From contig JBKOZO010000090.1 of NCBI GenBank assembly GCA_046725935.1, forward strand, positions 1-60,808: 60,808 nt of DNA. Reading direction: 5' to 3'. A model generated the notes under the pieces. The model ran no database searches. It was not told the DNA's origin and worked only from the letters and a program-made list of their open reading frames with translations. Made by a program: the position numbers and the translations under genes. This stretch comes from Acidobacteriota bacterium (GTDB taxonomy: Bacteria; Acidobacteriota; Thermoanaerobaculia; UBA5066; Gp7-AA6). Positions 1 to 60,808 of the stretch are shown one piece after another; the first letter of the stretch is position 1, and every line of letters begins with the position of its first letter.

Positions 1-1739
1 GCGCTGACGTCGCCGAAAGCCCGCGCGATCTCGGGAGTCCCCATCGCCCAGAAGATCGGCATGCGCAGCTCTTCGGTGAGCTTTCGCACATCGCTCTCGT
101 TCGACTCGACCGCGAGCGCGAGGATTTCGAGCGAATCGCCATGGCGCTTCTTCACGTCGCCGAGCCAGCCCAGCGTGCCGCGGCACGGCGGGCACCAGGT
201 CGCCCAGAGCTCCACGAGCACGACTTTTCCAAGAAGTTCTTTACCCGCGATGCCGCGGCCGTCGAGCCCCTGGATCGTGAGCGCCGGAAACGCCGCGACG
301 CCCGCCGACGCGCGCGGGGCGGCCACCGCCCTCGCGTCCTCCTTTCGGCCGGCGAGCACGAGGCCGATCATGCGCGAGAGGTCGTCGTGGAAGCGCCGGT
401 GCGCCTCGGCGCTCTTCAAGGGAGCATACCGGCCGCCTTCCTCCTTCGCGTCCTTTCCGTAGAAGCCGAAGTCGTTGGGCGTCGCGACGAGAACGTCGTC
501 GACGAAGATCGCGGGATAGCGCGTGACGCCGAAGCGCTTCGCCAGATCGGAATCCCCGTAGTTCTCCGAGACGAAGCGCGCCTGTCCCCCGAACTCGGCC
601 ACCGCGCGCTGGGCCAGCAAACTTGCCGGGTCGGAGATGTTTCAGGTGTACGGCCAGCGCACCAGAGTGACCGTGACGCGCGCCGGCGGGCGCGGCGGCG
701 CGGGGCGGGCCGGCGAGAGGGCCGCGAAGTACGCCGGCAGGACTTCGGAGACGATCGCCGGGGCTCGCTCGAGAGCCGGCTTCTTCTCGTCGAGCTCGGC
801 CTGCGCGCTTTCGAGGAAGGTCCGGCCGATGGTGTGATCGACGCCCGGCGCGGCGAGCGCGCGATCGAGCTCGGCGACCCGCGCGGGCAGAGCGTCGGCC
901 GCGACGGACGGCGAGGCGGGGGAGAGCATGGCGACCGCCTGGACCGTCTCGAGGTACCGCAGCATCGCTCCGTACCGCAGGCCCGCGGCGTCGAGCTCGC
1001 GCGCTTCCTTCAAGCGCGAGCTCGCCGCGATGAAGTCCGGGTGGCGATCGATCGAGGCCGGAGGCCGGTAGGCGGCGAGAAGGCGCGCCTCGAGCGCGTC
1101 GAGCTCCGGACCGAGCGCCCTCAGGGCGGGCGCCTTGCCCGGAGCCGCTTCGGAGAGCCGGCGGCACAGCTCGACGAGCTCGCGCTGGGCGCGCGCCTCC
1201 CCGATGTAGAAGAGGCCGGCGTCCGGCATGGTGTTACGCGCGTACTCGAGGCTCGTGTCGTAGTACAGCTTGACCTGAGGCAGCGAGGCCTCGGCCGTGG
1301 CGCGCACGGCGGCGGGCCGAACGCCGTCGAGGGAAGACGCCGAGGGCATCACGAGATCCGCGCCCAGAACCCCGCCCATGCGCTCGCGCTCGCGCTCGAA
1401 CGCCGCTTCGTCCTTGCGCTCGCTTTCCGAGCGCTCGTCGACGTAGGCCGAGGCGGAAAGGAGCACCCGCGCGGCGGAGAGGCGCTGGAGTGCGAAGTAT
1501 CGGCGTCCGGACGCGAGCGCGGCGCGCGCCTCCGCGAGCGCCGGCTCGGTGACTTTCTGGACATGCGCCCAGTTTTCGTCGTTCGACCGGTGGTCCTTCA
1601 CGAAGCGGGACCAGCGGTCGATTTCCTCCGCCTGCGGGTCGGCGGATGCCCGCGAAGATGCGCGCGAGGAGGCCTGTGTGGCGAGCGTCGCCGCCGAGAT
1701 CGCGAGGGCCGCACCGAAGAAGGCTCGCCGGAGGCGCAT
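1..1739 (-). CDS. Probable selenoprotein: signal peptide + helical domain + thioredoxin-like domain (UxxS) + TlpA/ResA-like domain (WCPPC); 3' end lies outside the window
   Basis: ATG at 1739 (MRLRRAFFG). The UGA at 644-642 is codon 366, in the context VTVTLVRWPYT-U-NIS. The same frame continues 213 codons without a stop to the window edge, through FGVTRYPAIFVDD and VVLVELWATWCPPC (CPPC at 194-183). A SECIS-like hairpin follows the UGA. Confidence 0.85.
614..629 (-). promoter_or_regulatory. Candidate bacterial SECIS element
   Basis: 12 nt after the UGA: CCGGCA-AGUU-UGCUGG, a 6-bp stem with G at loop position 2. The geometry resembles the E. coli fdhF SECIS. Confidence 0.7.
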
Positions 1740-1860
1740 GGCTGTGTGCGACTTAAGCACAACTGCCTCGCGGGCGCCCCTCGTCCGTCTCGTCCGGCCG
1801 TTCGTCCGCGCCGCCGGGCCGATCGTGTCGGGATGGCACGACCGGGCGTAGGATCCCGCG

Positions 1861-2700
1861 GTGCCCCGGCCGCCGGACGCGACGTCGGAAAGAGTCGTTC
1901 TCGTGACGGGAGCGACGTCCGGAATCGGCCTCGAGACGGCGCGCGTGCTCGCGCGCGAAGGCGCTCTCGTCGTCCTCGGCGCGCGCGACCCGGTGCGCGG
2001 ACAGGCGACCGCCGACGAGATCGAGCGCGGCGGAGGCCGCGCCGAGGTTTTGCCGATCGACCTCGCGTCCTTCGTCTCGGTGCGGGAGGCCGCGCGGCAG
2101 TTCCTGGAGAAGCATCGCCGGCTCGACGTGCTCGTCAACAACGCGGGAGTCGCGCTTCGCTCGCGACAGGTCACGGCGGACGGCCACGAGCGGACCTGGG
2201 AGACGAACTTTCTCGGCGGCTTTCTTCTGACGCGCCTGCTGCTGCCGGCGCTGAAGGCCGCGCCGCGGCCCCGCATCGTCAACGTCAGCTCAGAGGCTCA
2301 TCGCACCGGAAGGATCGACTGGAGCAATCTCGAGCTCGAGAAGGGCTACGGCGCCTATCAGGCCTATGCGAACACGAAGCTCGGCCAGGTCCTCTTCACG
2401 CGCGAGCTCGCGCGGCGCGAGCCCCGGGTCAGCGTCAACGCCGTCCATCCCGGCACGATCGCCACGAACATCTGGCGCGAAGTGCCCGCGGGGCTGCGCT
2501 GGATCCCGCGCCTCATCTTCCCGTCGGCGGCCAGGGGCGCCGCTCCCGTCGTCCGCATGGCTTCCGCTCCGGAGCTCGAGGGAGTGACCGGGCGATACTT
2601 CAAGCGATTCCAGGAGGCCTCTCCGTCGTTTGCCGGCTCGAACGACGCGGATGCGGCCCGGCTCTGGGAGGTTGCCGAGAAGTCGACCGGCGCGCCCTGA
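1861..2700 (+). CDS. SDR family oxidoreductase (retinol dehydrogenase-like)
   Basis: TGATSGIG, VLVNNAG, YxxxK (YANTK), VNAVHPG; GTG start. Confidence 0.9.
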   Translation: MPRPPDATSERVVLVTGATSGIGLETARVLAREGALVVLGARDPVRGQATADEIERGGGRAEVLPIDLASFVSVREAARQFLEKHRRLDVLVNNAGVALRSRQVTADGHERTWETNFLGGFLLTRLLLPALKAAPRPRIVNVSSEAHRTGRIDWSNLELEKGYGAYQAYANTKLGQVLFTRELARREPRVSVNAVHPGTIATNIWREVPAGLRWIPRLIFPSAARGAAPVVRMASAPELEGVTGRYFKRFQEASPSFAGSNDADAARLWEVAEKSTGAP

Positions 2701-2787
2701 TCACCGGGAGTGGCCCGGGTCTTGCTCGGTTTGGTGTCGAGAATAGGTGCGCCCTGCACGCGGCGCCCGCACGAGAAAGGGGGCCTC

Positions 2788-3222
2788 ATGGCTGTCGAGC
2801 CACGCCGTGCTTCGGAGTTCGTCTACGCGATCACGCGGGTCATCCTCGGCCTTCTCTTCGCTTGCCATGGCGCGCAAAAGCTCTTCGGCGTGCTGGGGGG
2901 ACAGCGCGCCACCGAGCCTCTCATGATCTTCGGCGGCGCGATCGAGTTCTTCGGAGGAATTCTGATCGCGCTGGGCCTCGCGACGCGGGTCGCTGCCTTC
3001 CTGTCGTCCGGCGAGATGGCCGCGGCGTACTTCATGGCGCACGCGTCCGGAGGGTTCTGGCCGATACAGAACAAGGGAGAGCTCGCCGTGGTCTACTGCT
3101 TCGTCTTTCTGCTCATCGCGACGCTGGGCGGCGGACGCTACAGCATCGACGCCTTGATCCGCGCCCGCCGGCCGCCCGAGCACGGCCTCGGCGAGGCGGC
3201 GCTGCGCATGGCGAATCGTTAG
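2788..3222 (+). CDS. DoxX family membrane protein
   Basis: HGAQKLFG, EFFGGILIALG, NKGELAVVY motifs; the ATG at 2788 follows a purine-rich RBS. Confidence 0.85.
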   Translation: MAVEPRRASEFVYAITRVILGLLFACHGAQKLFGVLGGQRATEPLMIFGGAIEFFGGILIALGLATRVAAFLSSGEMAAAYFMAHASGGFWPIQNKGELAVVYCFVFLLIATLGGGRYSIDALIRARRPPEHGLGEAALRMANR

Positions 3223-3261
3223 GCAAGATGCCGATGGTGCGGGCTTCGTGCCCTCGAATTA

Positions 3262-4268
3262 CTAAGGCCGAGTCTGGTCTGCACTGCGGCTGCTAACCGA
3301 CGGGGACCGCTCTCTGCTGTCGTCGGGCGCGTCGAGCGCCCCTGAAAACGTCGCGCGCGGCATCGACGCCAGTGTCGCCGGCCAGCCCTGTCTCACGCTG
3401 GGCAGCTCCGGCCTCCACGAGCCCGCGTCGCGCAGCTTCCGGTTCGAGATGCGGAGCGACCGCGACATCAGCTCTCCGAGAGAACCCATCGCCCGCGTGA
3501 TCCAGGCCGGCGGAAACGTGGGAGGCGCCACGCCGAGAGTGTGCGCCAGGCTATCGAATACTCGCGATGCGTCACGGGCTCGTCGTCGGCGACGTTGTAG
3601 ATCCCCGCCGGCAGAGCCAGGGCCGCCGCTGCGGCACGCGCGGCGTCGTCGTGCGAGACCGACGAGATGAACGCCTGCGGAGGTCCCGGAAGCGGAGCGA
3701 AGCCGCGGCGCACCGAACGCACGAAGTCCTGGAGATGCCGCGCGTCCGGTCCGTAGAACGCGGCGAACCGCAGGACGACTCCGGTCCGTCCGGAACCCGA
3801 GAACTCTTCCGCGGAGCGCTCGGCGTCGAGGATCGTCCGGTTGTAGCGGACGGGTCGGACGGGATCGGTTTCGACAATCCAGTCCTCGCCGCGCGAGACG
3901 TAGATCGGTGCGAAGGACTCCTGGACGAACCGTGCGACGCCCGCGGCCGCGGCCTGTCTCGCGAGGAGGGTGGAGGCGATGCGGCGGATGCGGTCGTTCT
4001 CGCGCCAGGCTCCGGGCAGGAACATGCGGAAAGTCGAGGCCGGCATGTGCGTCGCGAGGTTCACGACGGCATCCTGGCCGGAAACCGCGCGCGCGACCGC
4101 GGTGGGATCGAACAGGTCGAGATCCACGGCGGCCGCGCCGGCGCTCTCGAGGGCGGCCCGCTTCTCGGGAGTTCGCGCCGCGGCCATGACGACGTGTCCC
4201 GCCTCGGCCAGCAGGGGAACGACGCGGCGTCCGACGACGCCGCTGGCGCCGGTTACGAGAACTCGCAA
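3262..4268 (-). pseudogene. NAD-dependent epimerase/dehydratase with a 1-nt frameshift near 3557 (real pseudogene or sequencing error)
   Basis: TTG start with GGAGG; VLVTGASGVVG. Restoring one T at TAT-TC (3557-3558) joins ORF 3468-4268 to ORF 3262-3531 as EYFDSLAHTLGVAPPTFP, giving 335 aa. Confidence 0.8.
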
Positions 4269-4290
4269 GTTCCTCCCCGGTATCTCCTCG

Positions 4291-4713
4291 CTATTCCAGC
4301 TTCGCGTCCATCGTGATGCGGGCGTTCAAGAGTCGGGAGACGGGGCAGTTTTTCTCGGCCGACTCGGCGGCCTGCCGGAAAGCGTCGCTGGAAGCTCCCG
4401 GGACCTTTCCGACGAGCTCGAGATGAGACTCGGTAATGGTCCAGCCGCCGCCGTCCTTGTCGAGCGAAACCGTCGCCGTCGTGCGCAGGCTCTCGGCGAC
4501 CAGTTTGGCTTTCCCGAGCTCGGCCGAAAGCGCCATCGTGAAACACCCGGCGTGGGCGGCCGCGACCAGCTCCTCGGGGTTGGTTCCCTTTCCCTCTTCG
4601 AAGCGGGTGGTGAACGAATACGACGTCTCCTGGAGAATTCCGCTGTCCGTCGAAAGCGATCCCTTGCCTGTCTTCAGGTCCCCGCGCCATTGCGCCGTTG
4701 CTCGCCGCTTCAT
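4291..4713 (-). CDS. osmC: OsmC family peroxiredoxin
   Basis: TNPEELVAAAHAGCFTMALS and NCPVSR; ATG at 4713 with AGGAGG. Confidence 0.93.
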   Translation of the reverse strand: MKRRATAQWRGDLKTGKGSLSTDSGILQETSYSFTTRFEEGKGTNPEELVAAAHAGCFTMALSAELGKAKLVAESLRTTATVSLDKDGGGWTITESHLELVGKVPGASSDAFRQAAESAEKNCPVSRLLNARITMDAKLE

Positions 4714-5029
4714 CGCCGTCCTCCTGTTGGAAGCCACTTTTCATTCAAGAATCGCGCCGGAAGAACGCCGGACGGGACGTTTCGTCACGGTTGACCGCGC
4801 GCATCCGGCGCCAATCGATTCGGCTTCGTGAACCGTCCCTCTGGTTCTCGGCCGCGGCGGTCGACGCTCTAGCTGTAGCCGGTCGCGGGCGTGAGAACGA
4901 CGATGCGATTCGATCGCTCGTCATCTCCTACAAGCTGCTCGGAACTCGGGAGTGAGCGCAGCGTTGGAATCTGACCGGTCCATCGGGGTCGAATCAGCGG
5001 CATTCATCCGAGCAAGCGCTCGCGACGGT

Positions 5030-7648
5030 CTACTCCGCGCGCAAGGCGGCCGCCGGGTCGATCCGGGCGGCACGTCGCGCGGGAACGTAGCTCGCGAGGA
5101 GCGCGATCGCGAGAAGGCCTGCGGCCACGGCGGCGTAGGTCGCGGGGTCCGTGGGCGGCACGCCGTAGAGCAGGCTGCGCATCATCCGCGTCAGGACGAG
5201 CGCCGCCGCGAGGCCGGCGAGGGCGCCGGCGGCGGCCACGGCCATCCCCTGTCCGACGATCAGCCGGAGCACTTCGGCCGGCCGGGCGCCCAGGGCCATG
5301 CGCACACCGATCTCACGCGAGCGTCTCGAGACCGCGTAGCTCATGACGCCGTAGATGCCGACCGCGGCCAGGAGCGCCGCCGCCGCCGCGAAGACCACGA
5401 GGAGCCACGTCTGGAAGCGCGCGCGTCCGTTGGCCTGCGACACGATCTCCGGCATCGTCTGGACCGCGGAGACCGGAAGTGTGGGATCGAGGCTCCGGAC
5501 GGCGGAGCGCAACGACGGGGCGAGGGAGGCCGGATCGCCGTCGGTCCGGACCACGAACGTGGCGTACGCCTCCTGCGGGTGGGGCGAATTCATCAAGGCT
5601 CGACGTTGGGGCAGCGCCAGGTAGGCCTCGTCTTCCGGCGACTCGCTCCACTCCGAGCGCACGACGTTGCGGACGACGCCGAGGACCGTGAGCCAGGAAG
5701 GGTCGTCGTCCGGACCGTCGAACGCGATGCGCTTTCCGATCGGATCCTCGCCCGGCCACGTGCGCATGGCCAGGAACTCGTTGACCAGGACGACGCCCGG
5801 CGCGTCGGCCGTGTCGCCCGGCGAAACGTCGCGGCCCCGCAGAATCGGAATCCGCATCGTCTCGAAGTAACCCGGCATCACCGCGCGATAGGTCGCCGTC
5901 GGCGTCTCGCCGGGCCTCGGAATCGGACGGCCCTCCACGAGATAGGGCAGGCCCCAGGTGTCGCCGGCGATCGGGACGTGATTGATCGCGCCGGCCGCGC
6001 GGACTCCGGGAATGGCCCGGAAGCGCTCCAGGATCTGCGGATAGAGGACCGCGCGGCGGCCGGGCGCCGCCTCGGAGGTGCCGGCCACGGAAACCTCGAG
6101 CGTGACGACGCCGCGGGGATCGAAGCCCGGATCGATCTTCTGGAGCGCGACGAAGCTGCGGGCCATCAGGCCCGCGCCCACCAGGAGAACGAGCGCGACC
6201 GCCACCTCGAGCGCGACGAATACGCGGCGCATCCGGCCGCTTTCGCGTCCCGCTCCCGCGGCTCCGCCTTCCTTGAGGGCGTGCTGGATGCGCGTGGCCG
6301 AGGCCTGGAGCGCGGGAGCCAGGCCGAACGCAACGCCCGTCAGGAGAGAGACGCCGAGGGTGGCGAAGAGGACGCGCAGATCCAGTCGGACGTCGTGGAG
6401 GCGCGGGATCGACTCGGGCGCGACGGCGAGCAACGCCTTCAGTCCCCATGCGCCGAGAGCGACTCCGGCCGCACCGCCCACACACGAGAGGACCAGCGAT
6501 TCGGTCAGCAGCTGCCGGATGAGCCGGCCCCGGCCGGCGCCGATCGCCGCCCGCAGCGCAATCTCGCGCTGCCGCGCCGATGAGCGCGCCAGAAGCATGT
6601 TGGCGACGTTGGCGCAGGCGATGAGGAGCACGAGCCCGACGGCGCCCAGGAGAACGAGGAGCGCGGGACGCACGTTGCCGACGACTTTCTCCTGCAAGGG
6701 AATCACGCGCACGTCGCGGTTGGTTCCGGGGAACTCGCGTTCGAGGACAGCCGTGACCGCCGCGACCTCGCGCGCCGCCGCCGCGACCGACACGCCTTTT
6801 CGCAGACGCGCGAAGACGCGCAGGCTCGAGCCCTCTCGGCTGCCCGCGCGTTTGGCGAGATCGAGCGGCGCCCACATCTCGGCATCCGTGGCCCAGAAAG
6901 GGGCGAACGCGAAGTCCGGCGGCATCACGCCGATGACGGCATAGCTCTCGCCGTTCAAGGTGACGGTCGAGCCGACGACGTTCGGATCACCGCCGAAGCG
7001 GCGCTTCCAGAGGCCGTGCGAGAGAAGGACGACGTGGTCGCGACCTGCGCTCCCCTCATCCCCGGAAAAGAAGCGGCCGGCGAGGGGAGCCACTCCCAGC
7101 ATCGGCAGTATCTCCGGCGTCATCCGCAGGGCCGAGAGCTTCTCCGGCGTGTCGCCGCTGGTGAGGTTGGCCGACCAGGCTTCCGCGGCCCCCATGCTCT
7201 CGAAGGAACGGGCGCGGGCTTTCCAGTCGAGAAAGTTGGCCGGAGCGACCGGGTTGTATCCGCGATGGAGCAGGACGACCAGGCGCTCGGGGTCGGCGTA
7301 GGCGAGGGGACGCAGCAGAATCGCGTTGACGACCGAAAGGATCGCGGTGTTCGCGCCGATCCCCAGCGCCAGTGTCAGGATCGCCACGGCCGCGAAGCCG
7401 GGGGAGCGGCGCAGCATCCGGAAGCCGTAGCGCATGTCGCGAGCGACCTCCGAAAGCCGCGGGAAGCGCCACTGCGCGCGCGTGACCTCCTTGACGAGCG
7501 CCTCGTTGCCGAGCTCGCGTCGGGCCGCGGCGAGGGCCTCCGCGGCCGTCTCTCCCCGGGCCACGCGATCGGCCGCAGCCATGCGGACGTGCGTCCGGAT
7601 TTCCTCGTCGAGCTCGCGTTCGCGCCGCCGCCGGAAAAGGTCGAGCAT
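5030..7648 (-). CDS. ADOP family duplicated ABC permease (MacB-like) with N-terminal permease-prefix extension
   Basis: TLALGIGANTAI, LLLIACANVANMLLAR, REIALRAAIGA, GIYGVMSYAV, EIGVRMALGA, terminal DPAAALRAE. Confidence 0.92.
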   Translation of the reverse strand: MLDLFRRRRERELDEEIRTHVRMAAADRVARGETAAEALAAARRELGNEALVKEVTRAQWRFPRLSEVARDMRYGFRMLRRSPGFAAVAILTLALGIGANTAILSVVNAILLRPLAYADPERLVVLLHRGYNPVAPANFLDWKARARSFESMGAAEAWSANLTSGDTPEKLSALRMTPEILPMLGVAPLAGRFFSGDEGSAGRDHVVLLSHGLWKRRFGGDPNVVGSTVTLNGESYAVIGVMPPDFAFAPFWATDAEMWAPLDLAKRAGSREGSSLRVFARLRKGVSVAAAAREVAAVTAVLEREFPGTNRDVRVIPLQEKVVGNVRPALLVLLGAVGLVLLIACANVANMLLARSSARQREIALRAAIGAGRGRLIRQLLTESLVLSCVGGAAGVALGAWGLKALLAVAPESIPRLHDVRLDLRVLFATLGVSLLTGVAFGLAPALQASATRIQHALKEGGAAGAGRESGRMRRVFVALEVAVALVLLVGAGLMARSFVALQKIDPGFDPRGVVTLEVSVAGTSEAAPGRRAVLYPQILERFRAIPGVRAAGAINHVPIAGDTWGLPYLVEGRPIPRPGETPTATYRAVMPGYFETMRIPILRGRDVSPGDTADAPGVVLVNEFLAMRTWPGEDPIGKRIAFDGPDDDPSWLTVLGVVRNVVRSEWSESPEDEAYLALPQRRALMNSPHPQEAYATFVVRTDGDPASLAPSLRSAVRSLDPTLPVSAVQTMPEIVSQANGRARFQTWLLVVFAAAAALLAAVGIYGVMSYAVSRRSREIGVRMALGARPAEVLRLIVGQGMAVAAAGALAGLAAALVLTRMMRSLLYGVPPTDPATYAAVAAGLLAIALLASYVPARRAARIDPAAALRAE

Positions 7649-7667
7649 GGAGACATCCTACAGCCAT

Positions 7668-7688
7668 GGATGTAGACCGCCTACATCC
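7668..7688. promoter_or_regulatory. Perfect 8-bp inverted repeat, candidate repressor operator upstream of the ADOP gene
   Basis: GGATGTAG-accgc-CTACATCC, in the expected -35 region of a minus-strand promoter whose -10 (TAGGAT) is at 7660-7655. Confidence 0.55.
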
Positions 7689-7689
7689 T

Positions 7690-7918
7690 CGGAGAGGGAT
7701 ACGCCCTCCTGGCCCTGAGGTTTCGCAGCGGGTTGACCCGTCCCCCGTCGCGGGCGTAGCCTTGTCGAGGCGCCGCACTCCGGCCGTCACCCGCCCGATC
7801 CGACCCCTCCTCGGATCCTCGGCGCGGGGAAAAGGGGGATGTCCCCGGAGATGGGTTGGTTTGTCTTTGACCGCGGCTGACGCGGGGAGGGGACGCGGCA
7901 ACCGCCGTCGAGGACGAC
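7690..7918 (+). ncRNA. Candidate structured 5' leader RNA (unassigned)
   Basis: At least 6 hairpins in ~230 nt; the last one (GTCG-AGGA-CGAC) overlaps the SD just before the ATG at 7919. Confidence 0.35.
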
Positions 7919-8488
7919 ATGCCGACCAACCTGAAGAAACTGGTTCGGGCCCGGATGGATAAGACGGGCGAGAGCTACGCCACGGCGCTGCGCTACGTAC
8001 GCCGGCGCGGCGCGAAGGTTCGACGCTCCGACGCTCCCGCGAAGGGCCCGATCCGTTCCCACCGCATTCGGTATCCCGGCGCCGTTCGCCGCGACCCGGC
8101 GATCGACGCCTTCGTCCGCTCGGTCGATGCGCCGCTCGGAGCCACGCTCTCGCGGCTCGTCTCTCTCATCCGCTCGGCCGTTGTCGGGCAGGACGAGGTC
8201 CTGTTTCGCGGCGCGCCTTCGTTCTGCCTCGAGGGCGAGCCGTTCTGCTACCTCGTCGGCTACGCCGGACACGTGAAGCTCGGCTTCTGCGATGGAGCCT
8301 CGCTTTCGGATCCCGCCGGATTGCTTCGAGGCAAGGGCAAGTACATGCGCCACGTGCGGCTGTCGCCCGGAGATCCCTTTCCGGCGGCCGCGATCGCGGA
8401 GCTCGTCGCGCAATCGGTGCGCCGCGTGCGCGCGCGCCAGCACGAAGATCCCCGCGGAGCCCGGGAGGTGCGCGATGCGAAGCGCTAG
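7919..8488 (+). CDS. DUF1801 (YdhG-like) protein with N-terminal KKLVRARMDKTGESY helical module
   Basis: The C-terminal PFCYLVGYAGHVKLGF...GASLSDPAGLLRGKGKYMRHV is typical of DUF1801. Confidence 0.75.
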   Translation: MPTNLKKLVRARMDKTGESYATALRYVRRRGAKVRRSDAPAKGPIRSHRIRYPGAVRRDPAIDAFVRSVDAPLGATLSRLVSLIRSAVVGQDEVLFRGAPSFCLEGEPFCYLVGYAGHVKLGFCDGASLSDPAGLLRGKGKYMRHVRLSPGDPFPAAAIAELVAQSVRRVRARQHEDPRGAREVRDAKR

Positions 8489-9449
8489 GAAGCGGATTGG
8501 CCGCGGGCTGAAAGGCAAAGTCGCGCTCGTGGCCGGCGCCACGCGCGGGGCCGGCCGCGGGATCGCGTGCATGCTCGGAGAGGCGGGAGCCACGGTCTAT
8601 TGCTCGGGCCGGAGCACGCGAGGGCATCCGCCCCGCGAGGGGCCGTATGCGGGTCGGCCCGAGACGATCGAGGAAACCGCGGAGATGGTCACGGCACGCG
8701 GAGGCGTCGGAATCGCCGCGCGCACGGACCATCTCGTGATCGAGGAAGTCCGGCAGCTCGTCGCCCGCATCCGGCGCGAGCAGGGACGGCTCGACGTCCT
8801 GGTCAACGACATTTCCGAGGGCGTCCTCCACGACTGGAAGCCGTTCTGGAAGGTCGATCTGGAGAAGGGATTCCGGGCGCTCAAGCAGGGAGTCGAATCG
8901 CACATCGTCACGAGCCACTGCGCGGCGCCACTGATGATCGAGAAGGGCGGCGGCGTGATCGTCGAGATCACCGACGGCGACTTCCTCGCCTACCACTCGA
9001 CTCTGTTCTACGACCTGGTCAAAACCAACGTGAACCGCCTCGCCTTCGCCATGGCCAACGAGCTCGCGCGCCACCGCGTAGCGGCGATCGCGGTCACCCC
9101 AGGATTCATGCGCACGGAGGCGATCCTCGACCGCCTCGGCGTCACCGAAGCGAACTGGAGAAAGGGCGTGAAGAAGAACAAGCACTTCGCCATGTCCGAG
9201 ACGCCGTTCTTCGTCGGACGAGCGGTCGCGGCATTGGCCGCGGACCCGAAGGTCATGGAGAAGTCGGGCGGCGTGTTCGCGTCGTGGACACTTTCGGATG
9301 AGTACGGCTTCACGGACGTCGACGGCGCGCGGCCGCACTGGGGGAAGTACGCCGCGGGTCGCTTCGACGACATGATCAAGTCCAAAGTCCCGTTCGACTG
9401 GACGCTGACGCGGAAGGCCAAACCCGACCGGCGTCGAAGGACTTCATAG
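8475..9449 (+). CDS. SDR family oxidoreductase (DHRS1-like)
   Basis: VAGATRGAGRGIA, LDVLVND, FYDLVK, AVTPGFMRTE; ATG at 8475 with GGAGG, overlapping the upstream stop. Confidence 0.88.
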   Translation: MRSARKRIGRGLKGKVALVAGATRGAGRGIACMLGEAGATVYCSGRSTRGHPPREGPYAGRPETIEETAEMVTARGGVGIAARTDHLVIEEVRQLVARIRREQGRLDVLVNDISEGVLHDWKPFWKVDLEKGFRALKQGVESHIVTSHCAAPLMIEKGGGVIVEITDGDFLAYHSTLFYDLVKTNVNRLAFAMANELARHRVAAIAVTPGFMRTEAILDRLGVTEANWRKGVKKNKHFAMSETPFFVGRAVAALAADPKVMEKSGGVFASWTLSDEYGFTDVDGARPHWGKYAAGRFDDMIKSKVPFDWTLTRKAKPDRRRRTS

Positions 9450-9528
9450 CCGTCATCCCGAGCGCAGCGAGGGATCCCGGACTCGTCGAGCTCGGGATCC
9501 CTCGTCGCTGCGCTCCTTGGCATGACGG
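9450..9528. repeat. REP-like palindromic element, family 1 (GTCATCC...GATGAC)
   Basis: The left 35 bp match 37801-37835 with 3 mismatches; the ends are inverted. Confidence 0.8.
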
Positions 9529-9593
9529 ACTTTCGATCTCCCGGAGTGGACCTGTCCGAAACTTTCCGACCGTCGCTTCGTCTCTCCTAGCGG

Positions 9594-12047
9594 ATGGACG
9601 TGTTTCTCCAGGACGTGCGCTACGCGTTGCGAGGACTTCGGCGGGCCCCCGGGTTCGCCGCCGCGGCGATCCTGACGCTGGCCCTGGGGATCGGCGCCAC
9701 GACCGCGATCTTCTCGGTCATGCGGGCCGTGCTCTTCTCGCCGCTGCCGTACGCAGACCCCGACCGCCGCGTCATGATCTGGAGCCGCTGGAAAGACTTC
9801 GACAAGACCTGGGTCGCCAACGGCGAGATCGTCGACTACCGCAAAGCGTCCACGACTCTCGAGAAGATCACGATGTGGGACCTCGACGAAGCCAACCTGA
9901 CGGGCAGCGGATCAGAGCCCGTCCGCGTCGGAGTGGGTTCCGTGGAAGCGGACACCTTCGAGACTCTGGGGTCCGGTCCCATTCTGGGGCGCACGTTCAC
10001 GCCGGAGGAAGACCGCCCCGGCGGACCGCCCGTCGCCGTTCTGGGATACGGCCTGTGGCAAAACCGCTACGGGGGAGATCCGCGCGTCGTCGGCGAGTCC
10101 ATCGAGCTCGACGGCGTGTCGCGGCGCGTCGTGGGAGTCATGCCCCGCGGCTTCGCGCTCCCGACCGACTACACGGTGTCCTCGTCGTCGCCGACGCAGC
10201 TGTGGATTCCGCTCCAGACGGATCCGAAGGATCTGACCCACGGCAATCACGGCTACTACGGCGCGGCCACGCTCGCGCGGAGCGCTACGGCGGCGAAGGC
10301 CACGCTGGAGCTGAAGACGATCACGTCGAACTGGACACGGGACGGCCTATATCCACCCGAGATGCGGTTCGAAGCCTTCGCGGTTCCTCTCGAGGACGAG
10401 ATCCGCGGCACCGCCCGCAAGGCTCTGACGCTGGTCTTCGGCGCGGTGGGATTCCTCCTCCTGATGGCCTGCGGCAACGTCGCGAATCTTCTCCTCGCGC
10501 GCTCGGAGGGAAGGCAGCGAGAGATCTCCGTGCGGGCCGCGATCGGCGCCGGCCAGGCGCGCTTGACGCGGCAGCTTCTGACCGAGAGCTTCGTCCTCGC
10601 CGCCTGCGGCGCGCTCGCGGGCGTGGGCCTCGCGTGGGCCGGCGTGCGCGCGATCGCCGCTCACGGCGCGGCGGGTCTTCCGTTGCTCGCGCCGATTCGC
10701 GTCGAGCCCGGGATTCTCCTGTTCGCCGGAGCCCTCTCCGTCCTGACGACCTTCCTCTTCGGGCTCGGTCCCGCCATCCAGATGCTCCGCCTGAACCTCT
10801 CCCAGTCTCTCCGCGAGGACGCCCGCGGCTCTTCGGCCGGGCTGCGCCGCCAGAGCCTGAGGGGCGTGCTGGCCAGCGTGCAGATGGGATTGGCTCTCGT
10901 CCTCCTGCTCGGCGCCGGACTCCTGCTTCGAAGTCTCGGCGCGCTCCTGCGCGTCGATCTCGGCTTCGAGCCGCGCCACGTCGTGACGCTGCAGCTGCGG
11001 CCGCCGGAGGCCGGCTACGCGAAGCCCGAGGCGGTCGCGGCTCTGTATCGGACGCTGCTCGAGCGCGTCCGCGGATTGCCGGGAGTCAGGTCCGCCGGAA
11101 TCGTGCGCTCCCTGCCGCTGGCGGCGTCGATCGGCGACTGGGGACTCGACGTCGAGGGTTTCGTCGAGACGCCCGGCCACAACGCCAAGGGAGACTGGCA
11201 GGTCGTCTCCGACGGGGCGCTCGAGGCTCTCGGCGAACGCGTCCTCCGCGGCCGACCCTTCGCCGAATCGGACACCGCGTCCTCGCTCCCCGTGGCGCTG
11301 GTCAACGAGACCTTCGCCCAGATCTACTGGCCCGGCCAGGACCCCATCGGCCGCCGCATCCGCATGGGTTCCGATAACGACCAGCGGCCGTGGATGACCG
11401 TCGTCGGCCTGGTCCGCAACGTGCGGCACAACGGCATCACGGAGATCATCAAGGAGAAGTTCTACGTGCCCCATTCCCAGTTCGCGCTGCAGACGGGCAA
11501 TACGCCCCGCAACATGACCCTGATCGTGCGGGCGGACGGGGACCCGCTCTCGCTCGTGGGCCCGATCCGGTCGGAGGTCCGGCGGCTCGATCCCAACCTG
11601 CCGCTCGCCAACGTCCGCACGATGACGCAGGTCGTCGACGCCTCGCTCGCCACGCCGAGGCTGACGTCTTTGCTGCTCTCGCTCTTCGCCGCCGTGGCCC
11701 TGCTGCTCGCGGCGGTCGGCGTGTCGGGCGTCCTCGCGTACCTCGTCAGCCGGAGACGCCGGGAAATCGGGATTCGCTTGGCCCTGGGCGCCTCGCGCGC
11801 CAACGTCCTGAATCTGATCCTTCGGCGGGGAATGCTCACGGCGGGCATAGGGGTCGCCGCCGGGCTCCTCGCGGCGCTCCTTCTCTCACGCCTGATGGAA
11901 GGTCTTCTCTACGGGGTGCCTGCGCGCGATCCCGCGACTTTTGCCGGCGCGGCGATGCTGCTGCTGGCCGTCGCGCTCGCCGCCAGTGCCGTCCCCGCCC
12001 TTCGGGCGTCGCGCGTGGATCCCCTGGAAGCCCTGCGGGCCGAATAG
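9594..12047 (+). CDS. ADOP family duplicated ABC permease (MacB-like)
   Basis: TLALGIGATTAIFS, LLMACGNVANLLLAR, REIGIRLALGA, terminal DPLEALRAE. Confidence 0.92.
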   Translation: MDVFLQDVRYALRGLRRAPGFAAAAILTLALGIGATTAIFSVMRAVLFSPLPYADPDRRVMIWSRWKDFDKTWVANGEIVDYRKASTTLEKITMWDLDEANLTGSGSEPVRVGVGSVEADTFETLGSGPILGRTFTPEEDRPGGPPVAVLGYGLWQNRYGGDPRVVGESIELDGVSRRVVGVMPRGFALPTDYTVSSSSPTQLWIPLQTDPKDLTHGNHGYYGAATLARSATAAKATLELKTITSNWTRDGLYPPEMRFEAFAVPLEDEIRGTARKALTLVFGAVGFLLLMACGNVANLLLARSEGRQREISVRAAIGAGQARLTRQLLTESFVLAACGALAGVGLAWAGVRAIAAHGAAGLPLLAPIRVEPGILLFAGALSVLTTFLFGLGPAIQMLRLNLSQSLREDARGSSAGLRRQSLRGVLASVQMGLALVLLLGAGLLLRSLGALLRVDLGFEPRHVVTLQLRPPEAGYAKPEAVAALYRTLLERVRGLPGVRSAGIVRSLPLAASIGDWGLDVEGFVETPGHNAKGDWQVVSDGALEALGERVLRGRPFAESDTASSLPVALVNETFAQIYWPGQDPIGRRIRMGSDNDQRPWMTVVGLVRNVRHNGITEIIKEKFYVPHSQFALQTGNTPRNMTLIVRADGDPLSLVGPIRSEVRRLDPNLPLANVRTMTQVVDASLATPRLTSLLLSLFAAVALLLAAVGVSGVLAYLVSRRRREIGIRLALGASRANVLNLILRRGMLTAGIGVAAGLLAALLLSRLMEGLLYGVPARDPATFAGAAMLLLAVALAASAVPALRASRVDPLEALRAE

Positions 12048-12243
12048 CCGGCATCGACCCATCGACCGCGCGGCACCATGGCGGGTCACCGCGTCACACA
12101 ACGAACAAAAAGCGCGGAAACACGACCCGGACGAAACTCTTTCGCGAGGATTTCGTCTTAAGGAGTGGACGCGGCGATTCCCGGCCGCATTGAAAAAGGC
12201 TCCAAAGTCCGGATGCCGCCAGGGTCACGGACTTCTTCCCTCA

Positions 12244-12278
12244 GCGCGGGCGGGTCACACCGCCCGCGCCTCCTTTTT
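12244..12278 (+). terminator. Intrinsic terminator
   Basis: 10-bp GC stem GCGCGGGCGG/CCGCCCGCGC followed by ctccTTTTT. Confidence 0.65.
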
Positions 12279-12451
12279 GAGGGGCTCGCCCTTACTGGCG
12301 GTCGCAAAAAAAACTCTGGCGCTCCAAGCGCTGCGGCGATATAAGGCGATCAAGAACGCGGGACCGCGCCCGCGAAAGAAACCGGCCATTGCCGGATCGA
12401 GGTAACAAACTGGTCCGCTGTCTCGAGCCCCGGTCGGCCTTTTGAGCGAGG

Positions 12452-12478
12452 GGCGCCGAAGGCGCCGTTTCTATTTTT
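12452..12478 (+). terminator. Terminator-like hairpin upstream of the 12513 gene (possible attenuator)
   Basis: GGCGCC-GAA-GGCGCC followed by gtttctattttt. Confidence 0.5.
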
Positions 12479-12512
12479 GCCGGCAACGGCGTTTGGTGGA
12501 ACGGAGTCGCGA

Positions 12513-12974
12513 ATGAAGCTGACGAGCGCGGGCGAAGCCTTGCAGCGGAAGGGCCGACGTTTTGTACAAGCCGCGGGACTGATCTTCTACGGCCTGGCCG
12601 CGCAGGGGCTTCTCACCGCGGGAGTCGGGGTTTATCTCTTTTTCGACGGCGAGAGCGGGGGAGACCTGCTCCTCCCGGCGACCGGCGCGGTACTCGCCGT
12701 CTGCTACGCCTTCGTCGGCTACCAGCTGCGCCGCCACCGCCTCTGGGCGCGCAACTTCGGCTTCGCCTTCGCCGGGATCAGCCTGTTCGCGTTTCCCGTC
12801 GGCACGATCCTCGGCGCCGTGATCGCACTGTGTCTGGACCGCGGAAACCGGGCCGGAATCTTTCCCCGGCAGCGGCGTCCGGTGCCCGCAGTTGCCGTAG
12901 CGGCCGCCGAAGACAGCACGCCGCCGCTGGGTTTCGAGCCCGTCGTGGCGCTTCCGAACGAACAGGCCGGCTGA
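12513..12974 (+). CDS. Hypothetical membrane protein (about 3 TM)
   Basis: Hydrophobic segments and an FPVGTILG motif; ATG with GGAG. Confidence 0.65.
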   Translation: MKLTSAGEALQRKGRRFVQAAGLIFYGLAAQGLLTAGVGVYLFFDGESGGDLLLPATGAVLAVCYAFVGYQLRRHRLWARNFGFAFAGISLFAFPVGTILGAVIALCLDRGNRAGIFPRQRRPVPAVAVAAAEDSTPPLGFEPVVALPNEQAG

Positions 12975-13010
12975 GACTCCTCGAGGCGCCGCCTGAACTA
13001 GGATTCGGGC

Positions 13011-13622
13011 GTGCCGCTTCTCTCGACCGTCCGGATCCCCGGCGGATTGCCGGGGGCGACGGCCATCCGCCCGTTCGAGATCGGCCGTACCGCGGTGACA
13101 AACCGCGATTACGCCGAGTTTCTGGCCGGCGGAAGAGCCTCGCCGCCGCCCTGGTGGGACGATCCGGCTTTTCGCGGGCCGGAGCAGCCGGTCGTGGGCG
13201 TGACGTGGCACGAAGCCGCGGACTTCGCCGCGTGGCTCTGCGAGAGCGACGGCGGGCGGTGGCGCCTGCCGACGGAGGCGGAGTGGGAGTGCGCGATGAG
13301 CGGCGGGCTGGTGCGTCCGAAGACCGCGTGGGGCGACGCGATTCCGCCGGGCGAGATCCCGGAGGGTCCGATCTCGGGTCCGTGGGAGGTGGGCCGGGGC
13401 ACGCCCAACCGCTATGGCGTCTGCGATCCCGGCACCATCGTCCACGAGTGGTGCCTGGACCGGCGCGAACCGATCCGGCCCGGCGCACCGGCGCGCATGG
13501 GAAGCCGCGGCGGATCCTGGCGCCATCGCGTCCGGTGGTCACCGCCGTCGGCCTCGAGCAGTCTGCCGCCGGAGTACCGCTACTCCGACTACGGCTTTCG
13601 CGTTCTGCGAGAAGGGAAATGA
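13011..13622 (+). CDS. SUMF1/EgtB/PvdO (FGE-sulfatase) domain protein
   Basis: [39 protein letters not shown]. Confidence 0.88.
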
Positions 13623-13638
13623 CGGAGAGGAGGCGGGT

Positions 13639-13974
13639 GTGCTCAATCGCGCTTTCGTGACTACGGCCCAGGAGCTCCCCGGGTATCGCATCGTGCGCAA
13701 TCTCGGCGTCGTGCGCGGAATCGTCGTACGATCGCGGAGCATCGTCGGCACAGTCGGCGCCGGAATCCAGAGCCTCTTCGGAGGCAACATCACGCTCTGG
13801 ACCGAGATGTGCGAGCGCGCGCGCCAGGAGGCCTTCGACTTGATGGCGCGTCACGCCGAGGAGATGGGCGCGAACGCCGTCGTCGTCGTGCGCTACGACG
13901 CCAACGAGGTCTCGGCCGGCGTGACCGAGGTGCTGGCGTACGGGTCGGCCTGTGTCGTGGAAACGCAGCGTTAG
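13639..13974 (+). CDS. YbjQ/UPF0145 family protein
   Basis: [37 protein letters not shown] with GGAGG. Confidence 0.9.
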
Positions 13975-13983
13975 GAGGGCGCG

Positions 13984-14274
13984 ATGAAGGGAATCCTGAT
14001 CTGGGTCCTGGCGGGAGCTCTCATGGGAATCACCGCCGCTTCGTTCATCGTGCCGCCGATGCTGTCCTGGTACAACGAGGCGGGCTATCTCTCCAATGCC
14101 GGACAGCCGGCGGCCATGGTGAATCTGCCCGATGTCGTGCGCTACTCGACGACGCGCTTGATCCGCGGACAGGCGATCGGAGCGGCCATCGGCGCGGTCG
14201 TGTTTTTCGTGCTCGGCCTCGCTCTGGGAAGAAAACGCCCGCGCCACACCGCCGCGACGACGGCTCCTCCCTAG
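13984..14274 (+). CDS. Small hypothetical membrane protein (2 TM)
   Basis: AGGAGG RBS; two hydrophobic helices. Confidence 0.7.
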   Translation: MKGILIWVLAGALMGITAASFIVPPMLSWYNEAGYLSNAGQPAAMVNLPDVVRYSTTRLIRGQAIGAAIGAVVFFVLGLALGRKRPRHTAATTAPP

Positions 14275-14285
14275 CTCTCGAGAAG

Positions 14286-14321
14286 AAAAAAAAAGGCGCC
14301 GGCGGCGCGTGGCCGCCGGCG
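14286..14321 (-). terminator. Minus-strand intrinsic terminator with no annotated minus-strand gene
   Basis: 10-bp stem CGCCGGCGGC/GCCGCCGGCG, with U9 on the minus strand (A9 at 14286-14294). Confidence 0.7.
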
Positions 14322-14472
14322 TACGGAGGAGAGAACGACGGAGGTGACCGAAACTCGGCGTCGCTGGTCGAGCGCGTCGAGATGTCCGCCGACCGACGTC
14401 AGATTAGGATTCGAGGCGGAGCGGGCGGCGGAATTTCATCGGACGCTCACGAAACGCTGAGGAGTCATTAAC

Positions 14473-15123
14473 TTGGCGCAAATCACTCGAACCGATTACC
14501 GCGTCGACGGGCCTGAGGGCGCAGCCGCCACGATCGCGCTGGCGCACGGCGCCGGCGCTCCGATGGATTCGCCCTTCATGAACCGCGTTGCGGCGGGCCT
14601 CGCGGCACGCGGATTCCGCGTCGTGCGATTCGAATTTCCGTACATGGCCAGGCGCCGCGAGGGGGGCAAGCGCGGCGCGCCCGATCGCCCGCCCGTCCTG
14701 CTCGAGCGCTGGAAGGAGGTCGTCGCATCCCTCGGGGGCGGCGGAGGGCTCGTCGTCGGCGGCAAGTCCCTCGGGGGGCGGATCGCCAGCATGATCGCTG
14801 ACGAGGTAGGCGCCCGCGGTCTCGTCTGCTTCGGCTATCCGTTTCATCCGCCCGGCGACCCATCGCGCCTGCGCACGGCGCACCTGGAGACTCTCGCCAC
14901 GCCGGCGCTGATCCTCCAGGGGACCCGTGATGCGTTCGGGAACCGCGAGGATGTTTCGGGTTACCGGCTCTCGCCGGCGATCCGGATCCGCTGGCTCGAA
15001 GGGGGCGATCACTCCTTCAAGCCACCCGCGGCCTCCGGACGGACCGAGAAGCAGAACGTCGAAGAGGCGATCGGGGCGGCGGCGGACTTCGTGGAGGGTC
15101 TTTTCGGGACCCGTTCCGGCTGA
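14473..15123 (+). CDS. Alpha/beta hydrolase family protein
   Basis: LAHGAGAPMDS, GGKSLGGR nucleophile elbow, QGTRD, GGDHSF; TTG start with AGGAG. Confidence 0.9.
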   Translation: MAQITRTDYRVDGPEGAAATIALAHGAGAPMDSPFMNRVAAGLAARGFRVVRFEFPYMARRREGGKRGAPDRPPVLLERWKEVVASLGGGGGLVVGGKSLGGRIASMIADEVGARGLVCFGYPFHPPGDPSRLRTAHLETLATPALILQGTRDAFGNREDVSGYRLSPAIRIRWLEGGDHSFKPPAASGRTEKQNVEEAIGAAADFVEGLFGTRSG

Positions 15124-15174
15124 CCGCTGCAACCCTCGGCGGCGATCGCGGGTTCTGAGACTGCAGGAGGGACT

Positions 15175-15369
15175 ATGCGGAAGCTCCGACGCGGAACCTT
15201 TTTCTCCTGCGTAAGGACGACCGGGATCTACCGTCTTCCGACCTGCGCCGCGCGGCCCAAGCCCGAGAACGTGGTCTTTCATCCGACTCGAGCGGCGGCG
15301 AAGCGGGCGGGGTTCCGTCCCTGCAAGCGTTGCCAGCCCGATCGGTTCCGAGGCGAGAGCGCGGCATGA
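15175..15369 (+). CDS. Standalone Ada metal-binding domain protein (Cys38-equivalent replaced by Arg)
   Basis: VRTTGIYRLPTC...ENVVF...AGFRPCKRCQP. Confidence 0.8.
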   Translation: MRKLRRGTFFSCVRTTGIYRLPTCAARPKPENVVFHPTRAAAKRAGFRPCKRCQPDRFRGESAA

Positions 15370-16109
15370 CGCCCGCGGCCGCGGCGGGTGTGTCCGCCTC
15401 GTCGAGCATCTCCGATCGCGTCGCGGCGCGGGACTGGCAGAGTGCCGCCGAACGGCTCGACCGACGGGGCTGGACGATCCTGGAAGGGCTCGTGACGGCC
15501 GACGAGTGCGCCGGCCTGGCCGATCGCTACGGCGAGGAGGCCCGCTTTCGCAGCCGCATCGAGATGGCGCGGCATGGATTCGGGAGCGGGGAGTACAAGT
15601 ACTTCGCCTACCCGCTGCCCGAGATCGTGGCCGAGTTGCGCAAGGCTCTGTATCCGCGTTTCGCTCCGATTGCGGACCGCTGGAACCGGGCGCTCCGAAT
15701 CCCCATCCGTCATCCGGATACGCTCGACGAGTACCTCCAGCGCTGCCACGCCGCGGGCCAGAACCGACCGACGCCGCTGTTGCTGCGGTACGGCCCTGGC
15801 GACTACAACCGGCTTCACCAGGACCTCTACGGCGAGCACGTCTTCCCGATCCAGGTCGCGATACTCCTCTCTCAGCCCGGGGAGGACTTCACAGGCGGGG
15901 AGTTCGTGCTGACCGAGCAGCGGCCGAGGACGCAGTCGCGGGCAATGGTCGTGCCCTTGCGCCGCGGCGACGCGGTCGCGTTCGCGGTCAATGACCGGCC
16001 GGTCGAGGGGCGGCGAGGTTTCTTTCGCGTCAAGATGCGGCACGGCGTGAGCGAGTTGCGATCCGGCGAGCGATACACCCTCGGCGTCATCTTTCACGAC
16101 GCGAAGTGA
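15366..16109 (+). CDS. 2OG-Fe(II) oxygenase (Oxygenase-NA/DUF2086-like)
   Basis: GEYKYFAYPLP, PTPLLLRY, LHQDLYGE, RHGVS; ATGA overlap with the Ada gene. Confidence 0.9.
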   Translation: MTPAAAAGVSASSSISDRVAARDWQSAAERLDRRGWTILEGLVTADECAGLADRYGEEARFRSRIEMARHGFGSGEYKYFAYPLPEIVAELRKALYPRFAPIADRWNRALRIPIRHPDTLDEYLQRCHAAGQNRPTPLLLRYGPGDYNRLHQDLYGEHVFPIQVAILLSQPGEDFTGGEFVLTEQRPRTQSRAMVVPLRRGDAVAFAVNDRPVEGRRGFFRVKMRHGVSELRSGERYTLGVIFHDAK

Positions 16110-17266
16110 ACATCCGCTCCTTCCGCCCCGAGGCTCCCGAGTCCGCGCTGGCGGACCTGCGCGAGCGTCTGGCCCGAACGCGCTGGCCGGATTACGAGGA
16201 AAACGGGGACTGGAGCCGGGGAACGCCTCTGCCGATCCTGCGCGAGCTCGTCGAGCACTGGCGCACGCAGTTCGACTGGAGGGAAGTCGAAGCGAGGATC
16301 TCGGCGCTTCCGAATTTCGTCGCGGACGTGGACGGGTTCGAAATTCACTTCCTTCACCTGCGCGGAGAAGGTCCGGCGCCGTTTCCCATGATCGTGACGC
16401 ACGGGTGGCCGGGCTCGTTTCTGGAGATGCTGGAGCTCGCGGAGCGGCTGGCGAATCCCTCGAAGGAGGGCGCGGACCCGGGCGACGGCTTCGACGTGAT
16501 CGTGCCGTCGCTTCCCGGCTACGGCTACTCGCAGAAGCCGCGCGCACCGGGGATGCACACCAAGAAGATCGCGGAGCTCTGGGGGAGCCTGATGACGGGG
16601 CTTGAGTACGAGCGCTTCGGCGCGCAAGGTGGAGATTGGGGCGCGACGATCTCCACCCGTCTGGCGATGCAATTTCCGGAAAGGGTCGCCGGCATTCATC
16701 TCAATTACCTCCCCGGCTCGTACGCGCCGCACACGGGCCCGGGCGCGCGGCCGCTGTCGCCCGGCGAAGAGAAGTTTCTGGCGGACCGCGACCGCTGGCG
16801 CGAGGAGGAAGGCGCGTACGGCCACCTGCAGGCGACGCGCCCGCGGACGCTCGCCTACGGCTTGAACGACTCCCCGGTCGGACTGCTCGCCTGGATCCTC
16901 GAAAAGCTCCGCAACTGGAGCGACTGCGGCGGCGACGTCTTCTCGCGTTTCTCGGCCGACACGCTGCTGGCCCACGTCACTCTATACTGGTTGACCGGGA
17001 CCATCGGATCCTCGGCCGCGCTGTACGCCGAAGCCGGCGCCGTGCCGCTCCGGTTCGGTCCCGGCGAAAAAGTGCCGGTGCCGTGCGGCGTCGCGCGCTT
17101 TCCCAGGGAGGAGCCGATGCCACCGCGAGACTGGGCCGAGCGCGCCTACGACGTCGTGCGCTGGACCGAGATGCCTCGCGGCGGGCACTTCGCCGCGATG
17201 GAGGAGCCGGCTCTCCTGGCGGCCGACGTGCGCGAGTTCTTCCGGCCGCTACGCACCCGCGCCTAG
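16106..17266 (+). CDS. Epoxide hydrolase family protein
   Basis: HGWPGSFLE, PSLPGYGYS, QGGDWGA, GGHFAAME. Confidence 0.93.
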   Translation: MNIRSFRPEAPESALADLRERLARTRWPDYEENGDWSRGTPLPILRELVEHWRTQFDWREVEARISALPNFVADVDGFEIHFLHLRGEGPAPFPMIVTHGWPGSFLEMLELAERLANPSKEGADPGDGFDVIVPSLPGYGYSQKPRAPGMHTKKIAELWGSLMTGLEYERFGAQGGDWGATISTRLAMQFPERVAGIHLNYLPGSYAPHTGPGARPLSPGEEKFLADRDRWREEEGAYGHLQATRPRTLAYGLNDSPVGLLAWILEKLRNWSDCGGDVFSRFSADTLLAHVTLYWLTGTIGSSAALYAEAGAVPLRFGPGEKVPVPCGVARFPREEPMPPRDWAERAYDVVRWTEMPRGGHFAAMEEPALLAADVREFFRPLRTRA

Positions 17267-18322
17267 GAGGGGTTTCGCGAGTGGCCGAACCAGCGCGCCC
17301 AGTACGCTTCCGGCGGGGCGTCGCGCCGCGAGGAGACGCAGGCGGCGGATCTGTTCCCAGGTCAGTGCGCCTCCCGCGAGAAGCCAGAAGCCGTCGACGA
17401 CTCCGAGGGCGCCGGCCGAGAGGTTCATCAGCGCGGCGAGAAAGTTTGCGCCGGCGAGCGCCAGCAGAATCGCGGCGGTGATCCTGCCCCATCGCAGGGG
17501 CTGGAAGCCGAACCGTCGAGCGAGATTTTCCTGGTCCGCCGGCGTCAGAAGAGCCAGAAGCGGTTCGAGCATGCGAAAGCGATCCGACGTGTCGCGGGCC
17601 CGTTCTTCCGGCGAGGCGGATGCGTCCGGCGGCGACGGTTTGGGTTCGCGCGCTTCCCGCCACGCCGCGTAACAGAGAACGACCGGGAACGATCCCATCG
17701 GCTCTCCCATCGCGATCGCGCTCCCGAGGCGCAGCGCCGACTCGCCGAAGAGATACAGGGCCACGAGGTACGGAGGCGTCAGCCAGCCCGGGAACCCGAG
17801 CCCGGCTCTCGGCGGGCCGAGCAGGCGGAGCAGATGATCCAGGAGCCCGAGGAACCCCGCGACGAAGAGCGGAACCGCCGACGCGATCGTCATCGCGATC
17901 GCGGGCGCGCCGAACGCGCTCTCCATCTCCTTCTGGACGTCTCCGGGAAGAAACCCCGCGAGCGGCGCGAGGAGGATCGAGAGCCGGCGCTTGCGGACGC
18001 GCGACGTGAGGTCGTTTCTCGAGTCCGAACGTCCGCGCTCGCTCTCGTCGTCGTAGCGCTCGAGCCGGCGGATGACGTGGCCCTCTTCCCACGGCGCGAG
18101 CACATAGCGCACGCCGCCGGACGGCAGAGGTTCCGCGCGCCGCACCTCGAAGAGGCGCCCGTCCCATTCCACCGCCGTGCCGGGATACGCGGCGGTCGTC
18201 AGGGTCTTCTCGCGGCGCGGCGTCCACGACGACTTCGAAACGGGACAGAGGAGTGCGGCTTCCCCGCCCGGTAGCGACTCGACGCGGTCGTCCCCGAACG
18301 CGGGCAGGAGCGTTTCGGTCAT
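17249..18322 (-). CDS. Hypothetical multi-TM membrane protein
   Basis: Coding-like frame from the ATG at 18322, with several hydrophobic helices. Confidence 0.65.
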   Translation of the reverse strand: MTETLLPAFGDDRVESLPGGEAALLCPVSKSSWTPRREKTLTTAAYPGTAVEWDGRLFEVRRAEPLPSGGVRYVLAPWEEGHVIRRLERYDDESERGRSDSRNDLTSRVRKRRLSILLAPLAGFLPGDVQKEMESAFGAPAIAMTIASAVPLFVAGFLGLLDHLLRLLGPPRAGLGFPGWLTPPYLVALYLFGESALRLGSAIAMGEPMGSFPVVLCYAAWREAREPKPSPPDASASPEERARDTSDRFRMLEPLLALLTPADQENLARRFGFQPLRWGRITAAILLALAGANFLAALMNLSAGALGVVDGFWLLAGGALTWEQIRRLRLLAARRPAGSVLGALVRPLAKPLLGAGA

Positions 18323-18388
18323 GGACTGCGGAAAGCTTAACGCCGGCGGGAGTGGGCGCGCGGCCCCGGTTGGGTGTAGCGTTGGAGC

Positions 18389-18646
18389 GTGGCTCGCGGC
18401 TGGGGTAAGAGCGAAGAAGACCTCGGCGCGGAAAAAGAGCACGCGCGCGAGGCCGAGGAAAAAGCCGCGGCGCGCCCGTCGCGCACGCACGCCGAAGAGG
18501 CCGCCCGCCGCCGCGGCCTGGAGCTTTCGCTCGCGCGCATCGAGGAGCTTCTCGCCAAGACCGAGAATCCGGCGCGCCGCCGGGCCCTCGAGGCCGCGAA
18601 GGCGGAGCTGACCGAGCGCCTGGAACCGTCCCCCAAGCATCCGTGA
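18389..18646 (+). CDS. Small helical hypothetical protein (MARGW- N-terminus)
   Basis: Charged coiled-coil-like 85 aa; GTGA overlap with xth. Confidence 0.7.
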   Translation: MARGWGKSEEDLGAEKEHAREAEEKAAARPSRTHAEEAARRRGLELSLARIEELLAKTENPARRRALEAAKAELTERLEPSPKHP

Positions 18647-19383
18647 AAATCGCGACCTGGAACGTCAACGGGATCCGCGCCCGCGAGGCGCAGGTGCGTG
18701 ACTGGCTCGCGGCCGAGCGGCCCGATGCCGTGTGCCTTCAGGAGATCAAGGCCAAGCCCGAACAGATTCCCGAGCTGCTCTTCGAATCCGAAGGCTACTG
18801 GTGCTACTGGCACGGCGCCGGAGGCTACTCGGGGGTGGCGCTGCATCTCTCCAGGCAACTCTGCGAAGCGCGGCCGGTCTTCGGCCATCCCGCGTTCGAC
18901 CGCGAGACCCGCATCGTCACCGCCGACGTCGGAGACCTGACGCTCGCGTCCGTGTACGTGCCCAACGGCGGCAAAGACTACGGGGCAAAGCTCCGGTTTC
19001 TCGAATCGCTCGGGAGCTGGGCCGGCGAGCTCTCGCAGGCGGGACGCCGCCTCGTTCTGTGCGGCGACCTGAACGTGGCGCTCACCGACCGCGACGTGCA
19101 TCCCAAGGAGCTCAAGCCGGGCGTCGTCGGGCAGCGCGAGGACGAGCGCGCGCTCATGTACCGGCTCATCGGGAACGGGCTGGTCGACGTGGGGCGGGCG
19201 CTGGACCCGGACAACGACGGTCTCTTCACCTGGTGGGCGCCCTGGCGGAATCTCCGGCAGCGCAACATCGGCTGGAGGATCGACTACATCCTGGCGAGCG
19301 CGTTGCTGAAGCCCACGGAGTGCGTCGTGCGCGCCGGCGTAGGGACGAGCGACCATGCACCCGTCGTCGCGACCTTCGGATAG
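18643..19383 (+). CDS. xth: Exodeoxyribonuclease III
   Basis: MKIATWNVNGIRAR, LQEIK, YVPNG, GDLNVA, WRIDY, SDHAP. Confidence 0.95.
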   Translation: MKIATWNVNGIRAREAQVRDWLAAERPDAVCLQEIKAKPEQIPELLFESEGYWCYWHGAGGYSGVALHLSRQLCEARPVFGHPAFDRETRIVTADVGDLTLASVYVPNGGKDYGAKLRFLESLGSWAGELSQAGRRLVLCGDLNVALTDRDVHPKELKPGVVGQREDERALMYRLIGNGLVDVGRALDPDNDGLFTWWAPWRNLRQRNIGWRIDYILASALLKPTECVVRAGVGTSDHAPVVATFG

Positions 19384-19428
19384 GATCTCCCGATCTTCCT
19401 CGAGGTGCATGACGGGAGGTCGACGACG

Positions 19429-21255
19429 ATGCGAACGTTGCGGATTCATTTCTGCCTGCTGCTGCTTTCGGTCCTGCCGGTCGCCGCGAGCGGTGCGGAC
19501 GCGAACGGGCGGATCGAGCGCGTCGAAAAGGGGCTCCGGCCGCCCGTGCTGGTGGAAGGAGACCCGACCTGGACGCTCGAGGAGCGCCTGAAGAAGTTCG
19601 CGGTGCCGGGATTGAGCATCGCCGTCATCCAGGACGGCCGGATCGTCTGGGCGAAAGGCTACGGGCTCGCGGACGTCGAAGCGAAGAAGCCCGTGACGGC
19701 GTCGACGCTCTTCCAGGCCGGCTCGATCAGCAAGCCGGTCGCCGCGATGGGGGCGCTCACCCTCGTCGAGGACGGGAAGCTGTCGCTCGACCACGACATC
19801 AACGGGTCGCTCAAGAGCTGGAAGGTTCCGTCCAACGCCTTCACGCAGAAGACTCCGGTGACGCTGGAGGAGCTGCTGTCGCACACCGCCGGCCTGACGG
19901 TCCACGGCTTCCCCGGCTACGCCGCGGGCGCTCCGGTTCCCACGGTCGTCCAGGTGCTCGACGGAACGCCTCCCGCGAACACGGCGCCTATCCGGGTGGA
20001 TCTGGCTCCCGGGACGCAGTATCGCTACTCGGGGGGCGGCTACACCGTCGCGCAGCTCGCGATGACCGACGTCACGGGCCAGACGTTTCCGAAACTCATG
20101 GCGGACGCCGTGCTCCGTCCCGTCGGCATGACGGCGAGCACGTACGAGCAGCCGCTTCCGGAGGCGCGCGTGGCCGAAGCCGCGGCGGGGTACCGCGAAG
20201 GAGGCAAGGCCGTCGAGGGCAAGCGCCACGTCTATCCCGAGATGGCGGCCGCCGGGCTCTGGACGACGCCGTCGGACCTGGCGCGCTTCGCGATCGCGGT
20301 GCAGAAGATGCTCCGCGGCGAGCGGGGCCCGCTGTCCCAGGCAATGGCCCGCAACATGGTGACGCCGCGCAAAGGCGGCTACGGCCTCGGTCTCGTGATC
20401 GAGGACAAAGGCGCCACGGAGTACTTCACGCACGGGGGCTCGGACGAAGGGTTCCAGGCGCTTCTCTACGCGAGCGTCGACCGGGGCTACGGCGCCGCCC
20501 TCATGACCAACTCCGACGCGGGCTTCCGGGTCATGCCGGAGGTCTTGCGCGCAATCGCGGCCGAGTACAACTGGGAGGGTTTCCAGAAGGAGCCGATTGC
20601 TCTGGCGAAGCTTTCGCCCGAAGAGCTCGCGCGTTTCGCGGGGCGCTACAAGTTCGACTCGGATACGCTCTTCGTCGTCACGCCGCAGGCTTCGGGCCTC
20701 GAAGTCCAGGAACCGCTCGGCGAGACGTTCCTGCTTCTGCCGGTTTCGAAGGACGCGTTCGTCCGGCGGGACGAGGATGCCCGTTACACGTTCGGCCGGC
20801 GGGCGGACGGCGGCGTGGAGCTGCGGATCGACGGCGAGAAGTCGCGGACGGCGCCGCGCGTCGACAAGAGCACCCGGGTCCCATCCGAGGACCTCGACGC
20901 CGGCCGCATCGACGAGGCGGTGGCGGGCTACAAGAAGTTGAAGGCGGCGAATCCGTCGGACCCGGCCGTAGCCGAGGCGCACTTCAACCAGGTGGGCTAT
21001 GGGTTCCTGCAGAAACAGGACTTCCCCAAAGCGATCGCGGTCTTTCGCCTCAACACCGAGCTCTATCCCGATTCCGCGAACACGTACGACAGCCTCGCGG
21101 AGGCGACCGAAGCGAGCGGAGACAAGGCGGGAGCGATCGCGCTGTACAAAAAGGCACTCGATGTCGCGAGTCGGGGCAAGGGATCCGGGGCCGCGACCGA
21201 CGAGACCGTGCGGTCGCACGCCCAGGCGAGGCTGAAGGCCCTGGGCGAGCCCTGA
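19429..21255 (+). CDS. Secreted serine hydrolase (beta-lactamase/AmpC-like) with C-terminal TPR
   Basis: Signal peptide, SxxK (GSISKP), LLSHTAG, YSGGGY, HGG; TPR-like FNQVGY...NTYDSLAEA. Confidence 0.9.
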   Translation: MRTLRIHFCLLLLSVLPVAASGADANGRIERVEKGLRPPVLVEGDPTWTLEERLKKFAVPGLSIAVIQDGRIVWAKGYGLADVEAKKPVTASTLFQAGSISKPVAAMGALTLVEDGKLSLDHDINGSLKSWKVPSNAFTQKTPVTLEELLSHTAGLTVHGFPGYAAGAPVPTVVQVLDGTPPANTAPIRVDLAPGTQYRYSGGGYTVAQLAMTDVTGQTFPKLMADAVLRPVGMTASTYEQPLPEARVAEAAAGYREGGKAVEGKRHVYPEMAAAGLWTTPSDLARFAIAVQKMLRGERGPLSQAMARNMVTPRKGGYGLGLVIEDKGATEYFTHGGSDEGFQALLYASVDRGYGAALMTNSDAGFRVMPEVLRAIAAEYNWEGFQKEPIALAKLSPEELARFAGRYKFDSDTLFVVTPQASGLEVQEPLGETFLLLPVSKDAFVRRDEDARYTFGRRADGGVELRIDGEKSRTAPRVDKSTRVPSEDLDAGRIDEAVAGYKKLKAANPSDPAVAEAHFNQVGYGFLQKQDFPKAIAVFRLNTELYPDSANTYDSLAEATEASGDKAGAIALYKKALDVASRGKGSGAATDETVRSHAQARLKALGEP

Positions 21256-21279
21256 TCCGGGTCGATTCGCGGAGGTCCC

Positions 21280-22566
21280 ATGAAACCGCTATCTCTCGCG
21301 CTGTGTCTTCTGGCGGCCGCGGCGGCGCTTTCCGGAGCCGAGCCGGCGCCGGTGCGGATCGCCGTGAAGGCCGGCCGGCTCATCGACGGCCGCGGCGGCC
21401 CGCCGGTCTCGCCGGCGCTGGTTCTGGTCGAAAACGGAAAAATCGCGGCGGTGGGCCCGAGCCTGACGATTCCGCCGGACGCGAAGGTCGTGGACCTGGG
21501 CGGCGCGACGCTTCTTCCGGGGCTCGTCGAGATGCACGACCACCTCACGGGAAGCCCCGAGAACCACGGCTATCAGTCCCTCGCGTACTCGACCGCACGC
21601 GAGGCGATCGACGGCGTCGCCAACGCCGAGAAGACGCTGCTCGCCGGGTTCACCACGGTGCGCAACGTCGGCGCCGGAGGTTTCGCCGACGTCGCGCTGC
21701 GCGATGCGATCGCCTCGGGCGAGATACCCGGCCCGCGCCTGGTCGTCTCGGGCCCGGCGCTCGGCATCACCGGCGGGCATTGCGACAGCAACCTCCTGCC
21801 CGCGGACTTCCACTACAAGCGCGAGGGAGTCGCCGACGGGCCATGGGAAGCGCGGGCGAAGGTGCGGGAAGTCGTCAAGTACGGCGCCGACGTCATCAAG
21901 ATCTGCGCGAGCGGGGGAGTCCTGTCCAAGGGCGATCTCCCCGGCACGCCGCAGTACACACCCGAGGAGATGAAGGCCATCGTCGAAGAAGCGCACCGGC
22001 TGGGGCGCAGGGTCGCCGCCCACGCCCACGGCGCTCAATCCATCAAGGAGGCGATCCAGGCGGGCGTGGACTCGGTCGAGCACGCCAGCCTGATCGACGA
22101 CGACGGCGTCCGCCTCGCGAAGGAGCGCGGCGTCTACCTCGTCATGGACATCTACAACGACGACTACATCCTCAAGGAGGGGCTGAAGGTCGGCATGCTT
22201 CCGGAGTCGATCGAGAAGGAGAAGCAGCTCGGCCAGCTCCAGCGCGACAACTTCCGCAGGGCGTTCCAGGCCGGCGCGAAGATGGCGTTCGGCACCGACG
22301 GCGGCGTCTACCCCCACGGCGACAACGCGAATCAGTTCGCCTACATGGTCCAGTACCCCATGACGCCGATGCAGGCGATCCAGGCGGCCACGGTCAACGC
22401 CGCCGACCTGCTCGGCTGGAAGGACCGAATCGGTTCGGTCGAGCCCGGCAAGTTCGCCGACTTGATCGCGGTCGCCAGCGATCCGCTCGCCGACATCCGC
22501 GCGCTCGAGACGGTCGGCTTCGTGATGAAGGGCGGCGAGATCGTCAAGAACGAGCTCAAAAAGTAA
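21280..22566 (+). CDS. Metal-dependent amidohydrolase (Xaa-Pro dipeptidase-like)
   Basis: PGLVEMHDHL, GADVIKIC, AAHAHG, EHAS, FGTDGG, GKFADLIAV. Confidence 0.9.
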   Translation: MKPLSLALCLLAAAAALSGAEPAPVRIAVKAGRLIDGRGGPPVSPALVLVENGKIAAVGPSLTIPPDAKVVDLGGATLLPGLVEMHDHLTGSPENHGYQSLAYSTAREAIDGVANAEKTLLAGFTTVRNVGAGGFADVALRDAIASGEIPGPRLVVSGPALGITGGHCDSNLLPADFHYKREGVADGPWEARAKVREVVKYGADVIKICASGGVLSKGDLPGTPQYTPEEMKAIVEEAHRLGRRVAAHAHGAQSIKEAIQAGVDSVEHASLIDDDGVRLAKERGVYLVMDIYNDDYILKEGLKVGMLPESIEKEKQLGQLQRDNFRRAFQAGAKMAFGTDGGVYPHGDNANQFAYMVQYPMTPMQAIQAATVNAADLLGWKDRIGSVEPGKFADLIAVASDPLADIRALETVGFVMKGGEIVKNELKK

Positions 22567-22583
22567 CGCCGCGTCGCCGCGCT

Positions 22584-23021
22584 TCACCGTCCGCCGGCGC
22601 GGGCCACCTCGTAGTGGAGGACGACGGGCTCGGCCTCGATCAGGAACTCGCGGTCCCGTGCGAGGACGTGCGGCTTCTGCCAGTCCGGGCCGGCGAACTT
22701 CTGGATTGCGGCGATCGACTCCCAGTACGAGATCACGACGAACTCGGTCTGCGCGCCGTCTCTACGGCGGAGGATCTCGACGCCGTGATTGCCCTGGGTC
22801 TTTAGGATCTGCGGCACGCCCGTGGCATTGAGGTATTTCTCGTATTCGTCGGCTTTCGCCGTCAGCGTGCGGCCCTGCCAGATCCGCGCGATCATCCTCT
22901 TGGGGTTGAGCTGCGGGCTGGCGCTCGCGGAGGGCTGCGGAAGCAGGGAGGCGTCGGATCCCAGGGCGCCCGCGGCGGCGGCGAAGGCGAGAGTGGAGAA
23001 CAGAAGAAAGCGTCGGCGCAT
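22584..23021 (-). CDS. Antibiotic biosynthesis monooxygenase-like protein with signal peptide
   Basis: MIARIWQG...ADEYEKYL...SYWESIAAIQKFAG; N-terminal RRRFL followed by a hydrophobic stretch. Confidence 0.75.
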   Translation of the reverse strand: MRRRFLLFSTLAFAAAAGALGSDASLLPQPSASASPQLNPKRMIARIWQGRTLTAKADEYEKYLNATGVPQILKTQGNHGVEILRRRDGAQTEFVVISYWESIAAIQKFAGPDWQKPHVLARDREFLIEAEPVVLHYEVARAGGR

Positions 23022-23085
23022 CGGCAGTCTCCTTTTTGAATCGGATGAGAGCATAGCCCGAGGAGAGGCGGGCTAAGATCGCGGC

Positions 23086-24033
23086 GTGATTCCGATCGAA
23101 GCCATCCGCGCCGCCGACGAGCGGACCCGCGGGAAGGTGCACCGCACGCCGCTCCTGTCGGCGTCTTCCCTCGGAGCCCGCGCCGGCGTGCGCCTGTTTC
23201 TGAAGTGCGAGAACTTCCAGAAGACCGGTTCGTTCAAGGCGCGCGGCGCGCTGAACAAGGTCATGTCGCTGTCGAACGAGGACCGCACGTGCGGCCTCGT
23301 GACCGTCTCCGCCGGCAACCATGCCGCGGCCGTGGCGTGGGCCGCGGGGATCGCCGGCTGCGGGGCCGTAGTCGTGATGCCCGACGGAGCACCCCGGTCC
23401 AAGATCGAGGCGGTCCGATCCTACGGCGCCGAGATCGTGTTCCACGCCGACCGCGCCACGCTCTTCGACCGGCTGAACGAAGTACGCGAGGCCCGCGGAC
23501 TGACCTTCGTGCATCCGTTCGACGATCCGACGGTTCTCGCCGGCGCGGCCACGGCAGGTCTCGAGATCGTCGCGGACATGCCGGACGCCCAGGTCGTCGT
23601 CGTCCCGGTCGGGGGAGGGGGGCTGCTCGGCGGCGTGGCCTCGGCCGTCAAGCAGCTGAGGCCTTCGGTCCGCGTGGTCGCCGTCGAGCTCGCGGATGGA
23701 CCGGGTCTCGCTCCCGCCCTCGCCGCGGGCAAGCCCGTGCCGGTCCAGCGTCCCGACACGCTCGCCGACGGCATGACGCCTCCGTTCGTCGGCGCGCTGC
23801 CGCTCGAGATCGCGCGCGAGGCGGTGGACGAGATCGTGACGGTGACGGAAGACGAGATCCGCGAAGCCATGCGCCTGCTGATGACGCGCGCCAAGCTCGT
23901 CGTCGAAGGAGCGGGTGCGGCCGCCACCGCCGCGGTCCTGGCCGGGAAGACCGGAGCGGCGGACGGAGCGCTGGTCGTCGCGCTCGCCTCGGGCGGGAAC
24001 GTCGATCTCGCGAAGGTCGCGGCGATCGTCTAG
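23086..24033 (+). CDS. PLP-dependent Ser/Thr dehydratase family protein
   Basis: KCENFQKTGSFKARGA, SAGNHA, PVGGGGL, SGGNVD. Confidence 0.92.
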   Translation: MIPIEAIRAADERTRGKVHRTPLLSASSLGARAGVRLFLKCENFQKTGSFKARGALNKVMSLSNEDRTCGLVTVSAGNHAAAVAWAAGIAGCGAVVVMPDGAPRSKIEAVRSYGAEIVFHADRATLFDRLNEVREARGLTFVHPFDDPTVLAGAATAGLEIVADMPDAQVVVVPVGGGGLLGGVASAVKQLRPSVRVVAVELADGPGLAPALAAGKPVPVQRPDTLADGMTPPFVGALPLEIAREAVDEIVTVTEDEIREAMRLLMTRAKLVVEGAGAAATAAVLAGKTGAADGALVVALASGGNVDLAKVAAIV

Positions 24034-24389
24034 GTACGCGCCATTCGCGTGGCGCGATATTTCTGCGTGGCGTAACCGACGATCGCACCGACGATCGCGC
24101 CGGGCAGCATGATCTCGAAGTAGTAGTGCTTGCTGCTGGCGTCGGGAATCGCGGCCACAATGTAGGCGAGCAAAAGGCCGACACCGAGGCCGAAGACGAT
24201 CCCGAGCGGCAGCGAGTGGACCTTGTTGGAGAAGAATCCGATCGCGAGGCCGGCGATCAGGCCCTTGACCGTCGAGCCCACGACGATCATGAGGATCTGG
24301 TCGCGCACCTCGGGGGTAAACCACGCGGTCAGTCCGTCGAAGATCCCGAGGATCCCGCCCAGCAGCAGTCCGAATACCGGCTTGGCCAT
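24030..24389 (-). CDS. Hypothetical membrane protein (4 TM)
   Basis: AGGAGG RBS; four hydrophobic helices. Confidence 0.75.
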   Translation of the reverse strand: MAKPVFGLLLGGILGIFDGLTAWFTPEVRDQILMIVVGSTVKGLIAGLAIGFFSNKVHSLPLGIVFGLGVGLLLAYIVAAIPDASSKHYYFEIMLPGAIVGAIVGYATQKYRATRMART

Positions 24390-24458
24390 CGTGCCTCCTG
24401 TCTTATCTATTCAACGCTCGCGCCGATTCCTTTACGGATCCGCGCCGGGAAATACGGA

Positions 24459-25493
24459 TCAGCGCCGGTAAAAGATCAGCAGCAGCGAGCGCATCAATAT
24501 GTAGGCGGCGATCAGGAGAATCGCCGTGCGGTAGCGTCCGAAGAAACGGGCCCCTTTTTCCCAGACGCTCTCGCGATACGCGGTCACGGGCTCCCCGTCG
24601 AGGTGCTTCCTGACGTCCGCGGCCAGGTCCTGGGCCGAGGAGTAGCGCGACGCGGGGTCGATGGCCATGGCCTTCGCCGCAATCGCCGCCAGCGGCCGGG
24701 GCGTTGACGGTGTCCGTTCGTTCGCCGGAAGCGGCGAAGACCCCGAGGAGCCGCGAGCGCGGGCCAGGGCCGCATCTCCTTCGAAGGGCGGGCGCAGTGT
24801 CAGGAGGAAGTACAGGATCGCGCCCAGCGCATATACGTCGCTCGCGATCCCGACGCGGTTGGCGAGACCCTCGGCCTGCTCTGGCGCCATGTAGGCGAGC
24901 GTGCCTAAGACCATCCCTTCCGCGGTCGCCGCGGGGGTCGCCGGTCCGCCGTCGCGCGGCGCGCCTTCTTCGGGCAGCTCCAAGATCTTCGCGACGCCCC
25001 AGTCCAGGACCAGGACTTCGCCGAAGCTTCCGACCATGACGTTCTCGGGCTTCAGATCCCGGTGCAGGACGCCATGCGCGTGCGCGAAGGCGACGGTTTC
25101 GCAGACCCGCTGGAAGACGCGGAGCCGTTCGGGAAGCGGCGTCTCCGCCGCCAGCTCGTCGAGCCGGCGCCCGTCCACCCGCTTCATCGCATAGAACATC
25201 CGGCCGTCCGGCAGAGTGCCGGCGTCGTGCACGGGCACGATCCCCGGGTGCTCGAGGCGCGCGATGATCCGCGCCTCGCGCAGCGTCCGCGCCGCGATCT
25301 CCGGGCTCGCGGCTCCGGGTCCGACGACCTTGAGAGCGACCTTGCGGCCGAGGACGCGGTCCTCCGCGAGGTAGACCGTTCCCATTCCGCCCGAGCCGAG
25401 CTCTTCGAGCACGCGGTACTTCGTGTCGCCGAGGTCGGGCCACTCGGCGACTCGCCGCAGATGCGCGACGGTCTCGTCGGAGAGCCATCTCAC
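24459..25493 (-). CDS. Ser/Thr protein kinase (Hanks type) with C-terminal TM
   Basis: LGSGGMGTVY, VALKV, HRDLKPEN, DWG, GTLAYMAPEQ; GTGA overlap with the sigma gene. Confidence 0.95.
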   Translation of the reverse strand: MRWLSDETVAHLRRVAEWPDLGDTKYRVLEELGSGGMGTVYLAEDRVLGRKVALKVVGPGAASPEIAARTLREARIIARLEHPGIVPVHDAGTLPDGRMFYAMKRVDGRRLDELAAETPLPERLRVFQRVCETVAFAHAHGVLHRDLKPENVMVGSFGEVLVLDWGVAKILELPEEGAPRDGGPATPAATAEGMVLGTLAYMAPEQAEGLANRVGIASDVYALGAILYFLLTLRPPFEGDAALARARGSSGSSPLPANERTPSTPRPLAAIAAKAMAIDPASRYSSAQDLAADVRKHLDGEPVTAYRESVWEKGARFFGRYRTAILLIAAYILMRSLLLIFYRR

Positions 25494-26242
25494 CGGGACA
25501 CCCCGAGAAGGCTGCGCGCTTCTTCACGGAACTCGCGGTCGCTGGCCGTGATCTCCCGGAGCATCTCGAGCACGATGCGCCGGAACTCGCGCCGCGCGAA
25601 CGCCAGGAAGTTGGTGACCTGTGTGGCGGGAATTCCGAACTCGTCGGCCAGACGCTCGTACGTGAGCTTCTCGTCGGGATCGCGGTCGAGCTCGTAGCGC
25701 TCGAACAATCGATAGGGCAGGTCCTTGCCGCGCAGCGCGCACTCCTCGCGCAGCTTGTCGACGGCCAGGGCGAAGAGGCTGCGCACCCACTCGGCGTGAA
25801 AGTACTGCTCCATCGTCAGGTGGTCCGGCGGCTCCTTCATCGCGAGCTCGCCCTCGGCGCCCTCGAAGTCCAGAGGCAGGAGCGCGGTGCCCGGCGAGCG
25901 TTTCGCGCGCGCCGCGGCCTTCTTCTCGTTGGCGACGAAACGGTCCAGGCAGACGCGCAGGTACGTCCGGAAGCTCCCCTTGCCCGGGTCGTACCCGGCG
26001 AAGAACTCCTTCTCGAGGGCGCGGGTGAAGAAGCCCTGGGTCAGGTCCTTCGCGTCCTCGTTGGATTCCCCGAAGCGCGCGCGCAGATACTTGTAGACCG
26101 GCTTCCAGTACGTCTCGACGATGGTCGCGAGTCCGCGCTCGCGCTCGACGAGGTCCTCGCTCTGCGCCGCGAGGACGGCCGATCGCCGCGTGGCGGGGAA
26201 CCGATCCCCGCCCGGACCGCCGATGTCGGTGTCCGGAGGCAT
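25490..26242 (-). CDS. ECF-type RNA polymerase sigma factor (kinase-associated type)
   Basis: FPATRRS N-terminal motif, YWKPVYKYLR, DAKDLTQGFF, GSFRTYL, region 4 (YERLADEFG). Confidence 0.85.
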   Translation of the reverse strand: MPPDTDIGGPGGDRFPATRRSAVLAAQSEDLVERERGLATIVETYWKPVYKYLRARFGESNEDAKDLTQGFFTRALEKEFFAGYDPGKGSFRTYLRVCLDRFVANEKKAAARAKRSPGTALLPLDFEGAEGELAMKEPPDHLTMEQYFHAEWVRSLFALAVDKLREECALRGKDLPYRLFERYELDRDPDEKLTYERLADEFGIPATQVTNFLAFARREFRRIVLEMLREITASDREFREEARSLLGVSR

Positions 26243-26262
26243 GCTCGGTATATGGTAAGAGG

Positions 26263-26685
26263 GTGACGTCCGACGCGACAGCGGTCGCCGCCGCCAACGT
26301 GGCCTTCTACAAGGCTCTGGAGGCCAGGGACGTGGAAACCATGGCCGAAATCTGGCTCCACGACGAGTCCGCCAGTTGCGTCCACCCCGGCTGGCACCGC
26401 CTCGACGGCTGGGAGGAAATCGAGCGCTCCTGGGAAAACATCTTCACGAACTCGCGGCCGTGGACCGTCGCCTGCGAAGACGTGCGGATCGCGGTGGCGG
26501 GGGACCTGGCCTGGGTCACGTGCGTCGAGGTCATCACGCCGTTCGGCGGCAACGGCACTTCCGACGCGGCCCGGATGCAGGCCACGAACCTTTTCGGGCG
26601 CGTCGACGGAGAGTGGCGGCTGGTCCATCACCACGCCTCGCCGTCGCCGACGGAAGATTCCGAAGAGGACGAGACGATCAACTGA
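26263..26685 (+). CDS. NTF2/SnoaL-like protein
   Basis: ANVAFYKALEARD, CVHPGW, ATNLF, WRLVHHHAS. Confidence 0.88.
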   Translation: MTSDATAVAAANVAFYKALEARDVETMAEIWLHDESASCVHPGWHRLDGWEEIERSWENIFTNSRPWTVACEDVRIAVAGDLAWVTCVEVITPFGGNGTSDAARMQATNLFGRVDGEWRLVHHHASPSPTEDSEEDETIN

Positions 26686-26704
26686 CGCGCGAAGGCGTGG
26701 AGCG

Positions 26705-26763
26705 GGCTCAGACTCTGAGCGGCCCGCTGCGCGGGCCAACCGAAGGGGGAGGGGAAGTCGCTT
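26705..26763. repeat. Intergenic hairpin repeat, family 2 (copy A)
   Basis: 53/59 identical to 34221-34279; core GGCCCGC-nnn-GCGGGCC. Confidence 0.85.
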
Positions 26764-26808
26764 GTGCGTCCTCTCCCGGGAATCGGACTGGGGATTGATG
26801 AGGCCGGC

Positions 26809-27777
26809 ATGAAGGCGGTTCGCGTCCACGCGCCGGGAGGTCCCGAGGCCCTCGTCTTCGAGGACGTTCCGGAACCCAATCCCAAGGCCGGCGAGGTGCT
26901 CGTCCGCGTCGAGGCGGCGGGCGTCAACTTCATCGACGTCTATCACCGCACGGGCCTCTACAAGATCGCGATGCCCGACACGCTGGGCCGGGAAGGAGCC
27001 GGCACGGTGGAGGCCGTTGGGCCGGACGTCACGGACTTTTCTCCCGGCGATCGTGTGGCGTGGGCGTTGGTGCCCGGCTCCTACGCCGAGAAGATGGTCG
27101 TTCCGGCGGAGCGCCTTGTGAAGGTTCCCGACGGGGTGCGGACTCGCGTCGCCGCGGCGGCGATGCTCCAGGGAATGACGGCGCATTACCTCGCCTGCTC
27201 GACGTACCCTCTGAAGCCCGGCGACTCGTGTCTCGTGCACGCGGCGGCCGGCGGGGTGGGACTGCTCCTGACCCAGATCGCGAAGATGCGCGGCGCGCGC
27301 GTGCTCGGCACGGTCTCCACACCCGCGAAGGCGGAGCGATCGAAGGAAGCCGGAGCCGACGCGACGATCGACTACACCAAGGAGGACTTCGAGGCCGAGG
27401 CCAAGCGGCTGACTTCCGGCCGCGGAGTCGAGGTCGTGTACGACTCGGTGGGGAAGACGACTTTCGAGAAGAGCCTGGCGAGCCTCGCACGCCGCGGCAC
27501 ACTGGCGCTCTTCGGGCAATCGAGCGGCCCGGTGCCTCCCATGGATCCGCAGGTCCTCTCCCAGCGCGGCTCGCTCTTTCTGACCCGTCCGACGCTGGCC
27601 GACTACATCGCCACGCGGGAAGAGCTGCTGTGGCGCGCGGGCGAAGTGCTGGGTTGGATTCGCGACAAGCGCCTCACCGTGCGGATCGACCGGGAATTCC
27701 GACTCTCCGAGGCCGCCGCCGCGCACCGCGCCCTCGAGTCGCGAGACACGTCCGGCAAGGTGCTCCTCATCACCTAG
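26809..27777 (+). CDS. qor: NADPH:quinone oxidoreductase (zeta-crystallin/Qor)
   Basis: AAGVNFIDVYHRTG, QGMTAHYL, HAAAGGVG, YDSVGKTTF, SGKVLL. Confidence 0.92.
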   Translation: MKAVRVHAPGGPEALVFEDVPEPNPKAGEVLVRVEAAGVNFIDVYHRTGLYKIAMPDTLGREGAGTVEAVGPDVTDFSPGDRVAWALVPGSYAEKMVVPAERLVKVPDGVRTRVAAAAMLQGMTAHYLACSTYPLKPGDSCLVHAAAGGVGLLLTQIAKMRGARVLGTVSTPAKAERSKEAGADATIDYTKEDFEAEAKRLTSGRGVEVVYDSVGKTTFEKSLASLARRGTLALFGQSSGPVPPMDPQVLSQRGSLFLTRPTLADYIATREELLWRAGEVLGWIRDKRLTVRIDREFRLSEAAAAHRALESRDTSGKVLLIT

Positions 27778-27848
27778 TCGATCCGCTCCGCCTGTGAAAT
27801 GATGGCGCCACGCATCGCACGCCTCTGACGCTCGAGGAGGAGGAGATC

Positions 27849-28712
27849 GTGATCCTGGTGACGGGCGCCACGGGCAAGGTCGGGCGCGAAGTCGTCCGTC
27901 AGCTGGCGTCGGACAGCGTTCCGGTCCGCGCGTTCGTTCGCGATCCGGCGCGCGCGTCGAGCCTGCGCCTGCCCGGCGTGGACATCGCGGTAGGAGATCT
28001 CGGCCGGCCCGACACGCTCGATCGCGCGCTGTCGGGCGTGAATCGCGTCTTCCTGCTCTCGCCGGCCGATCCGGAGCAGGTCACGCTCCAGGGCAACGTC
28101 GTCCAGGCCTGCAAGCGGGCGGGAGTGGCGCGCGTCGTCAAGATCTCCGTCGCGGGAGGGCCCGACGCTGCCACGCAGATCGGGCGCTGGCACTGGACCA
28201 CCGAGAAGCAGATTGAGGCCTCCGGTCTGGGATTCACGATGCTCCGCCCGACGCTCTACATGCAGCAGACGCTGTCCTTCGCGCCGTCCGTCGCGACGAG
28301 CGGCAGCTTCTCGGCGCCCATGGGGACGGGTGAAGTCGCGATGGTGGACACGCGCGACGTCGCGGCCGTGGCCGTTCGCGCGCTGACCGAGGACGGCCAC
28401 GAGCACAAGATTTACGACGTGACGGGTCCCGAGGCGCTGTCGTTCGACGCCGTGGCCGACGCCATCTCCGAGGCGATCGGCCGCAAGATCTCCTACGTCC
28501 ACGTTCCGCCCGAATACGCGAAGAAGCAGATGCTCGGGGGAGGCGTGCCGCGCTGGCTGGTCGACGACATGCTGGTGCTCTTCGCCTCCTTCCGGGAAGG
28601 CTACGGGGCCACGGTGTCCGACGCCGTGCAGAGCGTGACCGGCCGGCGGCCGCGGTCCTTCCAACAGTTCGCCCGCGACCACGCCCACGCCTTCCTGGAG
28701 GGAAAGGCGTGA
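27849..28712 (+). CDS. NmrA-like NAD(P)H-binding oxidoreductase
   Basis: ILVTGATGKVG, LRPTLYMQ, VDTRDVAAVA, YDVTGPEAL. Confidence 0.9.
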   Translation: MILVTGATGKVGREVVRQLASDSVPVRAFVRDPARASSLRLPGVDIAVGDLGRPDTLDRALSGVNRVFLLSPADPEQVTLQGNVVQACKRAGVARVVKISVAGGPDAATQIGRWHWTTEKQIEASGLGFTMLRPTLYMQQTLSFAPSVATSGSFSAPMGTGEVAMVDTRDVAAVAVRALTEDGHEHKIYDVTGPEALSFDAVADAISEAIGRKISYVHVPPEYAKKQMLGGGVPRWLVDDMLVLFASFREGYGATVSDAVQSVTGRRPRSFQQFARDHAHAFLEGKA

Positions 28713-29845
28713 TCGCCGTCGCGATCGTGCTCGCCCTGCCGTCATTCGCTCCCACTCCGCCGCCGCCGCCACAACCGTTCCGGGCTCCCGTCCACATTCC
28801 GATGGGATCGACGCGCTCGCCGCAGGCCCTCGCCGCGGCGGACTTCGACGGCGACGGGAAGAAAGACCTCGCGGTCGCGAGCGACGGCAGCAACGACGTG
28901 ACGATCCTGCGGGGCGACGGCACCGGCGGACTGCGCGTGGCCGGCCGCTTTCCCTCGGGCCAACAGCCCGCCGAGGCGCTGGCCGTCGATCTCGACAAGG
29001 ACGGGAAGATCGACCTCGCGATCCCCAACCACGAGACGAGCGGGGTGACGCTGCTGAAGGGAGACGGGCGCGGAGGATTCCGTCCTTTTCCGCAGTCTCC
29101 GCTGACGGTGCACTCCAAGCCCCACCCCCACACGATCGACGCGTGCGACGCCAACGGCGACGGCTGGCTGGACCTGGTCGTCGACGACTGGGGCGAGAAT
29201 CGACTCACACTCGTGCTTTCCGACCGGAAGGGCGGCTTCCGCGGTCCCGGCACGCCGATCGAGGTCGGCCGGAAGCCGTACCGGAACCTCCGCGCAGGGG
29301 ATCTCGATGGCGACGGCCGGTGCGACATCGTCGCTCCGAGCTACGAACTCGGCGTGGTGACGGTGCTGATGGGCGACAGCCGCGGGAATTTCCAGGCGAA
29401 GCCGGCGATCACGGCCGGCCCCGCGCCGTTCGTGGTCGCGATCGCGGATCTCAATCGGGACGGCAAGCTCGACGTGGCGATGAACAATTACTCGGGCCAG
29501 ATCACCGATTCGAGCGACGACGCGTTGACGTTCCTCCTCGGCGACGGCCGCGGAGGCTTCCGGCTCGGTCCCCGGATCGCCACGGGCCGCGGGCCCTTCG
29601 ACGCTGCCGCCGGCGACATCGACGGCGACGGATACGCGGACGCCGCGGTGGCGAATCACGCGGGCGCAGACCTGACGGTCTCCTTCGGCGGACCCGACGG
29701 TCTGTCACCCTCGCGCACGGTCCAGGTTCCGATCGGGAGCAAGCCCGACCGTGTGCTTCTCACCGACTTGAACGGCGACGGGAAAGCGGATGCCCTGGCA
29801 GTCGCGATCGAGGACCACGACGTGGCGGTCCTGATCGCCCGCTGA
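28709..29845 (+). CDS. FG-GAP/VCBS repeat protein
   Basis: Seven DxDGDG-type repeats (ADFDGDGKKDLAV, GDLDGDG, ADLNRDGKLD, etc.). Confidence 0.9.
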   Translation: MIAVAIVLALPSFAPTPPPPPQPFRAPVHIPMGSTRSPQALAAADFDGDGKKDLAVASDGSNDVTILRGDGTGGLRVAGRFPSGQQPAEALAVDLDKDGKIDLAIPNHETSGVTLLKGDGRGGFRPFPQSPLTVHSKPHPHTIDACDANGDGWLDLVVDDWGENRLTLVLSDRKGGFRGPGTPIEVGRKPYRNLRAGDLDGDGRCDIVAPSYELGVVTVLMGDSRGNFQAKPAITAGPAPFVVAIADLNRDGKLDVAMNNYSGQITDSSDDALTFLLGDGRGGFRLGPRIATGRGPFDAAAGDIDGDGYADAAVANHAGADLTVSFGGPDGLSPSRTVQVPIGSKPDRVLLTDLNGDGKADALAVAIEDHDVAVLIAR

Positions 29846-29864
29846 GATCTCGAAAGGAGCGCCC

Positions 29865-30281
29865 ATGACGGCCAACGCGACTCTGGCGAGACGGTGGTTC
29901 GAGGAGGTCTGGAATCAGCGCAAGGACGAGACCGTGCGCGATCTGATGGCCGAGGAGTGCGACGGCCACATGGAAGGCGGGGACGTGCGCAGTCCGGCCG
30001 AGTTCCTCGCCGCCCGGGCAGCGCTCCTGGCGGCGTTCCCGGACATCGCGGTGAAGGTCGAAGACGTCGTCTCCGAGGGAGACAAGGTCGTCGTGCGCTG
30101 GTCCGCGAGCGGTACGCACCGGGGCGGCGAGCTCGGAATCCCGGCCAGCGGCAGGAAGGCGTCGTTTCGCGGAATGAGCTGGATTCGATTCGCGAACGGG
30201 AAGATCGTCGAGGGCTGGGACAGCTGGAACATGGGCCGGCTGCTGCAGGAGCTGGAGCCCCGGTCCGCCGCCGCCCTCTGA
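29865..30281 (+). CDS. SnoaL-like ester cyclase
   Basis: WFEEVWN, AFPDI, EGDKVVVRW, GTHRG, GKIVEGWD. Confidence 0.9.
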   Translation: MTANATLARRWFEEVWNQRKDETVRDLMAEECDGHMEGGDVRSPAEFLAARAALLAAFPDIAVKVEDVVSEGDKVVVRWSASGTHRGGELGIPASGRKASFRGMSWIRFANGKIVEGWDSWNMGRLLQELEPRSAAAL

Positions 30282-30394
30282 AGTCCACGCCGTCGCGCGG
30301 CCGCCCGCGGGAGCGGCCGCGCCCGACGCGGAAACCGTCATACCTCTTCGGTCGAAGCGGTAGGATTCGCCTGCTCGGTCTGAGGGAGGCTGCG

Positions 30395-30844
30395 ATGTCC
30401 GCTCGAATTCCGCCGACGTACGACGACGCTGTCCTCGTTCTGCGCCTCTTCGAGCTGCGCCGTGAAGAGAAGCTGCGGGCCGCGCGCGAGTGGTTCCGCA
30501 CGCAGTTCTTCCCGCGTTCCTTCGACGACGTGCGGACAGTGACGAGCACGAACGGTGCCGAGAACACGCATTACCGCATGGTCACCGGCTACTGGGACAT
30601 GGCCTGCTCGTTCGTGGCGAACGGCGTGCTCCATCCGGACCTCTTCTTCGAGTCGGGCGGCGAAGCGCTCTTCGTGTGGGCGAAGTTTTCGCCGTTCATC
30701 GAGGACCTGCGTCGGGATCAGCAGAACCCGAGGATCCTGGCCAACGTCGAGAAGGCGATCGCGATGACGCCCGGGGCGGCCGAAAGGGTCGCCGGCATAC
30801 GCGGCCGCCTCGACGCGATGCGCGAGCGCTACAGCCGCAGGTAG
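30395..30844 (+). CDS. Hypothetical protein (DUF4760-like)
   Basis: LRLFELRREEKLRAAREWF, RMVTGYWDMA; GGAGG RBS. Confidence 0.7.
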   Translation: MSARIPPTYDDAVLVLRLFELRREEKLRAAREWFRTQFFPRSFDDVRTVTSTNGAENTHYRMVTGYWDMACSFVANGVLHPDLFFESGGEALFVWAKFSPFIEDLRRDQQNPRILANVEKAIAMTPGAAERVAGIRGRLDAMRERYSRR

Positions 30845-30854
30845 ATCCCGTCTC

Positions 30855-31349
30855 TCAGAAGCCGAGGTCGCTCAGGCCGGGGTGCCCGTCGGGACGCCGT
30901 CCGAGGGCCCAGTGGTACTTGCGGTCCGACTCCTTGATCGGAAGGTCGTTAATGCTCGCCAGCCGGAGGCGCATGTAGCCGCGCTCGTCGAACTCCCAGT
31001 TCTCATTCCCGTAGGAGCGGAACCAGCTACCCGAGTCGTCGTGCCATTCGTAGGCGAAGCGCACGGCGATGCGGTTGTCCGCGAACGTCCAGAGTTCCTT
31101 GATGAGCCGGTAGTCGAGCTCCTTGGCCCACTTGCGTTTCAAAAACGCCACGATTTCCGGCCGGCCGCTGAAGAACTCGGAGCGGTTTCGCCAGCGCGAG
31201 TCGGGCGAGTAGGCCATCGAGACCTTCTCCGGGTCGTGTGTGTTCCACGCGTCCTCGGCCAGGCGGACTTTCTGGACGGCAGTTTCGCGGGTGAACGGGG
31301 GCAGGGGGGGCCGCGGCGCTTCGGGGGATCCAGCGGATGCGTCCTTCAT
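30855..31349 (-). CDS. DUF1348 / NTF2-like protein
   Basis: [40 protein letters not shown]. Confidence 0.92.
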
Positions 31350-31406
31350 GATGGCTCCTTCGTCATTCGTTCTTCCGGTGATCCATGCAACGGACGCGCC
31401 GACCGG

Positions 31407-32750
31407 TCATCGCGCGGCATCGCAGGCCTCGCCGAGAATCTGCCGGATCCGCGGCTCCCATTCCCGGTGCTCGGGTTTCATGAGGACCGAGCGCAGGCAC
31501 GTCACGCGCTCGGCGTCGAGGCCGAAGAAGCGTCCGGGAAGCTCCGCCAGGGCCAGGTGGAGATCTCGCTTCGCAGCTTCTTCGAAGACGCGGCGGGCGC
31601 GGGCGGAAGACTCGGCGGGGCTCCGTTCGTGGACGGCCCAGACCACGATGTCGAGCTCGGGCTCGAACGCCGGCGTCCACCTCGCGTCGGCCGCGAGGTT
31701 CGCGTGCAGCGCGCACGCCGCCTCTCGCGAGGCTTCCAGGCCTCTCGCGAACGTCCCGCCGCGCGTCAAAGGAAGCAGACGCTGGGTCGCCCAGAGCGCG
31801 ACGGCCGAGGCGCCGGGGCGCGAGCACTCGAGGCTGATCTCCCCGAGGTGGAGCTGTGCGGAGGAGAAGTACGTGTACGGAGAGTCGTGCTTGTAGAAGC
31901 GGCCCACCGAAGGATCGCGGAAGAGCACGCAGCCGCATCCGTAGGGCTGGAGGCCGTGCTTGTGGGGATCGATCACGATCGAGTCGGCTTGCCCGATCGC
32001 GTCGAACGCGCGGCGGGCCGGCGGCGCGAGATTGCCGGCGAGCGTGTAGTAGCCGCCGTACGCGGCGTCCGCGTGGACGCGCGCGCCGTGGCGGCGAGCC
32101 AGCTCCAGGATCTCCGGCAGCGGATCGACCGAGCCGGTGGCGGTGCTTCCCATCGTGGCGACGATCGTGCCGACGCCGCCGCGCGCCAGGCGCGCCGCGA
32201 GGGCGTCGGTGTCCATCCGGCCGCGCCGGTCGCACTCCACGGGCTCGAACGGCATGCCCAGGACGGCGCTGATGCGCGAGTGCGTGTAGTGCGCCTGCGA
32301 CGACGCTACGACCACCGCGCCCGGACGGAGCTCCCGCGCGACCCAGAGGGCCTCGAGGTTGGCCATCGTCCCGCCGCCGCAGAGATGGCCGAGGTGGGTC
32401 TCCCAGCCGAACATCGCCGCGAGAGCCGCCACCGCCTCGCGCTCCATCGCCGAAGACGCGCGTCCGCCGTCGAGCGCATGGTTGTTGGGATTGATCCAGA
32501 GCGACAGCGCGTAGGCGAGGCGGGCCACCGGGTGGGGAGGCTTGAGCATCTGTCCCGCATAGAGCGGGTGGAAGTACGGGAAGTTGTCGTGGAGGCGCGA
32601 CGCCGCCTCGCGGAGAATGCACCGGAGCTCGCCGGCATCCAGGGTCGGCGCGCCCGCGGACGGAAGGCGCGCGAATCCTTCGGCGAGGCGCTCGACCGCG
32701 GCGCGAAGCTCTACGGCCGACTCTTCCGCGCCGAGGTCTGCGCCGTTCAT
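31407..32750 (-). CDS. PLP-dependent decarboxylase (group II)
   Basis: YFHPLYAGQM, GGTMANLEAL, HADAAYGG, DPHK. Confidence 0.88.
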   Translation of the reverse strand: MNGADLGAEESAVELRAAVERLAEGFARLPSAGAPTLDAGELRCILREAASRLHDNFPYFHPLYAGQMLKPPHPVARLAYALSLWINPNNHALDGGRASSAMEREAVAALAAMFGWETHLGHLCGGGTMANLEALWVARELRPGAVVVASSQAHYTHSRISAVLGMPFEPVECDRRGRMDTDALAARLARGGVGTIVATMGSTATGSVDPLPEILELARRHGARVHADAAYGGYYTLAGNLAPPARRAFDAIGQADSIVIDPHKHGLQPYGCGCVLFRDPSVGRFYKHDSPYTYFSSAQLHLGEISLECSRPGASAVALWATQRLLPLTRGGTFARGLEASREAACALHANLAADARWTPAFEPELDIVVWAVHERSPAESSARARRVFEEAAKRDLHLALAELPGRFFGLDAERVTCLRSVLMKPEHREWEPRIRQILGEACDAAR

Positions 32751-33280
32751 GCGGCCGGCGGCCCGAACGCGGCCCGCACGTCGCCGCGCCGAAGGACGTA
32801 GATGGTGCCGCCGAAGAGGAGGAGCCCGACGATGCCGATCACGACCGCGACCGCGAGGCCCGCCACCCTGGCCTCCGCCGCGCCAGAGACGGCTTCGCGG
32901 GCGGCCGCGAGGGTCACCGCCGCGGCGAAGGCGGAGATGGCGAGGGTCGCCAGGACTCCGACCGCGGCCACGGCGATCATCACTCTTCGCGCCCACGGCT
33001 TCATCTGCAGCAGCGACCAGGCGAGGTACGCGACCGACGACGCGACGACGATCTGGATCGCGAAAATCGTCGAGCCGTGGCGCACCACCACGTCGGCGCC
33101 CAACGCGCGGGCGGCCTTGAGGGAGTCCAACGGGAGAAACGGGATCCCCTGGTCGAGTCCTCCGAATCGCCAGACGAAGCAGCCCAGCAGACCGTTGCCG
33201 GCGCGGATCAGGGCGATGACGAGCCAGGTCCATCCGATGACCGTCACCGCGCGGGGGCGCTCTGGGGCTGGCGCGTCCAT
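32747..33280 (-). CDS. Hypothetical membrane protein
   Basis: RP..VTVIG start, 4 hydrophobic segments; ATGA overlap with the decarboxylase. Confidence 0.7.
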   Translation of the reverse strand: MDAPAPERPRAVTVIGWTWLVIALIRAGNGLLGCFVWRFGGLDQGIPFLPLDSLKAARALGADVVVRHGSTIFAIQIVVASSVAYLAWSLLQMKPWARRVMIAVAAVGVLATLAISAFAAAVTLAAAREAVSGAAEARVAGLAVAVVIGIVGLLLFGGTIYVLRRGDVRAAFGPPAA

Positions 33281-33364
33281 CGTGCTCGTCGGGAATCATA
33301 TGGCGGCCGGCGCCGGGAACCTTCCGCGTCGGCGCGGGTTCCCACTCTCCGGAGGACTCGGAGG

Positions 33365-34264
33365 ATGGACCGTACCCGTCTGCCGCGGCGCCTGGCCGTC
33401 GCGGCCATGCTCGTCGTCGCCGTGATCGGCGGTCTCGTCGTGACCAGCCGTGCGTATCGCATGGAGAGTGAGACCGTCGACGAGGCGGCCGCGCGCCTGA
33501 CCGCGCTCGCCTTTCGCGAGGCGCGTCCTCGGGCCTCCGGCGTCGCGGGCGCCGCACTGGCCGCGATGTTCGAAGCCCATCGGCTCGTCCGATCCGCGGC
33601 ACTGTCCGTCGAGGTCGCCTCGTATCCCGATGCGGCCGAGAGGGCGGTCGCGATCGCCCAGGCCCACGGAGGGTATCTCGCGGATTCCCGCGTGGCGCGA
33701 GATCCCGGCGGTCGGCAGAGGGGCACGCTGACACTGCGCGTTCCCGCGGGCCGCTTCGATGCGGCGTTTCGCGAGCTCAAGGGGCTCGGCCGCGTCGAGG
33801 CGGCGAGTGTGGAGACCCGCGACGTCACGAAGGAATACGCGGACCTCGCGGCGCGGGTGTCGGCCAAGCGCGAGGCGAGGCAGAGACTGACCGACATTCT
33901 CCGAACGCGAACCGGCGACCTCGCTGATCTCGTCGCCGCGGAAAAGGAGCTCTCGCGCCTGATCGAAGAGATCGAGGAGCTCGAGGGAACTAGGCTGTAC
34001 TACGAGCGGCAGACGGCGCTGTCCACGATCGCCGTGGATCTGGCCGAGCCCGTGGTCTTCCTGCGCGACGGGGCGCTCGCGCCTCTTTCGAAGGCGTTGC
34101 GCGACGCGCTCCCGCTTCTGGCGGGCTCGGCGGCGGCGATGGTCTACACCGCGGCGGCGGCTCTGCCCTGGGCGATCGCCGTGCTCGTAGTCTGGAAGAT
34201 GCGCCGGAAGACCGGTGCGCGGCTCGGACTCTCAGCGGCCCGCTTCGCGGGCCAACCGAAATGA
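33365..34264 (+). CDS. DUF4349 domain protein
   Basis: LTLRVPAGRFD, RDVTKEYADL, EKELSR, LSTIAVDL; the C-terminus reads into repeat family 2. Confidence 0.85.
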   Translation: MDRTRLPRRLAVAAMLVVAVIGGLVVTSRAYRMESETVDEAAARLTALAFREARPRASGVAGAALAAMFEAHRLVRSAALSVEVASYPDAAERAVAIAQAHGGYLADSRVARDPGGRQRGTLTLRVPAGRFDAAFRELKGLGRVEAASVETRDVTKEYADLAARVSAKREARQRLTDILRTRTGDLADLVAAEKELSRLIEEIEELEGTRLYYERQTALSTIAVDLAEPVVFLRDGALAPLSKALRDALPLLAGSAAAMVYTAAAALPWAIAVLVVWKMRRKTGARLGLSAARFAGQPK

Positions 34265-34279
34265 GAGGGGAAGTCGCTT
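34221..34279. repeat. Hairpin repeat, family 2 (copy B)
   Basis: 53/59 identical to 26705-26763; followed by a further inverted repeat, AACGCGTGC...GCACGCGTT. Confidence 0.85.
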
Positions 34280-34370
34280 TGAGAACTCTCTCCCTCGAAA
34301 ACGCGTGCAGTGCGATTATTGACGCACGCGTTCGCAAAACTTGGTCGCGTCGCGATTTGATTGTGTATGG

Positions 34371-35744
34371 CTACCTGGCTACTGGCGGAGAAGCGTGCGC
34401 GAGCCAACTCCGGAACACAGGAGTCGCGCGGATCGGATCGAAGTCGCTGTCTTTCTCCAGAAAATCGAAGCGGCGAAATCCCTTGGCAACGGCGCGATCG
34501 AGGTCCTTGCACGCCTGCGAGGCGTCCCCGAACCGCGCGGCGGCGGCCGCGAGGTTGTAGTCCACGTTCGGGTTCTCGGGGTCGATCTCGCCGGCCACGG
34601 AGTAGAGCATCCGTGCTCTCGCGAGCTCGCGCTTGTCGAGCATCTGCTGCGGAAGATAGAAGCCCGTCTGGGCCCTCAGGTTCACCAGGATCCTCTCGGC
34701 CGAGAGCCGCTCCTCGGGAGACGGATCGGACGCCGCCTTCTTTCGAAGAGCCGGAATGCCGAGCTGGGCCGCGACGAAGCCCGGCGCCGGAACCTCCGAC
34801 TGCTCGGCTGCGTGGCGCACGATTCCCGCCAGGCGCGAGAGCGTGGCGCGGTCTCGCTCGTCGCGTGCGCGGGCCTCCCTGACCGCGCTTCGGACCTCAC
34901 GGGATTCGGCGAGGCGCTTCGCGGCGACCTCGGCCTCGGCGGTGTCCACGAGTCCCCGGAAGTCCTCGGCCGCGTACGCGTAGAGCGCCGCCGCTTCCGC
35001 CGCCCGGCCTCCGGTCTCGGCGGCGCGGGCTGCGGACGACGCCTCGGCGTACAGCGACGCGATCCGCTCGCCGTCGCGGGGTCTCGTGCCGGCCTTCATC
35101 GCTTCGAGCTCCATCCACACGATTGCGGCGCGAGCGACCGGTTCCGGCGCCCACTGGTGCGGACCGTCGAAAAACGCGATGCGATGGGAGGCCTTGACCG
35201 CCGAGAGCTTCTCGTCGAGGGAGCGCATCTCGTAATAGTTCATGTCCCGGTCGCCGACCGTCCCGAAGAATCCGAAGGACGGGGCCTGGCGGATCGGCGC
35301 CGAGGCGTGCGGGAAGCCGGCGCCGCAGCCGATGACGCCGGCAAACACCTTCGGAAGCTCCAGCGCCATCGCGACGGAGGCGCGGCCTCCTCCCGAGAAA
35401 CCGCCGATGTAGGTGCGGCGCTCGTCGAGCGAGAGCGTGGCGTGCGTGTCCTTCCACATCGCGCGCATCGCCGGCGTGTTCGGATCGTCCCTGGTATCGC
35501 TCTGCGAGTTGTAGGAAGAGACCAGGATCCAGCCGAACTCCTCGGCGGCGGCGCGAAACCGCTCGATCGGCACGAGGGCGTTGCCACGGGCGTCGAGCAG
35601 GTAGAGGACCGGCCATGCCCGAGACGCGGAATAAGCGGACGGAAGGGAGAGCGCGTAGCTCTGGTCCGGGGCATCCTTGCAGACGATCTTTTCCGTCACC
35701 TGGCCGGGCGCGAGCGCGGCCACGAGGGCGAGGGCGGCGATCAC
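34371..35744 (-). CDS. Secreted alpha/beta hydrolase-like protein with C-terminal TPR
   Basis: GTG at 35744 overlapping the gap stop; GGFSGGG elbow, GDRD, FDGPH; TPR-like DYNLAAAAAR. Confidence 0.75.
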   Translation of the reverse strand: MIAALALVAALAPGQVTEKIVCKDAPDQSYALSLPSAYSASRAWPVLYLLDARGNALVPIERFRAAAEEFGWILVSSYNSQSDTRDDPNTPAMRAMWKDTHATLSLDERRTYIGGFSGGGRASVAMALELPKVFAGVIGCGAGFPHASAPIRQAPSFGFFGTVGDRDMNYYEMRSLDEKLSAVKASHRIAFFDGPHQWAPEPVARAAIVWMELEAMKAGTRPRDGERIASLYAEASSAARAAETGGRAAEAAALYAYAAEDFRGLVDTAEAEVAAKRLAESREVRSAVREARARDERDRATLSRLAGIVRHAAEQSEVPAPGFVAAQLGIPALRKKAASDPSPEERLSAERILVNLRAQTGFYLPQQMLDKRELARARMLYSVAGEIDPENPNVDYNLAAAAARFGDASQACKDLDRAVAKGFRRFDFLEKDSDFDPIRATPVFRSWLAHASPPVAR

Positions 35745-36748
35745 GATCCCAGGGCGGCGAGCCGGTCCAGCAGATCCACGACGCGGCAGGAGTAGCCCCA
35801 CTCGTTGTCGTACCACGCGACGACTTTGACGAAGCCGTCTCCCTCGGCCCGCGTCGAGAGCGCGTCGAAGATCGAGGAGTGCGGGTTGCCGATGATGTCC
35901 GAGGAAACCAGCGGCACCTCGCTGTACTCGACGATTCCCGACAGCGGACCGCCGGCTGCTTTCTTCACGGCGGCGTTGACGTCGGCGGCGGACGGCTTCG
36001 CGCGAACCCGGCAAGTCAGGTCCACGATCGAGCCGTCGGGCACAGGCACGCGCATCGCCATTCCGTCGAGCCTGCCGGCGAGCCCGGGCAGGACCTTGCC
36101 GACCGCGCGAGCGGCACCGGTCGTCGTCGGAATGATGTTCTCCGCGGCGGCGCGGCTGCGCCGCAGATCCTTGTGCGGCACGTCGGCGAGGCGCTGGTCG
36201 TTGGTGTAGGCGTGGACCGTGGTCATCAACCCTTCTTCGATACCGAACGCGTCGTCGAGGATCTTCGCGACGGGAGCGAGGCAGTTGGTCGTGCAGGACG
36301 CGTTGGAGACGAGGCGGTGCGACGGCGAAAGCGTTCGGTCGTTGACGCCGACGACGATCATCGCGTCGATCTCGTCCTTGGCCGGAACGGTCAGGATCAC
36401 CCTCTTCGCGCCCGCCGCGAGGTGCTTCTCGAGGTCCTTGCGCGTCAGGAGCTTGCCCGTGGACTCGACGACGATTTCGACGCGGTGCTCCTTCCACGGG
36501 ATCTTCGAGGGGTCCTTCTCGGAGGTCATCTCGGTGCGGCGGCCGTCGACCGTCATGCTCTCGGCGTCGGTCTTCACGTCTCCCGGAAAGACTCCCATCA
36601 CGGTGTCGTACTTCAGGAGGTAGGCGAGGTGGTCGTTGTCGTAGAGATCGTTGATGACGGCGACCTCGACGTCGCGGCGCTCGGCGAGGATGCGAAAGAC
36701 GGTACGGCCGATCCGCCCGAATCCGTTGATCCCGACGCGCACCGTCAT
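35741..36748 (-). CDS. gap: Glyceraldehyde-3-phosphate dehydrogenase, type I
   Basis: GINGFGRIGR, SNASCTTNCLAP, TTVHAYT, IPTTTGAA, MRVP, WYDNEWGY. Confidence 0.97.
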   Translation of the reverse strand: MTVRVGINGFGRIGRTVFRILAERRDVEVAVINDLYDNDHLAYLLKYDTVMGVFPGDVKTDAESMTVDGRRTEMTSEKDPSKIPWKEHRVEIVVESTGKLLTRKDLEKHLAAGAKRVILTVPAKDEIDAMIVVGVNDRTLSPSHRLVSNASCTTNCLAPVAKILDDAFGIEEGLMTTVHAYTNDQRLADVPHKDLRRSRAAAENIIPTTTGAARAVGKVLPGLAGRLDGMAMRVPVPDGSIVDLTCRVRAKPSAADVNAAVKKAAGGPLSGIVEYSEVPLVSSDIIGNPHSSIFDALSTRAEGDGFVKVVAWYDNEWGYSCRVVDLLDRLAALGS

Positions 36749-37761
36749 GCGGTCGCCTCCGCGGCGGCATAGCGCGCGACGAGCTCGACGGCGCGGTGCG
36801 CGTAGCCGTAACCCGAGTCGAACCAGGACAGCGTCTTGGAGACGCGATCCCCCAGCGCCATCGTGGCGAGCGAGTCGAACGTGGCCGAGAAGGGCGTGCG
36901 CGCGACGTCCGAGGAGACGATCGGCTCGGTCTCGAACCGGAGAATGCGCTTCCAGCGTGGATCCTCGGAGGCGGACCGGAGCGCGTCGTTGACGGTGGCC
37001 GCGGTGACGGGCTTCTCGTGCCACGTCACGAGGTCCACGACCGAGCCGTTGGACACCGGCACGTTCATCGCGTATCCGGTCAGCCGCGGGGCCAGCGACG
37101 GCAGCAGCTCCGCGAGCATTGCCGGAGAGCGGGACTCCTGCGGAATGATGTTCTCGGCCGCCGCGCGTCCGCGCCGCTTGTCCTCCGCCGGCACGTCCGC
37201 GAGGTGGTGGGCGCTCGTGTAGGAATGGATCGTGGTGAAGATCGCCCGCTGCGTCGTGAACGCCTCGTCCAGGATCTTCAAGACCGGCGCGAGGCAGTGC
37301 ACCGTGGAGGACGCGTTCGAGACGATCTGCTGGTTGGGCGAGAGGGCGTCGTCGTTGACTCCGGCGACCAGCGTGACGTCCGCGGGCTCGAGCGGCGGCG
37401 CCATCAGGATCACTCGCCGGGCGCCCGCCGCAAGGTGCGCCTCCGCGTCGGCGCGCGTGCGGCCGCGCGACGTCGCTTCGAAGACCGTGTGGACGCCGAG
37501 TCCCGCCCAGTCCGGAACCGGAGGCTGATCCTTGCCGGTGATGAGGGCGATTCGCCGGCCGTCCACGACGAGGCTTCCGTCCTTCGCGGCGACCTCGCCG
37601 GGAAAGCGGCCGAGGAGGGTGTCGAGCTTGAGCAGATACGCGAGCCCCGCCGGCTCGGCCAGATCCGCCACGGCGGCCACACGCATGTCCTCCCGCTCGT
37701 GAAGGATGCGGAAGAGATTGCGGCCGATCCGCCCGAACCCGAAGATGCCGACCGCCGTCAT
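36745..37761 (-). CDS. GAPDH-like paralog lacking the catalytic Cys (probable pseudoenzyme)
   Basis: GIFGFGRIGR, but SNASSTVHCLAP, IPQESRSP, MNVP, WFDSGYGY. Confidence 0.88.
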   Translation of the reverse strand: MTAVGIFGFGRIGRNLFRILHEREDMRVAAVADLAEPAGLAYLLKLDTLLGRFPGEVAAKDGSLVVDGRRIALITGKDQPPVPDWAGLGVHTVFEATSRGRTRADAEAHLAAGARRVILMAPPLEPADVTLVAGVNDDALSPNQQIVSNASSTVHCLAPVLKILDEAFTTQRAIFTTIHSYTSAHHLADVPAEDKRRGRAAAENIIPQESRSPAMLAELLPSLAPRLTGYAMNVPVSNGSVVDLVTWHEKPVTAATVNDALRSASEDPRWKRILRFETEPIVSSDVARTPFSATFDSLATMALGDRVSKTLSWFDSGYGYAHRAVELVARYAAAEATA

Positions 37762-37800
37762 GCCGGAATGTCTACCATACTGAAGATAATTCGGGTTCCG

Positions 37801-37920
37801 CCGTCATCCTGAGCGCAGCGAAGGATCCTGGACTCAACAAGCCACAGAGGCAATCGAGTACGGGATCCCTCGTCGCGGAGCCTGCCCTGAGCGAAGTCGA
37901 AGGGCTCCTCGGGATGACGG
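37801..37920. repeat. REP-like palindromic element, family 1, with a nested CCCTGAGCGAAGTCGAAGGG hairpin
   Basis: Both arms match 9450-9528; the inner insert replaces the tgcg loop. Confidence 0.8.
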
Positions 37921-37938
37921 GCGCTGAGGAGGTGACGA

Positions 37939-38412
37939 ATGCGCGTAGGTCGTTTGGGATGGCTGGCGGCGGCGGTGCTGGCGGGCGCCGGCGCGTTTGC
38001 GGCGGCTGCGGAGCAGGGGTCGGCGAAGGATAAGGCCGAACTGCTGCGAACCGACGCCGAGTTCTCCGACGCGGCGCAGAAGGTCGGCATCGCCGCAGCG
38101 TTCGTGAAGTACGCCGATCCGAACGCCGTGATGCTGCCCGCCAACGAGAATCCCGTTACGGGCGCCGACGGAATCCGCAAGCAGTTCGCCGACCTGCCGG
38201 CCGGCACGACGCTCACGTGGAAGCCCAACAAGGCGGAGGCCGCCGCGTCCGGAGACCTGGGGTACACGCTCGGCAGTTACGTGCTGCGTTCGAAGGACAA
38301 AGACGGCGCTCCGATCACGCGCTACGGCAAGTACTGCTCGATCTGGAAGAAGCAGCCCGACGGAAGCTGGAAGTGGGTCGTGGACGTGGGCACGCCGTCG
38401 CCGGCGCCGTAG
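37939..38412 (+). CDS. DUF4440/YybH NTF2-like secreted protein
   Basis: Signal peptide; LTWKP, SGDLGYTLG, GKYCSIWKKQPDGSWK. Confidence 0.88.
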   Translation: MRVGRLGWLAAAVLAGAGAFAAAAEQGSAKDKAELLRTDAEFSDAAQKVGIAAAFVKYADPNAVMLPANENPVTGADGIRKQFADLPAGTTLTWKPNKAEAAASGDLGYTLGSYVLRSKDKDGAPITRYGKYCSIWKKQPDGSWKWVVDVGTPSPAP

Positions 38413-38416
38413 ACGA

Positions 38417-38440
38417 GGTTCCAAGTTGCAGGTTCCAGGT
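38417..38440. repeat. Heptamer tandem repeat (RGTTSCA)x3
   Basis: GGTTCCA-AGTTGCA-GGTTCCA; same family as 55124-55198. Confidence 0.6.
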
Positions 38441-38463
38441 GGAGCTGCGGTTAGACTCCGCGC

Positions 38464-39615
38464 ATGCGAAAGATCGTCTGCGCCGTCTTAGTCCTCGGTC
38501 TGCTCGGTTCTCCCGCTCGCGCGGCGGACAAGCCGCGGGCCCGCGACCTCGGCGTGCCCTTCGAGGGAACGACGGGGCCTCTCAACGCGATCACCGACGT
38601 CAAAGGCGTCGAAGTCGGCGAGAGCACGATCATCCGCGGCGAGGGCAAGCTCGAAGTCGGCAAGGGCCCGGTCCGCACCGGCGTGACCGCGGTGCTTCCG
38701 CGCGGCGCTCGTTCCAACGACGATCCGGTCTTCGCGGGCTGGTTCTCCCAGAACGGGAATGGCGAGATGACCGGAACGACCTGGCTCGAAGAGTCCGGAT
38801 TCCTCGAGGGGCCGGTGATGATCACCAATACGCACAGCGTCGGCACGGTGCGCGACGCCGTGATCGCCTGGCGCGTGCGCCATGGGGGAGCGGACCAGAC
38901 CGGCTACTGGTGGTCCCTTCCCGTCGTGGCCGAAACCTGGGACGGCGAGCTGAACGACGTCAACGGATTCCACGTGAAGGCCGAGCACGTCGATGAGGCC
39001 CTGGGCTCGGCGCGCGAAGGGGCGGTCGCCGAGGGCAACGTCGGCGGCGGCACCGGAATGGTCTGCTACGGGTTCAAGGGAGGCATCGGCACCGCGTCGC
39101 GCCGCCTTCCGGAACCGGCCGGGGGCTACACGGTCGGCGCCCTCGTCCAGTGCAACTGCGGCCGCAAGTCGGATCTCCTGATCGCGGGCGTGCCCCTGGG
39201 GCGGGAGCTCGCCGGCAAAGGAACTCGCGATGAGGATTCCGGATCGATCATCATCGTCGTCGCGACCGATGCGCCGCTTCTGCCGCACCAGCTGAAGCGA
39301 CTCGCCCGCCGCGCGACGATGGGGCTCGCGCGCACGGGCTCCAGCTCCGGGAACGGATCCGGGGACATCTTCATCGCCTTCTCCACCGCCAACCCCGGAG
39401 CGGCGAAGACCACGGGGAACGTGACGCCGACGATGCTGCCCAATGACCGCATGAATCCACTCTTCTCGGCGACCGTGCAGGCGGTCGAGGAAGCCATCGT
39501 CAACGCGATGGTCGGGGCCGACACGATGACGGGCGCCAACGGCGTGACGGTGCGCGCCCTGCCGCACGACGAGCTGCAGAAAGCGCTGAAGAAGTACAAC
39601 CGGCTGACTCCGTAG
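38464..39615 (+). CDS. dmpA: DmpA / peptidase S58 family aminopeptidase
   Basis: RARDLG, GVTAVLP, ETWDGELND, EGNVGGGTGM, autoprocessing site GNGSGD. Confidence 0.92.
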   Translation: MRKIVCAVLVLGLLGSPARAADKPRARDLGVPFEGTTGPLNAITDVKGVEVGESTIIRGEGKLEVGKGPVRTGVTAVLPRGARSNDDPVFAGWFSQNGNGEMTGTTWLEESGFLEGPVMITNTHSVGTVRDAVIAWRVRHGGADQTGYWWSLPVVAETWDGELNDVNGFHVKAEHVDEALGSAREGAVAEGNVGGGTGMVCYGFKGGIGTASRRLPEPAGGYTVGALVQCNCGRKSDLLIAGVPLGRELAGKGTRDEDSGSIIIVVATDAPLLPHQLKRLARRATMGLARTGSSSGNGSGDIFIAFSTANPGAAKTTGNVTPTMLPNDRMNPLFSATVQAVEEAIVNAMVGADTMTGANGVTVRALPHDELQKALKKYNRLTP

Positions 39616-39663
39616 GGGCGGGGCTCGTCCCCGCCCAGGGGCGGCCGCGAGGGCCGCCCCTAC
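39612..39663. repeat. GTAG-type REP doublet between convergent genes
   Basis: GTAGGGGCGGGGCTCGTCCCCGCCC...GGCCGCCCCTAC; both flanking stop codons lie in the GTAG ends. Confidence 0.85.
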
Positions 39664-40469
39664 GGAAGATCGGACAGGAGCTTCTCCCATTCCCGCCAGT
39701 ACGCTTCGCCGCCGGTGACGTACGTGTCGTTGTGGCCGGCGCCGGGAATGACGAAGAGCGTCTTGGGCGGCGGCGCGCGCTCGTAGAGCTCGCGCCCCTG
39801 CGACGCTGGAGCGATCTCGTCGCGCTCCGCCACGAGAAACAGCTTGGGCGCGGAGATCGCGCCGATCTTCGCGGCGCTGTCGAAGCGGCTCCGGACCAGA
39901 AAGCGCGGCACGAACGGGTAGTGCACGCGGGCCATCGCGAGGATCGAGTAGAACGGCGTCTCGAGGATGAGACCGCCGCAGGGTTTCTCGGAGGCGAGAT
40001 CGATCCCGACGGCCGATCCGAGCGACTCGCCGAAGACGAGGATCCGCTCCGGCGGGAACCCGCGCTCGAGGGCCGCGGCGTAGACGGCGCGCGCGTCGCG
40101 GTACAGGCCCTCTTCGTCGGGGGAGCCCGACGACCGGCCGTAGCCGCGATAATCCACGAGAAAGACGTCGAGGCCGAAGCGGCGGTTCAAGATCCGCGCG
40201 CGGTCGAGACGGTCGGAGGCGTTGCCGGCGTTTCCCTGGAAGAAGAGCAGCGCCCGCTTTCCGCCGCCCCGAATGCGCCAGCCTCGGAGAACCACTCCGT
40301 CGCTGGAGGGAAGTGTCAGCTCCTCGGACGTCAGACCGAAGGAATCCGGGGACGCCGACAGGACCCGGCTCGGGAAGTAGAGGAGCTGATTCTCCAATCC
40401 CCAGAGGATCGCCAGAAGACCCCCCGCCGTCGCCAGGAGCCACGCCGCGGCTTTGGTGCCGCGCCTCAC
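39660..40469 (-). CDS. Alpha/beta hydrolase (ABHD13/Bem46-like)
   Basis: FFQGNAGN, DYRGYG, GESLG, GAGHND; GTG at 40469 preferred (alternative start 40508). Confidence 0.88.
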   Translation of the reverse strand: MRRGTKAAAWLLATAGGLLAILWGLENQLLYFPSRVLSASPDSFGLTSEELTLPSSDGVVLRGWRIRGGGKRALLFFQGNAGNASDRLDRARILNRRFGLDVFLVDYRGYGRSSGSPDEEGLYRDARAVYAAALERGFPPERILVFGESLGSAVGIDLASEKPCGGLILETPFYSILAMARVHYPFVPRFLVRSRFDSAAKIGAISAPKLFLVAERDEIAPASQGRELYERAPPPKTLFVIPGAGHNDTYVTGGEAYWREWEKLLSDLP

Positions 40470-40484
40470 GTTTCTCAATATACT

Positions 40485-40580
40485 TCGGTGGGAGAGGTCG
40501 TCAGGCACGTGACCGGGGGCAACTCCGCGATCCCGAGCTTCCTCGGCGCCAAGCGCATGGACGGAATCTCGCGCGATTCC
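40485..40580 (+). pseudogene. 96-bp remnant duplicate of the internal dinB coding region
   Basis: 89/96 identical to 41817-41912. Confidence 0.85.
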
Positions 40581-40623
40581 TCGCAGATCCGGCCGGCCCG
40601 GCTCCTCATGTGAACCGAGTCGA

Positions 40624-41484
40624 ATGGAACCTGACGAGCTCCGCCGCCGTATCGCGAGCTTCCCCCGCTGGCACTACGAGTTCGACTTCGGCAACGGGAT
40701 CACGACGCCGATCTACTACAAAGACCGCGGCAATCGCCATCACCAGCGGGGCCGGTACTTCTTCGATCCCCTCGTGGCGGCGGCCGGGGGCTCGCTCCGG
40801 GGCATGCGCGTGCTCGATCTCGGGTGCAACGCGGGATGGTGGTCGCTGCGAGCGGTGGAGGCCGGTACGGACTTCGTCGCGGGGATCGACGGCCGGCAGA
40901 TGCACGTCGACGAGGCCAGCCTCGTATTCGAGGCGAAGGGCATCGAGCCGTCGCGGTACTCGTTCTCGGTCGGGGACGTGCTTCGCGACAAATGGCCCGA
41001 CGGGCCGTTCGACGTCGTGCTCTGCCTCGGGCTGCTGTACCACGTGAGCGATCCGATCGGGCTGCTGGCCCGCATCGCCGAGGCGAACACGGACCTCCTC
41101 GTGATCGACACGAAGGTGACCGACGGCGCCGGTTTGTACTGGCGGTCGCGGACCGACTCGGCGACCGATCCGCGCAGCGCGGTCGGCCTGAAGACCGTCC
41201 TGACCCCTTCGCGGCGCGCCCTCATCGACCTCGTGCGATCGCACGAGTACCAGGTGGTACCCCTGGCGCCGAACATGACGAACTACGAGGGCATGGAGGA
41301 CTTCCGGACCGGCGAGCGGCTCGCGTTCCTGTGCGCGAAGGTCACCGACCTGTCGTCGCTGCGGTCGTCCGCCGCGGGAGCGCCTCCGTTCTCGTGGTTC
41401 GAGTCTCGGATGCACGGAGCGCTGCGGAAGGCGAGGGCGCGCATCTGGTCGCGGCGCCTGACGAAGGGAACTACGAAGTCCTGA
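40624..41484 (+). CDS. Class I SAM-dependent methyltransferase (CmoB/DUF1698-like)
   Basis: WHYEFDFG, VLDLGCNAGWWS, FDVVLCLGLLYH. Confidence 0.88.
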   Translation: MEPDELRRRIASFPRWHYEFDFGNGITTPIYYKDRGNRHHQRGRYFFDPLVAAAGGSLRGMRVLDLGCNAGWWSLRAVEAGTDFVAGIDGRQMHVDEASLVFEAKGIEPSRYSFSVGDVLRDKWPDGPFDVVLCLGLLYHVSDPIGLLARIAEANTDLLVIDTKVTDGAGLYWRSRTDSATDPRSAVGLKTVLTPSRRALIDLVRSHEYQVVPLAPNMTNYEGMEDFRTGERLAFLCAKVTDLSSLRSSAAGAPPFSWFESRMHGALRKARARIWSRRLTKGTTKS

Positions 41485-41570
41485 GCTCGATGTGCCGGCC
41501 GTCCCACGCGGGCTCGGCGGCCGGATGATCCACGTTTTCAATATACTTTGACGCTCGAAAGAGGAGAGAC

Positions 41571-42161
41571 ATGAAGCGATCGATCTCGATTCTCGGCCTG
41601 GCGGCGTGGGCGTCGGCGGCGCTCGTCTTCGCGCAGGCTCCCGCCACGACCAGCACACAGATTTCGGCCAGGCCTCCGGCGGCGGCCGCGGCGCCCGTTT
41701 CGGGCTTTCGCGCCGACTATGTCGCCGAGGTGGACGCGGTAGGCAAGAAGCTCGTCGAGCTCGCCCAGGCATTTCCGGCCGACAAATACTCCTGGCGTCC
41801 GGCGCCGGACGTGCGGTCGGTGGGAGAGGTCTTCATGCACGTGACCGGGGGCAACTCCACCATCCCGAGCTTCCTCGGCGCCAAGCGCATGGACGGGATC
41901 ACGCGCGAGTCCGAGAAGACGGTCACGGACAAAGCCCAGATCGTCGAGGTGCTGAAGAAGTCGATCGAGAACGCCAAGTCGGCCGCGTCGGTCATCACGG
42001 ACGCCGACCTCGACAAGAAGTACAAGACGTTCGGCGGCCGTGAGATGACGGGGCGCCAGGTCCTGATGCTCATCGAGAACCACATGCACGAGCACCTCGG
42101 CCAGGCGATCGCCTACGCGCGGATGAACGGCGTCGTTCCTCCCTGGTCGCGGACCGACTAG
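41571..42161 (+). CDS. DinB family protein with signal peptide
   Basis: SWRPAPDVRSVGEVFMH; HMHEHLGQAIAYAR; AGGAG RBS. Confidence 0.9.
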   Translation: MKRSISILGLAAWASAALVFAQAPATTSTQISARPPAAAAAPVSGFRADYVAEVDAVGKKLVELAQAFPADKYSWRPAPDVRSVGEVFMHVTGGNSTIPSFLGAKRMDGITRESEKTVTDKAQIVEVLKKSIENAKSAASVITDADLDKKYKTFGGREMTGRQVLMLIENHMHEHLGQAIAYARMNGVVPPWSRTD

Positions 42162-42183
42162 CGCCGGCGCACTCGCGCCGCCG

Positions 42184-42220
42184 AAAAGGGGGCCGGACCG
42201 AACTTTCGGCCCCCTTTTTT
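42184..42220 (+). terminator. Intrinsic (possibly bidirectional) terminator
   Basis: AAAAGGGGGCCG / CGGCCCCCTTTTTT. Confidence 0.85.
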
Positions 42221-42234
42221 CGTTTCCACAATCG

Positions 42235-43185
42235 ATGGGCGAAGCACTGGTCCGGGCGGAGGGGCTGTCGAAGGTCTATCGCTCGCGGCTCGGGTCGCGG
42301 ACGGTCAAGGCCTTGGACGGCGCGAGCCTCCGGGTCGAGACGGGTCAAGTCTTTGGCCTGCTTGGGCCTAACGGCGCGGGCAAGACCACGACGGTGAAAA
42401 TTCTGCTCGGATTGACGCGCCCGACGGCGGGCTCCGCGTTCCTCTGCGGCCGGCCGGTCTCCGAGCCGGAGAGTCGCCGCCGGGTGGGCTACCTGCCGGA
42501 GGGACACCGCTTCCCCGGCTACCTGACCGCGCGGCAGACGCTGTCGATTTTCGGACGGATGTCCGGAATGGACCGCGCCTCGGTCTCCCGGCGGGCGCCG
42601 GAGCTTCTCGAGCGCGTGCGGCTCTCGGAATGGGCCGACGTTCGCGTCAAGAAATTCTCGAAGGGCATGACGCAGCGCCTCGGGCTCGCCGCGGCGCTGG
42701 TGCACGACCCGGACGTGCTGCTCCTCGACGAGCCGACGGACGGCGTGGACCCCGTCGGCCGCCGCGAGATCCGGGACCTTCTCCAGGAAGAAGCGCGGAA
42801 GGGAAAGGCGATCCTCCTGAACTCGCATCTCCTTTCGGAGATCGAGAGGATGTGCGACCGGGTGGCCGTCCTGCGCTCCGGGAGGGTCGTGGCCGAAGGG
42901 CGCATCGAGGATCTGACGGCGACGGGGTCCCACTATCGCCTCGTGGCCGAAGGCGTGGACGAGAAGCTGCTCGCCGCGTTCCGTGAGACCGGGGCTTCGG
43001 TCGAGCGCGTCAACGGGCACTTCGACCTGACGGCACGGGACATCGGACACTTGAACGCGCTCGTCGACCGCCTGCGCGCATCCGGCGCGATGCTCCAGGA
43101 GCTTTCTCCGATGCGTTCGAGCCTCGAGGACGTCTTCGTGGATCTCGTCCGCGAAGGAGAACCGAAGAAGGAGACGCCGTCGTGA
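42235..43185 (+). CDS. ABC transporter ATP-binding protein
   Basis: GPNGAGKTT, FSKGMTQR signature, LLLDEPT, NSH. Confidence 0.95.
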   Translation: MGEALVRAEGLSKVYRSRLGSRTVKALDGASLRVETGQVFGLLGPNGAGKTTTVKILLGLTRPTAGSAFLCGRPVSEPESRRRVGYLPEGHRFPGYLTARQTLSIFGRMSGMDRASVSRRAPELLERVRLSEWADVRVKKFSKGMTQRLGLAAALVHDPDVLLLDEPTDGVDPVGRREIRDLLQEEARKGKAILLNSHLLSEIERMCDRVAVLRSGRVVAEGRIEDLTATGSHYRLVAEGVDEKLLAAFRETGASVERVNGHFDLTARDIGHLNALVDRLRASGAMLQELSPMRSSLEDVFVDLVREGEPKKETPS

Positions 43186-44036
43186 GAGCCTTCACCGCCA
43201 GCGTTCAGGAGGTTTTTCGCGAAGCGGCGGCGCGCTGGACGCTGATCGCCTACTTCGCGCTCTCGACACTCTTCATCCTGATCTTCGCCGCGGCGGTGAA
43301 TCTCGACATCGTGGACGGCGCGCTGGCGGGGATGAAGCTGTTCGGGCAGTCCGTCGACGTCGGAGACAACCACATCGAGATCGACAAGCTGGTGCTCGGG
43401 TTCGAGTCCACCTTCTCCGGCGTCCTCTACTTCGTGGGCCTGTTCCTGGCGCTGTTTGCCACGGCGCACCTGGTGCCGCGCCTCCAGGAGAAGGGCACGA
43501 TCGATCTCTACCTCTCGCGCCCGATCGGCCGCGTCCCGCTGCTGCTGTCTCGCTTCACCGGGGGCGTTCTCCTGGCCGCGGCCGACATCGTCTACCTGAT
43601 CGGCTCGATCGGCGCGATCGTCGCGTGGAAGACCCACGTCTTCCATCCTCGTTTCTTCCTGTCCGGGGCCGTCATCCTGTTCACGATCGCGACGCTGATG
43701 GCGTTCGCCTTCCTGGTCGGAGTGGTCACGTCTTCGACCGCGGTCTCCCTCATGGCCACCTACGCCGTGTTCTTCCTGGCCGCGATTTTGGCGCTCCACG
43801 ACCGGATCGCGGCGGCCGTCTCGACGGAGCTCGCCGCGAAGACGGTCCAGGCGCTCTACTGGATCTTTCCCAAGACCGCCGAGCTCGGGCAGGCCACCGT
43901 CGCGCTGGTGGCCGGCGCCGCCGCGCCCGAGCGGCTCGCAAACCTCGATCACTTTGCCGTGTACGGTTCGACGGCGCTCTTCGGCGTCGCCGCGCTCTCC
44001 CTGGCTTCCTGGCTCTTTTCCAGAAAGGACTTCTGA
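43182..44036 (+). CDS. ABC transporter permease
   Basis: EKGTIDLYLSRPIGR, about 6 TM, terminal FSRKDF; GTGA overlap. Confidence 0.88.
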   Translation: MRAFTASVQEVFREAAARWTLIAYFALSTLFILIFAAAVNLDIVDGALAGMKLFGQSVDVGDNHIEIDKLVLGFESTFSGVLYFVGLFLALFATAHLVPRLQEKGTIDLYLSRPIGRVPLLLSRFTGGVLLAAADIVYLIGSIGAIVAWKTHVFHPRFFLSGAVILFTIATLMAFAFLVGVVTSSTAVSLMATYAVFFLAAILALHDRIAAAVSTELAAKTVQALYWIFPKTAELGQATVALVAGAAAPERLANLDHFAVYGSTALFGVAALSLASWLFSRKDF

Positions 44037-44037
44037 C

Positions 44038-45045
44038 ATGGACGCGATCCGCTTCTCGACCGTCTCGCGCCTCGCCGTGGCCGGCGTTCTGGCACTGGGG
44101 CTCGCCGCCGACGCCCGCGCCGTACGCCGGACGGAAGACTCGCTGGCGCTGGTTCCGGCTTCCGCCGGGACCGTCGGAGTGATCCGGTGGAACGAGCTGC
44201 GCTCGAGCCCGCTCGGCCCGAAGATCTTCTCGTCGATGGACGAGATCTCGACCGACGGCGACGCCGCGCGCTTCCTCGCGGAGACCGGCCTGACGCCGCG
44301 CGAAGACATCGACACGGTCATCGTCGCGATGTCGCCGGGAGGGCATCCGGGCCCGGGCGACGACAACGGCCTCGTCATCTTCGAGGGGCGGTTCGACACG
44401 AACAAGATCGGCGCCGCCTTGAAATCGCGCGGTGCGACTCTCGCGACCTCCCCATCGGGCGACGCCTACTATCGCCTCGCCGGAAGGGTCTCGGTTCAGG
44501 ACTCGGAGGCTGCCGTGGCCCTGGTCAACCGCGGGCTGATCGTGGCGGGCAGCGAGCCCGCGGTCCTCGCGGCGCTGGCGCGCAAGGAAAGCGGAGGCTC
44601 GGGAGGACTGACCTCCGGCGAGGGTCTGGGCAAGTACCTCTCGCGCGTGGACACGAGCGCGTCGGCCTGGGCGCTCGTCGACATGGCCCGCTTCACGCAG
44701 GGAGCCGCCGCCGAGGGCGGCAGTGAAGGAGAGCCCTCCCGCGCCGTCGTCGGCGCGATGAAGTCGGTGACGCTCCTGGCGCTTCAGGCGAAGGTACGCG
44801 GCGACGCGGTGGATCTCGAAGCGACGGGCCTGACTCCGGACGCCGAGAAGCGGGACCTGCTGGAGGACTCGCTTCGCGGCGTGCTGGCGATGTGGCGCAT
44901 GGCGGTCTCCGAGAAGTCGCCGGAGCTCGTCTCCGTGATCCGAAAGTTCCAGGTCGAGCACGACGCGGACAGCGTCTCGATTCGGGGCAGCCTGCCGGGC
45001 TCGTTCCTGCGCTCGCTCGCCGCCCAGCATCAGGCGGTCAAGTAG
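44038..45045 (+). CDS. Secreted hypothetical protein
   Basis: Signal peptide; coding-like frame directly after the permease. Confidence 0.75.
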   Translation: MDAIRFSTVSRLAVAGVLALGLAADARAVRRTEDSLALVPASAGTVGVIRWNELRSSPLGPKIFSSMDEISTDGDAARFLAETGLTPREDIDTVIVAMSPGGHPGPGDDNGLVIFEGRFDTNKIGAALKSRGATLATSPSGDAYYRLAGRVSVQDSEAAVALVNRGLIVAGSEPAVLAALARKESGGSGGLTSGEGLGKYLSRVDTSASAWALVDMARFTQGAAAEGGSEGEPSRAVVGAMKSVTLLALQAKVRGDAVDLEATGLTPDAEKRDLLEDSLRGVLAMWRMAVSEKSPELVSVIRKFQVEHDADSVSIRGSLPGSFLRSLAAQHQAVK

Positions 45046-45050
45046 GTGTC

Positions 45051-45161
45051 GTAGGAGCGGCCCTGGGTTACCCCCGTCCTTCGGACGGCGTCTCCTACTG
45101 CTGTGGCGTCCTCTGGTGGCCGGACCGCGGCCGCCCGGGCGGGGACAAGCCCCGCCCCTAC
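45051..45161. repeat. GTAG-type REP cluster
   Basis: GTAGGAG...CTCCTAC (45051-45098) and GGGCGGGGACAAGCCCCGCCCCTAC (45137-45161), related to 39612-39663. Confidence 0.75.
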
Positions 45162-45742
45162 GGCTTGTGAGGCGTCGGCTTGGGGGCGGGCGGCCCCGCG
45201 GCGCTTCCGCCCTGCTGTTTCTTCTGCAGCTCCTCGGCGCGCGCCGACATCTGCTTCTTCAACTCGTCGGAGTGCGGCTGACTCAGCTGCGCCCCCAGCA
45301 TCGCCGTGCGCTGCATCATCTCCGGCATTTTCTGGACGGCCTTCTGTCCCGCCGGGCTGCGGTAGAAGGCCGCCATGCTCTTCAGCTCCGCCTCCGTGAA
45401 GTTGGAGGCGTACAGCTGCGTCAGCTGGGGCTCCATCGCCGGCCACGTCATGTACTTCTTGAGCCAGGTCACCATCAGGTCTCGGAACGGCGCCAGGCTC
45501 GGGTTGCGCGCGATTTCGCCGTCGATCATGGATTCCGGCATCGTCTGAACTTCCTGCGGGAGCCGGAGAGCGACGAACAAGTCGGCCACGGCGGCGCGCT
45601 GAGACTCGGAAACGGGGACGGCGGTCTGGTTCGGCTTGGCCCCCGGGGCGACCGCGGCCGTCGGCGCGGGAGACTGTCCTCGAGAGGAAGCGGCAATCGC
45701 CAGCGCGAACACGGCGGGCGCGATGCGGGCGACTCTTCTCAT
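45158..45742 (-). CDS. DUF2059 domain secreted protein
   Basis: YASNFTEAELKSMAAFYRSPAGQK; AAGGAG RBS. Confidence 0.85.
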   Translation of the reverse strand: MRRVARIAPAVFALAIAASSRGQSPAPTAAVAPGAKPNQTAVPVSESQRAAVADLFVALRLPQEVQTMPESMIDGEIARNPSLAPFRDLMVTWLKKYMTWPAMEPQLTQLYASNFTEAELKSMAAFYRSPAGQKAVQKMPEMMQRTAMLGAQLSQPHSDELKKQMSARAEELQKKQQGGSAAGPPAPKPTPHKP

Positions 45743-45930
45743 GGGTCTCCTTCCGTCATCCGAGAAATATGTTCCGCGAACCGGCCTCCGGCGCGTGGGG
45801 TCTCATCTCCAGAGATCGACGAGAAGGAGTGTGTCATGAGGCGTCGTCCAGCGTCGATCTATCTCCCGAAGATCGGTCCGGGCCGGAAGGTCGCTCGGCG
45901 AGATGGTGCTCGATTCCCGGAGGAGACCGG

Positions 45931-46815
45931 TCAAGAAGCCGCCGTTCCTCGGCCGCCTCCTTCCGCCGGTTTCGCCGCCGAGCGCAGCATTGCGACGGCC
46001 GCGTAGACGACGACCACGACGACGAGCCATCGCAGCCACGTCAAGGGCAGCGACTTGACGAAGAACGCGGCGAGGAAGACCGCGGGAATTCCGCCGAGCG
46101 CGAGACCGACGGCCGCCTTCAGAGCGTAGCTGTCCTTCTGGATGAAGCGCAGGCTTCCGATCGGCATCAGGAACGCGCAGGAGCCCATCATGATCGGAAA
46201 CGCCGCCCGGGGATTCATCCCCAGCAGGGCGACCAGGATCATGCAGGGCGCGTAGAGACCGATCCCGAGCGTCATCAGGGCGCCGAGCACGAAGTTGCCC
46301 GCGATGCCGAACCACAGGAGAGGCGAGTTGAGCTCCAGCGTGTCGCCGCCGGCGGGGAAGAGTCCCAAGTTGGTCATCGCGAAGAATGACGCGGCGGCGA
46401 TGAGCGCGATCCCCATTCCGACCTGGACGCGGCGCCGCGGCCACGACGCGACGGCGCCGGCACCCAGCCACGCGCCCGCCACCGACGCGGCGATCAGGCT
46501 CGCGAGCGTGGCCATGTCGACGGTCACGATCGCGATGAAGATGAAGGCCTGGGCGATCGTCGGAAGAGAGTGGCCGACGTTGAGCGTGCCCGGGATCTTC
46601 TCGTCGGGCACGAGCCGGTTGAGCTTGAACATCGACGTCGTCGGTGCGAAGGAACCGATCCCGAGCGTGTCGAAGAAGTTCGTGAGGAAACCGATCGCCA
46701 GCTGCATCGAACCCGGCCGCGAGTCACCGCGCCGCCGCAGGTCGCGGATCCAGATTACGAGAAACACGAGGCCGACCACACCCAGGGCCGCAAAGAGGGC
46801 CGCTTTCGCGTTCAC
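45931..46815 (-). CDS. Sulfite exporter TauE/SafE-like membrane protein
   Basis: [39 protein letters not shown]; about 8 TM. Confidence 0.8.
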
Positions 46816-46871
46816 GTGGCGCTGATCCTAACCGAGGCCCCCATTTCGCCAGCCTGCTAGAGTTCCGGCCC

Positions 46872-47975
46872 ATGAAAATCCGGCGAATCGCGGCCTTCCG
46901 GGTCGAGCTGCCGCTGCACGAAGGGAGCTACCGCTGGTCCGGCGGCAAGTCGGTCGCGGTCTTTGACTCGACACTCGTCCGGGTCGAGACGGACACGGGC
47001 CTCGTCGGCCATGGAGAAGTCTGCCCGCTCGGCCCCGCGTATCTGCCGGCCTACGCCGATGGCGTGCGCGCGGGGATCGCCGTGCTCGCGCCCCAGCTGA
47101 TCGGCGAGGATCCGACACAGCTCGAGCGCCTGAACCGCCGGATGGACGCGGCGCTGAAGGGACATCCGTACGTCAAGTCCGGAATCGACGTGGCGTGCTG
47201 GGACATCCTGGGCCAGGCCGCGAAGCTGCCCGTCTCAACCCTCCTCGGCGGCCGCTACGGAGAGGACTTCGTTCTCTATCGCGCGATCTCGCAGGAGGCG
47301 CCGGAGGAGATGGCGAAGAAGGTCGCCGGGTACAAGGGCGAGGGTTACCGGCGCTTCCAGCTCAAGGTCGGCGGCGACCCGAGTGTGGACGTCGAGCGGA
47401 TTCGCGCGGTGCGGGAGGTGCTCGCTCCGGACGACGTTCTCGTCGCCGACGCGAACACGGGATGGCTGCCGCATCAGGCGGCTCGGGTCGTGCGCGCCGT
47501 GCGCGACGTGGACGTGTACATCGAGCAACCCTGCGCCACCTACGAGGAGTGCCTGTCGGTGCGGCGCCGGACGGATCTTCCGTTCGTCCTCGACGAGACG
47601 ATCGATGGAATCGGCGTCCTGCTTCGCGCCGCGGGAGACCTCGCCATGGACGTCGTCAACCTCAAGATCTCCAAGCTCGGCGGCCTCACGAAGACACGCC
47701 AGGCGCGGGATCTCTGCGTCTCGCTGGGAATCGCGATGACGCTGGAGGACTCCTGGGGAGGAGACGTGACGACGGCGGCGATCGCGCACCTGGCACACTC
47801 GACTCCGCCCGAGCTGCTCTTTTCGGCGACCGACTTCAACAGTTACGTGACGGTCTCGACCGCCGAGGGCGCGCCCCGCCGCTCCCGCGGCCGCATGGCG
47901 GCGGCGACCGGGCCGGGCCTGGGAGTCGCGCCGCGGGAGGAGTTCCTGCGCAAAGCGGCCGTGGACGTGGGCTAA
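46872..47975 (+). CDS. Enolase superfamily enzyme, cis-3-hydroxy-L-proline dehydratase-like
   Basis: [56 protein letters not shown]. Confidence 0.8.
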
Positions 47976-48005
47976 GCCACGGACGTGGGCTAAGATCGGC
48001 GGTCC

Positions 48006-50063
48006 ATGTCGTCGAGCGAACCCACGCCGCTGCCACCCGAGGTCCAGCAGCTCATCGACGGGAAGAAGTTCGACGCGCTCGAGGCGCTCTGGACCCGAAA
48101 AGTCGAGGAGGGAGCCGAAGGGCTGCCGTTCTATTTCCGGGTGGCCGCGGCGGTCAAGAAGAAGGGTGCCGGCGCGCAGGCCCTCGCGTGGCTCCGCCTC
48201 CTGGCGGACTTCCATGCCGACGGCGACGGCGATGCGAGGATCAAGGTGCTCCTCGAGATCGCGCGCATGTCTCCCACGGACGCGGCGATCCGGAAAGACC
48301 TGTCGGCGGCGCTCAAGGCGCGATTCGCCGGCCACCCCGCGCTCGCGCCGGTCCTGGCGAAGTTCCCGGTGGAGGGCGCGGCCGACCCCTCGGAGTCGGC
48401 CGGAAAGATCGCGCGATGGCTCAAGTTCAATCCCGGCGAGATCTACTACCTTCCGGGACGGGGCGCCGGGCGCCTCGTCGAGATGAATCCGGCGCTGGAC
48501 GTGATGCGGCTGGAACTCGGCGGGACGAAGGTGCCTCTCTCGCTGGTCTCCGCGGAGAGGACGCTCGTGGCTCTGCCCGAGACCCACATCCTCCGAAAGA
48601 AGGTCGAGGATCCCGACGCGCTTTCGGTGCTGGCGCAGAAGGACCCGTCCGAGACGGTCCGCTGGCTCCTCGCGAGCTTCGGCCGTCCCATGACGGTCCA
48701 GGAGATCAAGACCGAGCTCGCCGGGACGGTCCCCGAGGCGCGCTGGTCGGCGTTCTGGACTGCGGCGCGAAAGCACCCCCAGCTCCTGGTCTCCGGGAGC
48801 GCGAAGTCCGCGAGCGTCACGTGGAGCGAGAGCGCCGGGGCCGCGGACGAGAGCGTGCGCCGCGCCTTCGAGGAGGCGGAGCCGGCGGCCAAGATCGACC
48901 TCGCGCGCAAGCACGCGAAGCGGTCGAAGGAGTTGGCGGGCTGGATGGCCGAGGGCCTCGCCGCCGAGGCGCAACGCGTCGGGAGCGCGCGGCCGGCGCT
49001 GGCGTGGGAGCTGTCGCAGGCGGCGGTGCGCCTGAAACCGGGGGCTCCCGAGGCCTTTCCCGCCGAGAAGCTCCTCGCCGCCGAGCCCCGCAAGATCATC
49101 TCCGAGATCCGTGACCAGCAGGCGCGGCAGAACGCCCTCGAGGCGGTGCGCGCTTCGCGGCCGGACTGGGCGGAGATCTTCGTCGAGCAGATCTCCCGCG
49201 AGGAGGACGCGCGCGTCCTGTCGATGCTCTTCGAGGCCCTCGGCGACCGGGCGGCGGACCTCTCGCGGCGCATCCTGCGTTCGCCGCGTTCGGCGCCGCG
49301 CGCTTTCCTATGGCTCTGCGAGCGCATCCACGCCGAGAACCGGGTCGAGTCGCCGGCGCTCTTTCTCGCGATCACCGACGCGCTGCGGATGGACGAGTTC
49401 TCCGGGCTGCGCGCGCGCCTGAAGGAGCTCTTCGAGCCCGGCGGCCTCGCCGTGTCGCTCGTCCGTTCGGCCGGATCCGAGGAAGAAGCCCGCGACCTGC
49501 TGCATGCGCTCGACCGCGTGGCGGGTCTCGAGGAGCACCGCCGCGCGACCGTCCGCGAGGCGCTGCTGATGAAGTTCCCGGAGCTGCGCGCTCCCGCCCG
49601 CGAGTACCTCTACGCGACGGCCGAGGCCGTGGAAGCCCGCCGCAAGGAGCTCGTGCAGTTGAAGCAGGTCGAGCTTCCGGCCAACGCCGAGGCGATGAAG
49701 GCGGCCAAGGAGCACGGAGACCTGTCGGAGAACTTCGAGTACCACGCCGCCCGGCAGAAGCACGAGTATCTGTCGGCGCGCATCGCGACGCTCGCCGACG
49801 AGCTGTCGCGGACGCGGATTCTGGATCCGACCCGCATCGACGCGACGGAAGTCCGGGTCGGGACGCGCGTGCGCCTGCGCGACGGCGCCGGCGCCGAGCG
49901 CGACGTCACGATCCTCGGGCCCTGGGACTCGAAGCCTGAGGAGGCGGTCTACTCCTACCAGTCGGAGTTCGCCCAGCGCCTCCTCGGCGCGCGCGTGGGC
50001 GACCGCGTGCACCTTTCCGAAGGACCCATCGAGATCGCCGCCATCGCGCCGTGGAGATCGTGA
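48006..50063 (+). CDS. greA: GreA/GreB elongation factor with ~520-aa N-terminal extension
   Basis: C-terminal AKEHGDLSENFEYHAAR, VRVGTRV, ILGPWDS, SYQSEFAQRLLG. Confidence 0.88.
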   Translation: MSSSEPTPLPPEVQQLIDGKKFDALEALWTRKVEEGAEGLPFYFRVAAAVKKKGAGAQALAWLRLLADFHADGDGDARIKVLLEIARMSPTDAAIRKDLSAALKARFAGHPALAPVLAKFPVEGAADPSESAGKIARWLKFNPGEIYYLPGRGAGRLVEMNPALDVMRLELGGTKVPLSLVSAERTLVALPETHILRKKVEDPDALSVLAQKDPSETVRWLLASFGRPMTVQEIKTELAGTVPEARWSAFWTAARKHPQLLVSGSAKSASVTWSESAGAADESVRRAFEEAEPAAKIDLARKHAKRSKELAGWMAEGLAAEAQRVGSARPALAWELSQAAVRLKPGAPEAFPAEKLLAAEPRKIISEIRDQQARQNALEAVRASRPDWAEIFVEQISREEDARVLSMLFEALGDRAADLSRRILRSPRSAPRAFLWLCERIHAENRVESPALFLAITDALRMDEFSGLRARLKELFEPGGLAVSLVRSAGSEEEARDLLHALDRVAGLEEHRRATVREALLMKFPELRAPAREYLYATAEAVEARRKELVQLKQVELPANAEAMKAAKEHGDLSENFEYHAARQKHEYLSARIATLADELSRTRILDPTRIDATEVRVGTRVRLRDGAGAERDVTILGPWDSKPEEAVYSYQSEFAQRLLGARVGDRVHLSEGPIEIAAIAPWRS

Positions 50064-51280
50064 AGCGCCGAGCGAAGGCGCGATCTCTCGTCCTGGCAGC
50101 GCTTCTGGCTTCGCCGGCGTTCGCCGAAGACATCCTCAAGCTCCCGATCGGGGACCCGGCGCGCCGCGATCGGACCGTGCCGGTCGTGCTCGACGCGATC
50201 GCGGACGCCGGGAGCGGCGTCGCGATCACGCCCGCGGAGCTGCCCTCCCGGCTCAACGGCGTGCGGCTCCTCCTCGTCGGCGAGGAGCACACGAGCCTGG
50301 ACTCGCACCGCGTCGAGCTCGCCGTGCTCGAGGCGCTCGTGAGGTCGGGGCGCAAGGTCACCGTCGCGCTCGAGATGTTCCCGTACACCGAGCAGAAGCT
50401 CCTCGACGACTGGAGCAGCGGCCGCGTGTCCGAGGAGGAATTTCTGCGTCCGGGGGGCTGGTACAAGAGCTGGGGCTACAACTGGCTCTACTATCGCGAC
50501 GTCTTTCTCTTCGCGCGGGACCGGCGCCTTCCGATGGTCGCCGTCAACGCGCCGCGCGAGGTCGTCTCCTCCGTCCGCAAGAAGGGGTTTCAGGGACTGA
50601 CACCCGAAGAGGCGGCGCACATCCCGTCGAAGATCGACACCGAGAGTCCCGAGCACCTGCGTCTCTTCAAGGCATCGTTCGACGACGAGAGCTTCCACGC
50701 CTCGATGGACGAGGAAGGCTGGAAGGCCATGCTCGCCGCCCAGTGCACCTGGGACGCCACGATGGGCTTCCAGGCCGTGAAGTCCGTGTCCGGGAACCCG
50801 GACCCGAAGGCGATCGTGGTCCTGCTCGTCGGAGCGGGACACGTGCAGTACGGCCTCGGCATCGAGCGCCAGGTCCGCGCCCAGGGGCCGGTCCCGACGG
50901 CGTCGGTGATTCCGGTCGCAGTCCGCGACGACAAGGGAAAGACGGTCGCCAGCGTGCAGGCGTCGTACGCGAACTTCGTCTGGGGTGTGCCGGCGGAAGC
51001 CGATCCGATCTACCCCGATCTCGGCGTTTCGACGCGGCCGCGCCCGGAGGAGTCGCTGCTGGAAGTCATCCACGTCGAGAAGGACTCGCCGGCCGAGCGG
51101 GCGGGTCTCAAAGAGAAGGACCTGCTGGTCTCCGTCGACGGGACCCCACTTCCGGACCGCGAGGCCCTGTCGCGCGCCGTGGCCGGGAAACGCTGGGGAG
51201 ACGCCGCCGTCTTCGCGGTCCGGCGCGGCGCGGAGAACACGACGGTGACGGTGCTGTTGCGACGGAAGGCTACGGACTAG
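50060..51280 (+). CDS. ChaN/PhuW-like (cofactor/heme-binding) protein with C-terminal PDZ
   Basis: LLVGEEH, VALEMF, NAPR, AQCTWDATM, GAGHVQYG; PDZ-like SPAERAGLKEKD. Confidence 0.85.
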   Translation: MKRRAKARSLVLAALLASPAFAEDILKLPIGDPARRDRTVPVVLDAIADAGSGVAITPAELPSRLNGVRLLLVGEEHTSLDSHRVELAVLEALVRSGRKVTVALEMFPYTEQKLLDDWSSGRVSEEEFLRPGGWYKSWGYNWLYYRDVFLFARDRRLPMVAVNAPREVVSSVRKKGFQGLTPEEAAHIPSKIDTESPEHLRLFKASFDDESFHASMDEEGWKAMLAAQCTWDATMGFQAVKSVSGNPDPKAIVVLLVGAGHVQYGLGIERQVRAQGPVPTASVIPVAVRDDKGKTVASVQASYANFVWGVPAEADPIYPDLGVSTRPRPEESLLEVIHVEKDSPAERAGLKEKDLLVSVDGTPLPDREALSRAVAGKRWGDAAVFAVRRGAENTTVTVLLRRKATD

Positions 51281-51629
51281 CGTCAAGAGGCCGTTTGCCC
51301 GGCGAGTACTTGAGGACACGGGCCTTCTCGATCGTCACCAGGCCTTCCGAGACCATCTCGTCGAGGGTGGGAAGGAGTGCGTCCACGTGCGCCTGCGTAT
51401 CCACGATCTCGATGACCAGCGGGAGGTCCTGCGAGAGTCGCTCGAGCAAAGTCGTGTGGAGCACGCTGCGCGCCCCGAAGCCGCCGATACCACGGAAGAC
51501 GGTCGCACCCGCGTAGCCGTCCTTGCGCAGGCGCCGCAGCAACGCCATCCAGAGAGGCTGGTGGTGCCACTGGTCCGACTCGCCGATGAAGATGCGGACC
51601 AGAACCTGTTCGCCGTCGAGGATGCGCAT
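51270..51629 (-). CDS. DUF190 family protein (PII-like)
   Basis: RIFIGESD, GATVFRGIGGFG, LSQDLPLVIEIVD; ATG at 51629 with AGGAGG. Confidence 0.92.
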   Translation of the reverse strand: MRILDGEQVLVRIFIGESDQWHHQPLWMALLRRLRKDGYAGATVFRGIGGFGARSVLHTTLLERLSQDLPLVIEIVDTQAHVDALLPTLDEMVSEGLVTIEKARVLKYSPGKRPLDASP

Positions 51630-51637
51630 GCCGCCTC

Positions 51638-52021
51638 CTATCCGCCGAAGATCGAGCGGCCGAGCGCGAGGCCGGCGAGACCCGCGGCGAGACAGCCGAG
51701 CAATGTCGCCAGCACGTTCGCGAGCGCGACCGGCCAGGAGCCGTCCTGGGCGTAGCGGATCGTCTCGTAGTTGAACGTCGAATAGGTCGTGAAGCCGCCC
51801 ATCACGCCGGTCGTCAGCGTCAGCCGCAGTGTAGGGGAGAGGATGGGCGTGGCGATTCCGACCTGCATCAACAGGCCGAGCAGGAAAGATCCGATCACGT
51901 TCACCGCCAGCGTGCCCCACGGAAACGCGGGCCCGAATGCAACGAGTGTCCATCCGGACAGAAGGTACCGGGCGCCGGTTCCGGCGGCGCCGCCGAGGCA
52001 AATCCAGAGGAATCGCGACAT
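51638..52021 (-). CDS. crcB: Fluoride efflux channel CrcB/Fluc
   Basis: GGAAGTGARY, FPWGTLAVNVIGSF, TGVMGGFTTYSTFNYE. Confidence 0.95.
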   Translation of the reverse strand: MSRFLWICLGGAAGTGARYLLSGWTLVAFGPAFPWGTLAVNVIGSFLLGLLMQVGIATPILSPTLRLTLTTGVMGGFTTYSTFNYETIRYAQDGSWPVALANVLATLLGCLAAGLAGLALGRSIFGG

Positions 52022-52051
52022 CTCGAGCCTTTCCCGGTGCCGCCGTTCGAC

Positions 52052-52083
52052 AAAAAACTCCTACGGCGCGACACCGTAGGAGT
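52052..52083 (-). terminator. Riboswitch expression-platform terminator
   Basis: ACTCCTACGG/CCGTAGGAGT stem plus U-tract; the 5' arm overlaps the aptamer 3' end. Confidence 0.9.
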
Positions 52084-52127
52084 CATTGGCTGGCGCGCAG
52101 CCAGCGGTTTCGGCGGACTCCACCGCC
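52076..52127 (-). ncRNA. Fluoride riboswitch (crcB motif)
   Basis: GGCGGUGGAGUCCGCC-GAAACCGC-hairpin-GCCAAUGACUCCUAC matches the fluoride riboswitch consensus; sits directly upstream of crcB. Confidence 0.92.
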
Positions 52128-52140
52128 TTCTGTCGCGGGG

Positions 52141-52149
52141 AGCCTATCA
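52141..52149 (-). promoter_or_regulatory. Extended -10 promoter of the riboswitch-crcB unit
   Basis: TG-A-TAGGCT, 13 nt upstream of the aptamer. Confidence 0.55.
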
Positions 52150-52172
52150 CCCACCGGGGTCGGCGGCGGTCG

Positions 52173-53087
52173 TCATCGTGGCAGGCTCGCCAGGCACGCC
52201 TCGGCGATGAAGAGGTCCTCGGCGCCGAGGCCGGTGAAGTCGGCGACGGTCATGCCCTCGCGGTCGTAGGCGCGGGGCGACGCGCAGAACGCACCGATCT
52301 CGACGGCGCGCGCCTTCTCGGAGAGCGCGTGCTGGAGCTCGCCGAGCTTCTCGCACTGCGCGAGCGAATCCACCAGCAGGAGCGCCGCGCGGCGGAGGAT
52401 CTCGGGATCGAGCTCCTGCTTGCCGGGAGAGTCAGCGCCCACGGCCGAGACGTGCGTGCCCGAGGAAACGTCTCCGGCACGGAGCAGAGGCTCGCGAGAT
52501 GCCGTCGCGGTCACGATCAGACGCGCCCGCGCGGCGACTTCGGCGGGCGTCGCGAGGGCCGCGACGCGCACTCCGGGAAGCCGCACGGAAATCTCGCGGA
52601 CGCACGCGGCGGCGCGCTCGGGGTTGCGTCCCCAGACGAGGATCTCGGAGAGAGGCAGAACTCCGGCGTGGAGCTCTGCCTGGAGGCGCGCCTGGATCCC
52701 GGTGCCGAGGATCCCGAGAACCGGGTCTCTGCGTCCGAGCTCGCGGGCCGTCATCGCGGAGACGGCCGCCGTGCGCAGGTCCGTCAAGTGTCCGCCGTCG
52801 TCGAAATACGCGGCGGTCTCGCCCGTTTCCGCCGAGACGAGCATGACCATGCCGTAGGCCCGGGTGGCGAACGTGCCCGCCATCTTCAGGGCGAAGTGTC
52901 GGCCTCCTTTTCGGAAGCTCGACTTCATGTGCACCTCGCCCCCCTGGTCCTGGGCGAGATAGAGGTGCATGGGCATCGGCGTCTCGCACTCGCCCCGCGA
53001 GTACGCGATCACGGCCTCCCGCATCGCGTCGATCGCGGCGGCGGGAGAGACCGCGCGCCGGATCTCCTCGATGCCGACGGTCCTCAT
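52173..53087 (-). CDS. Ornithine cyclodeaminase/mu-crystallin family protein
   Basis: LTDLRTAAVSA, GTGIQARLQ, IVTATAS, HVSAVGAD, DFTGLGAED. Confidence 0.9.
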   Translation of the reverse strand: MRTVGIEEIRRAVSPAAAIDAMREAVIAYSRGECETPMPMHLYLAQDQGGEVHMKSSFRKGGRHFALKMAGTFATRAYGMVMLVSAETGETAAYFDDGGHLTDLRTAAVSAMTARELGRRDPVLGILGTGIQARLQAELHAGVLPLSEILVWGRNPERAAACVREISVRLPGVRVAALATPAEVAARARLIVTATASREPLLRAGDVSSGTHVSAVGADSPGKQELDPEILRRAALLLVDSLAQCEKLGELQHALSEKARAVEIGAFCASPRAYDREGMTVADFTGLGAEDLFIAEACLASLPR

Positions 53088-54049
53088 GCGGCGAGGATCC
53101 GCCGGAGCGTCGGGAGCGCGACGTTGCGCCCCGAGATGACGGCGACGGCCGGCGAGGTCAGCCTCCCGGCCTTTCCCGTCAGGATCGCCGCGACCGTGAC
53201 GGCAGAGGAGGGCTCGATGACGTACTGGTGCGCGTCGAGCACGAAGCGCACCGCGTCGAAGATCTCCGCCTCGGTCAGGAGAGCCACCCCGTCGATGCGC
53301 GACTTGAGCACCTCGAAGCCGGTCTTTCCGATTCCGCCCTCGAGGCCGCCGGCGGTGGTCTCGATCGGCGGAAGCGTCAGGACGGCCTCGCCTCGCTCGA
53401 GCGACAGGGCGAGGGCGGGCGAAAGCGCGTGCTGGCAGCCGATCACGCGCGAGTTCGGAACGGCCGTCTTCGCGTAGTACGCAAATCCGCCGGCCAGGCC
53501 CGCGCCGCCGACGGGCAGGAGGAAGGTCCGCGCGTCGGGTGCCTCGTCGAGAACCTCGGCCGCGAGCGTGCCGCCGTTGGCCGCCAGGATCACGTCGTCG
53601 TCGAACGCCGTCAGGTAGGGACGTCCCTCCCGCGCGGCCTGCGCCTTCGCCAGCTTCTCGGTGTCGTCGAAGCCGTCGAACTCGCTGCGCAGGACTTCGG
53701 CGCCGAGCGCGAGCATTCCGCGGTACTTGGACTCGTCGACGCTTCTCGGAACGTGGATCGTGGCTTTCAGGCCCAGCTCCCGCGCAACGTAGGCCACGGC
53801 CTTGCCATGGTTGCCGGCGGAGCAGGTGACGACGCCGCGCGCGCTCTCGTCGTCCGAGAGGCGGCTCATCGCGAAGAAGGCGCCGCGCAGCTTGAAGGAG
53901 CCGGTGGTCTGAAGCGACTCGAGCTTGAGCGACACGGGAACACCGGCGATTTCCGCGAGACGAAGCGAGGGCTCGAGGGGCGTACGCCGGATGCGCCCGT
54001 CCAGCGCCCGGCGCGCTTCCAGAATCAGAGCCATGTCGAGAGCGGGCAC
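53084..54049 (-). CDS. PLP-dependent Ser/Thr dehydratase family protein
   Basis: KLESLQTTGSFKLRGA, SAGNHG, PVGGAGL, SGRNV. Confidence 0.92.
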   Translation of the reverse strand: MPALDMALILEARRALDGRIRRTPLEPSLRLAEIAGVPVSLKLESLQTTGSFKLRGAFFAMSRLSDDESARGVVTCSAGNHGKAVAYVARELGLKATIHVPRSVDESKYRGMLALGAEVLRSEFDGFDDTEKLAKAQAAREGRPYLTAFDDDVILAANGGTLAAEVLDEAPDARTFLLPVGGAGLAGGFAYYAKTAVPNSRVIGCQHALSPALALSLERGEAVLTLPPIETTAGGLEGGIGKTGFEVLKSRIDGVALLTEAEIFDAVRFVLDAHQYVIEPSSAVTVAAILTGKAGRLTSPAVAVISGRNVALPTLRRILAA

Positions 54050-54053
54050 GGCG

Positions 54054-54815
54054 TCACTCTACTCCGAGGACCGCCGCGATCTGCCCGCGCACCTTCTCCG
54101 CCAGAGCCGGTGCGTCGGCCGCACCGAGGCCGGCGGTCGAGACCGGCGGGAGCACGGTGACCGAGGCGCTGGTCCTCCGGAAGCGCAGCGAGTGTTTCGG
54201 CAGCGCCGTCTCGGTGCCGCGGATCGCCAGGGGCACGACGTCCACGCCGAGCTCGATCGCGAGCCGGAACGCGCCGTCGCGAAACGGGCCCAGCGTCCCT
54301 TCGGCGCTGCGCGTCCCCTCGGGGAACACGATCACCGAGTTCTTCGCGAGGAGGCGCTCCCGCATCTGCCCGAGGGCCCGCCGCGCGCTCTCCTTGTCGC
54401 CGCGCTCGAGGGGGATGTCGCCGGCCACCCGCATCTGCCAACCGAGCAGGGGAATCTTGAAGATCGAGTCCTTGGAGAGGAACTTCATTTCCCACGGCAG
54501 CATCGCCAAGAGGAAGACGTCCGCCAGCGACTTGTGGTTGCAGACGAAGAGATACGGCCGCCGGGCGTCCGGATGGACCCCGTCGATGACCCGGAAGTCC
54601 CAGAACGGATTGATCCGCGCGGCGAACGCCGCGGAGGAGTGCATGAGCCGGCCGACGCGGTACCGGTTCGGATCCGAGCGGCGCGTGAAGAGGCGAAACA
54701 GGGCGACGACCGGCGTCCAGGCGATGACGATGGCGACGTCGCTCGCCCAGAGCAGGGCCGATAACGGCGTAGCGACGAGCGGGTTGTCGAGGAGGGTCCG
54801 GCGCGGCTCGGCCAC
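54054..54815 (-). CDS. Lysophospholipid acyltransferase (PlsC family)
   Basis: NHKSLAD, FPEGTRS, GAFRLA, VVPLAI. Confidence 0.92.
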   Translation of the reverse strand: MAEPRRTLLDNPLVATPLSALLWASDVAIVIAWTPVVALFRLFTRRSDPNRYRVGRLMHSSAAFAARINPFWDFRVIDGVHPDARRPYLFVCNHKSLADVFLLAMLPWEMKFLSKDSIFKIPLLGWQMRVAGDIPLERGDKESARRALGQMRERLLAKNSVIVFPEGTRSAEGTLGPFRDGAFRLAIELGVDVVPLAIRGTETALPKHSLRFRRTSASVTVLPPVSTAGLGAADAPALAEKVRGQIAAVLGVE

Positions 54816-54838
54816 CGATCGTCAGACTGGCCGCGTCG

Positions 54839-55102
54839 TCAGACGAACGCCTCGTCGGGGTAACACCAGCGCCAGTCCTCGCCACGCTCGAAGGACTGGA
54901 TGATCGGGTGGCCGACCCCCGCCCAGTGCTTGCGCGCGTGCTTGTTCTTCGAGGAGTCGCAGCAGCCGACGTGGCCGCACGTCAGGCACAGGCGCAGATG
55001 GACCCAGGTGTCTCCGATCTTGAGGCACTCTTCGCAGCCGCGGGAATGGGGTTTGACGTCGTGAATGGCCGACAGGTGCGTGCAGGCTCTTTCCATCTCC
55101 AT
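54839..55102 (-). CDS. UBP-type zinc finger protein
   Basis: CEECLK, HLRLCLTCGHVGCCDSS, HARKH, WRWCY. Confidence 0.93.
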   Translation of the reverse strand: MEMERACTHLSAIHDVKPHSRGCEECLKIGDTWVHLRLCLTCGHVGCCDSSKNKHARKHWAGVGHPIIQSFERGEDWRWCYPDEAFV

Positions 55103-55123
55103 GGCGAACCCAGTCTATAGCTG

Positions 55124-55198
55124 GGTTTCAAGTTCCAAGTTCCAGGTTTCAAGTGACCCGATCCAAACCTGGAACCTGGAACCTGCAACTCCGAAACT
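55124..55198. repeat. Inverted array of heptamer repeats
   Basis: (RGTTYCA)x4, a spacer, then a reverse-complement TGGAACC/TGCAACT array. Confidence 0.8.
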
Positions 55199-56094
55199 CA
55201 GTGGCACTTCGCCGTGCCCGAGTCCGCGAAGGATCCTCCCTCCACCGGCACGAACTCCCAGTCATAGGAATCGGGATGCAGCGTGAGCTTGATGACGCCG
55301 TAGGTCGTGTTGTTGTGGACCTCGCTGGTGGGAAGCGGGGTTCCGAGCGGATAGAGGCTCTTTCCTCCGGTGCCGACCACGAACTCGCGGATGCCGTGCT
55401 CGGGGTCCGGCTTCCCGTCCGCGTCCTGCGGAGCGAACCGCTCGTAGTTGTGCTCGTGGCCGGCCAAGGCGAGGTCGACGCCTCCCTGCTGGAGCGCGCG
55501 CCAGATGTCGCGCATCGCGGCGTCGTTGCCGTGCTCGGTGCCCGAGGAGAACCGAGGGTGGTGCCACATCGCGACGGCGCAGGGTGTGGGGTGCGCGGCG
55601 AGGTCTTCCCGAATCCATTTCTCCTGGGCCGATCCCGCCTTGCACCCGCCGATCTCGCCGCAGTTGCTGTTGACGACGATGACGTGCCATGCGCCGAGGT
55701 CGTAGCTGTAGTAGCCCTTCTTCGGATCGCCCGCCGAGGCTCCGAAGTATGCGAAGTAGGCGGCCGCTCCGGCCATGCGGTAGTCGTGATTGCCGGGAAC
55801 CGGGCGCGTTCGCGCTCTGTGGCGTCCCCAGGTCGGCCCGTAGCACCGGTCGAACTGCTGCGCGGTGCCGTTGGGGTAGGCGTTGTCACCGAGCGTGAAC
55901 ACCGTCCCCTCGATCTCGTCGAGGAGCTTTGCGGTCCTCTCATCACCGTCGTTGTCGCAAGCGGCGATGTCTCCGGCGCCGACCAGGACCGGATCGGAGG
56001 AGGGTGAGGGAGCGCTCCGACCCCGCAGCGCCGCGAAGAAGAGAATCACGAATGCGCCGAGACGTCTGACCGGTAGTTTTTTCACGCGCCGCAT
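55198..56094 (-). CDS. Calcineurin-like metallophosphoesterase
   Basis: GAGDIA, LGDNAY, PGNHDY, HHPRFSSG, GHEHNYER. Confidence 0.92.
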   Translation of the reverse strand: MRRVKKLPVRRLGAFVILFFAALRGRSAPSPSSDPVLVGAGDIAACDNDGDERTAKLLDEIEGTVFTLGDNAYPNGTAQQFDRCYGPTWGRHRARTRPVPGNHDYRMAGAAAYFAYFGASAGDPKKGYYSYDLGAWHVIVVNSNCGEIGGCKAGSAQEKWIREDLAAHPTPCAVAMWHHPRFSSGTEHGNDAAMRDIWRALQQGGVDLALAGHEHNYERFAPQDADGKPDPEHGIREFVVGTGGKSLYPLGTPLPTSEVHNNTTYGVIKLTLHPDSYDWEFVPVEGGSFADSGTAKCH

Positions 56095-56212
56095 TATCTC
56101 CCGCCGTTTTCGCTTCCGGTCCCCGCGGGCGCCTGCTAGATTACGCGGCGTCCACCGGACGATTCATTTGGATTTAACCGCGCGCCTTCGCGCGCGACGT
56201 CGAGGAGGGAGG

Positions 56213-59002
56213 ATGGTTCCTCGGGCGCGTCGGGCGGCGCTGGTCGGGCTGCTTCTTGCCGCGAGCGCGGGCGCGGTCCCGGAAGTTTCCACCGCTCCCG
56301 ACGTCCCGGAGCCGGGGTCGATCGAAGCCATCGCGGCCGACACGACGGATCCCAAGTTCTCGAGTCCCTGGGTTGCGTACGTCCCGGTCTCCGCGACCGT
56401 CACGTCCCCGACGAAATACCTCGGGCACATCGTCGGGAAGGCGGGCGAGCTTTCGCGCACCGACAAGATCTACGGTTACTTCCGCGAGCTCGCACGGACC
56501 TCGCCGCGGGTCCGCGTCGAGACCATCGGCAAGTCCGAGGAAGGGCGCGAGATCCTGCTCGTGGCGGTGGCCGACGAGGACGGCATCCGCAACCTCGACG
56601 GTCTGAAGGCCGCCACGGCGGCGCTGGCCGACCCGCGGACGACGAGCCCCGACGCGGCCGAGAAGATCATCGCGCCCGCCCGCCCGATCTACTACTTCAA
56701 CGCCGGCCTGCACTCGACGGAGACCGGAAGCCCCGAGATGGTGATGGAGCTGGCGTACCGGTTGGCCGTCTCGGACCAGCCGATGATCCAGCAGATCCGC
56801 AAGAACGTCGTCGTGCTGATCAACCCGGTCTCGGAGCCCGACGGGCGGGACAAGACGGTCGACTGGTTCTACCGGTATCTGAAGGGCAAGACCGACTACT
56901 TCGAGCTGCCCGACAAGTCCCCTCCGTACTGGGGCTACTACGTCTTCCACGACAACAACCGGGACACGCACCAGAGCGCGCTCGCGCTGACGAAGGCCGT
57001 TCACCGGATGTTCTTCGACTACCACCCGACGGCCGTCCACGACCTCCACGAGTCGATCCCGCTTCTGCACACCTGGAACGGGACCGGTCCCTACAACGCG
57101 AACCTCGATCCCATCGCGATCTCCGAGTGGCTGGAGACGTCGTTCCACGAGGTGCAGACGCTGACGGCGATCGGGATGCCGGGCGTGTGGACGTGGGGAT
57201 TCGGCGAATCGTGGGGACTCCACTACCTCGACTCGGTCGCCTCCAACCACAACTCTCTGGGCCGCGGCTACGAAACGTTCGGCAATGGCACGGCCGAGAC
57301 CGTCGAACGGACGCTGCGCCCGTCCGAGCAGCGCTACGTCGACAAGCCCGTGACCGACCGCGAGTGGTACCGGCCCTGGCCGCCGGACAAGAAGTTTCGC
57401 TGGTCGCTGCGCGACAACACCAACTACATGGAGACGGCCTGTCTGGCGATCCTGGACTGGACGGCGCGGAACGCGAAGGAGATGCTGCGCAACTTCTACC
57501 GCAAGGGCCACAACTCGTGGCAGAAGGGCGTGAAGGGAAACCCGTACGCCTTCGTCGTCGCGCAGGACCAGGGAGATCGCCGGCGCGTGGCGCAGATGAT
57601 CGGGGTCCTCCGCGCCCAGCACATCGAGGTCGCGCGGCTCACCGAGCCGGTCACGGTCAAGGAGGGGAGCTTCGCGAAAGGCGACTTCCTGATCCGGCTC
57701 GACCAGCCCTACCGCAACTACGCGGTGGACCTGCTCGAGCCGCAGAAGTTCCCGTCCGAGACGCCCTACGAACCTTACGACGACGTGTCCTGGGCGCTGC
57801 CGGTGCACTACGGCCTGACAGCGACCAAAGTGGACGACGAGAAGATCCGGGACGCGAAGGCCGAGCCGGTCGCGTCGGTGGCGATGCCCGAGGGCCGCGT
57901 CTCCGGCGGCGGCCCGGTCTACCTCCTCAAGGACACGGGCCAGGAGGCGCTGCTCGCCGCGCGATTCCGACTCGCGCGCTTCAAGGTCTCGATCGCGGAG
58001 AAACCGTTCACTTCGGGTTCCGCCACGTATCCGGCCGGGTCCTGGATCGTGTCCGCCCAGGACGGACTCGCGCCGGCACTCGCGGCGGTCGCGAAAGAGC
58101 TCGGGCTCGACTTCGAGAGCGCCGCCGCCGCTCCGAAGGTCGACGCGCACGAGGCGGCGATTCCGCGCGTCGCCGTCTGGCACCTCTGGGACGACACGGA
58201 GTCGGTGGGGTGGCTGAGGCTGGCGCTGGACCAGGAGAAGGTTCCCTACGACTACATTCGCGACGACGACGTTCGCGCCGGCCGGCTGCGGGACAAATAC
58301 GACGTCATCGTGTACGGCCACACCGATCTCTCGCTGAAGAGTCAGATCAACGGAATCGACCCCAAGTGGCGGCCGATGGCGTACACGAAGACGCCGGAGT
58401 TCCCGAGCCACGGCGTGCCGGACGCGTCCCCCGACATCACGGGAGGCATCGGCTGGGCAGGCATGGCGAACCTCCAGGATTTCCTGGATCACGGGGGACT
58501 CCTCATCACGCTCGGCGGTGGATCGGCGCTGGCTCTCGAAGGTGGCCTCGCGCGCTCCGTCAGTCGCCGATCGGGGCCCGACACGCCGGGTGTCGAGCTG
58601 ACGGCGAAGTTCCTTCGGCCCGAGCATCCGGTGGCCTACGGATATCCCGAGGTGACCTCCGCGTTCCGGATCGCCCTGCCGACCTACGGCGTGCGGCCCG
58701 AGCTGCGCCGCTACATCGTTCTCCAGTGGGGGACGAAGCTGCCCAAGGACGAGCGCGACCCCGACGCCGAGAAGGCGTCCGAGTCCAAGACCGACAAGAC
58801 GCCGCCCTTCGTGGTCTCCGGGGGCGTGAAGAACGCGGACACGCTCGAGGGGCATCCCGCGATCCTGGATCTACCCGCCGGGACCGGCCGTGTCCTCGCG
58901 ATGAACTTCAATCCGATGCACCGCGACCTGAATCGAGGGGACTATCGGTTCCTCTGGAACGGCATCCTGAACTGGAACGCGCTGCCGCCGGCGCAGCCTT
59001 GA
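56213..59002 (+). CDS. M14 family zinc carboxypeptidase (secreted, long form)
   Basis: ATG at 56213 with GGAGG; LHSTE (HxxE), EPDG, DNNRD, HDLHE; C-terminal class I GATase-like region. Confidence 0.88.
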   Translation: MVPRARRAALVGLLLAASAGAVPEVSTAPDVPEPGSIEAIAADTTDPKFSSPWVAYVPVSATVTSPTKYLGHIVGKAGELSRTDKIYGYFRELARTSPRVRVETIGKSEEGREILLVAVADEDGIRNLDGLKAATAALADPRTTSPDAAEKIIAPARPIYYFNAGLHSTETGSPEMVMELAYRLAVSDQPMIQQIRKNVVVLINPVSEPDGRDKTVDWFYRYLKGKTDYFELPDKSPPYWGYYVFHDNNRDTHQSALALTKAVHRMFFDYHPTAVHDLHESIPLLHTWNGTGPYNANLDPIAISEWLETSFHEVQTLTAIGMPGVWTWGFGESWGLHYLDSVASNHNSLGRGYETFGNGTAETVERTLRPSEQRYVDKPVTDREWYRPWPPDKKFRWSLRDNTNYMETACLAILDWTARNAKEMLRNFYRKGHNSWQKGVKGNPYAFVVAQDQGDRRRVAQMIGVLRAQHIEVARLTEPVTVKEGSFAKGDFLIRLDQPYRNYAVDLLEPQKFPSETPYEPYDDVSWALPVHYGLTATKVDDEKIRDAKAEPVASVAMPEGRVSGGGPVYLLKDTGQEALLAARFRLARFKVSIAEKPFTSGSATYPAGSWIVSAQDGLAPALAAVAKELGLDFESAAAAPKVDAHEAAIPRVAVWHLWDDTESVGWLRLALDQEKVPYDYIRDDDVRAGRLRDKYDVIVYGHTDLSLKSQINGIDPKWRPMAYTKTPEFPSHGVPDASPDITGGIGWAGMANLQDFLDHGGLLITLGGGSALALEGGLARSVSRRSGPDTPGVELTAKFLRPEHPVAYGYPEVTSAFRIALPTYGVRPELRRYIVLQWGTKLPKDERDPDAEKASESKTDKTPPFVVSGGVKNADTLEGHPAILDLPAGTGRVLAMNFNPMHRDLNRGDYRFLWNGILNWNALPPAQP

Positions 59003-59012
59003 GGAGAGGAAC

Positions 59013-60808
59013 ATGAGAATCGTTCGCGCGCTCGCCGTCTTCGCCGCCCTGGCTATCGGCGCCATTACGGCCCTCGGGCAGAGCATCAATCCCGGCCTTC
59101 CCGATCCGTTCCGGCTGACCGAGCCCAAGGATTTCGCGGCGTTCCGGTCCTCGTCCAACAACGAAGACTGGAACTCCAACGACGACAGCAAGCGCCCGAT
59201 CCCGGGCGAGACGACGGTCCTCGCGGATCTCCAGGGTCCCGGCGTCGTCACGCACATCTGGGTCACCATCGCCGACAACGAGTACGGTTGGCCCAAGCTC
59301 CTGCGCCTGCGCGTCTACTACGACGGCAGCCCGATCCCCAGCGTCGACGCGCCGATCGGCGACTTCTTCGCCGTCGGCCACGGGTTCGAGGCGAAGGTCA
59401 AGTCGCTGATGGTCGTCAACAGCTCCGACGGGCGGGCGCGCAACAGCTACTGGCCGATGCCGTTTCGCAAGTCCTGCAGGATCACGGTGACCAACGAGGG
59501 CCGCCGCCGCACGTCCAACCTCTACTTTCACGTGGACTGGGAGAAGCTGCCCTCGCTGCCGGCGAACACCCCTTACTTCCATGCGCGGTACCGGCAGATG
59601 CTGCCCGCGCCCGCCGACGGCAAGAACTACGTCTTCCTGGAGACGAAGGGAAAGGGCCACTACGTCGGCACCGTTCTGTCGGTCGTGCAGGCGGAGGCGG
59701 GCTGGTTCGGGGAAGGAGACGACTTCTTCTGGGTCGACGGCGCGGCCAAGCCGTCGATCGAGGGGACGGGCAGCGAGGATTACTTCAACGACGCCTGGGG
59801 GCTGCACGTCAACGACGGGCCCTACTACGGTGTGACGGTCGCCGAGGGCACGGGACTGGGGTCGCGGATGACAGCGTACCGCTGGCACCTCGTCGACCCG
59901 ATCCCGTTCCAGAAGTCGCTGAAGGCCGAGATCGAGCACAAGGGGTGGACGTTCAACGCGGACGGCTCGGTCAAGTCGGGATTCGGCGAGCGAACCGACC
60001 TGATGTCGAGCGTGGCCTTCTGGTACCAGGAGGGGATCGCGCAGGACCAGCCGCCGGTGCCGTACGGCGCGGCGCGGTTGCCGCAGGGCAACGCCCTGCA
60101 AATCGAGGTCGAGAACGCGATGCCGCAGATCGTGGCGGAGAAAGGGAAGGTCTCGGTGTTCCCGGATCTCTTCTGGTCCAAGGACGTCGTCGTGTTCGAA
60201 GGCGAGGGTCCGGGCTCGAAGTTGACGATCCCGTTCGACGTTCCCGAGGACGGTGACTACGAGGTCTACGCCCAGATGGCGAAGGGCTCGGACTACGGCG
60301 TCTACACAGTCCTGTTGGACGGGAAGCCTCCGGTCGCTCCGGTGCTCGAGCACGAGCCGGGCGCGGACGTCCGGCCCCAGACCGAGTTCGACGGCTACGC
60401 GCTCGAGACGTACGTGGGCGCCGACTACCAGGTCGGCTGGCCGCGGCTGACGAAGGGCCGGCACACGCTGACGGTCGTCGCGAAGGGCAAGCGCGAGGAC
60501 TCCAGCGGCTACACCGTCGGAGTCGACGACATCGTGCTGGCGAGGACGGGGCCCGATGCCTGGGCCGCGGCGGCGAAGATCCAGGAGCCGCGCGTTCCGA
60601 CAGGATCCGTGTCGGACCTCGCGAAGGCGTTGTCGGATCCGAACCCCGTCACTCGCGGCCTCGCCGCGCTGGCGCTGCGCGACCAGGGCAAGGCCGCGCT
60701 GCCGGCCCTCCCGGAGCTGCAGAAGGCGCTCGCGGATCCGGACCCCAACGTGCGGATGATGTCGGGCAACGCGATCGCGGCGATCGGCAAGGACGCCGCG
60801 CCCGCGGT
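59013..60808 (+). CDS. GH172/DUF2961 glycoside hydrolase with C-terminal beta-sandwich and HEAT repeats (partial; absent from the ORF track)
   Basis: ATG at 59013 with RBS; GPGVVTHIW, YWPMPF, WFGEGD, GTGSEDYF. The frame is open to the window end, with LSDPNPVTRGLAALAL / LADPDPNVRMMSGNAI. Confidence 0.88.
   Translation, partial: MRIVRALAVFAALAIGAITALGQSINPGLPDPFRLTEPKDFAAFRSSSNNEDWNSNDDSKRPIPGETTVLADLQGPGVVTHIWVTIADNEYGWPKLLRLRVYYDGSPIPSVDAPIGDFFAVGHGFEAKVKSLMVVNSSDGRARNSYWPMPFRKSCRITVTNEGRRRTSNLYFHVDWEKLPSLPANTPYFHARYRQMLPAPADGKNYVFLETKGKGHYVGTVLSVVQAEAGWFGEGDDFFWVDGAAKPSIEGTGSEDYFNDAWGLHVNDGPYYGVTVAEGTGLGSRMTAYRWHLVDPIPFQKSLKAEIEHKGWTFNADGSVKSGFGERTDLMSSVAFWYQEGIAQDQPPVPYGAARLPQGNALQIEVENAMPQIVAEKGKVSVFPDLFWSKDVVVFEGEGPGSKLTIPFDVPEDGDYEVYAQMAKGSDYGVYTVLLDGKPPVAPVLEHEPGADVRPQTEFDGYALETYVGADYQVGWPRLTKGRHTLTVVAKGKREDSSGYTVGVDDIVLARTGPDAWAAAAKIQEPRVPTGSVSDLAKALSDPNPVTRGLAALALRDQGKAALPALPELQKALADPDPNVRMMSGNAIAAIGKDAAPA

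What the first reader, a model, noticed from the sequence alone, without database searches (positions are those of the whole stretch)
1..1739. Unusual architecture: exported helical domain + UxxS thioredoxin + CxxC TlpA in one chain
Seen: the N-terminus LRRAFFG plus a hydrophobic stretch resembles a Tat signal. It is followed by an ~320-aa Ala/Arg-rich helical region with no Cys, then the UxxS domain, a linker, and a classic TlpA domain (WATWCPPC). Inference: an extracytoplasmic two-site redox relay, in which the Sec domain attacks substrate held by the helical domain and the CxxC domain recycles it. I do not recognise this architecture among the described bacterial selenoprotein families. DoxX and OsmC genes lie within 3 kb, consistent with a redox-stress neighbourhood.
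Basis: inference. Interest (0 to 1): 0.7.

Follow-up and report, generated by a model that had tools for sequence, protein, structure and literature searches.

The report
Exported three-domain selenoprotein, uncatalogued family
The apparent stop codon at window 644-642 almost certainly encodes selenocysteine, so this is one gene for a roughly 618-residue exported redox protein from a soil Acidobacteriota family that public annotation cuts in two and current selenoprotein lists do not contain.

Summary
Window 1739..1 is one reading frame of 579 codons, cut by the contig start. It has a single in-frame TGA at 644-642, in the motif VRWPYT-U-NIS.

All 82 copies from relatives' genomes have TGA at this position, followed by about 250 further in-frame, conserved codons. 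Rare homologues carry Cys there in a single chain. A hairpin lies 12 nt downstream: CCRGCA-RGUY-UGCUGG, with an invariant GU apex and a closing pair that covaries between A-U and G-C. Its core is like the E. coli fdhF SECIS. The genome has selA, selB, selD and tRNA-Sec.

The chain is: signal peptide, 310-residue all-alpha domain, minimal thioredoxin fold with Sec at the nucleophile position, then a TlpA/ResA-like CxxC domain. The all-alpha domain is confidently modelled but has no Pfam, NCBIfam or PDB counterpart.

The family is absent from a 119-family catalogue of May 2026 and from NCBIfam.

- The Tat-like motif is confined to this clade; most relatives have no Tat-like motif, and about nine have lipoprotein-type signals.
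- The helical domain has one non-conserved Cys.
- DoxX and OsmC are real neighbours but are not conserved ones.

The Sec-to-CxxC relay is a reasonable inference that I could not test. The substrate is unknown.

The parts
1..1739 (-). Selenoprotein gene, codons 1-579 of an inferred 618. The 3' end runs off the contig start and appears to continue on contig C93 of the same assembly.
1641..1739 (-). Signal peptide, residues 1-33 (MRLRRAFFGAALAISAATLATQASSRASSRASA), ahead of the conserved DP[LI]AAEI start of the mature protein. The cleavage site is not determined.
   Evidence: All 75 full-length relatives have a charged n-region plus a hydrophobic stretch. The Tat-like RRxF motif occurs in 3 of 75 and a lipobox in about 9 of 75.
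705..1640 (-). All-alpha N-terminal domain, residues 34-345, about 14 helices. It has no known family or solved fold. Invariant residues are D34, R146, E150, R207, Y224, P226, P227 and H233.
   Evidence: AF2 pLDDT 94.6 and pTM 0.93. Foldseek against PDB: best E 0.45, TM at most 0.28. No Pfam or NCBIfam hit. Conservation.
1164..1166 (-). Cys192 in the helical domain. It is not invariant.
   Evidence: Cys in 50 of 74 homologues.
642..644 (-). In-frame UGA, read as selenocysteine (residue 366), in the motif RWPYT-U-N-I-S-DP.
   Evidence: TGA in 82 of 82 copies and in 6 of 6 divergent relatives. Cys is at this position in P0003, P0007 and P0115. The Sec machinery is present in the genome.
614..629 (-). 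SECIS hairpin CCGGCA-AGUU-UGCUGG, starting 12 nt after the UGA.
   Evidence: 100% of cells pair in 81 sequences. The closing pair is G-C in 41 and A-U in 40, with no mismatch, and the GU apex is invariant. The same hairpin is kept in relatives at 35-39% protein identity.
330..677 (-). Minimal thioredoxin/glutaredoxin-type fold, residues 355-470, with topology b1-a1-b2-a2-b3-b4-a3. Sec sits just before the N-terminus of helix a1, Ser is at the resolving position, and Y408-P409 (the cis-Pro position) precedes b3.
   Evidence: AF2 secondary structure of the 86%-identical orthologue. Only sub-threshold Trx-family sequence hits. Invariant residues.
3..284 (-). TlpA/ResA/CcmG-type thioredoxin domain, residues 486-579, truncated by the contig start.
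   Evidence: Pfam AhpC-TSA, Redoxin and Thioredoxin. NCBIfam TlpA and ResA below cut-off. Foldseek TM 0.75-0.86 to ResA, CcmG and Etrx2, and about 0.6 to the longer TlpA chains.
183..206 (-). WATWCPPC active site. C516 and C519 are invariant.

Best explanation
Window 1739..1 (minus strand) is one gene for an exported selenoprotein of about 618 residues.

Shown here, or following directly from the sequence comparisons:
- The UGA at 644-642 is recoded as selenocysteine by the standard bacterial route. A SelB-type mRNA hairpin at 629-614, 12 nt downstream, has an invariant G-U apex, and the genome encodes tRNA-Sec, SelA, SelB and SelD.
- The product has a cleavable N-terminal export signal and three domains: an all-alpha domain of about 310 residues with no known relatives; a minimal thioredoxin fold with Sec at the nucleophile position (U-x-x-S, so no resolving Cys in that domain); and a TlpA/ResA-type domain with W-C-P-P-C.
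- Only three redox residues are invariant across the family: U366, C516 and C519.

Inferred:
- In the periplasm, the selenolate attacks an oxidised substrate (a peroxide, sulfenate, sulfoxide or disulfide). This yields a selenenic acid or a mixed Se-S adduct.
- The fused TlpA-type CxxC resolves this through a Se-S(C516) intermediate and ends up as a C516-C519 disulfide.
- A membrane CcdA/DsbD-type electron transporter, which the genome has, re-reduces that disulfide.
- The helical domain most likely forms the substrate-binding or specificity module.

My confidence in the gene model (one exported chain with Sec) is about 0.95. My confidence in the relay mechanism is about 0.5. The substrate is unknown.
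For: Recoding:
- TGA is present in 82 of 82 copies, with about 250 conserved in-frame codons after it.
- Six relatives at only 35-39% identity keep the TGA, the U-[SA]-L-S motif and the same hairpin.
- Cys homologues are single chains of 621 and 743 aa.
- The hairpin pairs in 100% of cells in 81 sequences. Its closing pair is G-C in 41 and A-U in 40. That switch couples a Ser/Gly replacement to a synonymous Leu change, which only RNA pairing explains. The GU apex is invariant, as are third-codon positions within the stem.
- TGA still terminates 23 of 75 family genes, so the code is not reassigned.
- tRNA-SeC, selB, selA and selD are in the genome.
- Two other ORFs in the same genome, one deiodinase-like and one MerB-like, carry an in-frame TGA followed by a GGUC hairpin 11-12 nt downstream.

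Architecture:
- The AF2 model of the 86%-identical full-length orthologue has pLDDT 88.5 and pTM 0.85.
- The C-terminal domain matches ResA, TlpA, CcmG and Etrx2.
- The N-terminal domain alone models at pLDDT 94.6 with no PDB match.
- In a profile search of 1.84 billion representatives, nearly all of the 150 best hits listed (of 778) end exactly at ...WPYT, and the six that run on beyond that point and were read are frameshift artefacts. So among the hits seen the helical domain does not occur alone or in another fusion.

Export: signal peptides in 75 of 75 relatives.

Relay:
- Only U366, C516 and C519 are invariant redox residues.
- A DsbD_TM gene is in the genome.
- There is precedent for extracytoplasmic TlpA-type reductases dedicated to one oxidised partner: CcdA to Etrx to MsrAB2 (PMC3914529), and the TlpA-ScoI and TlpA-CoxB mixed disulfides (PDB 4txo and 4txv among the hits).
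Against: - There is no experimental evidence of Se incorporation, and no RNA or protein data. No RNA runs were found.
- The gene is truncated in the window. The C93 continuation overlaps it at only 89% identity, so it may come from a co-assembled strain.
- Folding the 81 nt after the UGA is not more stable than shuffled sequence (z = 0.77), and Rfam has no match. The SECIS call therefore rests on conservation and covariation, not on energy.
- The hairpin lacks the bulged U of the E. coli element, and the spacer is 12 nt rather than 11.
- The middle domain reaches no family threshold. Its thioredoxin fold rests on the AF2 topology.
- I had no model coordinates, so I could not measure the distance between U366 and C516.
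- No conserved operon partner points to a substrate.
- The family is present in only 20 of 151 genomes of the class and is missing from some genomes of the same genus, so it is dispensable.
Confidence: 0.75

Rival explanations
1. These are two separate genes. The TGA is a true stop that ends a secreted helical protein, and a TlpA-like protein starts downstream at TTG 620. This is how public annotation calls the relatives.
For: Gene callers split the relatives into a product of about 367 aa and one of about 238 aa. A TTG lies 22 nt after the TGA in the window.
Against: - The stop is TGA in 82 of 82 copies, never TAA or TAG.
- The codons between the TGA and any possible start (N-[LIV]-S-D-P-A) are invariant or nearly so, with synonymous variation.
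- The TTG is CTG in about half the relatives, so no start is conserved.
- Cys forms are fused single chains.
- A second ORF starting there would lack the b1 strand and the active site of its fold.
Confidence: 0.02
2. The UGA acts as a selenium-dependent switch. When Se or SelB is limiting, translation stops and releases the helical domain alone as a functional exported protein. When Se is available, the full three-domain enzyme is made. Both products would be biologically meaningful.
For: Sec decoding competes with RF2 termination in bacteria (PMC8659212). The helical domain is an autonomous, confidently folded unit that ends just before the UGA.
Against: In the top hits the helical domain is never found as a stand-alone gene with an ordinary stop, or in any other fusion. 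The rare Cys forms would abolish such a switch. The truncated product would end inside strand b1 of the next domain.
Confidence: 0.12
3. The Sec and the CxxC together form a site that binds or transfers a metal or metalloid (for example Cu, Hg, As, Se or Te), rather than a catalytic oxidoreductase relay. The helical domain would act as a carrier or docking module.
For: - TlpA-type proteins service copper sites: the TlpA-ScoI and TlpA-CoxB complexes are among the structural hits.
- Many recently described bacterial selenoproteins are metal-related (PMC13188914).
- C/U-x-x-S is also the motif of the ArsC-type arsenate reductase row in that table.
Against: There is no hit to ArsC, a heavy-metal-associated domain or any other metal-binding family. 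No metal-resistance genes are conserved nearby. The helical domain has only one invariant His and no Cys or Met cluster.
Confidence: 0.12
4. It is a chaperone-linked redox protein (a holdase plus mixed-selenosulfide protector). The helical domain would bind unfolded envelope proteins, and Sec would form protective or isomerising Se-S bonds with their cysteines, in the manner of a periplasmic CnoX or DsbC/DsbG.
For: One source labels a homologue 'Spy/CpxP family protein refolding chaperone'. C-x-x-S thioredoxin folds typically work through mixed disulfides (established knowledge of monothiol Grx and CxxS PDI-type proteins).
Against: The Spy/CpxP label is not backed by any Pfam or NCBIfam hit or by a structural match. 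Nothing here distinguishes this from the general relay model; it is effectively a choice of substrate within that model.
Confidence: 0.1

Closest known systems
E. coli fdhF (formate dehydrogenase H) Sec-UGA with its intragenic SECIS hairpin
   Same: An in-frame UGA is followed at 11-12 nt by a short stem closed on a four-base loop with G-U at the apex. The core GCA-GGUC-UGC found in about half of the family is, as I recall it, the fdhF core. The requirement for the 11-nt spacing and for G23/U24 is described in PMC8659212. selA, selB, selD and tRNA-Sec are present.
   Different: There is no bulged U in the 5' arm. The spacer is 12 nt. The window itself has the AGUU loop variant. The protein is unrelated to formate dehydrogenase.
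Extracytoplasmic TlpA/ResA/CcmG/Etrx thiol-disulfide reductases, including the CcdA-Etrx-MsrAB2 pathway of S. pneumoniae
   Same: The C-terminal domain has the same fold (TM 0.75-0.86 to ResA, CcmG and Etrx2, about 0.6 to the longer TlpA chains), a WCxxC site, and an exported location. The logic of a dedicated reductase that recycles one oxidised partner using electrons from CcdA/DsbD is also the same (PMC3914529). The genome has a DsbD_TM gene.
   Different: Here the presumed partner is fused in the same chain and is a selenoprotein domain. Scores are far below the NCBIfam TlpA and ResA cut-offs (44 against 230 bits and 37 against 170 bits).
Catalogued TlpA-type selenoproteins: UGC-containing TlpA family / ResA-like WAxxUGC (NF041054), and thiol-disulfide isomerase-like UxxC
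   Same: They are exported thioredoxin-fold selenoproteins of the TlpA superfamily.
   Different: In those families Sec replaces a Cys of the TlpA active site itself. Here the TlpA domain keeps C-P-P-C, and Sec sits in a separate upstream domain with U-x-x-S. The score against NF041054 is 22-28 bits against a cut-off of 300.
Neisseria PilB (TlpA-like domain fused to MsrA and MsrB). This comparison is from my own knowledge and was not tested here.
   Same: It is an exported multidomain chain in which a TlpA/DsbE-like CxxC domain is fused to the catalytic redox domains it recycles.
   Different: There are no Msr domains here (no Pfam hit). The domain order is reversed. The catalytic residue is Sec in a thioredoxin fold. 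There is an additional novel helical domain.
Glutathione peroxidase-type selenoproteins (U-x-x-T in a thioredoxin fold)
   Same: Sec sits at the N-cap of helix a1 of a thioredoxin fold, followed by x-x-Ser/Thr. A single-selenol chemistry is recycled by an external thiol.
   Different: There is no PF00255 hit. I did not look for the Gln/Trp/Asn catalytic residues. The fold here is the minimal Grx-like version.

Membership tests
Bacterial selenoprotein (SelB/SECIS-dependent UGA recoding) | An in-frame UGA conserved among homologues, with coding conservation on both sides | tested here: met
   82 of 82 copies have TGA, plus 6 of 6 divergent relatives. About 250 conserved codons follow it.
Bacterial selenoprotein (SelB/SECIS-dependent UGA recoding) | A stem-loop immediately downstream of the UGA (about 11 nt away) with G(U) in the apical loop | tested here: met
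   A hairpin starts 12 nt after the UGA. It pairs in 100% of cells, the closing pair covaries between G-C and A-U, and the GU apex is invariant. It is not distinguished by folding energy and there is no Rfam model for it.
Bacterial selenoprotein (SelB/SECIS-dependent UGA recoding) | The Sec machinery is present in the same genome | tested here: met
   tRNA-SeC. selB at 313 bits, selA at 447 bits and selD at 370 bits, all above their cut-offs.
Bacterial selenoprotein (SelB/SECIS-dependent UGA recoding) | Homologues with Cys aligned to the Sec position | tested here: met
   P0003 (RWPYTCNLSDP), P0007 and P0115 (RWPYSCNLSDP). They are rare: 0 of 82 genomic copies.
Bacterial selenoprotein (SelB/SECIS-dependent UGA recoding) | Selenium physically incorporated at the UGA position | not testable with these tools
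   This needs 75Se labelling or mass spectrometry.
TlpA/ResA/CcmG-type extracytoplasmic thioredoxins (C-terminal domain) | A thioredoxin fold with the TlpA-type insertions and a WCxxC active site | tested here: met
   WATWCPPC is invariant in W, C and C. Foldseek TM 0.75-0.86 to ResA, CcmG and Etrx2, and about 0.6 to the longer TlpA chains. Pfam AhpC-TSA and Thioredoxin score at about the cut-off even though the domain is truncated.
TlpA/ResA/CcmG-type extracytoplasmic thioredoxins (C-terminal domain) | Equivalog-level membership (NCBIfam TlpA NF047696, ResA NF002854, DsbE TIGR00385) | tested here: not met
   Scores are 44, 37 and 22 bits against cut-offs of 230, 170 and 123. The full-length Cys homologues are also far below cut-off.
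Thioredoxin fold (middle U-x-x-S domain) | b-a-b-a-b-b-a topology, nucleophile at the N-terminus of a1, and a cis-Pro loop before b3 | tested here: inconclusive
   The AF2 topology fits (b1 356-362, a1 370-382, b2, a2, YP, b3, b4, a3). Sequence evidence is only sub-threshold: Thioredoxin_3 at E 0.04-0.14 in 12 of 49 members, HyaE in 12 of 49, PDB thioredoxins at E 0.24-1.6, and hhalign probability 6.8% over the a2/cis-Pro segment.
Tat (twin-arginine) exported proteins | An S/T-R-R-x-F-L-K-type motif in the n-region, conserved among orthologues | tested here: not met
   The window has RRAFF, but only 3 of 75 relatives have RRxF[LFIVM]. Most have K/R n-regions with no Tat-like motif, and about 9 have a lipobox. 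No dedicated predictor was available.
Catalogued prokaryotic selenoprotein families (119 rows, PMC13188914 Table 1; NCBIfam selenoprotein models) | A match to a listed family's domain model, with Sec at the listed motif | tested here: not met
   No listed row combines a U-x-x-S thioredoxin fold with a CxxC TlpA domain. The U-x-x-S rows are rhodanese, ArsC and Prx-like cd02970. The best NCBIfam selenoprotein model (WAxxUGC_long) scores 22-28 bits against 300. BSepDB and deep-Sep do not mention it.
Glutathione peroxidase | The PF00255 domain with U/C-x-x-T and the Gln/Trp/Asn catalytic residues | tested here: not met
   No PF00255 hit even at E of 10 or less.

The most novel reading that the evidence does not exclude
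This is the founding description of an almost obligately Sec-dependent family of exported selenoenzymes: 82 of 82 genomic copies are Sec forms, and only three Cys forms turned up among the 120 best database hits. Its 310-residue all-alpha domain would be a new fold that builds a substrate pocket around a lone selenolate, making a new kind of periplasmic reductase or peroxidase with a built-in TlpA recycling domain in soil Acidobacteriota.
Probability: 0.4. Interest if true: 0.75.

Novelty: new variant of a known kind. Interest (0 to 1): 0.62.

Why it matters
- Annotation: hundreds of database entries for this family are truncated 'hypothetical proteins' of about 365 aa, each followed by a spurious TlpA-like gene of about 240 aa. 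Recognising the Sec codon corrects the annotation in more than 220 species-level genomes.
- The catalogue: it adds a family to the prokaryotic selenoproteome from soil Acidobacteriota. In the catalogue I read, many of the metagenome-derived families carry marine labels (Sargasso Sea, GOS).
- Biochemistry: it couples a single selenolate (U-x-x-S) to a dedicated CxxC domain in one exported chain. It uses Sec almost exclusively, which makes it a good natural case for asking what Sec does that Cys cannot do outside the cytoplasm.
- Structure: the N-terminal domain is a confidently predicted fold with no solved counterpart.
- Practicality: because the SECIS closely resembles that of E. coli fdhF, heterologous expression in E. 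coli may work without re-engineering.

Tried and rejected
- Folding energy of the 81 nt after the UGA: not better than shuffled sequence (z = 0.77). This is uninformative in a GC-rich gene.
- Rfam at E of 10 or less: only a chance CRISPR-DR hit.
- Foldseek of the N-terminal domain against PDB: nothing significant. The best hits are designed helical bundles at E 0.45.
- Profile search of the middle domain against PDB sequences: chance endoplasmin hits and weak thioredoxins.
- hhalign of the middle domain against the TlpA domain: 6.8% probability, covering only the a2/cis-Pro segment.
- Conserved gene neighbourhood: none. The best cluster, an MBL-fold gene lying downstream, occurs in 17 of 75 loci. 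The DoxX/OsmC context is therefore rejected as functional evidence.
- A second paralogue in this genome: rejected. tblastn finds one copy plus the C93 tail, and C93 is syntenic with the downstream flank in the closest relatives.
- Longer database 'fusions' (P0015, P0086, P0143, P0147, P0209, P0213, P0221): these are frameshift read-throughs, not alternative architectures.
- The idea that this protein maintains the Sec trait in its class: rejected. selA is in 149 of 151 genomes, while this family is in 20 of 151.
- RNA-seq support: no runs hold the stretch.
- Code reassignment of TGA: rejected, because TGA terminates 23 of 75 family genes.
Full report
**1. What is in the sequence**

The finding lies on the minus strand. 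Starting from the ATG at 1739, the frame runs to base 3 and off the contig start; the window is the first 60,808 bases of contig C90 of its assembly. Under table 11 the frame stops at TGA 644-642, and a second ORF could start at TTG 620.

Reading TGA as U gives 579 residues. They begin MRLRRAFFGAALAISAATLATQASS, contain VTLVRWPYT-U-NIS-DPASLLAQ at residue 366, and contain WATWCPPC at residues 512-519.

Pfam recognises only the C-terminal stretch, as AhpC-TSA, Redoxin and Thioredoxin. The helical part and the U-x-x-S part match nothing in Pfam or NCBIfam.

**2. Is the TGA a selenocysteine codon?**

The genome carries tRNA-SeC, and selB, selA and selD all score above their curated cut-offs.

A word-indexed search of 5.8 billion proteins found at least 818 homologues. 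Most are about 365 aa long and end exactly at ...VTLVRWPYT. Three entries continue as a single chain with Cys at that position: P0003 (621 aa), P0007 (743 aa) and P0115.

A scan of one genome per species found 223 relatives, and I fetched 80 loci. They are almost all Acidobacteriota MAGs (Thermoanaerobaculia, Vicinamibacteria, Holophagales), with a few carrying other labels. In 82 of 82 copies the codon after RWP[YF]T is TGA. Where the contig allows, another 209-276 codons (typically about 251) follow in frame. The residues just after the TGA, N-[LIV]-S-D-P-A-x-L-L-A, are invariant or nearly so and show synonymous variation.

TGA is still an ordinary stop in these organisms, since it terminates 23 of 75 family genes. 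Six further relatives in the same class, only 35-39% identical, keep the TGA, a U-[SA]-L-S motif and the same downstream hairpin.

**3. The SECIS element**

Twelve nucleotides after the UGA lies CCRGCA-RGUY-UGCUGG (window 629-614). Across 81 distinct sequences every cell pairs.

- One stem position alternates between G·U (55 sequences) and A-U (26).
- The pair that closes the apex is G-C in 41 sequences and A-U in 40, with no mismatch.
- The apical G-U is invariant.
- All slid-register controls collapse to 50% paired or less.

The G-C to A-U switch couples a Gly/Ser replacement (GGU/AGU) to a synonymous Leu change (CUG/UUG). Protein-level selection does not explain that coupling. Third-codon positions inside the stem are also invariant.

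The geometry matches the minimal E. coli fdhF element as summarised in PMC8659212: an upper stem-loop 11 nt from the UGA, with G23 and U24 required in the loop. The bulged U of that element is absent here.

Folding energy alone does not single the region out (z = 0.77), and Rfam has no generic bacterial SECIS model that matches.

As an internal control I scanned the same genome for an in-frame TGA followed by a hairpin with an xGUx loop. This recovered a deiodinase-like ORF (FGSFT-U-PPF; PF00837 at 1.3e-35) and a MerB-like ORF, with GGUC hairpins 11 and 12 nt after their TGAs.

**4. One chain or two?**

Public gene calls split the relatives into a 367-aa product with no Pfam hit and a thioredoxin-like product of about 238 aa that starts about 37-40 nt after the TGA. 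Four observations argue against this split:

- No start codon is conserved after the TGA. The TTG used in the window is CTG in about half the family.
- A separately initiated product would lack strand b1 and the active site of its own fold.
- The Cys forms are fused single chains.
- A profile of the helical domain, searched against 1.84 billion cluster representatives, gave 778 hits. Nearly all of the 150 best that the tool lists end at the profile's last position. The six that run on beyond that point and that I read are +1-frame read-throughs of the same locus.

So among the hits I could see, the helical domain does not occur alone or in any other architecture.

**5. The missing 3' end**

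Only one copy of the gene exists in the assembly, plus a 34-residue tail at the start of contig C93. C93:1-2483 is colinear with the gene's 3' end and downstream flank in the two closest relatives: L018 at 85.6% and L017 at 89.9%.

C93 is therefore the syntenic continuation. It supplies ...AVPTLLLFDRQGRAAEAFYGAPPTLHSEAETTIAKLLR* for a total of 618 aa. However, the roughly 100-bp overlap between the two contigs is only 89% identical. That suggests a strain mixture or an assembly break.

**6. Anatomy**

I ran AF2 on the 86%-identical, complete orthologue L018 with a 74-row alignment. The model has mean pLDDT 88.5 and pTM 0.85. Its parts are:

- A signal-peptide helix.
- An all-alpha domain (residues 36-342).
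- A short Pro-rich linker.
- A minimal thioredoxin/glutaredoxin topology: b1 356-362, a1 370-382, b2 388-394, a2 399-403, b3 411-414, b4 417-420 and a3 445-463. Sec367 sits just before the N-terminus of a1, and the invariant Y-P lies just before b3.
- A second linker.
- A TlpA-type domain (490-617).

A pTM of 0.85 for three domains suggests a defined mutual arrangement. That is an inference, because I was given no PAE or coordinates.

The C-terminal domain superposes on ResA, CcmG and Etrx2 at TM 0.75-0.86, and on the longer TlpA chains at about 0.6.

The window's own helical domain modelled alone has pLDDT 94.6 and pTM 0.93. It has no significant match in the PDB: best E 0.45, TM at most 0.28.

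The middle domain gets only sub-threshold thioredoxin-family hits.

Across 74 full-length sequences the only invariant redox residues are U366, C516 and C519. Cys192 in the helical domain is present in 50 of 74.

**7. Export**

Every full-length relative where a start could be assigned (75 of 78; three loci lacked one) has a positively charged N-terminus and a hydrophobic stretch, followed by the conserved DP[LI]AAEI. The Tat-like RRxF[LFIVM] motif occurs only in the window's clade (L017, L018) and one other relative. About nine relatives have a lipobox.

Export is therefore a family property, while Tat targeting is not. I had no dedicated signal-peptide predictor.

**8. Context and distribution**

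DoxX, OsmC and two SDR/epimerase genes are real neighbours. That arrangement is shared only with the closest relatives. No neighbour is shared by more than 17 of 75 loci.

In an even sample of the class, the family is present in 20 of 151 genomes and absent from some genomes of the same genus. selA is present in 149 of 151. The protein is thus an accessory, lineage-restricted selenoprotein and not what keeps the Sec trait in the class.

The stretch or close relatives of it are held by soil and rhizosphere metagenome runs. No RNA runs hold it.

**9. How it most likely works**

Shown:
- One exported chain.
- Sec at the nucleophile position of a thioredoxin fold that has Ser, not Cys, at the resolving position.
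- A fused TlpA-type CxxC domain.
- A DsbD/CcdA-type transmembrane electron carrier in the genome.

Inferred:
- The selenolate attacks an oxidised substrate.
- The fused CxxC resolves the resulting selenenic acid or Se-S adduct and becomes a disulfide.
- CcdA/DsbD re-reduces that disulfide.

This is the logic of the CcdA-Etrx-MsrAB2 pathway (PMC3914529) and of the TlpA complexes with ScoI and CoxB (PDB 4txo and 4txv), here collapsed into one polypeptide. From my own knowledge, Neisseria PilB is another such fusion.

The helical domain is the obvious candidate for substrate recognition. Nothing I could run identifies the substrate.

**10. Known or new?**

The May 2026 review of the prokaryotic selenoproteome lists 119 families (PMC13188914). 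Its three U-x-x-S rows are a rhodanese form, ArsC-type arsenate reductase and a Prx-like cd02970 protein. Its TlpA-type rows carry Sec inside the TlpA active site (UGC or UxxC). None matches this architecture.

NCBIfam release 20 holds the curated selenoprotein models. It gives only below-cut-off TlpA/ResA hits, plus 22-28 bits against a cut-off of 300 for WAxxUGC_long. BSepDB and deep-Sep do not mention the family.

Earlier agents of this scan reached the same reading for homologues in five other genomes. Those notes are not independent evidence. I re-derived each point here.

**11. Verdict**

The recoding and the three-domain exported architecture are very well supported by comparative evidence. 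The Tat and neighbourhood arguments are not supported. The relay mechanism is plausible but untested.

The Sec-insertion mechanism and the thioredoxin-fold chemistry are known kinds. What is new is the family, its near-exclusive use of Sec, its U-x-x-S plus CxxC two-domain layout, and its N-terminal fold.

Noticed in passing
G000 contig C149:624-1706 (+), TGA at about 1278: A deiodinase-like ORF (PF00837, E 1.3e-35) has an in-frame TGA in FGSFT-U-PPF and a CCGCUC-GGUC-GAGCGG hairpin 11 nt downstream. It is a likely member of the known deiodinase-like selenoprotein family in the same genome.
   Followed up: partly
G000 contig C120:4637-5722 (-): A MerB-like ORF (PF03243, E 5e-25) has an in-frame TGA in AHWWDDIVFT-U-SRMLFF and a 7-bp GGUC hairpin 12 nt downstream. 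It is a possible Sec-containing alkylmercury-lyase relative. I did not check it against the catalogued SaoL family.
   Followed up: partly
G000 contig C93:1-2483 against window 1-106: C93 starts inside the same gene's 3' end and is syntenic with the downstream flank of the closest relatives. Its roughly 100-bp overlap with the window is only 89% identical, which suggests strain heterogeneity or a chimeric join in the MAG. A convergent MBL-fold gene follows on C93, as in 12-17 of the relatives.
   Followed up: partly
L080 (JBKKAU010000575.1), TGA at 148 and 1934: Two copies of the family lie in tandem on one contig, each with its own TGA and hairpin.
   Followed up: no
Proteins P0015, P0086, P0143, P0147, P0209, P0213, P0221: These database 'long forms' of the family are frameshifted read-throughs: the +1 frame across the Sec region reads ...RPLAVHLKPLRPGKFAG.... 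They could be mistaken for Cys or fusion variants.
   Followed up: yes
Class-level sample: selA is present in 149 of 151 genomes of the window's class, so selenocysteine use looks nearly universal in this acidobacterial class.
   Followed up: no
window 1861-4737: The upstream neighbours are an SDR (1861-2700, +), DoxX (2710-3222, +), an NAD-dependent epimerase/NmrA-like gene (3468-4268, -) and OsmC (4291-4737, -). This block is conserved only in the two closest relatives.
   Followed up: partly

Follow-up and report, generated by a model that had tools for sequence, protein, structure and literature searches.

The gap ahead of a 189-aa gene in the window, by which we mean the whole stretch of 60,808 nucleotides that was analysed, carries a leader that, on comparative evidence, is a member of a widespread structured-RNA family absent from Rfam 15, and the new feature of this family is the modular pairing of the leader RNA with a short N-terminal peptide across unrelated cargo. 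We consider it very likely that we are dealing with a real cis-acting structured leader that is coupled to the peptide module, and in kind it is probably a cis-acting structured leader of the autogenous operator type. The family, which is large and outside Rfam 15, is unusual in being tied to a peptide and not to a pathway.

The leader and its surroundings are organized as follows (window coordinates):

5030-7648, minus strand: ADOP-family duplicated permease (TIGR03434 plus a permease-prefix domain), with its start at 7648
near 7693-7707, plus strand: GAGGG/CCCTC stem, outside the element
7733-7738, plus strand: predicted -35 box TTGACC; in 121 leaders such a hexamer lies at a fixed distance from the RNA 5' end, and its position is kept in the genus alignment
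7757-7762, plus strand: predicted -10 box TAGCCT; in most loci an A/T-rich hexamer ends 6-9 nt ahead of the G with which conservation of the RNA begins
7772-7933, plus strand: whole leader RNA, from helix P0 to codon 5, delimited by covariance models and genus conservation
7919-8014, plus strand: coding region of the N-terminal module MPTNLKKLVRARMDKTGESYATALRYVRRRGA, delimited by protein conservation; predicted helical hairpin
7919-8488, plus strand: cassette gene of 189 aa, encoding module, linker and DUF1801 cargo (PF08818 at residues 75-167)

An earlier note on this DNA had singled out the interval 7690-7918 as a hairpin-dense leader within a long non-coding gap. The gap is indeed long and non-coding: it is a divergent region of 270 bp (7649-7918) between the ADOP permease gene and the 189-aa gene. 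In the three-part product of the latter, a basic N-terminal segment (MPTNLKKLVRARMDKTGESYATALRYVRRRG) is followed by a low-complexity linker and then by a DUF1801 domain, and a gene for an SDR oxidoreductase (NCBIfam model PRK08303) lies 3' of the 189-aa gene with an overlap of 14 nt.

The extent of the element follows from its conservation. A DNA search of 40 related genomes retrieved the gap from 10 same-genus genomes. In the genus alignment, conservation is absent upstream of 7772 except for TTGACn/TTGCnn and TAGnnT, which resemble -35 and -10 boxes, respectively, and keep their positions, whereas the sequence from 7772 to the ATG is near-invariant, and conservation continues for about 32 codons past the ATG and then collapses. 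The leader DNA is 84-92% identical in the genus relatives, while their DUF1801 protein is only 58-81% identical; for 7772-7930, this range of DNA identity is seen in genomes with a protein identity of no more than 58-62%. The conserved block that runs from 7772 into the coding sequence is made up of the RNA fold, to about 7933, and the peptide module, to about 8014. Consistent with this, the covariance models R1 and R2 match the window at 7772-7948 and 7772-7933, respectively, on the plus strand only, and the leader, which is about 150 nt long, ends inside codon 5 of the 189-aa gene. Since the first ~80 nt of the flagged interval (7690-7771) are unconserved among relatives, they are, by this comparison, promoter or unconstrained DNA, and the element proper starts at about 7772. 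The interval proposed as a leader in the earlier note therefore had to be trimmed to an RNA of approximately 7772-7933.

When 121 leaders were aligned on the first base of P0, a T-rich -35 hexamer (TTGACG/TTGCnn) appeared at a fixed distance; the -35/-10 spacer is 17 nt in 85 of the 121 leaders and 18 nt in the window, and the promoter score of these leaders is 9.47, compared with 6.30 for shuffled sequence. Because this positionally conserved promoter is located directly before P0, the RNA probably begins at the transcription start, which we infer to lie at about 7769-7772, some 147 nt before the ATG, and hence not close to the ATG, a position that would have spoken against a long leader. A strict consensus scan of the gap in the window detected no terminator or promoter, and there is no terminator between the RNA and the gene.

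Hairpin density, which had drawn attention to the gap, is at chance level and was rejected as evidence. The folding z-scores of 7649-7930 are -1.63 (plus strand) and -0.58 (minus strand), and those of the trimmed RNA (7772-7933) are -1.28 and -0.13, respectively; single-sequence folding of the gene strand (z -1.3 to -1.6) is thus not significant, and the window's own copy of the leader folds no better than shuffled sequence. As the DNA is G+C-rich, stems like those listed in the earlier note are expected by chance. All of them can be read in the sequence, but three are located outside the element, upstream of the predicted RNA start, and are unconserved: besides the GAGGG/CCCTC stem given above, these are a CGGG/CCCG stem that overlaps the -35 box and a GCCT/AGGC stem that overlaps the -10 box. 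An RNA from the minus strand was also considered and rejected (z -0.13); the frequent G-U pairs, together with model matches that are found on the gene strand only, fix the strand. Neither could the structure be tested with close relatives, because these are too alike: for 13 same-genus leaders, RNAalifold gave 51 pairs without a single double change. Model R1, made from same-genus sequences, was likewise too narrow to serve as a test of structure, as it contains no compensatory change and its matches in 400 genomes of the class were all to orthologues.

It was the protein module alone that led to the wider RNA family. This module is a basic segment of about 30 residues with the consensus M[PT]xxKDxKRxVRxRMxKTGE[SA]Y, its version in the window is MPTNLKKLVRARMDKTGESY, and it is single-copy in the window's genome. 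RNA structure was considered as the cause of the nucleotide conservation in residues 6-32 and was rejected in favor of a coding explanation, as the codons of the invariant R, K, T, G, E and Y vary freely in their third position; in addition, the module Ser is encoded by both TCN and AGY codons. Judged by this codon variation, the module is selected at the peptide level. AlphaFold2, provided with an alignment of 41 orthologues, placed helices at residues 3-16 and 20-38 (pLDDT of the block, 81-93), followed by a disordered linker and then a confident DUF1801 core, and the module is accordingly predicted to fold as a helical hairpin of its own, attached through a disordered linker. Three variants of the module had no match to a relevant Pfam family at E<=10, CAT_RBD and ANTAR included, and no PDB chain matched in sequence below E=0.4; in these Pfam and PDB searches, the module therefore corresponds to no known RNA-binding family.

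A word-indexed search scored on residues 1-40 returned mostly DUF1801 orthologues and one 319-aa protein with a different cargo. The protein P0065 has a different cargo, and it is encoded on a relaxase-bearing contig. When metagenome contigs were searched with back-translated peptide patterns, 80 loci were obtained, 7 of which are orthologues and 73 of which match only residues 1 to ~30. Model R1 matches directly 5' of the module in most of these 73 non-orthologous loci, where the RNA has a common fold and differing stem sequences. With 3,809 clusters (50% identity) that reach E<=0.001, the module family is a large one, and the variable cargo domains that the earlier note had postulated are real, in that at least six cargo architectures follow the module:

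DUF4287 with AHSA1/SRPBCC, ~225 aa, the commonest
BtrH_N with DUF4872, ~435 aa
LCM methyltransferase, ~305 aa
DUF5701
HNH/endonuclease VII protein
DUF1801, the cassette gene of the window, 189 aa

Thus, the downstream genes do not have one metabolic or transport theme, as would be usual for a riboswitch class, and only the N-terminal module is common to them. Regulation of a conserved downstream operon was likewise unsupported: in 31 of 82 loci, no ORF follows in the same direction within 150 nt, and what follows in the remaining loci is not alike.

The diversity of these loci permitted the fold to be tested by covariation. Alignment A7 comprises 126 non-redundant leaders and was made with MAFFT with no structure supplied; pairs were counted from a structure defined on one member, L064. 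Standard pairs are formed in 83.7% of cells, as compared with 33-53% when the 3' partners are slid by 1-3 columns, and 46 of the 56 pairs have changed on both sides. The number of compensatory cells is 486, versus 131-217 in the slid controls, and none of 500 shuffles reached the observed values. The claim of a structured leader is therefore borne out by an alignment that was blind to structure. The overall fold is a three-way junction (P1, P2a/P2 and P3) followed by a long hairpin (P4-P5-P6), with the following elements in the window:

7772-7784, plus strand: P0 hairpin, GCCG/CGGC; the helix is 85.5% paired, with GC, UA and CG variants, and is in the minimum-energy fold
7778-7781 with 7847-7850, plus strand: P1, CUCC/GGAG, which closes the three-way junction (covariation)
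7790-7796 with 7821-7828, plus strand: P2a, CCCGCCC, which encloses P2
7797-7803 with 7811-7817, plus strand: P2, GAUCCGA/UCGGAUC, 89.7% paired
7804-7810, plus strand: kissing partner A, the P2 loop CCCCUCC, which pairs with GGAGGGG at 7886-7892
7835-7838 with 7843-7846, plus strand: P3, GGGG-AUGU-CCCC, helix 97.8% paired; P3 and the 3' strand of P1, GGAG, span 7834-7850
7854-7860 with 7925-7931 (codons 3-5), plus strand: P4, GGUUGGU/ACCAACC, which encloses the AUG (RNAalifold and minimum-energy fold)
7862-7871 with 7907-7916, plus strand: P5, the anti-SD strand UGUCUUUGAC with GUCGAGGACG, which contains the SD GAGGA (7910-7914)
7873-7876 with 7902-7905, plus strand: P6, GCGG/CCGC (comparative fold and minimum-energy fold)
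7881-7884 with 7894-7897, plus strand: P6 apical stem, CGCG/CGCG, whose apical loop (7885-7893) carries kissing partner B
7886-7892, plus strand: kissing partner B, GGAGGGG, with 7-bp complementarity to the P2 loop

Individual helices vary as expected of paired RNA. In P1, alignment pair 12-127 occurs as AU (73), GU (15), GC (12), CG (8) and UA (4), and pair 13-126 as UA (102) and CG (14). Double-sided changes are found at all 6 pairs of P2 (e.g., GC 48, AU 46 and GU 21), and other subtypes have the P3 variants GAGG/CCUC and GGGGA/UCCUC. The kissing helix, of 7-8 bp, is paired in 86.5% of cells in A7 and 7 of its 8 pairs have double-sided changes, which is illustrated by the matched loop sets CCCCAGC/GCUGGGG, CCUCGGC/GCCGAGG, CCUCCGGC/GCCGGAGG, CCCACGC/GCGUGGG, CCUACGC/GCGUAGG, CUCACGC/GCGUGAG and CCGCCUC/GAGGCGG; even within the genus, a kissing pair that is C-G in the window is U-A or U-G in relatives. 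The SD/anti-SD helices of the family are 82-91% paired, and U or C in the anti-SD strand covaries with A or G in the SD (UA 48, CG 26). A purine-rich joiner, GAAAAG, follows P2/P2a. The minimum-energy fold of the window RNA contains every nested helix except P1, which is replaced by a different closing helix.

In the window, the AUG at 7919 lies inside the fold of 7772-7933. In the common form of the family, the equivalent of P4 is GCAUCG/CGAUGC and both the AUG and the codon for Pro take part in the pairing, which explains the conserved Met-Pro start. An alternative 'on' pairing, in which the core CAAAGG pairs with the anti-SD strand, was examined and rejected, as 84% of cells would allow it but its covariation does not exceed chance. 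The closed state is the sole conformation that covariation supports, and, read from the position of the SD and AUG in it, the conserved fold is the 'off' state for translation initiation.

Some of the individual observations in the earlier note can be placed in this fold. The GATCCGA-N7-TCGGATC stem is P2, the GGGG..CCCC stem is P3, and the conspicuous U-rich segment supplies the 5' strands of both P4 and P5. The SD had been assigned to a local GUCG/CGAC hairpin; instead, it pairs with the U-rich segment. The GCGG-caa-CCGC stem, though readable, competes with the comparative pairing of P6.

How tightly the RNA and the peptide are linked can be judged in both directions. The exact 22-base RNA pattern AGGCAAAGGGGGGNNNACTCCCGGA occurs in at least 120 species genomes of at least six phyla; the pattern matches listed are mostly from Gemmatimonadota, and the others listed are from Acidobacteriota, Planctomycetota, Chloroflexota, Actinomycetes, the candidate class Krumholzibacteriia and the cyanobacterium Moorena bouillonii. 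Among the listed RNA matches with enough downstream DNA, 77 of 79 are followed by the module about 100 nt later, and the two exceptions look degenerate. Conversely, the RNA, which ends at codon 5, is present in 75 of 76 metagenome loci that were picked by the protein pattern alone and include 85 nt or more of upstream sequence; it should be noted that many of these loci were also used in the training of R2, and that the presence of the RNA rests here on inspection and on R1 matches. An independent sample was obtained with a 32-position profile of the module, which identified 17 sites in 16 of 301 Acidobacteriota genomes, and at each of these 17 R2 detected the RNA. In DUF1801 homologues devoid of the module, the RNA is missing even when the search filters are switched off, which shows that the RNA follows the module and not the cargo. 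There is one RNA copy per genome, rarely two, and R2 finds no other site (12 genomes; 41 relatives); in one genome with two cassettes, both the cargo and the kissing-loop sequences differ between them. Of the roughly 170 instances examined, none precedes a module-less gene except the two degenerate copies. The proposal that the leader travels with a short basic N-terminal module is hence well supported (77/79, 75/76 and 17/17).

A search of Rfam 15 with window positions 7400-8200 at E<=10 gave four chance-level matches, of 11-19 bits as against gathering scores of 40-71, and 20 diverse loci gave no match at the gathering score or at E<=1. The impression that the leader matches no known riboswitch was therefore right, in that no Rfam 15 family corresponds to the window or to the 20 loci. 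The check that had been proposed, i.e., to compare the regions upstream of module genes with one another and with Rfam, yielded a common covarying RNA and no Rfam match, and upstream regions without any covarying structure in common, which would have counted against the idea, were not what was found. A literature search, whose coverage was incomplete, returned no description of this RNA-peptide pair.

What could the peptide do for the RNA? As there is no terminator, and the SD and AUG are part of covarying helices, any control by the leader should act at initiation. The SD is buried, and the AUG enclosed or paired, in the one fold that has covariation behind it, and, hence, whatever stabilizes this fold would repress translation. 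In the loci examined, intact RNA was not found without the peptide, the peptide was found only once without the RNA, and the RNA ignores the cargo, which makes the peptide as the stabilizing ligand the simplest reading. We therefore propose, as the most likely mechanism, that the newly made N-terminal module may bind its own leader, recognizing either the conserved junction or, as Rop does, the kissing complex, and that binding would stabilize the closed fold, hide the SD and AUG and so cause autogenous negative feedback. The N-terminal position would allow the nascent peptide to act on its own message. The peptide is constant while the kissing-loop sequences vary, which would suit recognition of shape, in the manner of Rop, or recognition of the junction. 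We regard autoregulation by the module as close to an even call, and the full mechanism, in which the N-terminal helical hairpin would repress the translation of the gene that encodes it, as falling just short of an even chance. The co-occurrence could also reflect a common partner instead of direct contact between RNA and peptide, and the mutual information between module residues and RNA columns revealed only subfamily splits and the codon overlap and nothing specific.

A unit of about 240 bp, consisting of promoter, leader and module, that is joined to many different genes would amount to a feedback that can be moved from gene to gene. Somewhat more tentatively, and by analogy with the Rop system, we envisage a self-contained transferable feedback device in which the nascent hairpin would clamp the kissing-loop fold, preferentially in cis, and which would have been passed as a unit to numerous unrelated genes in soil bacteria from several phyla. 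Should the peptide prove to be the ligand, we would have a compact and portable autoregulatory cassette, a natural and modular pair of RNA and peptide by which the expression of an arbitrary cargo is set. If true, this would be relevant to RNA biology and to the evolution of gene regulation, and the cassette could possibly be used as a part in synthetic biology. In a bolder version of the proposal, the leader would persist as an RNA subunit of the mature protein.

Several known systems resemble parts of this scheme. Autogenous translational operators include the S15/rpsO pseudoknot, the L20/rpmI leader pseudoknot, the S4 alpha-operon pseudoknot, those of T4 gp32 and RegA, and the ThrRS operator. 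As in these, a structured leader, often a pseudoknot, overlaps the SD or AUG of the gene encoding the presumed binder, and control would be exerted at initiation without a terminator; a structured operator that overlaps the ribosome-binding site of such a gene is what we observe here. However, the presumed binder of the leader is a 30-residue N-terminal module common to unrelated proteins, and not a whole dedicated RNA-binding protein. Nor did a second (primary) RNA target that the operator would mimic come to light, as R2 matches only leader copies (12 genomes; 41 relatives).

Rop/Rom acts in trans on two separate RNAs, RNA I and RNA II of ColE1 plasmids, and thereby controls replication. The likeness lies in the combination of a small helical hairpin, which is a predicted one in our case, with an RNA loop-loop helix of about 7 bp, present here between 7804-7810 and 7886-7892, and in loop sequences that vary while the protein is constant, which would suit structure-specific recognition. 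In contrast to Rop, to which the module has no sequence similarity, the peptide is fused to cargo and the kissing interaction is intramolecular, within an mRNA leader. The CAT domain of BglG/SacY with the RAT RNA, ANTAR domains, and the lambdoid N peptide with boxB function in antitermination on other transcripts. They too are examples of a short N-terminal basic unit that recognizes an RNA element in a leader and is able to join with C-terminal domains of different kinds, such recognition being putative for our module, which differs from them in having no CAT_RBD or ANTAR Pfam domain and in that the only RNA copy in the genome is on the protein's own mRNA.

Translational riboswitches that have the SD in the aptamer, such as SAM-II and preQ1-II, are likewise compact pseudoknotted 5' UTR folds that include the ribosome-binding site and have a junction conserved across phyla, but our leader has no Rfam match and the downstream genes have a peptide, not a pathway, in common. 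A conserved, covarying, aptamer-like fold in the 5' UTR is what A7 reveals, an expression platform is joined to it in that the SD and AUG lie in or between the covarying P5 and P4, and the junction nucleotides ACCUC, GGCAAAGGGG and CCCGGA are conserved across phyla as in metabolite riboswitches. A metabolite or ion could thus bind the junction and stabilize the fold that hides the SD and AUG, in which case the module would have a separate role, e.g., in cargo tethering. This would agree with junction sequences that are kept in at least six phyla and with the integration of the expression platform with the fold and a tertiary loop-loop contact, which is also a property of known translational riboswitches; moreover, in 84% of cells the anti-SD strand could be taken by the core CAAAGG in competition with the SD. 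That competing pairing lacks covariation beyond chance, however, and the functionally heterogeneous cargo, the one or two copies per genome, which do not make a regulon, and the failure to find an intact copy before a module-less gene among ~170 instances (the two degenerate exceptions apart) lead us to consider a small-molecule riboswitch unlikely. A ligand-free leader that tunes translation or mRNA stability, that serves as an RNA thermometer, or that is the target of another trans factor, such as a global RNA-binding protein or a small RNA, seems rather unlikely to us as well. Its co-inheritance with the module would simply be due to the fold reaching the first codons, and it is true that the fold includes codons 1-5, so that the RNA and the gene start physically overlap, and that only the closed state has covariation support. 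Yet the pairing needs no more than codons 1-5, whereas residues 6-30, which are conserved at the protein level, are present wherever the RNA is, and such strict coupling across cargo swaps is unexpected for a generic stability element.

Autogenous repression by the module also has to be weighed against two readings in which the RNA, or the DNA, has another task. The leader, perhaps after processing, may stay on the module as a scaffold or functional RNA partner of the cargo enzymes; the mutual dependence of RNA and peptide, the presence of nucleic-acid enzymes (the HNH/endonuclease VII protein) and a methyltransferase among the cargo, and the different kissing-loop sequences of the two cassettes in one genome would be consistent with this. 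We nevertheless hold such a ribonucleoprotein cofactor to be improbable, given that there is no sign of processing or of a stable RNA species, that most cargo is DUF4287/SRPBCC, which has no known link to nucleic acids, and that the ribosome-binding site and the start codon make up the 3' part of the fold, as would suit control at initiation. Highly improbable, in our view, is a DNA operator, with the conserved block as the site and the module as a helix-turn-helix or ribbon-helix-helix-like DNA binder, although the module does have the pattern of a helix, a G-x-S turn and a helix. The compensatory changes in the stems, the long-range loop-loop helix and the frequent G-U pairs, which would be C-A on the other strand, point to a single-stranded RNA fold and not to a duplex operator, and the conserved block is situated downstream of the promoter.

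Finally, the cassette has a consequence for annotation. In the proteins of the module family, the module is found either at residue 1 or about 60 residues in, the latter where the gene caller read through the leader, and gene callers often do so, thereby adding ~60 false residues to cassette proteins.

The putative cassette operon of the window, which consists of the structured leader RNA, the DUF1801 gene that begins with the basic N-terminal module, and an oxidoreductase gene, is located between two genes of the ADOP family of duplicated permeases:

5030-7648, minus strand: ADOP-family duplicated permease gene, divergent from the DUF1801 gene
8475-9449: SDR oxidoreductase gene (NCBIfam model PRK08303)
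9594-12047: second ADOP-family duplicated permease gene, on the other side of the operon

The SDR oxidoreductase gene and the end of the DUF1801 gene share 14 nt (8475-8488), an arrangement suggesting that in this genome the two genes are co-transcribed and translationally coupled. The genes downstream of the cassette are not conserved across the family as a whole. The upstream permease is present in only four of the ten genus relatives, so that the neighbourhood of the cassette is not fixed.

Immediately upstream of the start of the minus-strand permease gene, the region 7647-7692 contains interlocking repeats, including a direct repeat of a 23-nt unit and the following elements:

7668-7675 and 7681-7688: 8-bp inverted repeat, GGATGTAG and CTACATCC
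7654-7664: additional repeat copy, ACATCCTACAG

In the permease mRNA, CUACAUCC could pair with either of the GGAUGU motifs that flank it, and the downstream one overlaps the likely Shine-Dalgarno sequence (AGGA). The repeats are kept in three relatives having the same permease, with one compensatory change, in genome G005, and they may serve to control the ADOP permease, either as an operator or as a switch in its leader.

The cassette leader itself also varies. At four loci (L068, L071, L078 and L097) an extra hairpin of 15-30 nt is inserted after P2, ahead of the 3' strand of the enclosing stem P2a, and this is a site that tolerates expansion, resembling the variable stems of other structured RNAs. 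The ORFs of cassette genes are often extended by gene callers through the G+C-rich leader, and this read-through lengthens the N-terminus by 15 to ~70 spurious residues, such as VARGGDAALAVEDDMPTNL. Extended starts are found in the database proteins P0033 and P0061, as well as in matches that have the module at residues ~60-92, and the start codons of many public entries of this protein family are probably wrong.

One genome of the Gemmatimonadales (G424) contains two cassettes (L267 and L270), ~26 kb apart, which differ both in cargo (DUF4287 type versus BtrH_N type) and in their kissing-loop pairs (CCCCAGC/GCUGGGG versus CCCUGCGC/GCGCAGGG); the unlike pairs may keep the two leaders from cross-pairing. 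As for mobility, the 319-aa protein P0065, from a contig of JGI sample 3300050046, combines a window-like module with a cargo other than DUF1801. A relaxase/TraI gene is located a few kb away on the same contig, a hint that conjugative elements carry some of the cassettes.

Two matches to the RNA pattern are not accompanied by a module gene, and both look like decayed cassettes: L156 (about 3021-3300) has a tandem duplication in the kissing-partner region (GCTGGGCGCTCCGTCCCC is present twice) and is divergent beyond it, and the sole remnant at L157 is the 5' domain of the leader. At another locus, L130, the leader is intact and the cassette gene is apparently truncated shortly past the module (…KTGEAYTALTAGGPRR, followed by a stop codon), possibly reflecting a pseudogene or an assembly error.

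Follow-up and report, generated by a model that had tools for sequence, protein, structure and literature searches.

A conserved bacterial gene pair probably provides the textbook glycolytic GAPDH with an undescribed non-catalytic partner subunit

The window analyzed here, a 60,808-nucleotide stretch of DNA from an Acidobacteriota bacterium (GCA_046725935.1, JBKOZO010000090.1:1-60808), carries two adjacent genes of the glyceraldehyde-3-phosphate dehydrogenase (GAPDH) family (Table 1). The downstream gene, here called B, is a canonical type I gap gene, and the upstream gene, A, encodes a paralog with 49% identity to B over 330 residues. The gap start codon lies on the stop codon of A, and the Shine-Dalgarno motif in the 3' end of A is placed 8 nt upstream of the gap AUG. 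Scans of the region from 34.0 to 38.5 kb returned no sigma-70-like consensus, terminator, or Rfam match. Only two matches to Gp_dh_C are found in this genome, namely A and B, and B is its only canonical GAPDH, which places the A-B pair in central metabolism. The pgk gene of the same genome is on a different contig.

Few enzymes have been studied as much as GAPDH, which is a stock example of a homotetramer; the tetramer core is formed by the S-loop. B has the canonical residue at 14 of 14 key positions, whereas A departs from B at the catalytic cysteine, the anion site, and two further motifs. At the anion site, NIIPTTTGAA of B is replaced by NIIPQESRSP; here, Thr208 has become Ser and Gly209 has become Arg, and Arg231 has been exchanged for Asn, with Arg195 kept. 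The resulting remodelled polar anion pocket comprises Ser151, Thr153, His179, Thr182, Arg197, Ser210, and Arg211. Of the NAD-binding determinants, GFGRIGR, Asp33 downstream of it (the equivalent of Asp32), and Tyr320 are kept, and Asn313 is replaced by Ser, as it is in the clade of this protein, yet Asn is found at this position in 166 of 194 family members. Also retained are the S-loop and the equivalent of His176 (CAT at 37227-37225). A preliminary description of this DNA had reported both open reading frames with their ATGA overlap, the motif changes including the TCC codon, and the preservation of GFGRIGR, His176, and the S-loop; the changes are present base for base, and the remaining features are likewise borne out by the sequence.

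That description also placed a coupled hydrolase-TPR gene downstream of gap, a claim that stands in part. The downstream reading frame indeed begins no later than the gap stop codon (with a GTGA overlap if GTG 35744 is used), but its matches to Pfam esterase families fall below their cut-offs, the Pfam search returned no TPR match, and this gene follows gap within the genus only, outside the conserved module. As no third gene is a universal neighbor of the A-B pairs either, a hydrolase-TPR protein was ruled out as a third partner. In 17 Acidobacteriota loci, pfk follows B.

Table 1. Features of the A-B locus, in coordinates of the window.
Feature	Position	Strand	Basis or remark
Gene A, GAPDH-fold paralog, 338 aa (P0001)	36745..37761, stop codon included	-	ORF, Pfam, AF2, Foldseek
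Gene B, canonical type I GAPDH (gap), 335 aa (P0002)	35741..36748	-	ORF, TIGR01534
Coupling signal: GGAGG (36760-36756) in the 3' end of A, then ATGA (36748-36745)	36745..36760	-	
Adjoining gene, exported esterase-like protein with Ala/Arg-rich helical tail	34371..35801	-	Start GTG 35744 or GTG 35801
Intergenic region between A and divergent DUF4440 gene, presumed promoter region of the A-B operon	37762..37938	.	
TCC codon, Ser152 of A at the catalytic Cys149 position	37306..37308	-	SNASSTVHC in A vs SNASCTTNC in B
QESRSP in place of TTTGAA (Thr208/Gly209 anion site); Gly209 to Arg211	37123..37140	-	
AAC codon, Asn233 at the Arg231 position	37063..37065	-	AMNVP in A vs AMRVP in B
Ser-Gly at the Asn313-Glu314 positions	36811..36816	-	WFDSGYGY in A vs WYDNEWGY in B
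GFGRIGR dinucleotide-binding loop, kept	37720..37740	-	Columns nearly invariant in A family
S-loop ADVPAEDKRRGRAAAENIIP, kept	37141..37200	-	R196, R199, N204, P207 invariant among 67 A proteins

Both GAPDH domains are readily recognized in A by Pfam (Gp_dh_N, E = 4e-24; Gp_dh_C, E = 2e-41). Against TIGR01534, the type I GAPDH equivalog (EC 1.2.1.12) with a curated cut-off of 367.2 bits, A scores 293.2 bits and thus falls below the cut-off, whereas B exceeds it with 441.6 bits. Two other activities known within the family were considered for A, but its scores are below the respective cut-offs both for erythrose-4-phosphate dehydrogenase (TIGR01532; 234.9 against 530.6 bits) and for the ArsJ-associated GAPDH (NF033735; 240 against 450 bits), which together with the loss of Cys149 rules out either assignment. 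The AF2 models of A and B have nearly identical pLDDT values (91.5 vs 91.6), and Foldseek aligns the model of A to the GAPDH structure 1GD1 with TM scores of 0.92-0.94. Low confidence in the S-loop of monomeric A (pLDDT 51-64) was considered as a hint of partner dependence and discarded, because the B control dips alike.

The variant motifs of A are kept in 120 of its 120 best database homologs (65-96% identity), and identical substitutions recur in 20 related genomes, in agreement with the earlier argument against a sequencing error. The A-type proteins, including that of the window, form a single clan in both FastTree (support 1.0, 194 tips) and IQ-TREE (SH-aLRT 100) phylogenies, and genomes with the A-gap pair carry at least 12 different bacterial phylum labels. 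The dN/dS ratios are 0.10-0.29 for A and 0.07-0.21 for B, and the evolutionary rate of A exceeds that of B by a factor of only about 1.45. A strain-specific paralog with neutral dN/dS, which the preliminary description regarded as an outcome that would refute its proposal, is therefore not what we find, the family being ancient, widespread, and under constraint similar to that on B. With its low dN/dS, kept variant motifs, and confident AF2 model, the A gene is functional.

The position of Cys149 turned out to be variable. Among 194 A proteins, it is occupied by Ser in 101, Cys in 60, Ala in 16, and others in the remainder, with nine different residues in all, and even relatives from the same order have Ser, Gly, Arg, or Pro. 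The cysteine has been lost at least seven times independently, with the gene and its coupling kept. The preliminary description had proposed a phylogenetic profile of Cys-to-Ser paralogs beside gap; the pairing holds widely, but the serine is not diagnostic. Across the aligned proteins, the family hallmark is instead the loss of Glu314, usually of Gly209, and of one of the two substrate-phosphate arginines. Glu314 is missing in all 209 proteins examined, none of which keeps both Arg195 and Arg231; Asn occupies the Arg231 position in 169 of 194, and position 209 is Trp in 91, Arg in 26, and Asn in 26, with others in the rest. The protein of the window fits this pattern, its Glu314 position being Gly. 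Retained family-wide are GFGRIGR, Asp32, the S-loop motif RRxRxAAENIIP, and WxDxxWGY.

Taken together, the variable position 149, the invariable loss of Glu314, the absence of any protein with both arginines, and a Cys153 position that is not conserved either (Ala in 93, Val in 58, Cys in 39) indicate that A is almost certainly devoid of GAPDH activity. Ser152 and Cys156 were both ruled out as substitute nucleophiles, neither position being conserved in the family, and an alternative activity through the remaining cysteine, as raised previously, is not borne out, because most relatives have Ala or Val at the Cys153 position. Proteins of the A type carry the public annotation label 'type I glyceraldehyde-3-phosphate dehydrogenase', and metabolic reconstructions from metagenome-assembled genomes consequently list as a GAPDH a protein that almost certainly lacks this activity.

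Among the A genes with enough downstream sequence to be counted, a canonical gap follows immediately in 194 of 194 complete loci, the apparent exceptions being contig ends or frameshifted assemblies, so that the coupling first noted in the window is essentially universal. The two genes overlap by 4 nt in 128 of the 194 pairs and by 1 nt in 24, and of 195 pairs, 175 have a Shine-Dalgarno-like motif in the 3' end of A (background 0.10). The distance matrices of A and B are correlated (r = 0.84), with none of 500 Mantel permutations as high; shared descent alone would give correlated distances. A and B also have Ala and Val in common at the S-loop positions corresponding to Leu185 and Leu187 of the B. 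stearothermophilus enzyme, which are mostly Leu in unpaired GAPDHs. FastTree suggested that the unpaired GAPDHs are nested as one clade among the B partners, but IQ-TREE grouped 19 B proteins with 27 unpaired sequences (SH-aLRT 97), and the notion of a separate B-type lineage was dropped, as the B partners do not form a clan apart. Seven residues do set B apart from the sampled unpaired GAPDHs.

The explanation that we favor, with a probability of roughly 0.55, is that A is a non-catalytic subunit that is co-translated with GapA into a mixed tetramer. The preliminary description had likewise proposed heterotetramers, with an NAD(H)-sensing regulator or scaffold as the alternative. The mechanism would be as follows. 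One mRNA would carry A and B, and both would be translated from it; once a ribosome had finished A at its UGA, it would already be positioned on the overlapping gap AUG, with GGAGG just upstream, so that the two proteins would be made at one place and in similar amounts. GAPDH tetramers have 222 symmetry, and the S-loops of adjacent subunits meet in the core, where each borders the NAD pocket of its neighbor. On this model, A and B would form a mixed tetramer, most simply A2B2, in which B alone would perform the thiohemiacetal and acyl-phosphate chemistry. A, which keeps the fold, the Rossmann NAD site, the S-loop, and a remodelled anion pocket, would then have a structural or allosteric role, tuning the cofactor binding, cooperativity, or regulation of B. 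The lesions in A, the purifying selection, the monophyly of the family, and the near-universal adjacency to and overlap with canonical gap are all directly observed; we infer the assembly of A with B, its stoichiometry, the binding of NAD or other ligands by A, and any effect on activity. Several observations count against a mixed tetramer. B retains every canonical residue, the B partners do not stand apart from unpaired GAPDHs as a clan, A is present in only about 13% of the sampled genomes of the phylum, and in the Cys-keeping subclade A and gap are often apart, with spacers of up to 88 nt. Moreover, no natural A-B fusion was found among 150 representatives, the long hits of this search being only multi-GAPDH polyproteins and canonical GAPDHs with N- or C-terminal extensions. 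Unpaired relatives of B work as homotetramers, and this, together with the canonical sequence of B and the limited distribution of A, implies that B-type enzymes do not in principle need A.

The fully canonical B could indeed form a normal homotetramer on its own, and A might then work separately as a protein that binds NAD(H) or a metabolite, probably as a homotetramer, and that is co-expressed with gap but remains outside the GAPDH tetramer, for example as a regulator, a buffer, or a moonlighting RNA- or protein-binder of the same pathway. The conservation of the NAD-binding motif, Asp32, His176, Thr179, and the anion-site residues Ser148, Thr150, and Thr208 in the family would suit such a role, as would the spacers that take the place of the overlap in some pairs. 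We nevertheless consider it unlikely: a start/stop overlap that is near-universal across phyla is typical of the subunits of one complex, the S-loop and other tetramer elements are kept in common by A and B, and gap follows A in every locus with enough downstream sequence.

More doubtful still is a different, Cys149-free chemistry on a glycolysis-related metabolite, in which His179 and the rebuilt polar pocket would support a dehydrogenase or reductase, or else a phosphatase- or esterase-like activity. Within the subclade of the window, the pocket is remodelled rather than randomized, with Q-x-S-R-S, His155, and Asn233 conserved in 120 homologs and Q-x-S-R-S found throughout the Thermoanaerobaculia subclade; in the family as a whole, 192 of 194 members have His176, and 60 of the 194 still combine it with Cys149. 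However, the replacements in the pocket vary from subclade to subclade, as seen at positions 209 and 149, and the repeated cysteine losses left both the gene and its coupling in place. Furthermore, a column-by-column comparison of A and B in 54 dereplicated pairs gives a single conserved switch (G173 to Ala) and only 11 columns in which conservation is higher in A than in B, and A thus has no family-wide new active site. Finally, although several catalytic residues are gone and A falls short of the TIGR01534 cut-off, the idea that A is a duplicate decaying into a pseudogene, or an artefact of assembly or sequencing, is refuted by the comparative data, namely a full-length frame that is intact in more than 200 genomes, the low dN/dS, the conserved variant motifs, and an ancient monophyletic clan.

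A bolder form of the mixed-tetramer reading is that a sizeable share of bacterial lineages have as their glycolytic GAPDH not the homotetramer but an obligate mixed tetramer of catalytic GapA and its ancient non-catalytic paralog, in which the dead site now serves as an allosteric pocket sensing NAD(H) or phosphometabolites, and the repeated loss of Cys149 marks the transition. We hold this only tentatively, at somewhat less than even odds. The groups affected would be many Acidobacteriota, Marinimicrobia/Fidelibacterota, Fibrobacterota-related candidate phyla, and some Bacteroidota, Actinomycetota, and Pseudomonadota. If A is indeed a partner of GapA, it would represent a new type of subunit in the central carbon metabolism of many mostly uncultured phyla, and a bacterial counterpart to the eukaryotic paradigm of prozymes and regulatory subunits; our search of the full-text literature found no description of a non-catalytic GAPDH paralog or subunit of this type. 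The pair could then expose a further layer of control on the flux through glycolysis and gluconeogenesis in bacteria that abound in soils and oceans. The family is also a natural experiment on the parts of the GAPDH fold that serve purposes other than catalysis.

Several known systems help to place A. It has the two-domain fold of type I GAPDHs such as Geobacillus stearothermophilus GapA (1GD1), at about 45% identity, and shares with them the NAD-binding GxGRIGR motif, Asp32, His176, Thr179, and the S-loop; it differs from them in scoring below the equivalog cut-off and in belonging to a separate clan that contains no canonical GAPDH. Its best sequence matches in the PDB are the engineered C149S and C149A mutants of the G. 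stearothermophilus enzyme (1NQ5/1NPT); unlike these, A combines natural changes of Cys149 to Ser, Gly209 to Arg, Arg231 to Asn, and Asn313-Glu314 to Ser-Gly. Also among the PDB matches are entries for the chloroplast GapA/GapB GAPDH (2PKQ, 7Q53). This A2B2 enzyme sets a precedent, in that it combines two GAPDH paralogs in a mixed tetramer with regulatory consequences. Both of its subunits are catalytic, however, and regulation derives from a C-terminal extension of GapB, whereas A has no extension (338 residues against 335 for B) and has lost catalytic residues. Paralogous catalytic and non-catalytic subunits occur together in yeast NAD-IDH (IDH1/IDH2), in F1-ATPase (alpha/beta), and in plant PPi-PFK (alpha/beta), where the former active site of the non-catalytic subunit still binds a nucleotide or ligand. 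This is the arrangement proposed for A, in folds and families unrelated to GAPDH.

Like a prozyme, A is a paralog of an active enzyme that has lost residues essential to catalysis but remains under purifying selection. The prozymes of trypanosomatids are catalytically dead and activate their paralogs, AdoMetDC and deoxyhypusine synthase, by forming hetero-oligomers (PMC5201418, PMC3663545). Like them, A is a dead paralog of a central enzyme that has been retained under selection beside an active copy, and its proposed action is likewise the assembly of a hetero-oligomer. The trypanosomatid complexes have been demonstrated biochemically, and their active paralog is itself impaired, whereas B looks fully competent; unlike the trypanosomatid pairs, the A and B genes are bacterial and translationally coupled.

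The two adjacent GAPDH-like genes, which encode A (upstream) and B (directly downstream), specify proteins that are 49% identical. B scores 441.6 bits against TIGR01534 (cut-off 367.2) and is a canonical type I GAPDH; A scores 293.2 bits and contains both Pfam GAPDH domains. The genome holds no further Gp_dh_C gene, which leaves B as the sole canonical GAPDH. The preliminary description had reported multiple active-site substitutions in A, and this observation is confirmed: every substitution listed is present (numbered here as in conventional GAPDHs), the GFGRIGR motif, His176 and the S-loop are retained as described, together with Asp32, Thr179 and Arg195, and the full-length A frame overlaps gap by ATGA, with GGAGG inside A 8 nt upstream of the overlap. 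The pgk gene lies on another contig, unlinked to gap (C18:5728-6852, locus L275), inside a 637-codon open frame that suggests a pgk-tpi fusion such as is known from Thermotoga.

Features of the A-B gene pair and its neighbourhood (forward-strand numbering)
Feature	Position	Strand	Remarks
A	36745-37761	minus	GAPDH-like ORF, 338 aa (P0001)
B	35741-36748	minus	GAPDH-like ORF, 335 aa (P0002)
Ser replacing Cys149 in A	37308-37306	minus	TCC codon
QESRSP replacing TTTGAA in A	37140-37123	minus	Thr208 to Ser, Gly209 to Arg
Asn replacing Arg231 in A	37065-37063	minus	AAC codon
Ser-Gly replacing Asn313-Glu314 in A	36816-36811	minus	Asn313 to Ser, Glu314 to Gly
ATGA overlap, A stop/B start	36748-36745	minus	4 nt; GGAGG 8 nt upstream, inside A
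Esterase-like gene after gap	34371-35801	minus	exported-looking; Ala/Arg-rich helical C-terminal half
DUF4440/SnoaL-like gene	37939-38412	plus	upstream of pair
Peptidase S58 (DmpA-like) gene	38464-39615	plus	upstream of pair
Alpha/beta hydrolase gene	39660-40508	minus	upstream of pair

The variant motifs are kept almost letter for letter in the 120 best database homologs of A (65-96% identity, all metagenomic) and in related genomes, which bears out the earlier argument that several losses do not reflect sequencing error. Across 20 relatives drawn from the window's genus and from two further families of its order, canonical gap always lies directly downstream of the A-type gene, and the same 4-nt overlap is found in 20 of 21 loci, the window included. 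A diverges at about 1.45 times the rate of B (18,721 comparisons), itself among the slowest-evolving proteins, and Nei-Gojobori dN/dS over 12 genome pairs lies at 0.10-0.29 in A against 0.07-0.21 in B. A is under strong purifying selection and is neither strain-specific nor neutral, contrary to the outcome that the preliminary description had named as a refutation; a decaying duplicate is very unlikely.

When 1.84 billion cluster representatives were searched, many of the closest relatives of A proved to be GAPDH-like proteins that lack Cys149. Distant family members then served as seeds for three scans of contigs from one genome per species; these yielded 240 loci, which together with the relatives' loci gave 194 complete A-B pairs. 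Phylogenetic analysis of the 194 A and 194 B sequences with 47 unpaired canonical GAPDHs groups all A proteins in one clan (FastTree support 1.0; SH-aLRT 100 by IQ-TREE on a dereplicated set). Record titles of the loci with the pair carry 12 phylum labels (Acidobacteriota, Fidelibacterota (Marinimicrobia), Fibrobacterota, Eiseniibacteriota, Krumholzibacteriota, Latescibacterota, Gemmatimonadota, Bacteroidota, Pseudomonadota, Actinomycetota, Myxococcota and Bdellovibrionota), with 50 further loci unlabelled; labels of MAGs can be wrong, but the pair clearly spans multiple phyla. Within Acidobacteriota it is patchy, occurring in about 31-33 of 251 sampled genomes (~13%) and in roughly half of those from the window's class. 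The B partners form no lineage separate from unpaired GAPDHs in the trees. A canonical gap from Acidobacteriota that has no A gene in front of it (L077, 2504-3490) nests among the B partners, next to the B of locus L065, and may represent secondary loss of A. A full-text literature search found no description of an A-type paralog, NCBIfam has no model for the family, and public records name its members as ordinary GAPDH or 'NAD-binding domain-containing protein'; A is a member of a widespread and so far undescribed GAPDH variant. Two long database proteins that string canonical GAPDH domains together in one chain (P0126, 2089 aa, with four; P0208, 1455 aa, with two) are probably eukaryotic polyproteins and unrelated to the pair.

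Of 14 positions involved in catalysis, substrate binding or cofactor binding, essentially all 194 B partners have the canonical residue at every one, the only exceptions being two ambiguous X calls, whereas A departs at 3 to 9. Glu314 is missing from all 209 A proteins, Gly209 is kept by only 7 of 194, Asn replaces Arg231 in 169 of 194, and no A protein combines Arg195 with Arg231, so that at least one substrate-phosphate arginine is always lost. The family is marked by the absence of Glu314, of Gly209 and of one of the phosphate-site arginines, and not by that of the catalytic Cys. Cys149 is present in 60 of 194 A proteins and ancestral by parsimony, with at least seven independent losses and 22 residue changes, and its position is still drifting in the window's subclade (S, G, R, P). 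Since the gene stays conserved and coupled to gap through these losses, whatever function is conserved does not require Cys149. Position 153, the remaining Cys whose activity on another substrate the preliminary description had named as a possible refutation of its reading, is not conserved either (A93, V58, C39), which argues against catalysis based on either cysteine; Ser152 (A numbering) as a new nucleophile is likewise disfavoured by drift of that position.

An enzyme with Cys-independent chemistry is an unlikely alternative, though single subclades do contain fixed pockets (Q-x-S-R-S, His155 and Asn233 in the window's clade, Trp209 in others). In a dereplicated comparison of 54 pairs, 63 columns hold one conserved residue common to A and B, a further 92 are relaxed in A but conserved in B (concentrated in 149-159, 208-220, Arg231 and Glu314), 11 show stronger conservation in A than in B and one is a conserved switch, so there is no family-wide new catalytic constellation. 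What the family keeps includes GFGRIGR, Asp or Glu at position 32 (100%), Ser148, Thr150, His176 (192 of 194), Thr179, Thr or Ser at position 208 (98%), the S-loop core RRxRxAAENIIP and WxDxxWGY.

The AlphaFold2 model of A is confident (67-sequence family alignment; pLDDT 91.5, pTM 0.89) and matches known GAPDH structures from end to end (TM 0.92-0.94 for 1GD1). Its only poorly predicted part is the S-loop (residues 181-210); the control model of B (pLDDT 91.6) has an identical dip, which indicates only that the monomer does not determine the S-loop in either protein and fits its location at the tetramer core of GAPDH. Ala and Val, common to A and B, occupy the S-loop positions that correspond to Leu185 and Leu187 of B. 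stearothermophilus; in the unpaired GAPDHs sampled, Leu is the most frequent residue there. The cofactor site of the adjacent subunit is lined by Leu187 and Pro188 (cf. the title of the 1DBV mutant). The best-matching PDB entries include no natural Cys149-less GAPDH, the closest being engineered C149S and C149A mutants; in A, the loss is natural.

Among the 194 pairs, B starts at -4 nt from the end of A in 128, at -1 nt in 24 and at up to +5 nt in about 172. The 3' end of A carries an SD-like motif in 175 of 195 pairs, against 10% of random 14-mers inside A. Overlaps occur in 125 of 135 Cys-less and 31 of 60 Cys-keeping pairs, short spacers replacing them more often in the Cys-keeping subclade. 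A genes without a detected partner all lie at contig ends or before a frameshifted B in long-read assemblies, so canonical gap follows every A with enough downstream sequence; the frameshifts (L015, L027, L034, L055, L067), in few-contig, probably long-read MAGs, are most likely assembly indels and not real pseudogenes.

No third neighbour is universal to the pairs. The hydrolase-TPR gene said to be coupled downstream stands as an esterase-like frame overlapping gap (GTGA from GTG 35744, or 61 nt from GTG 35801, the start being ambiguous; N-terminus RRPGIVIAALALVAALA); it matches Pfam esterases just below the cut-off and no TPR, and is conserved downstream of gap within the genus only, as is the upstream DUF4440/SnoaL-like, peptidase S58 and alpha/beta hydrolase arrangement. 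In 17 other Acidobacteriota loci (L035-L053 and others), a phosphofructokinase-like gene (GGLCPGINN, TIGGDGT, PKTIDND) directly follows B, so that in that lineage the module is part of a glycolytic operon.

A less likely alternative is that A binds NAD(H) or a metabolite as a stand-alone protein, which would also retain the NAD-binding motif, and several findings speak against a GapA subunit: B looks self-sufficient, A is absent from most genomes of the phylum, the B partners are no separate lineage, and spacers are commoner in the Cys-keeping subclade. We nevertheless consider A most likely to be a non-catalytic subunit that would be produced and assembled with GapA, since it is an ancient paralog under strong purifying selection, has lost the chemistry but kept the fold, NAD-binding motif and oligomerisation elements, and near-universally shows translational coupling with a fully canonical partner but with no other gene. 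This interpretation is supported as far as sequence data reach, and the association of A with GapA is a proposed one. Regulatory paralogous subunits, for example yeast IDH1 and F1-ATPase alpha, offer further precedents. The closest mechanistic precedents for A as a partner subunit are the trypanosomatid prozymes (PMC3663545, PMC5201418).
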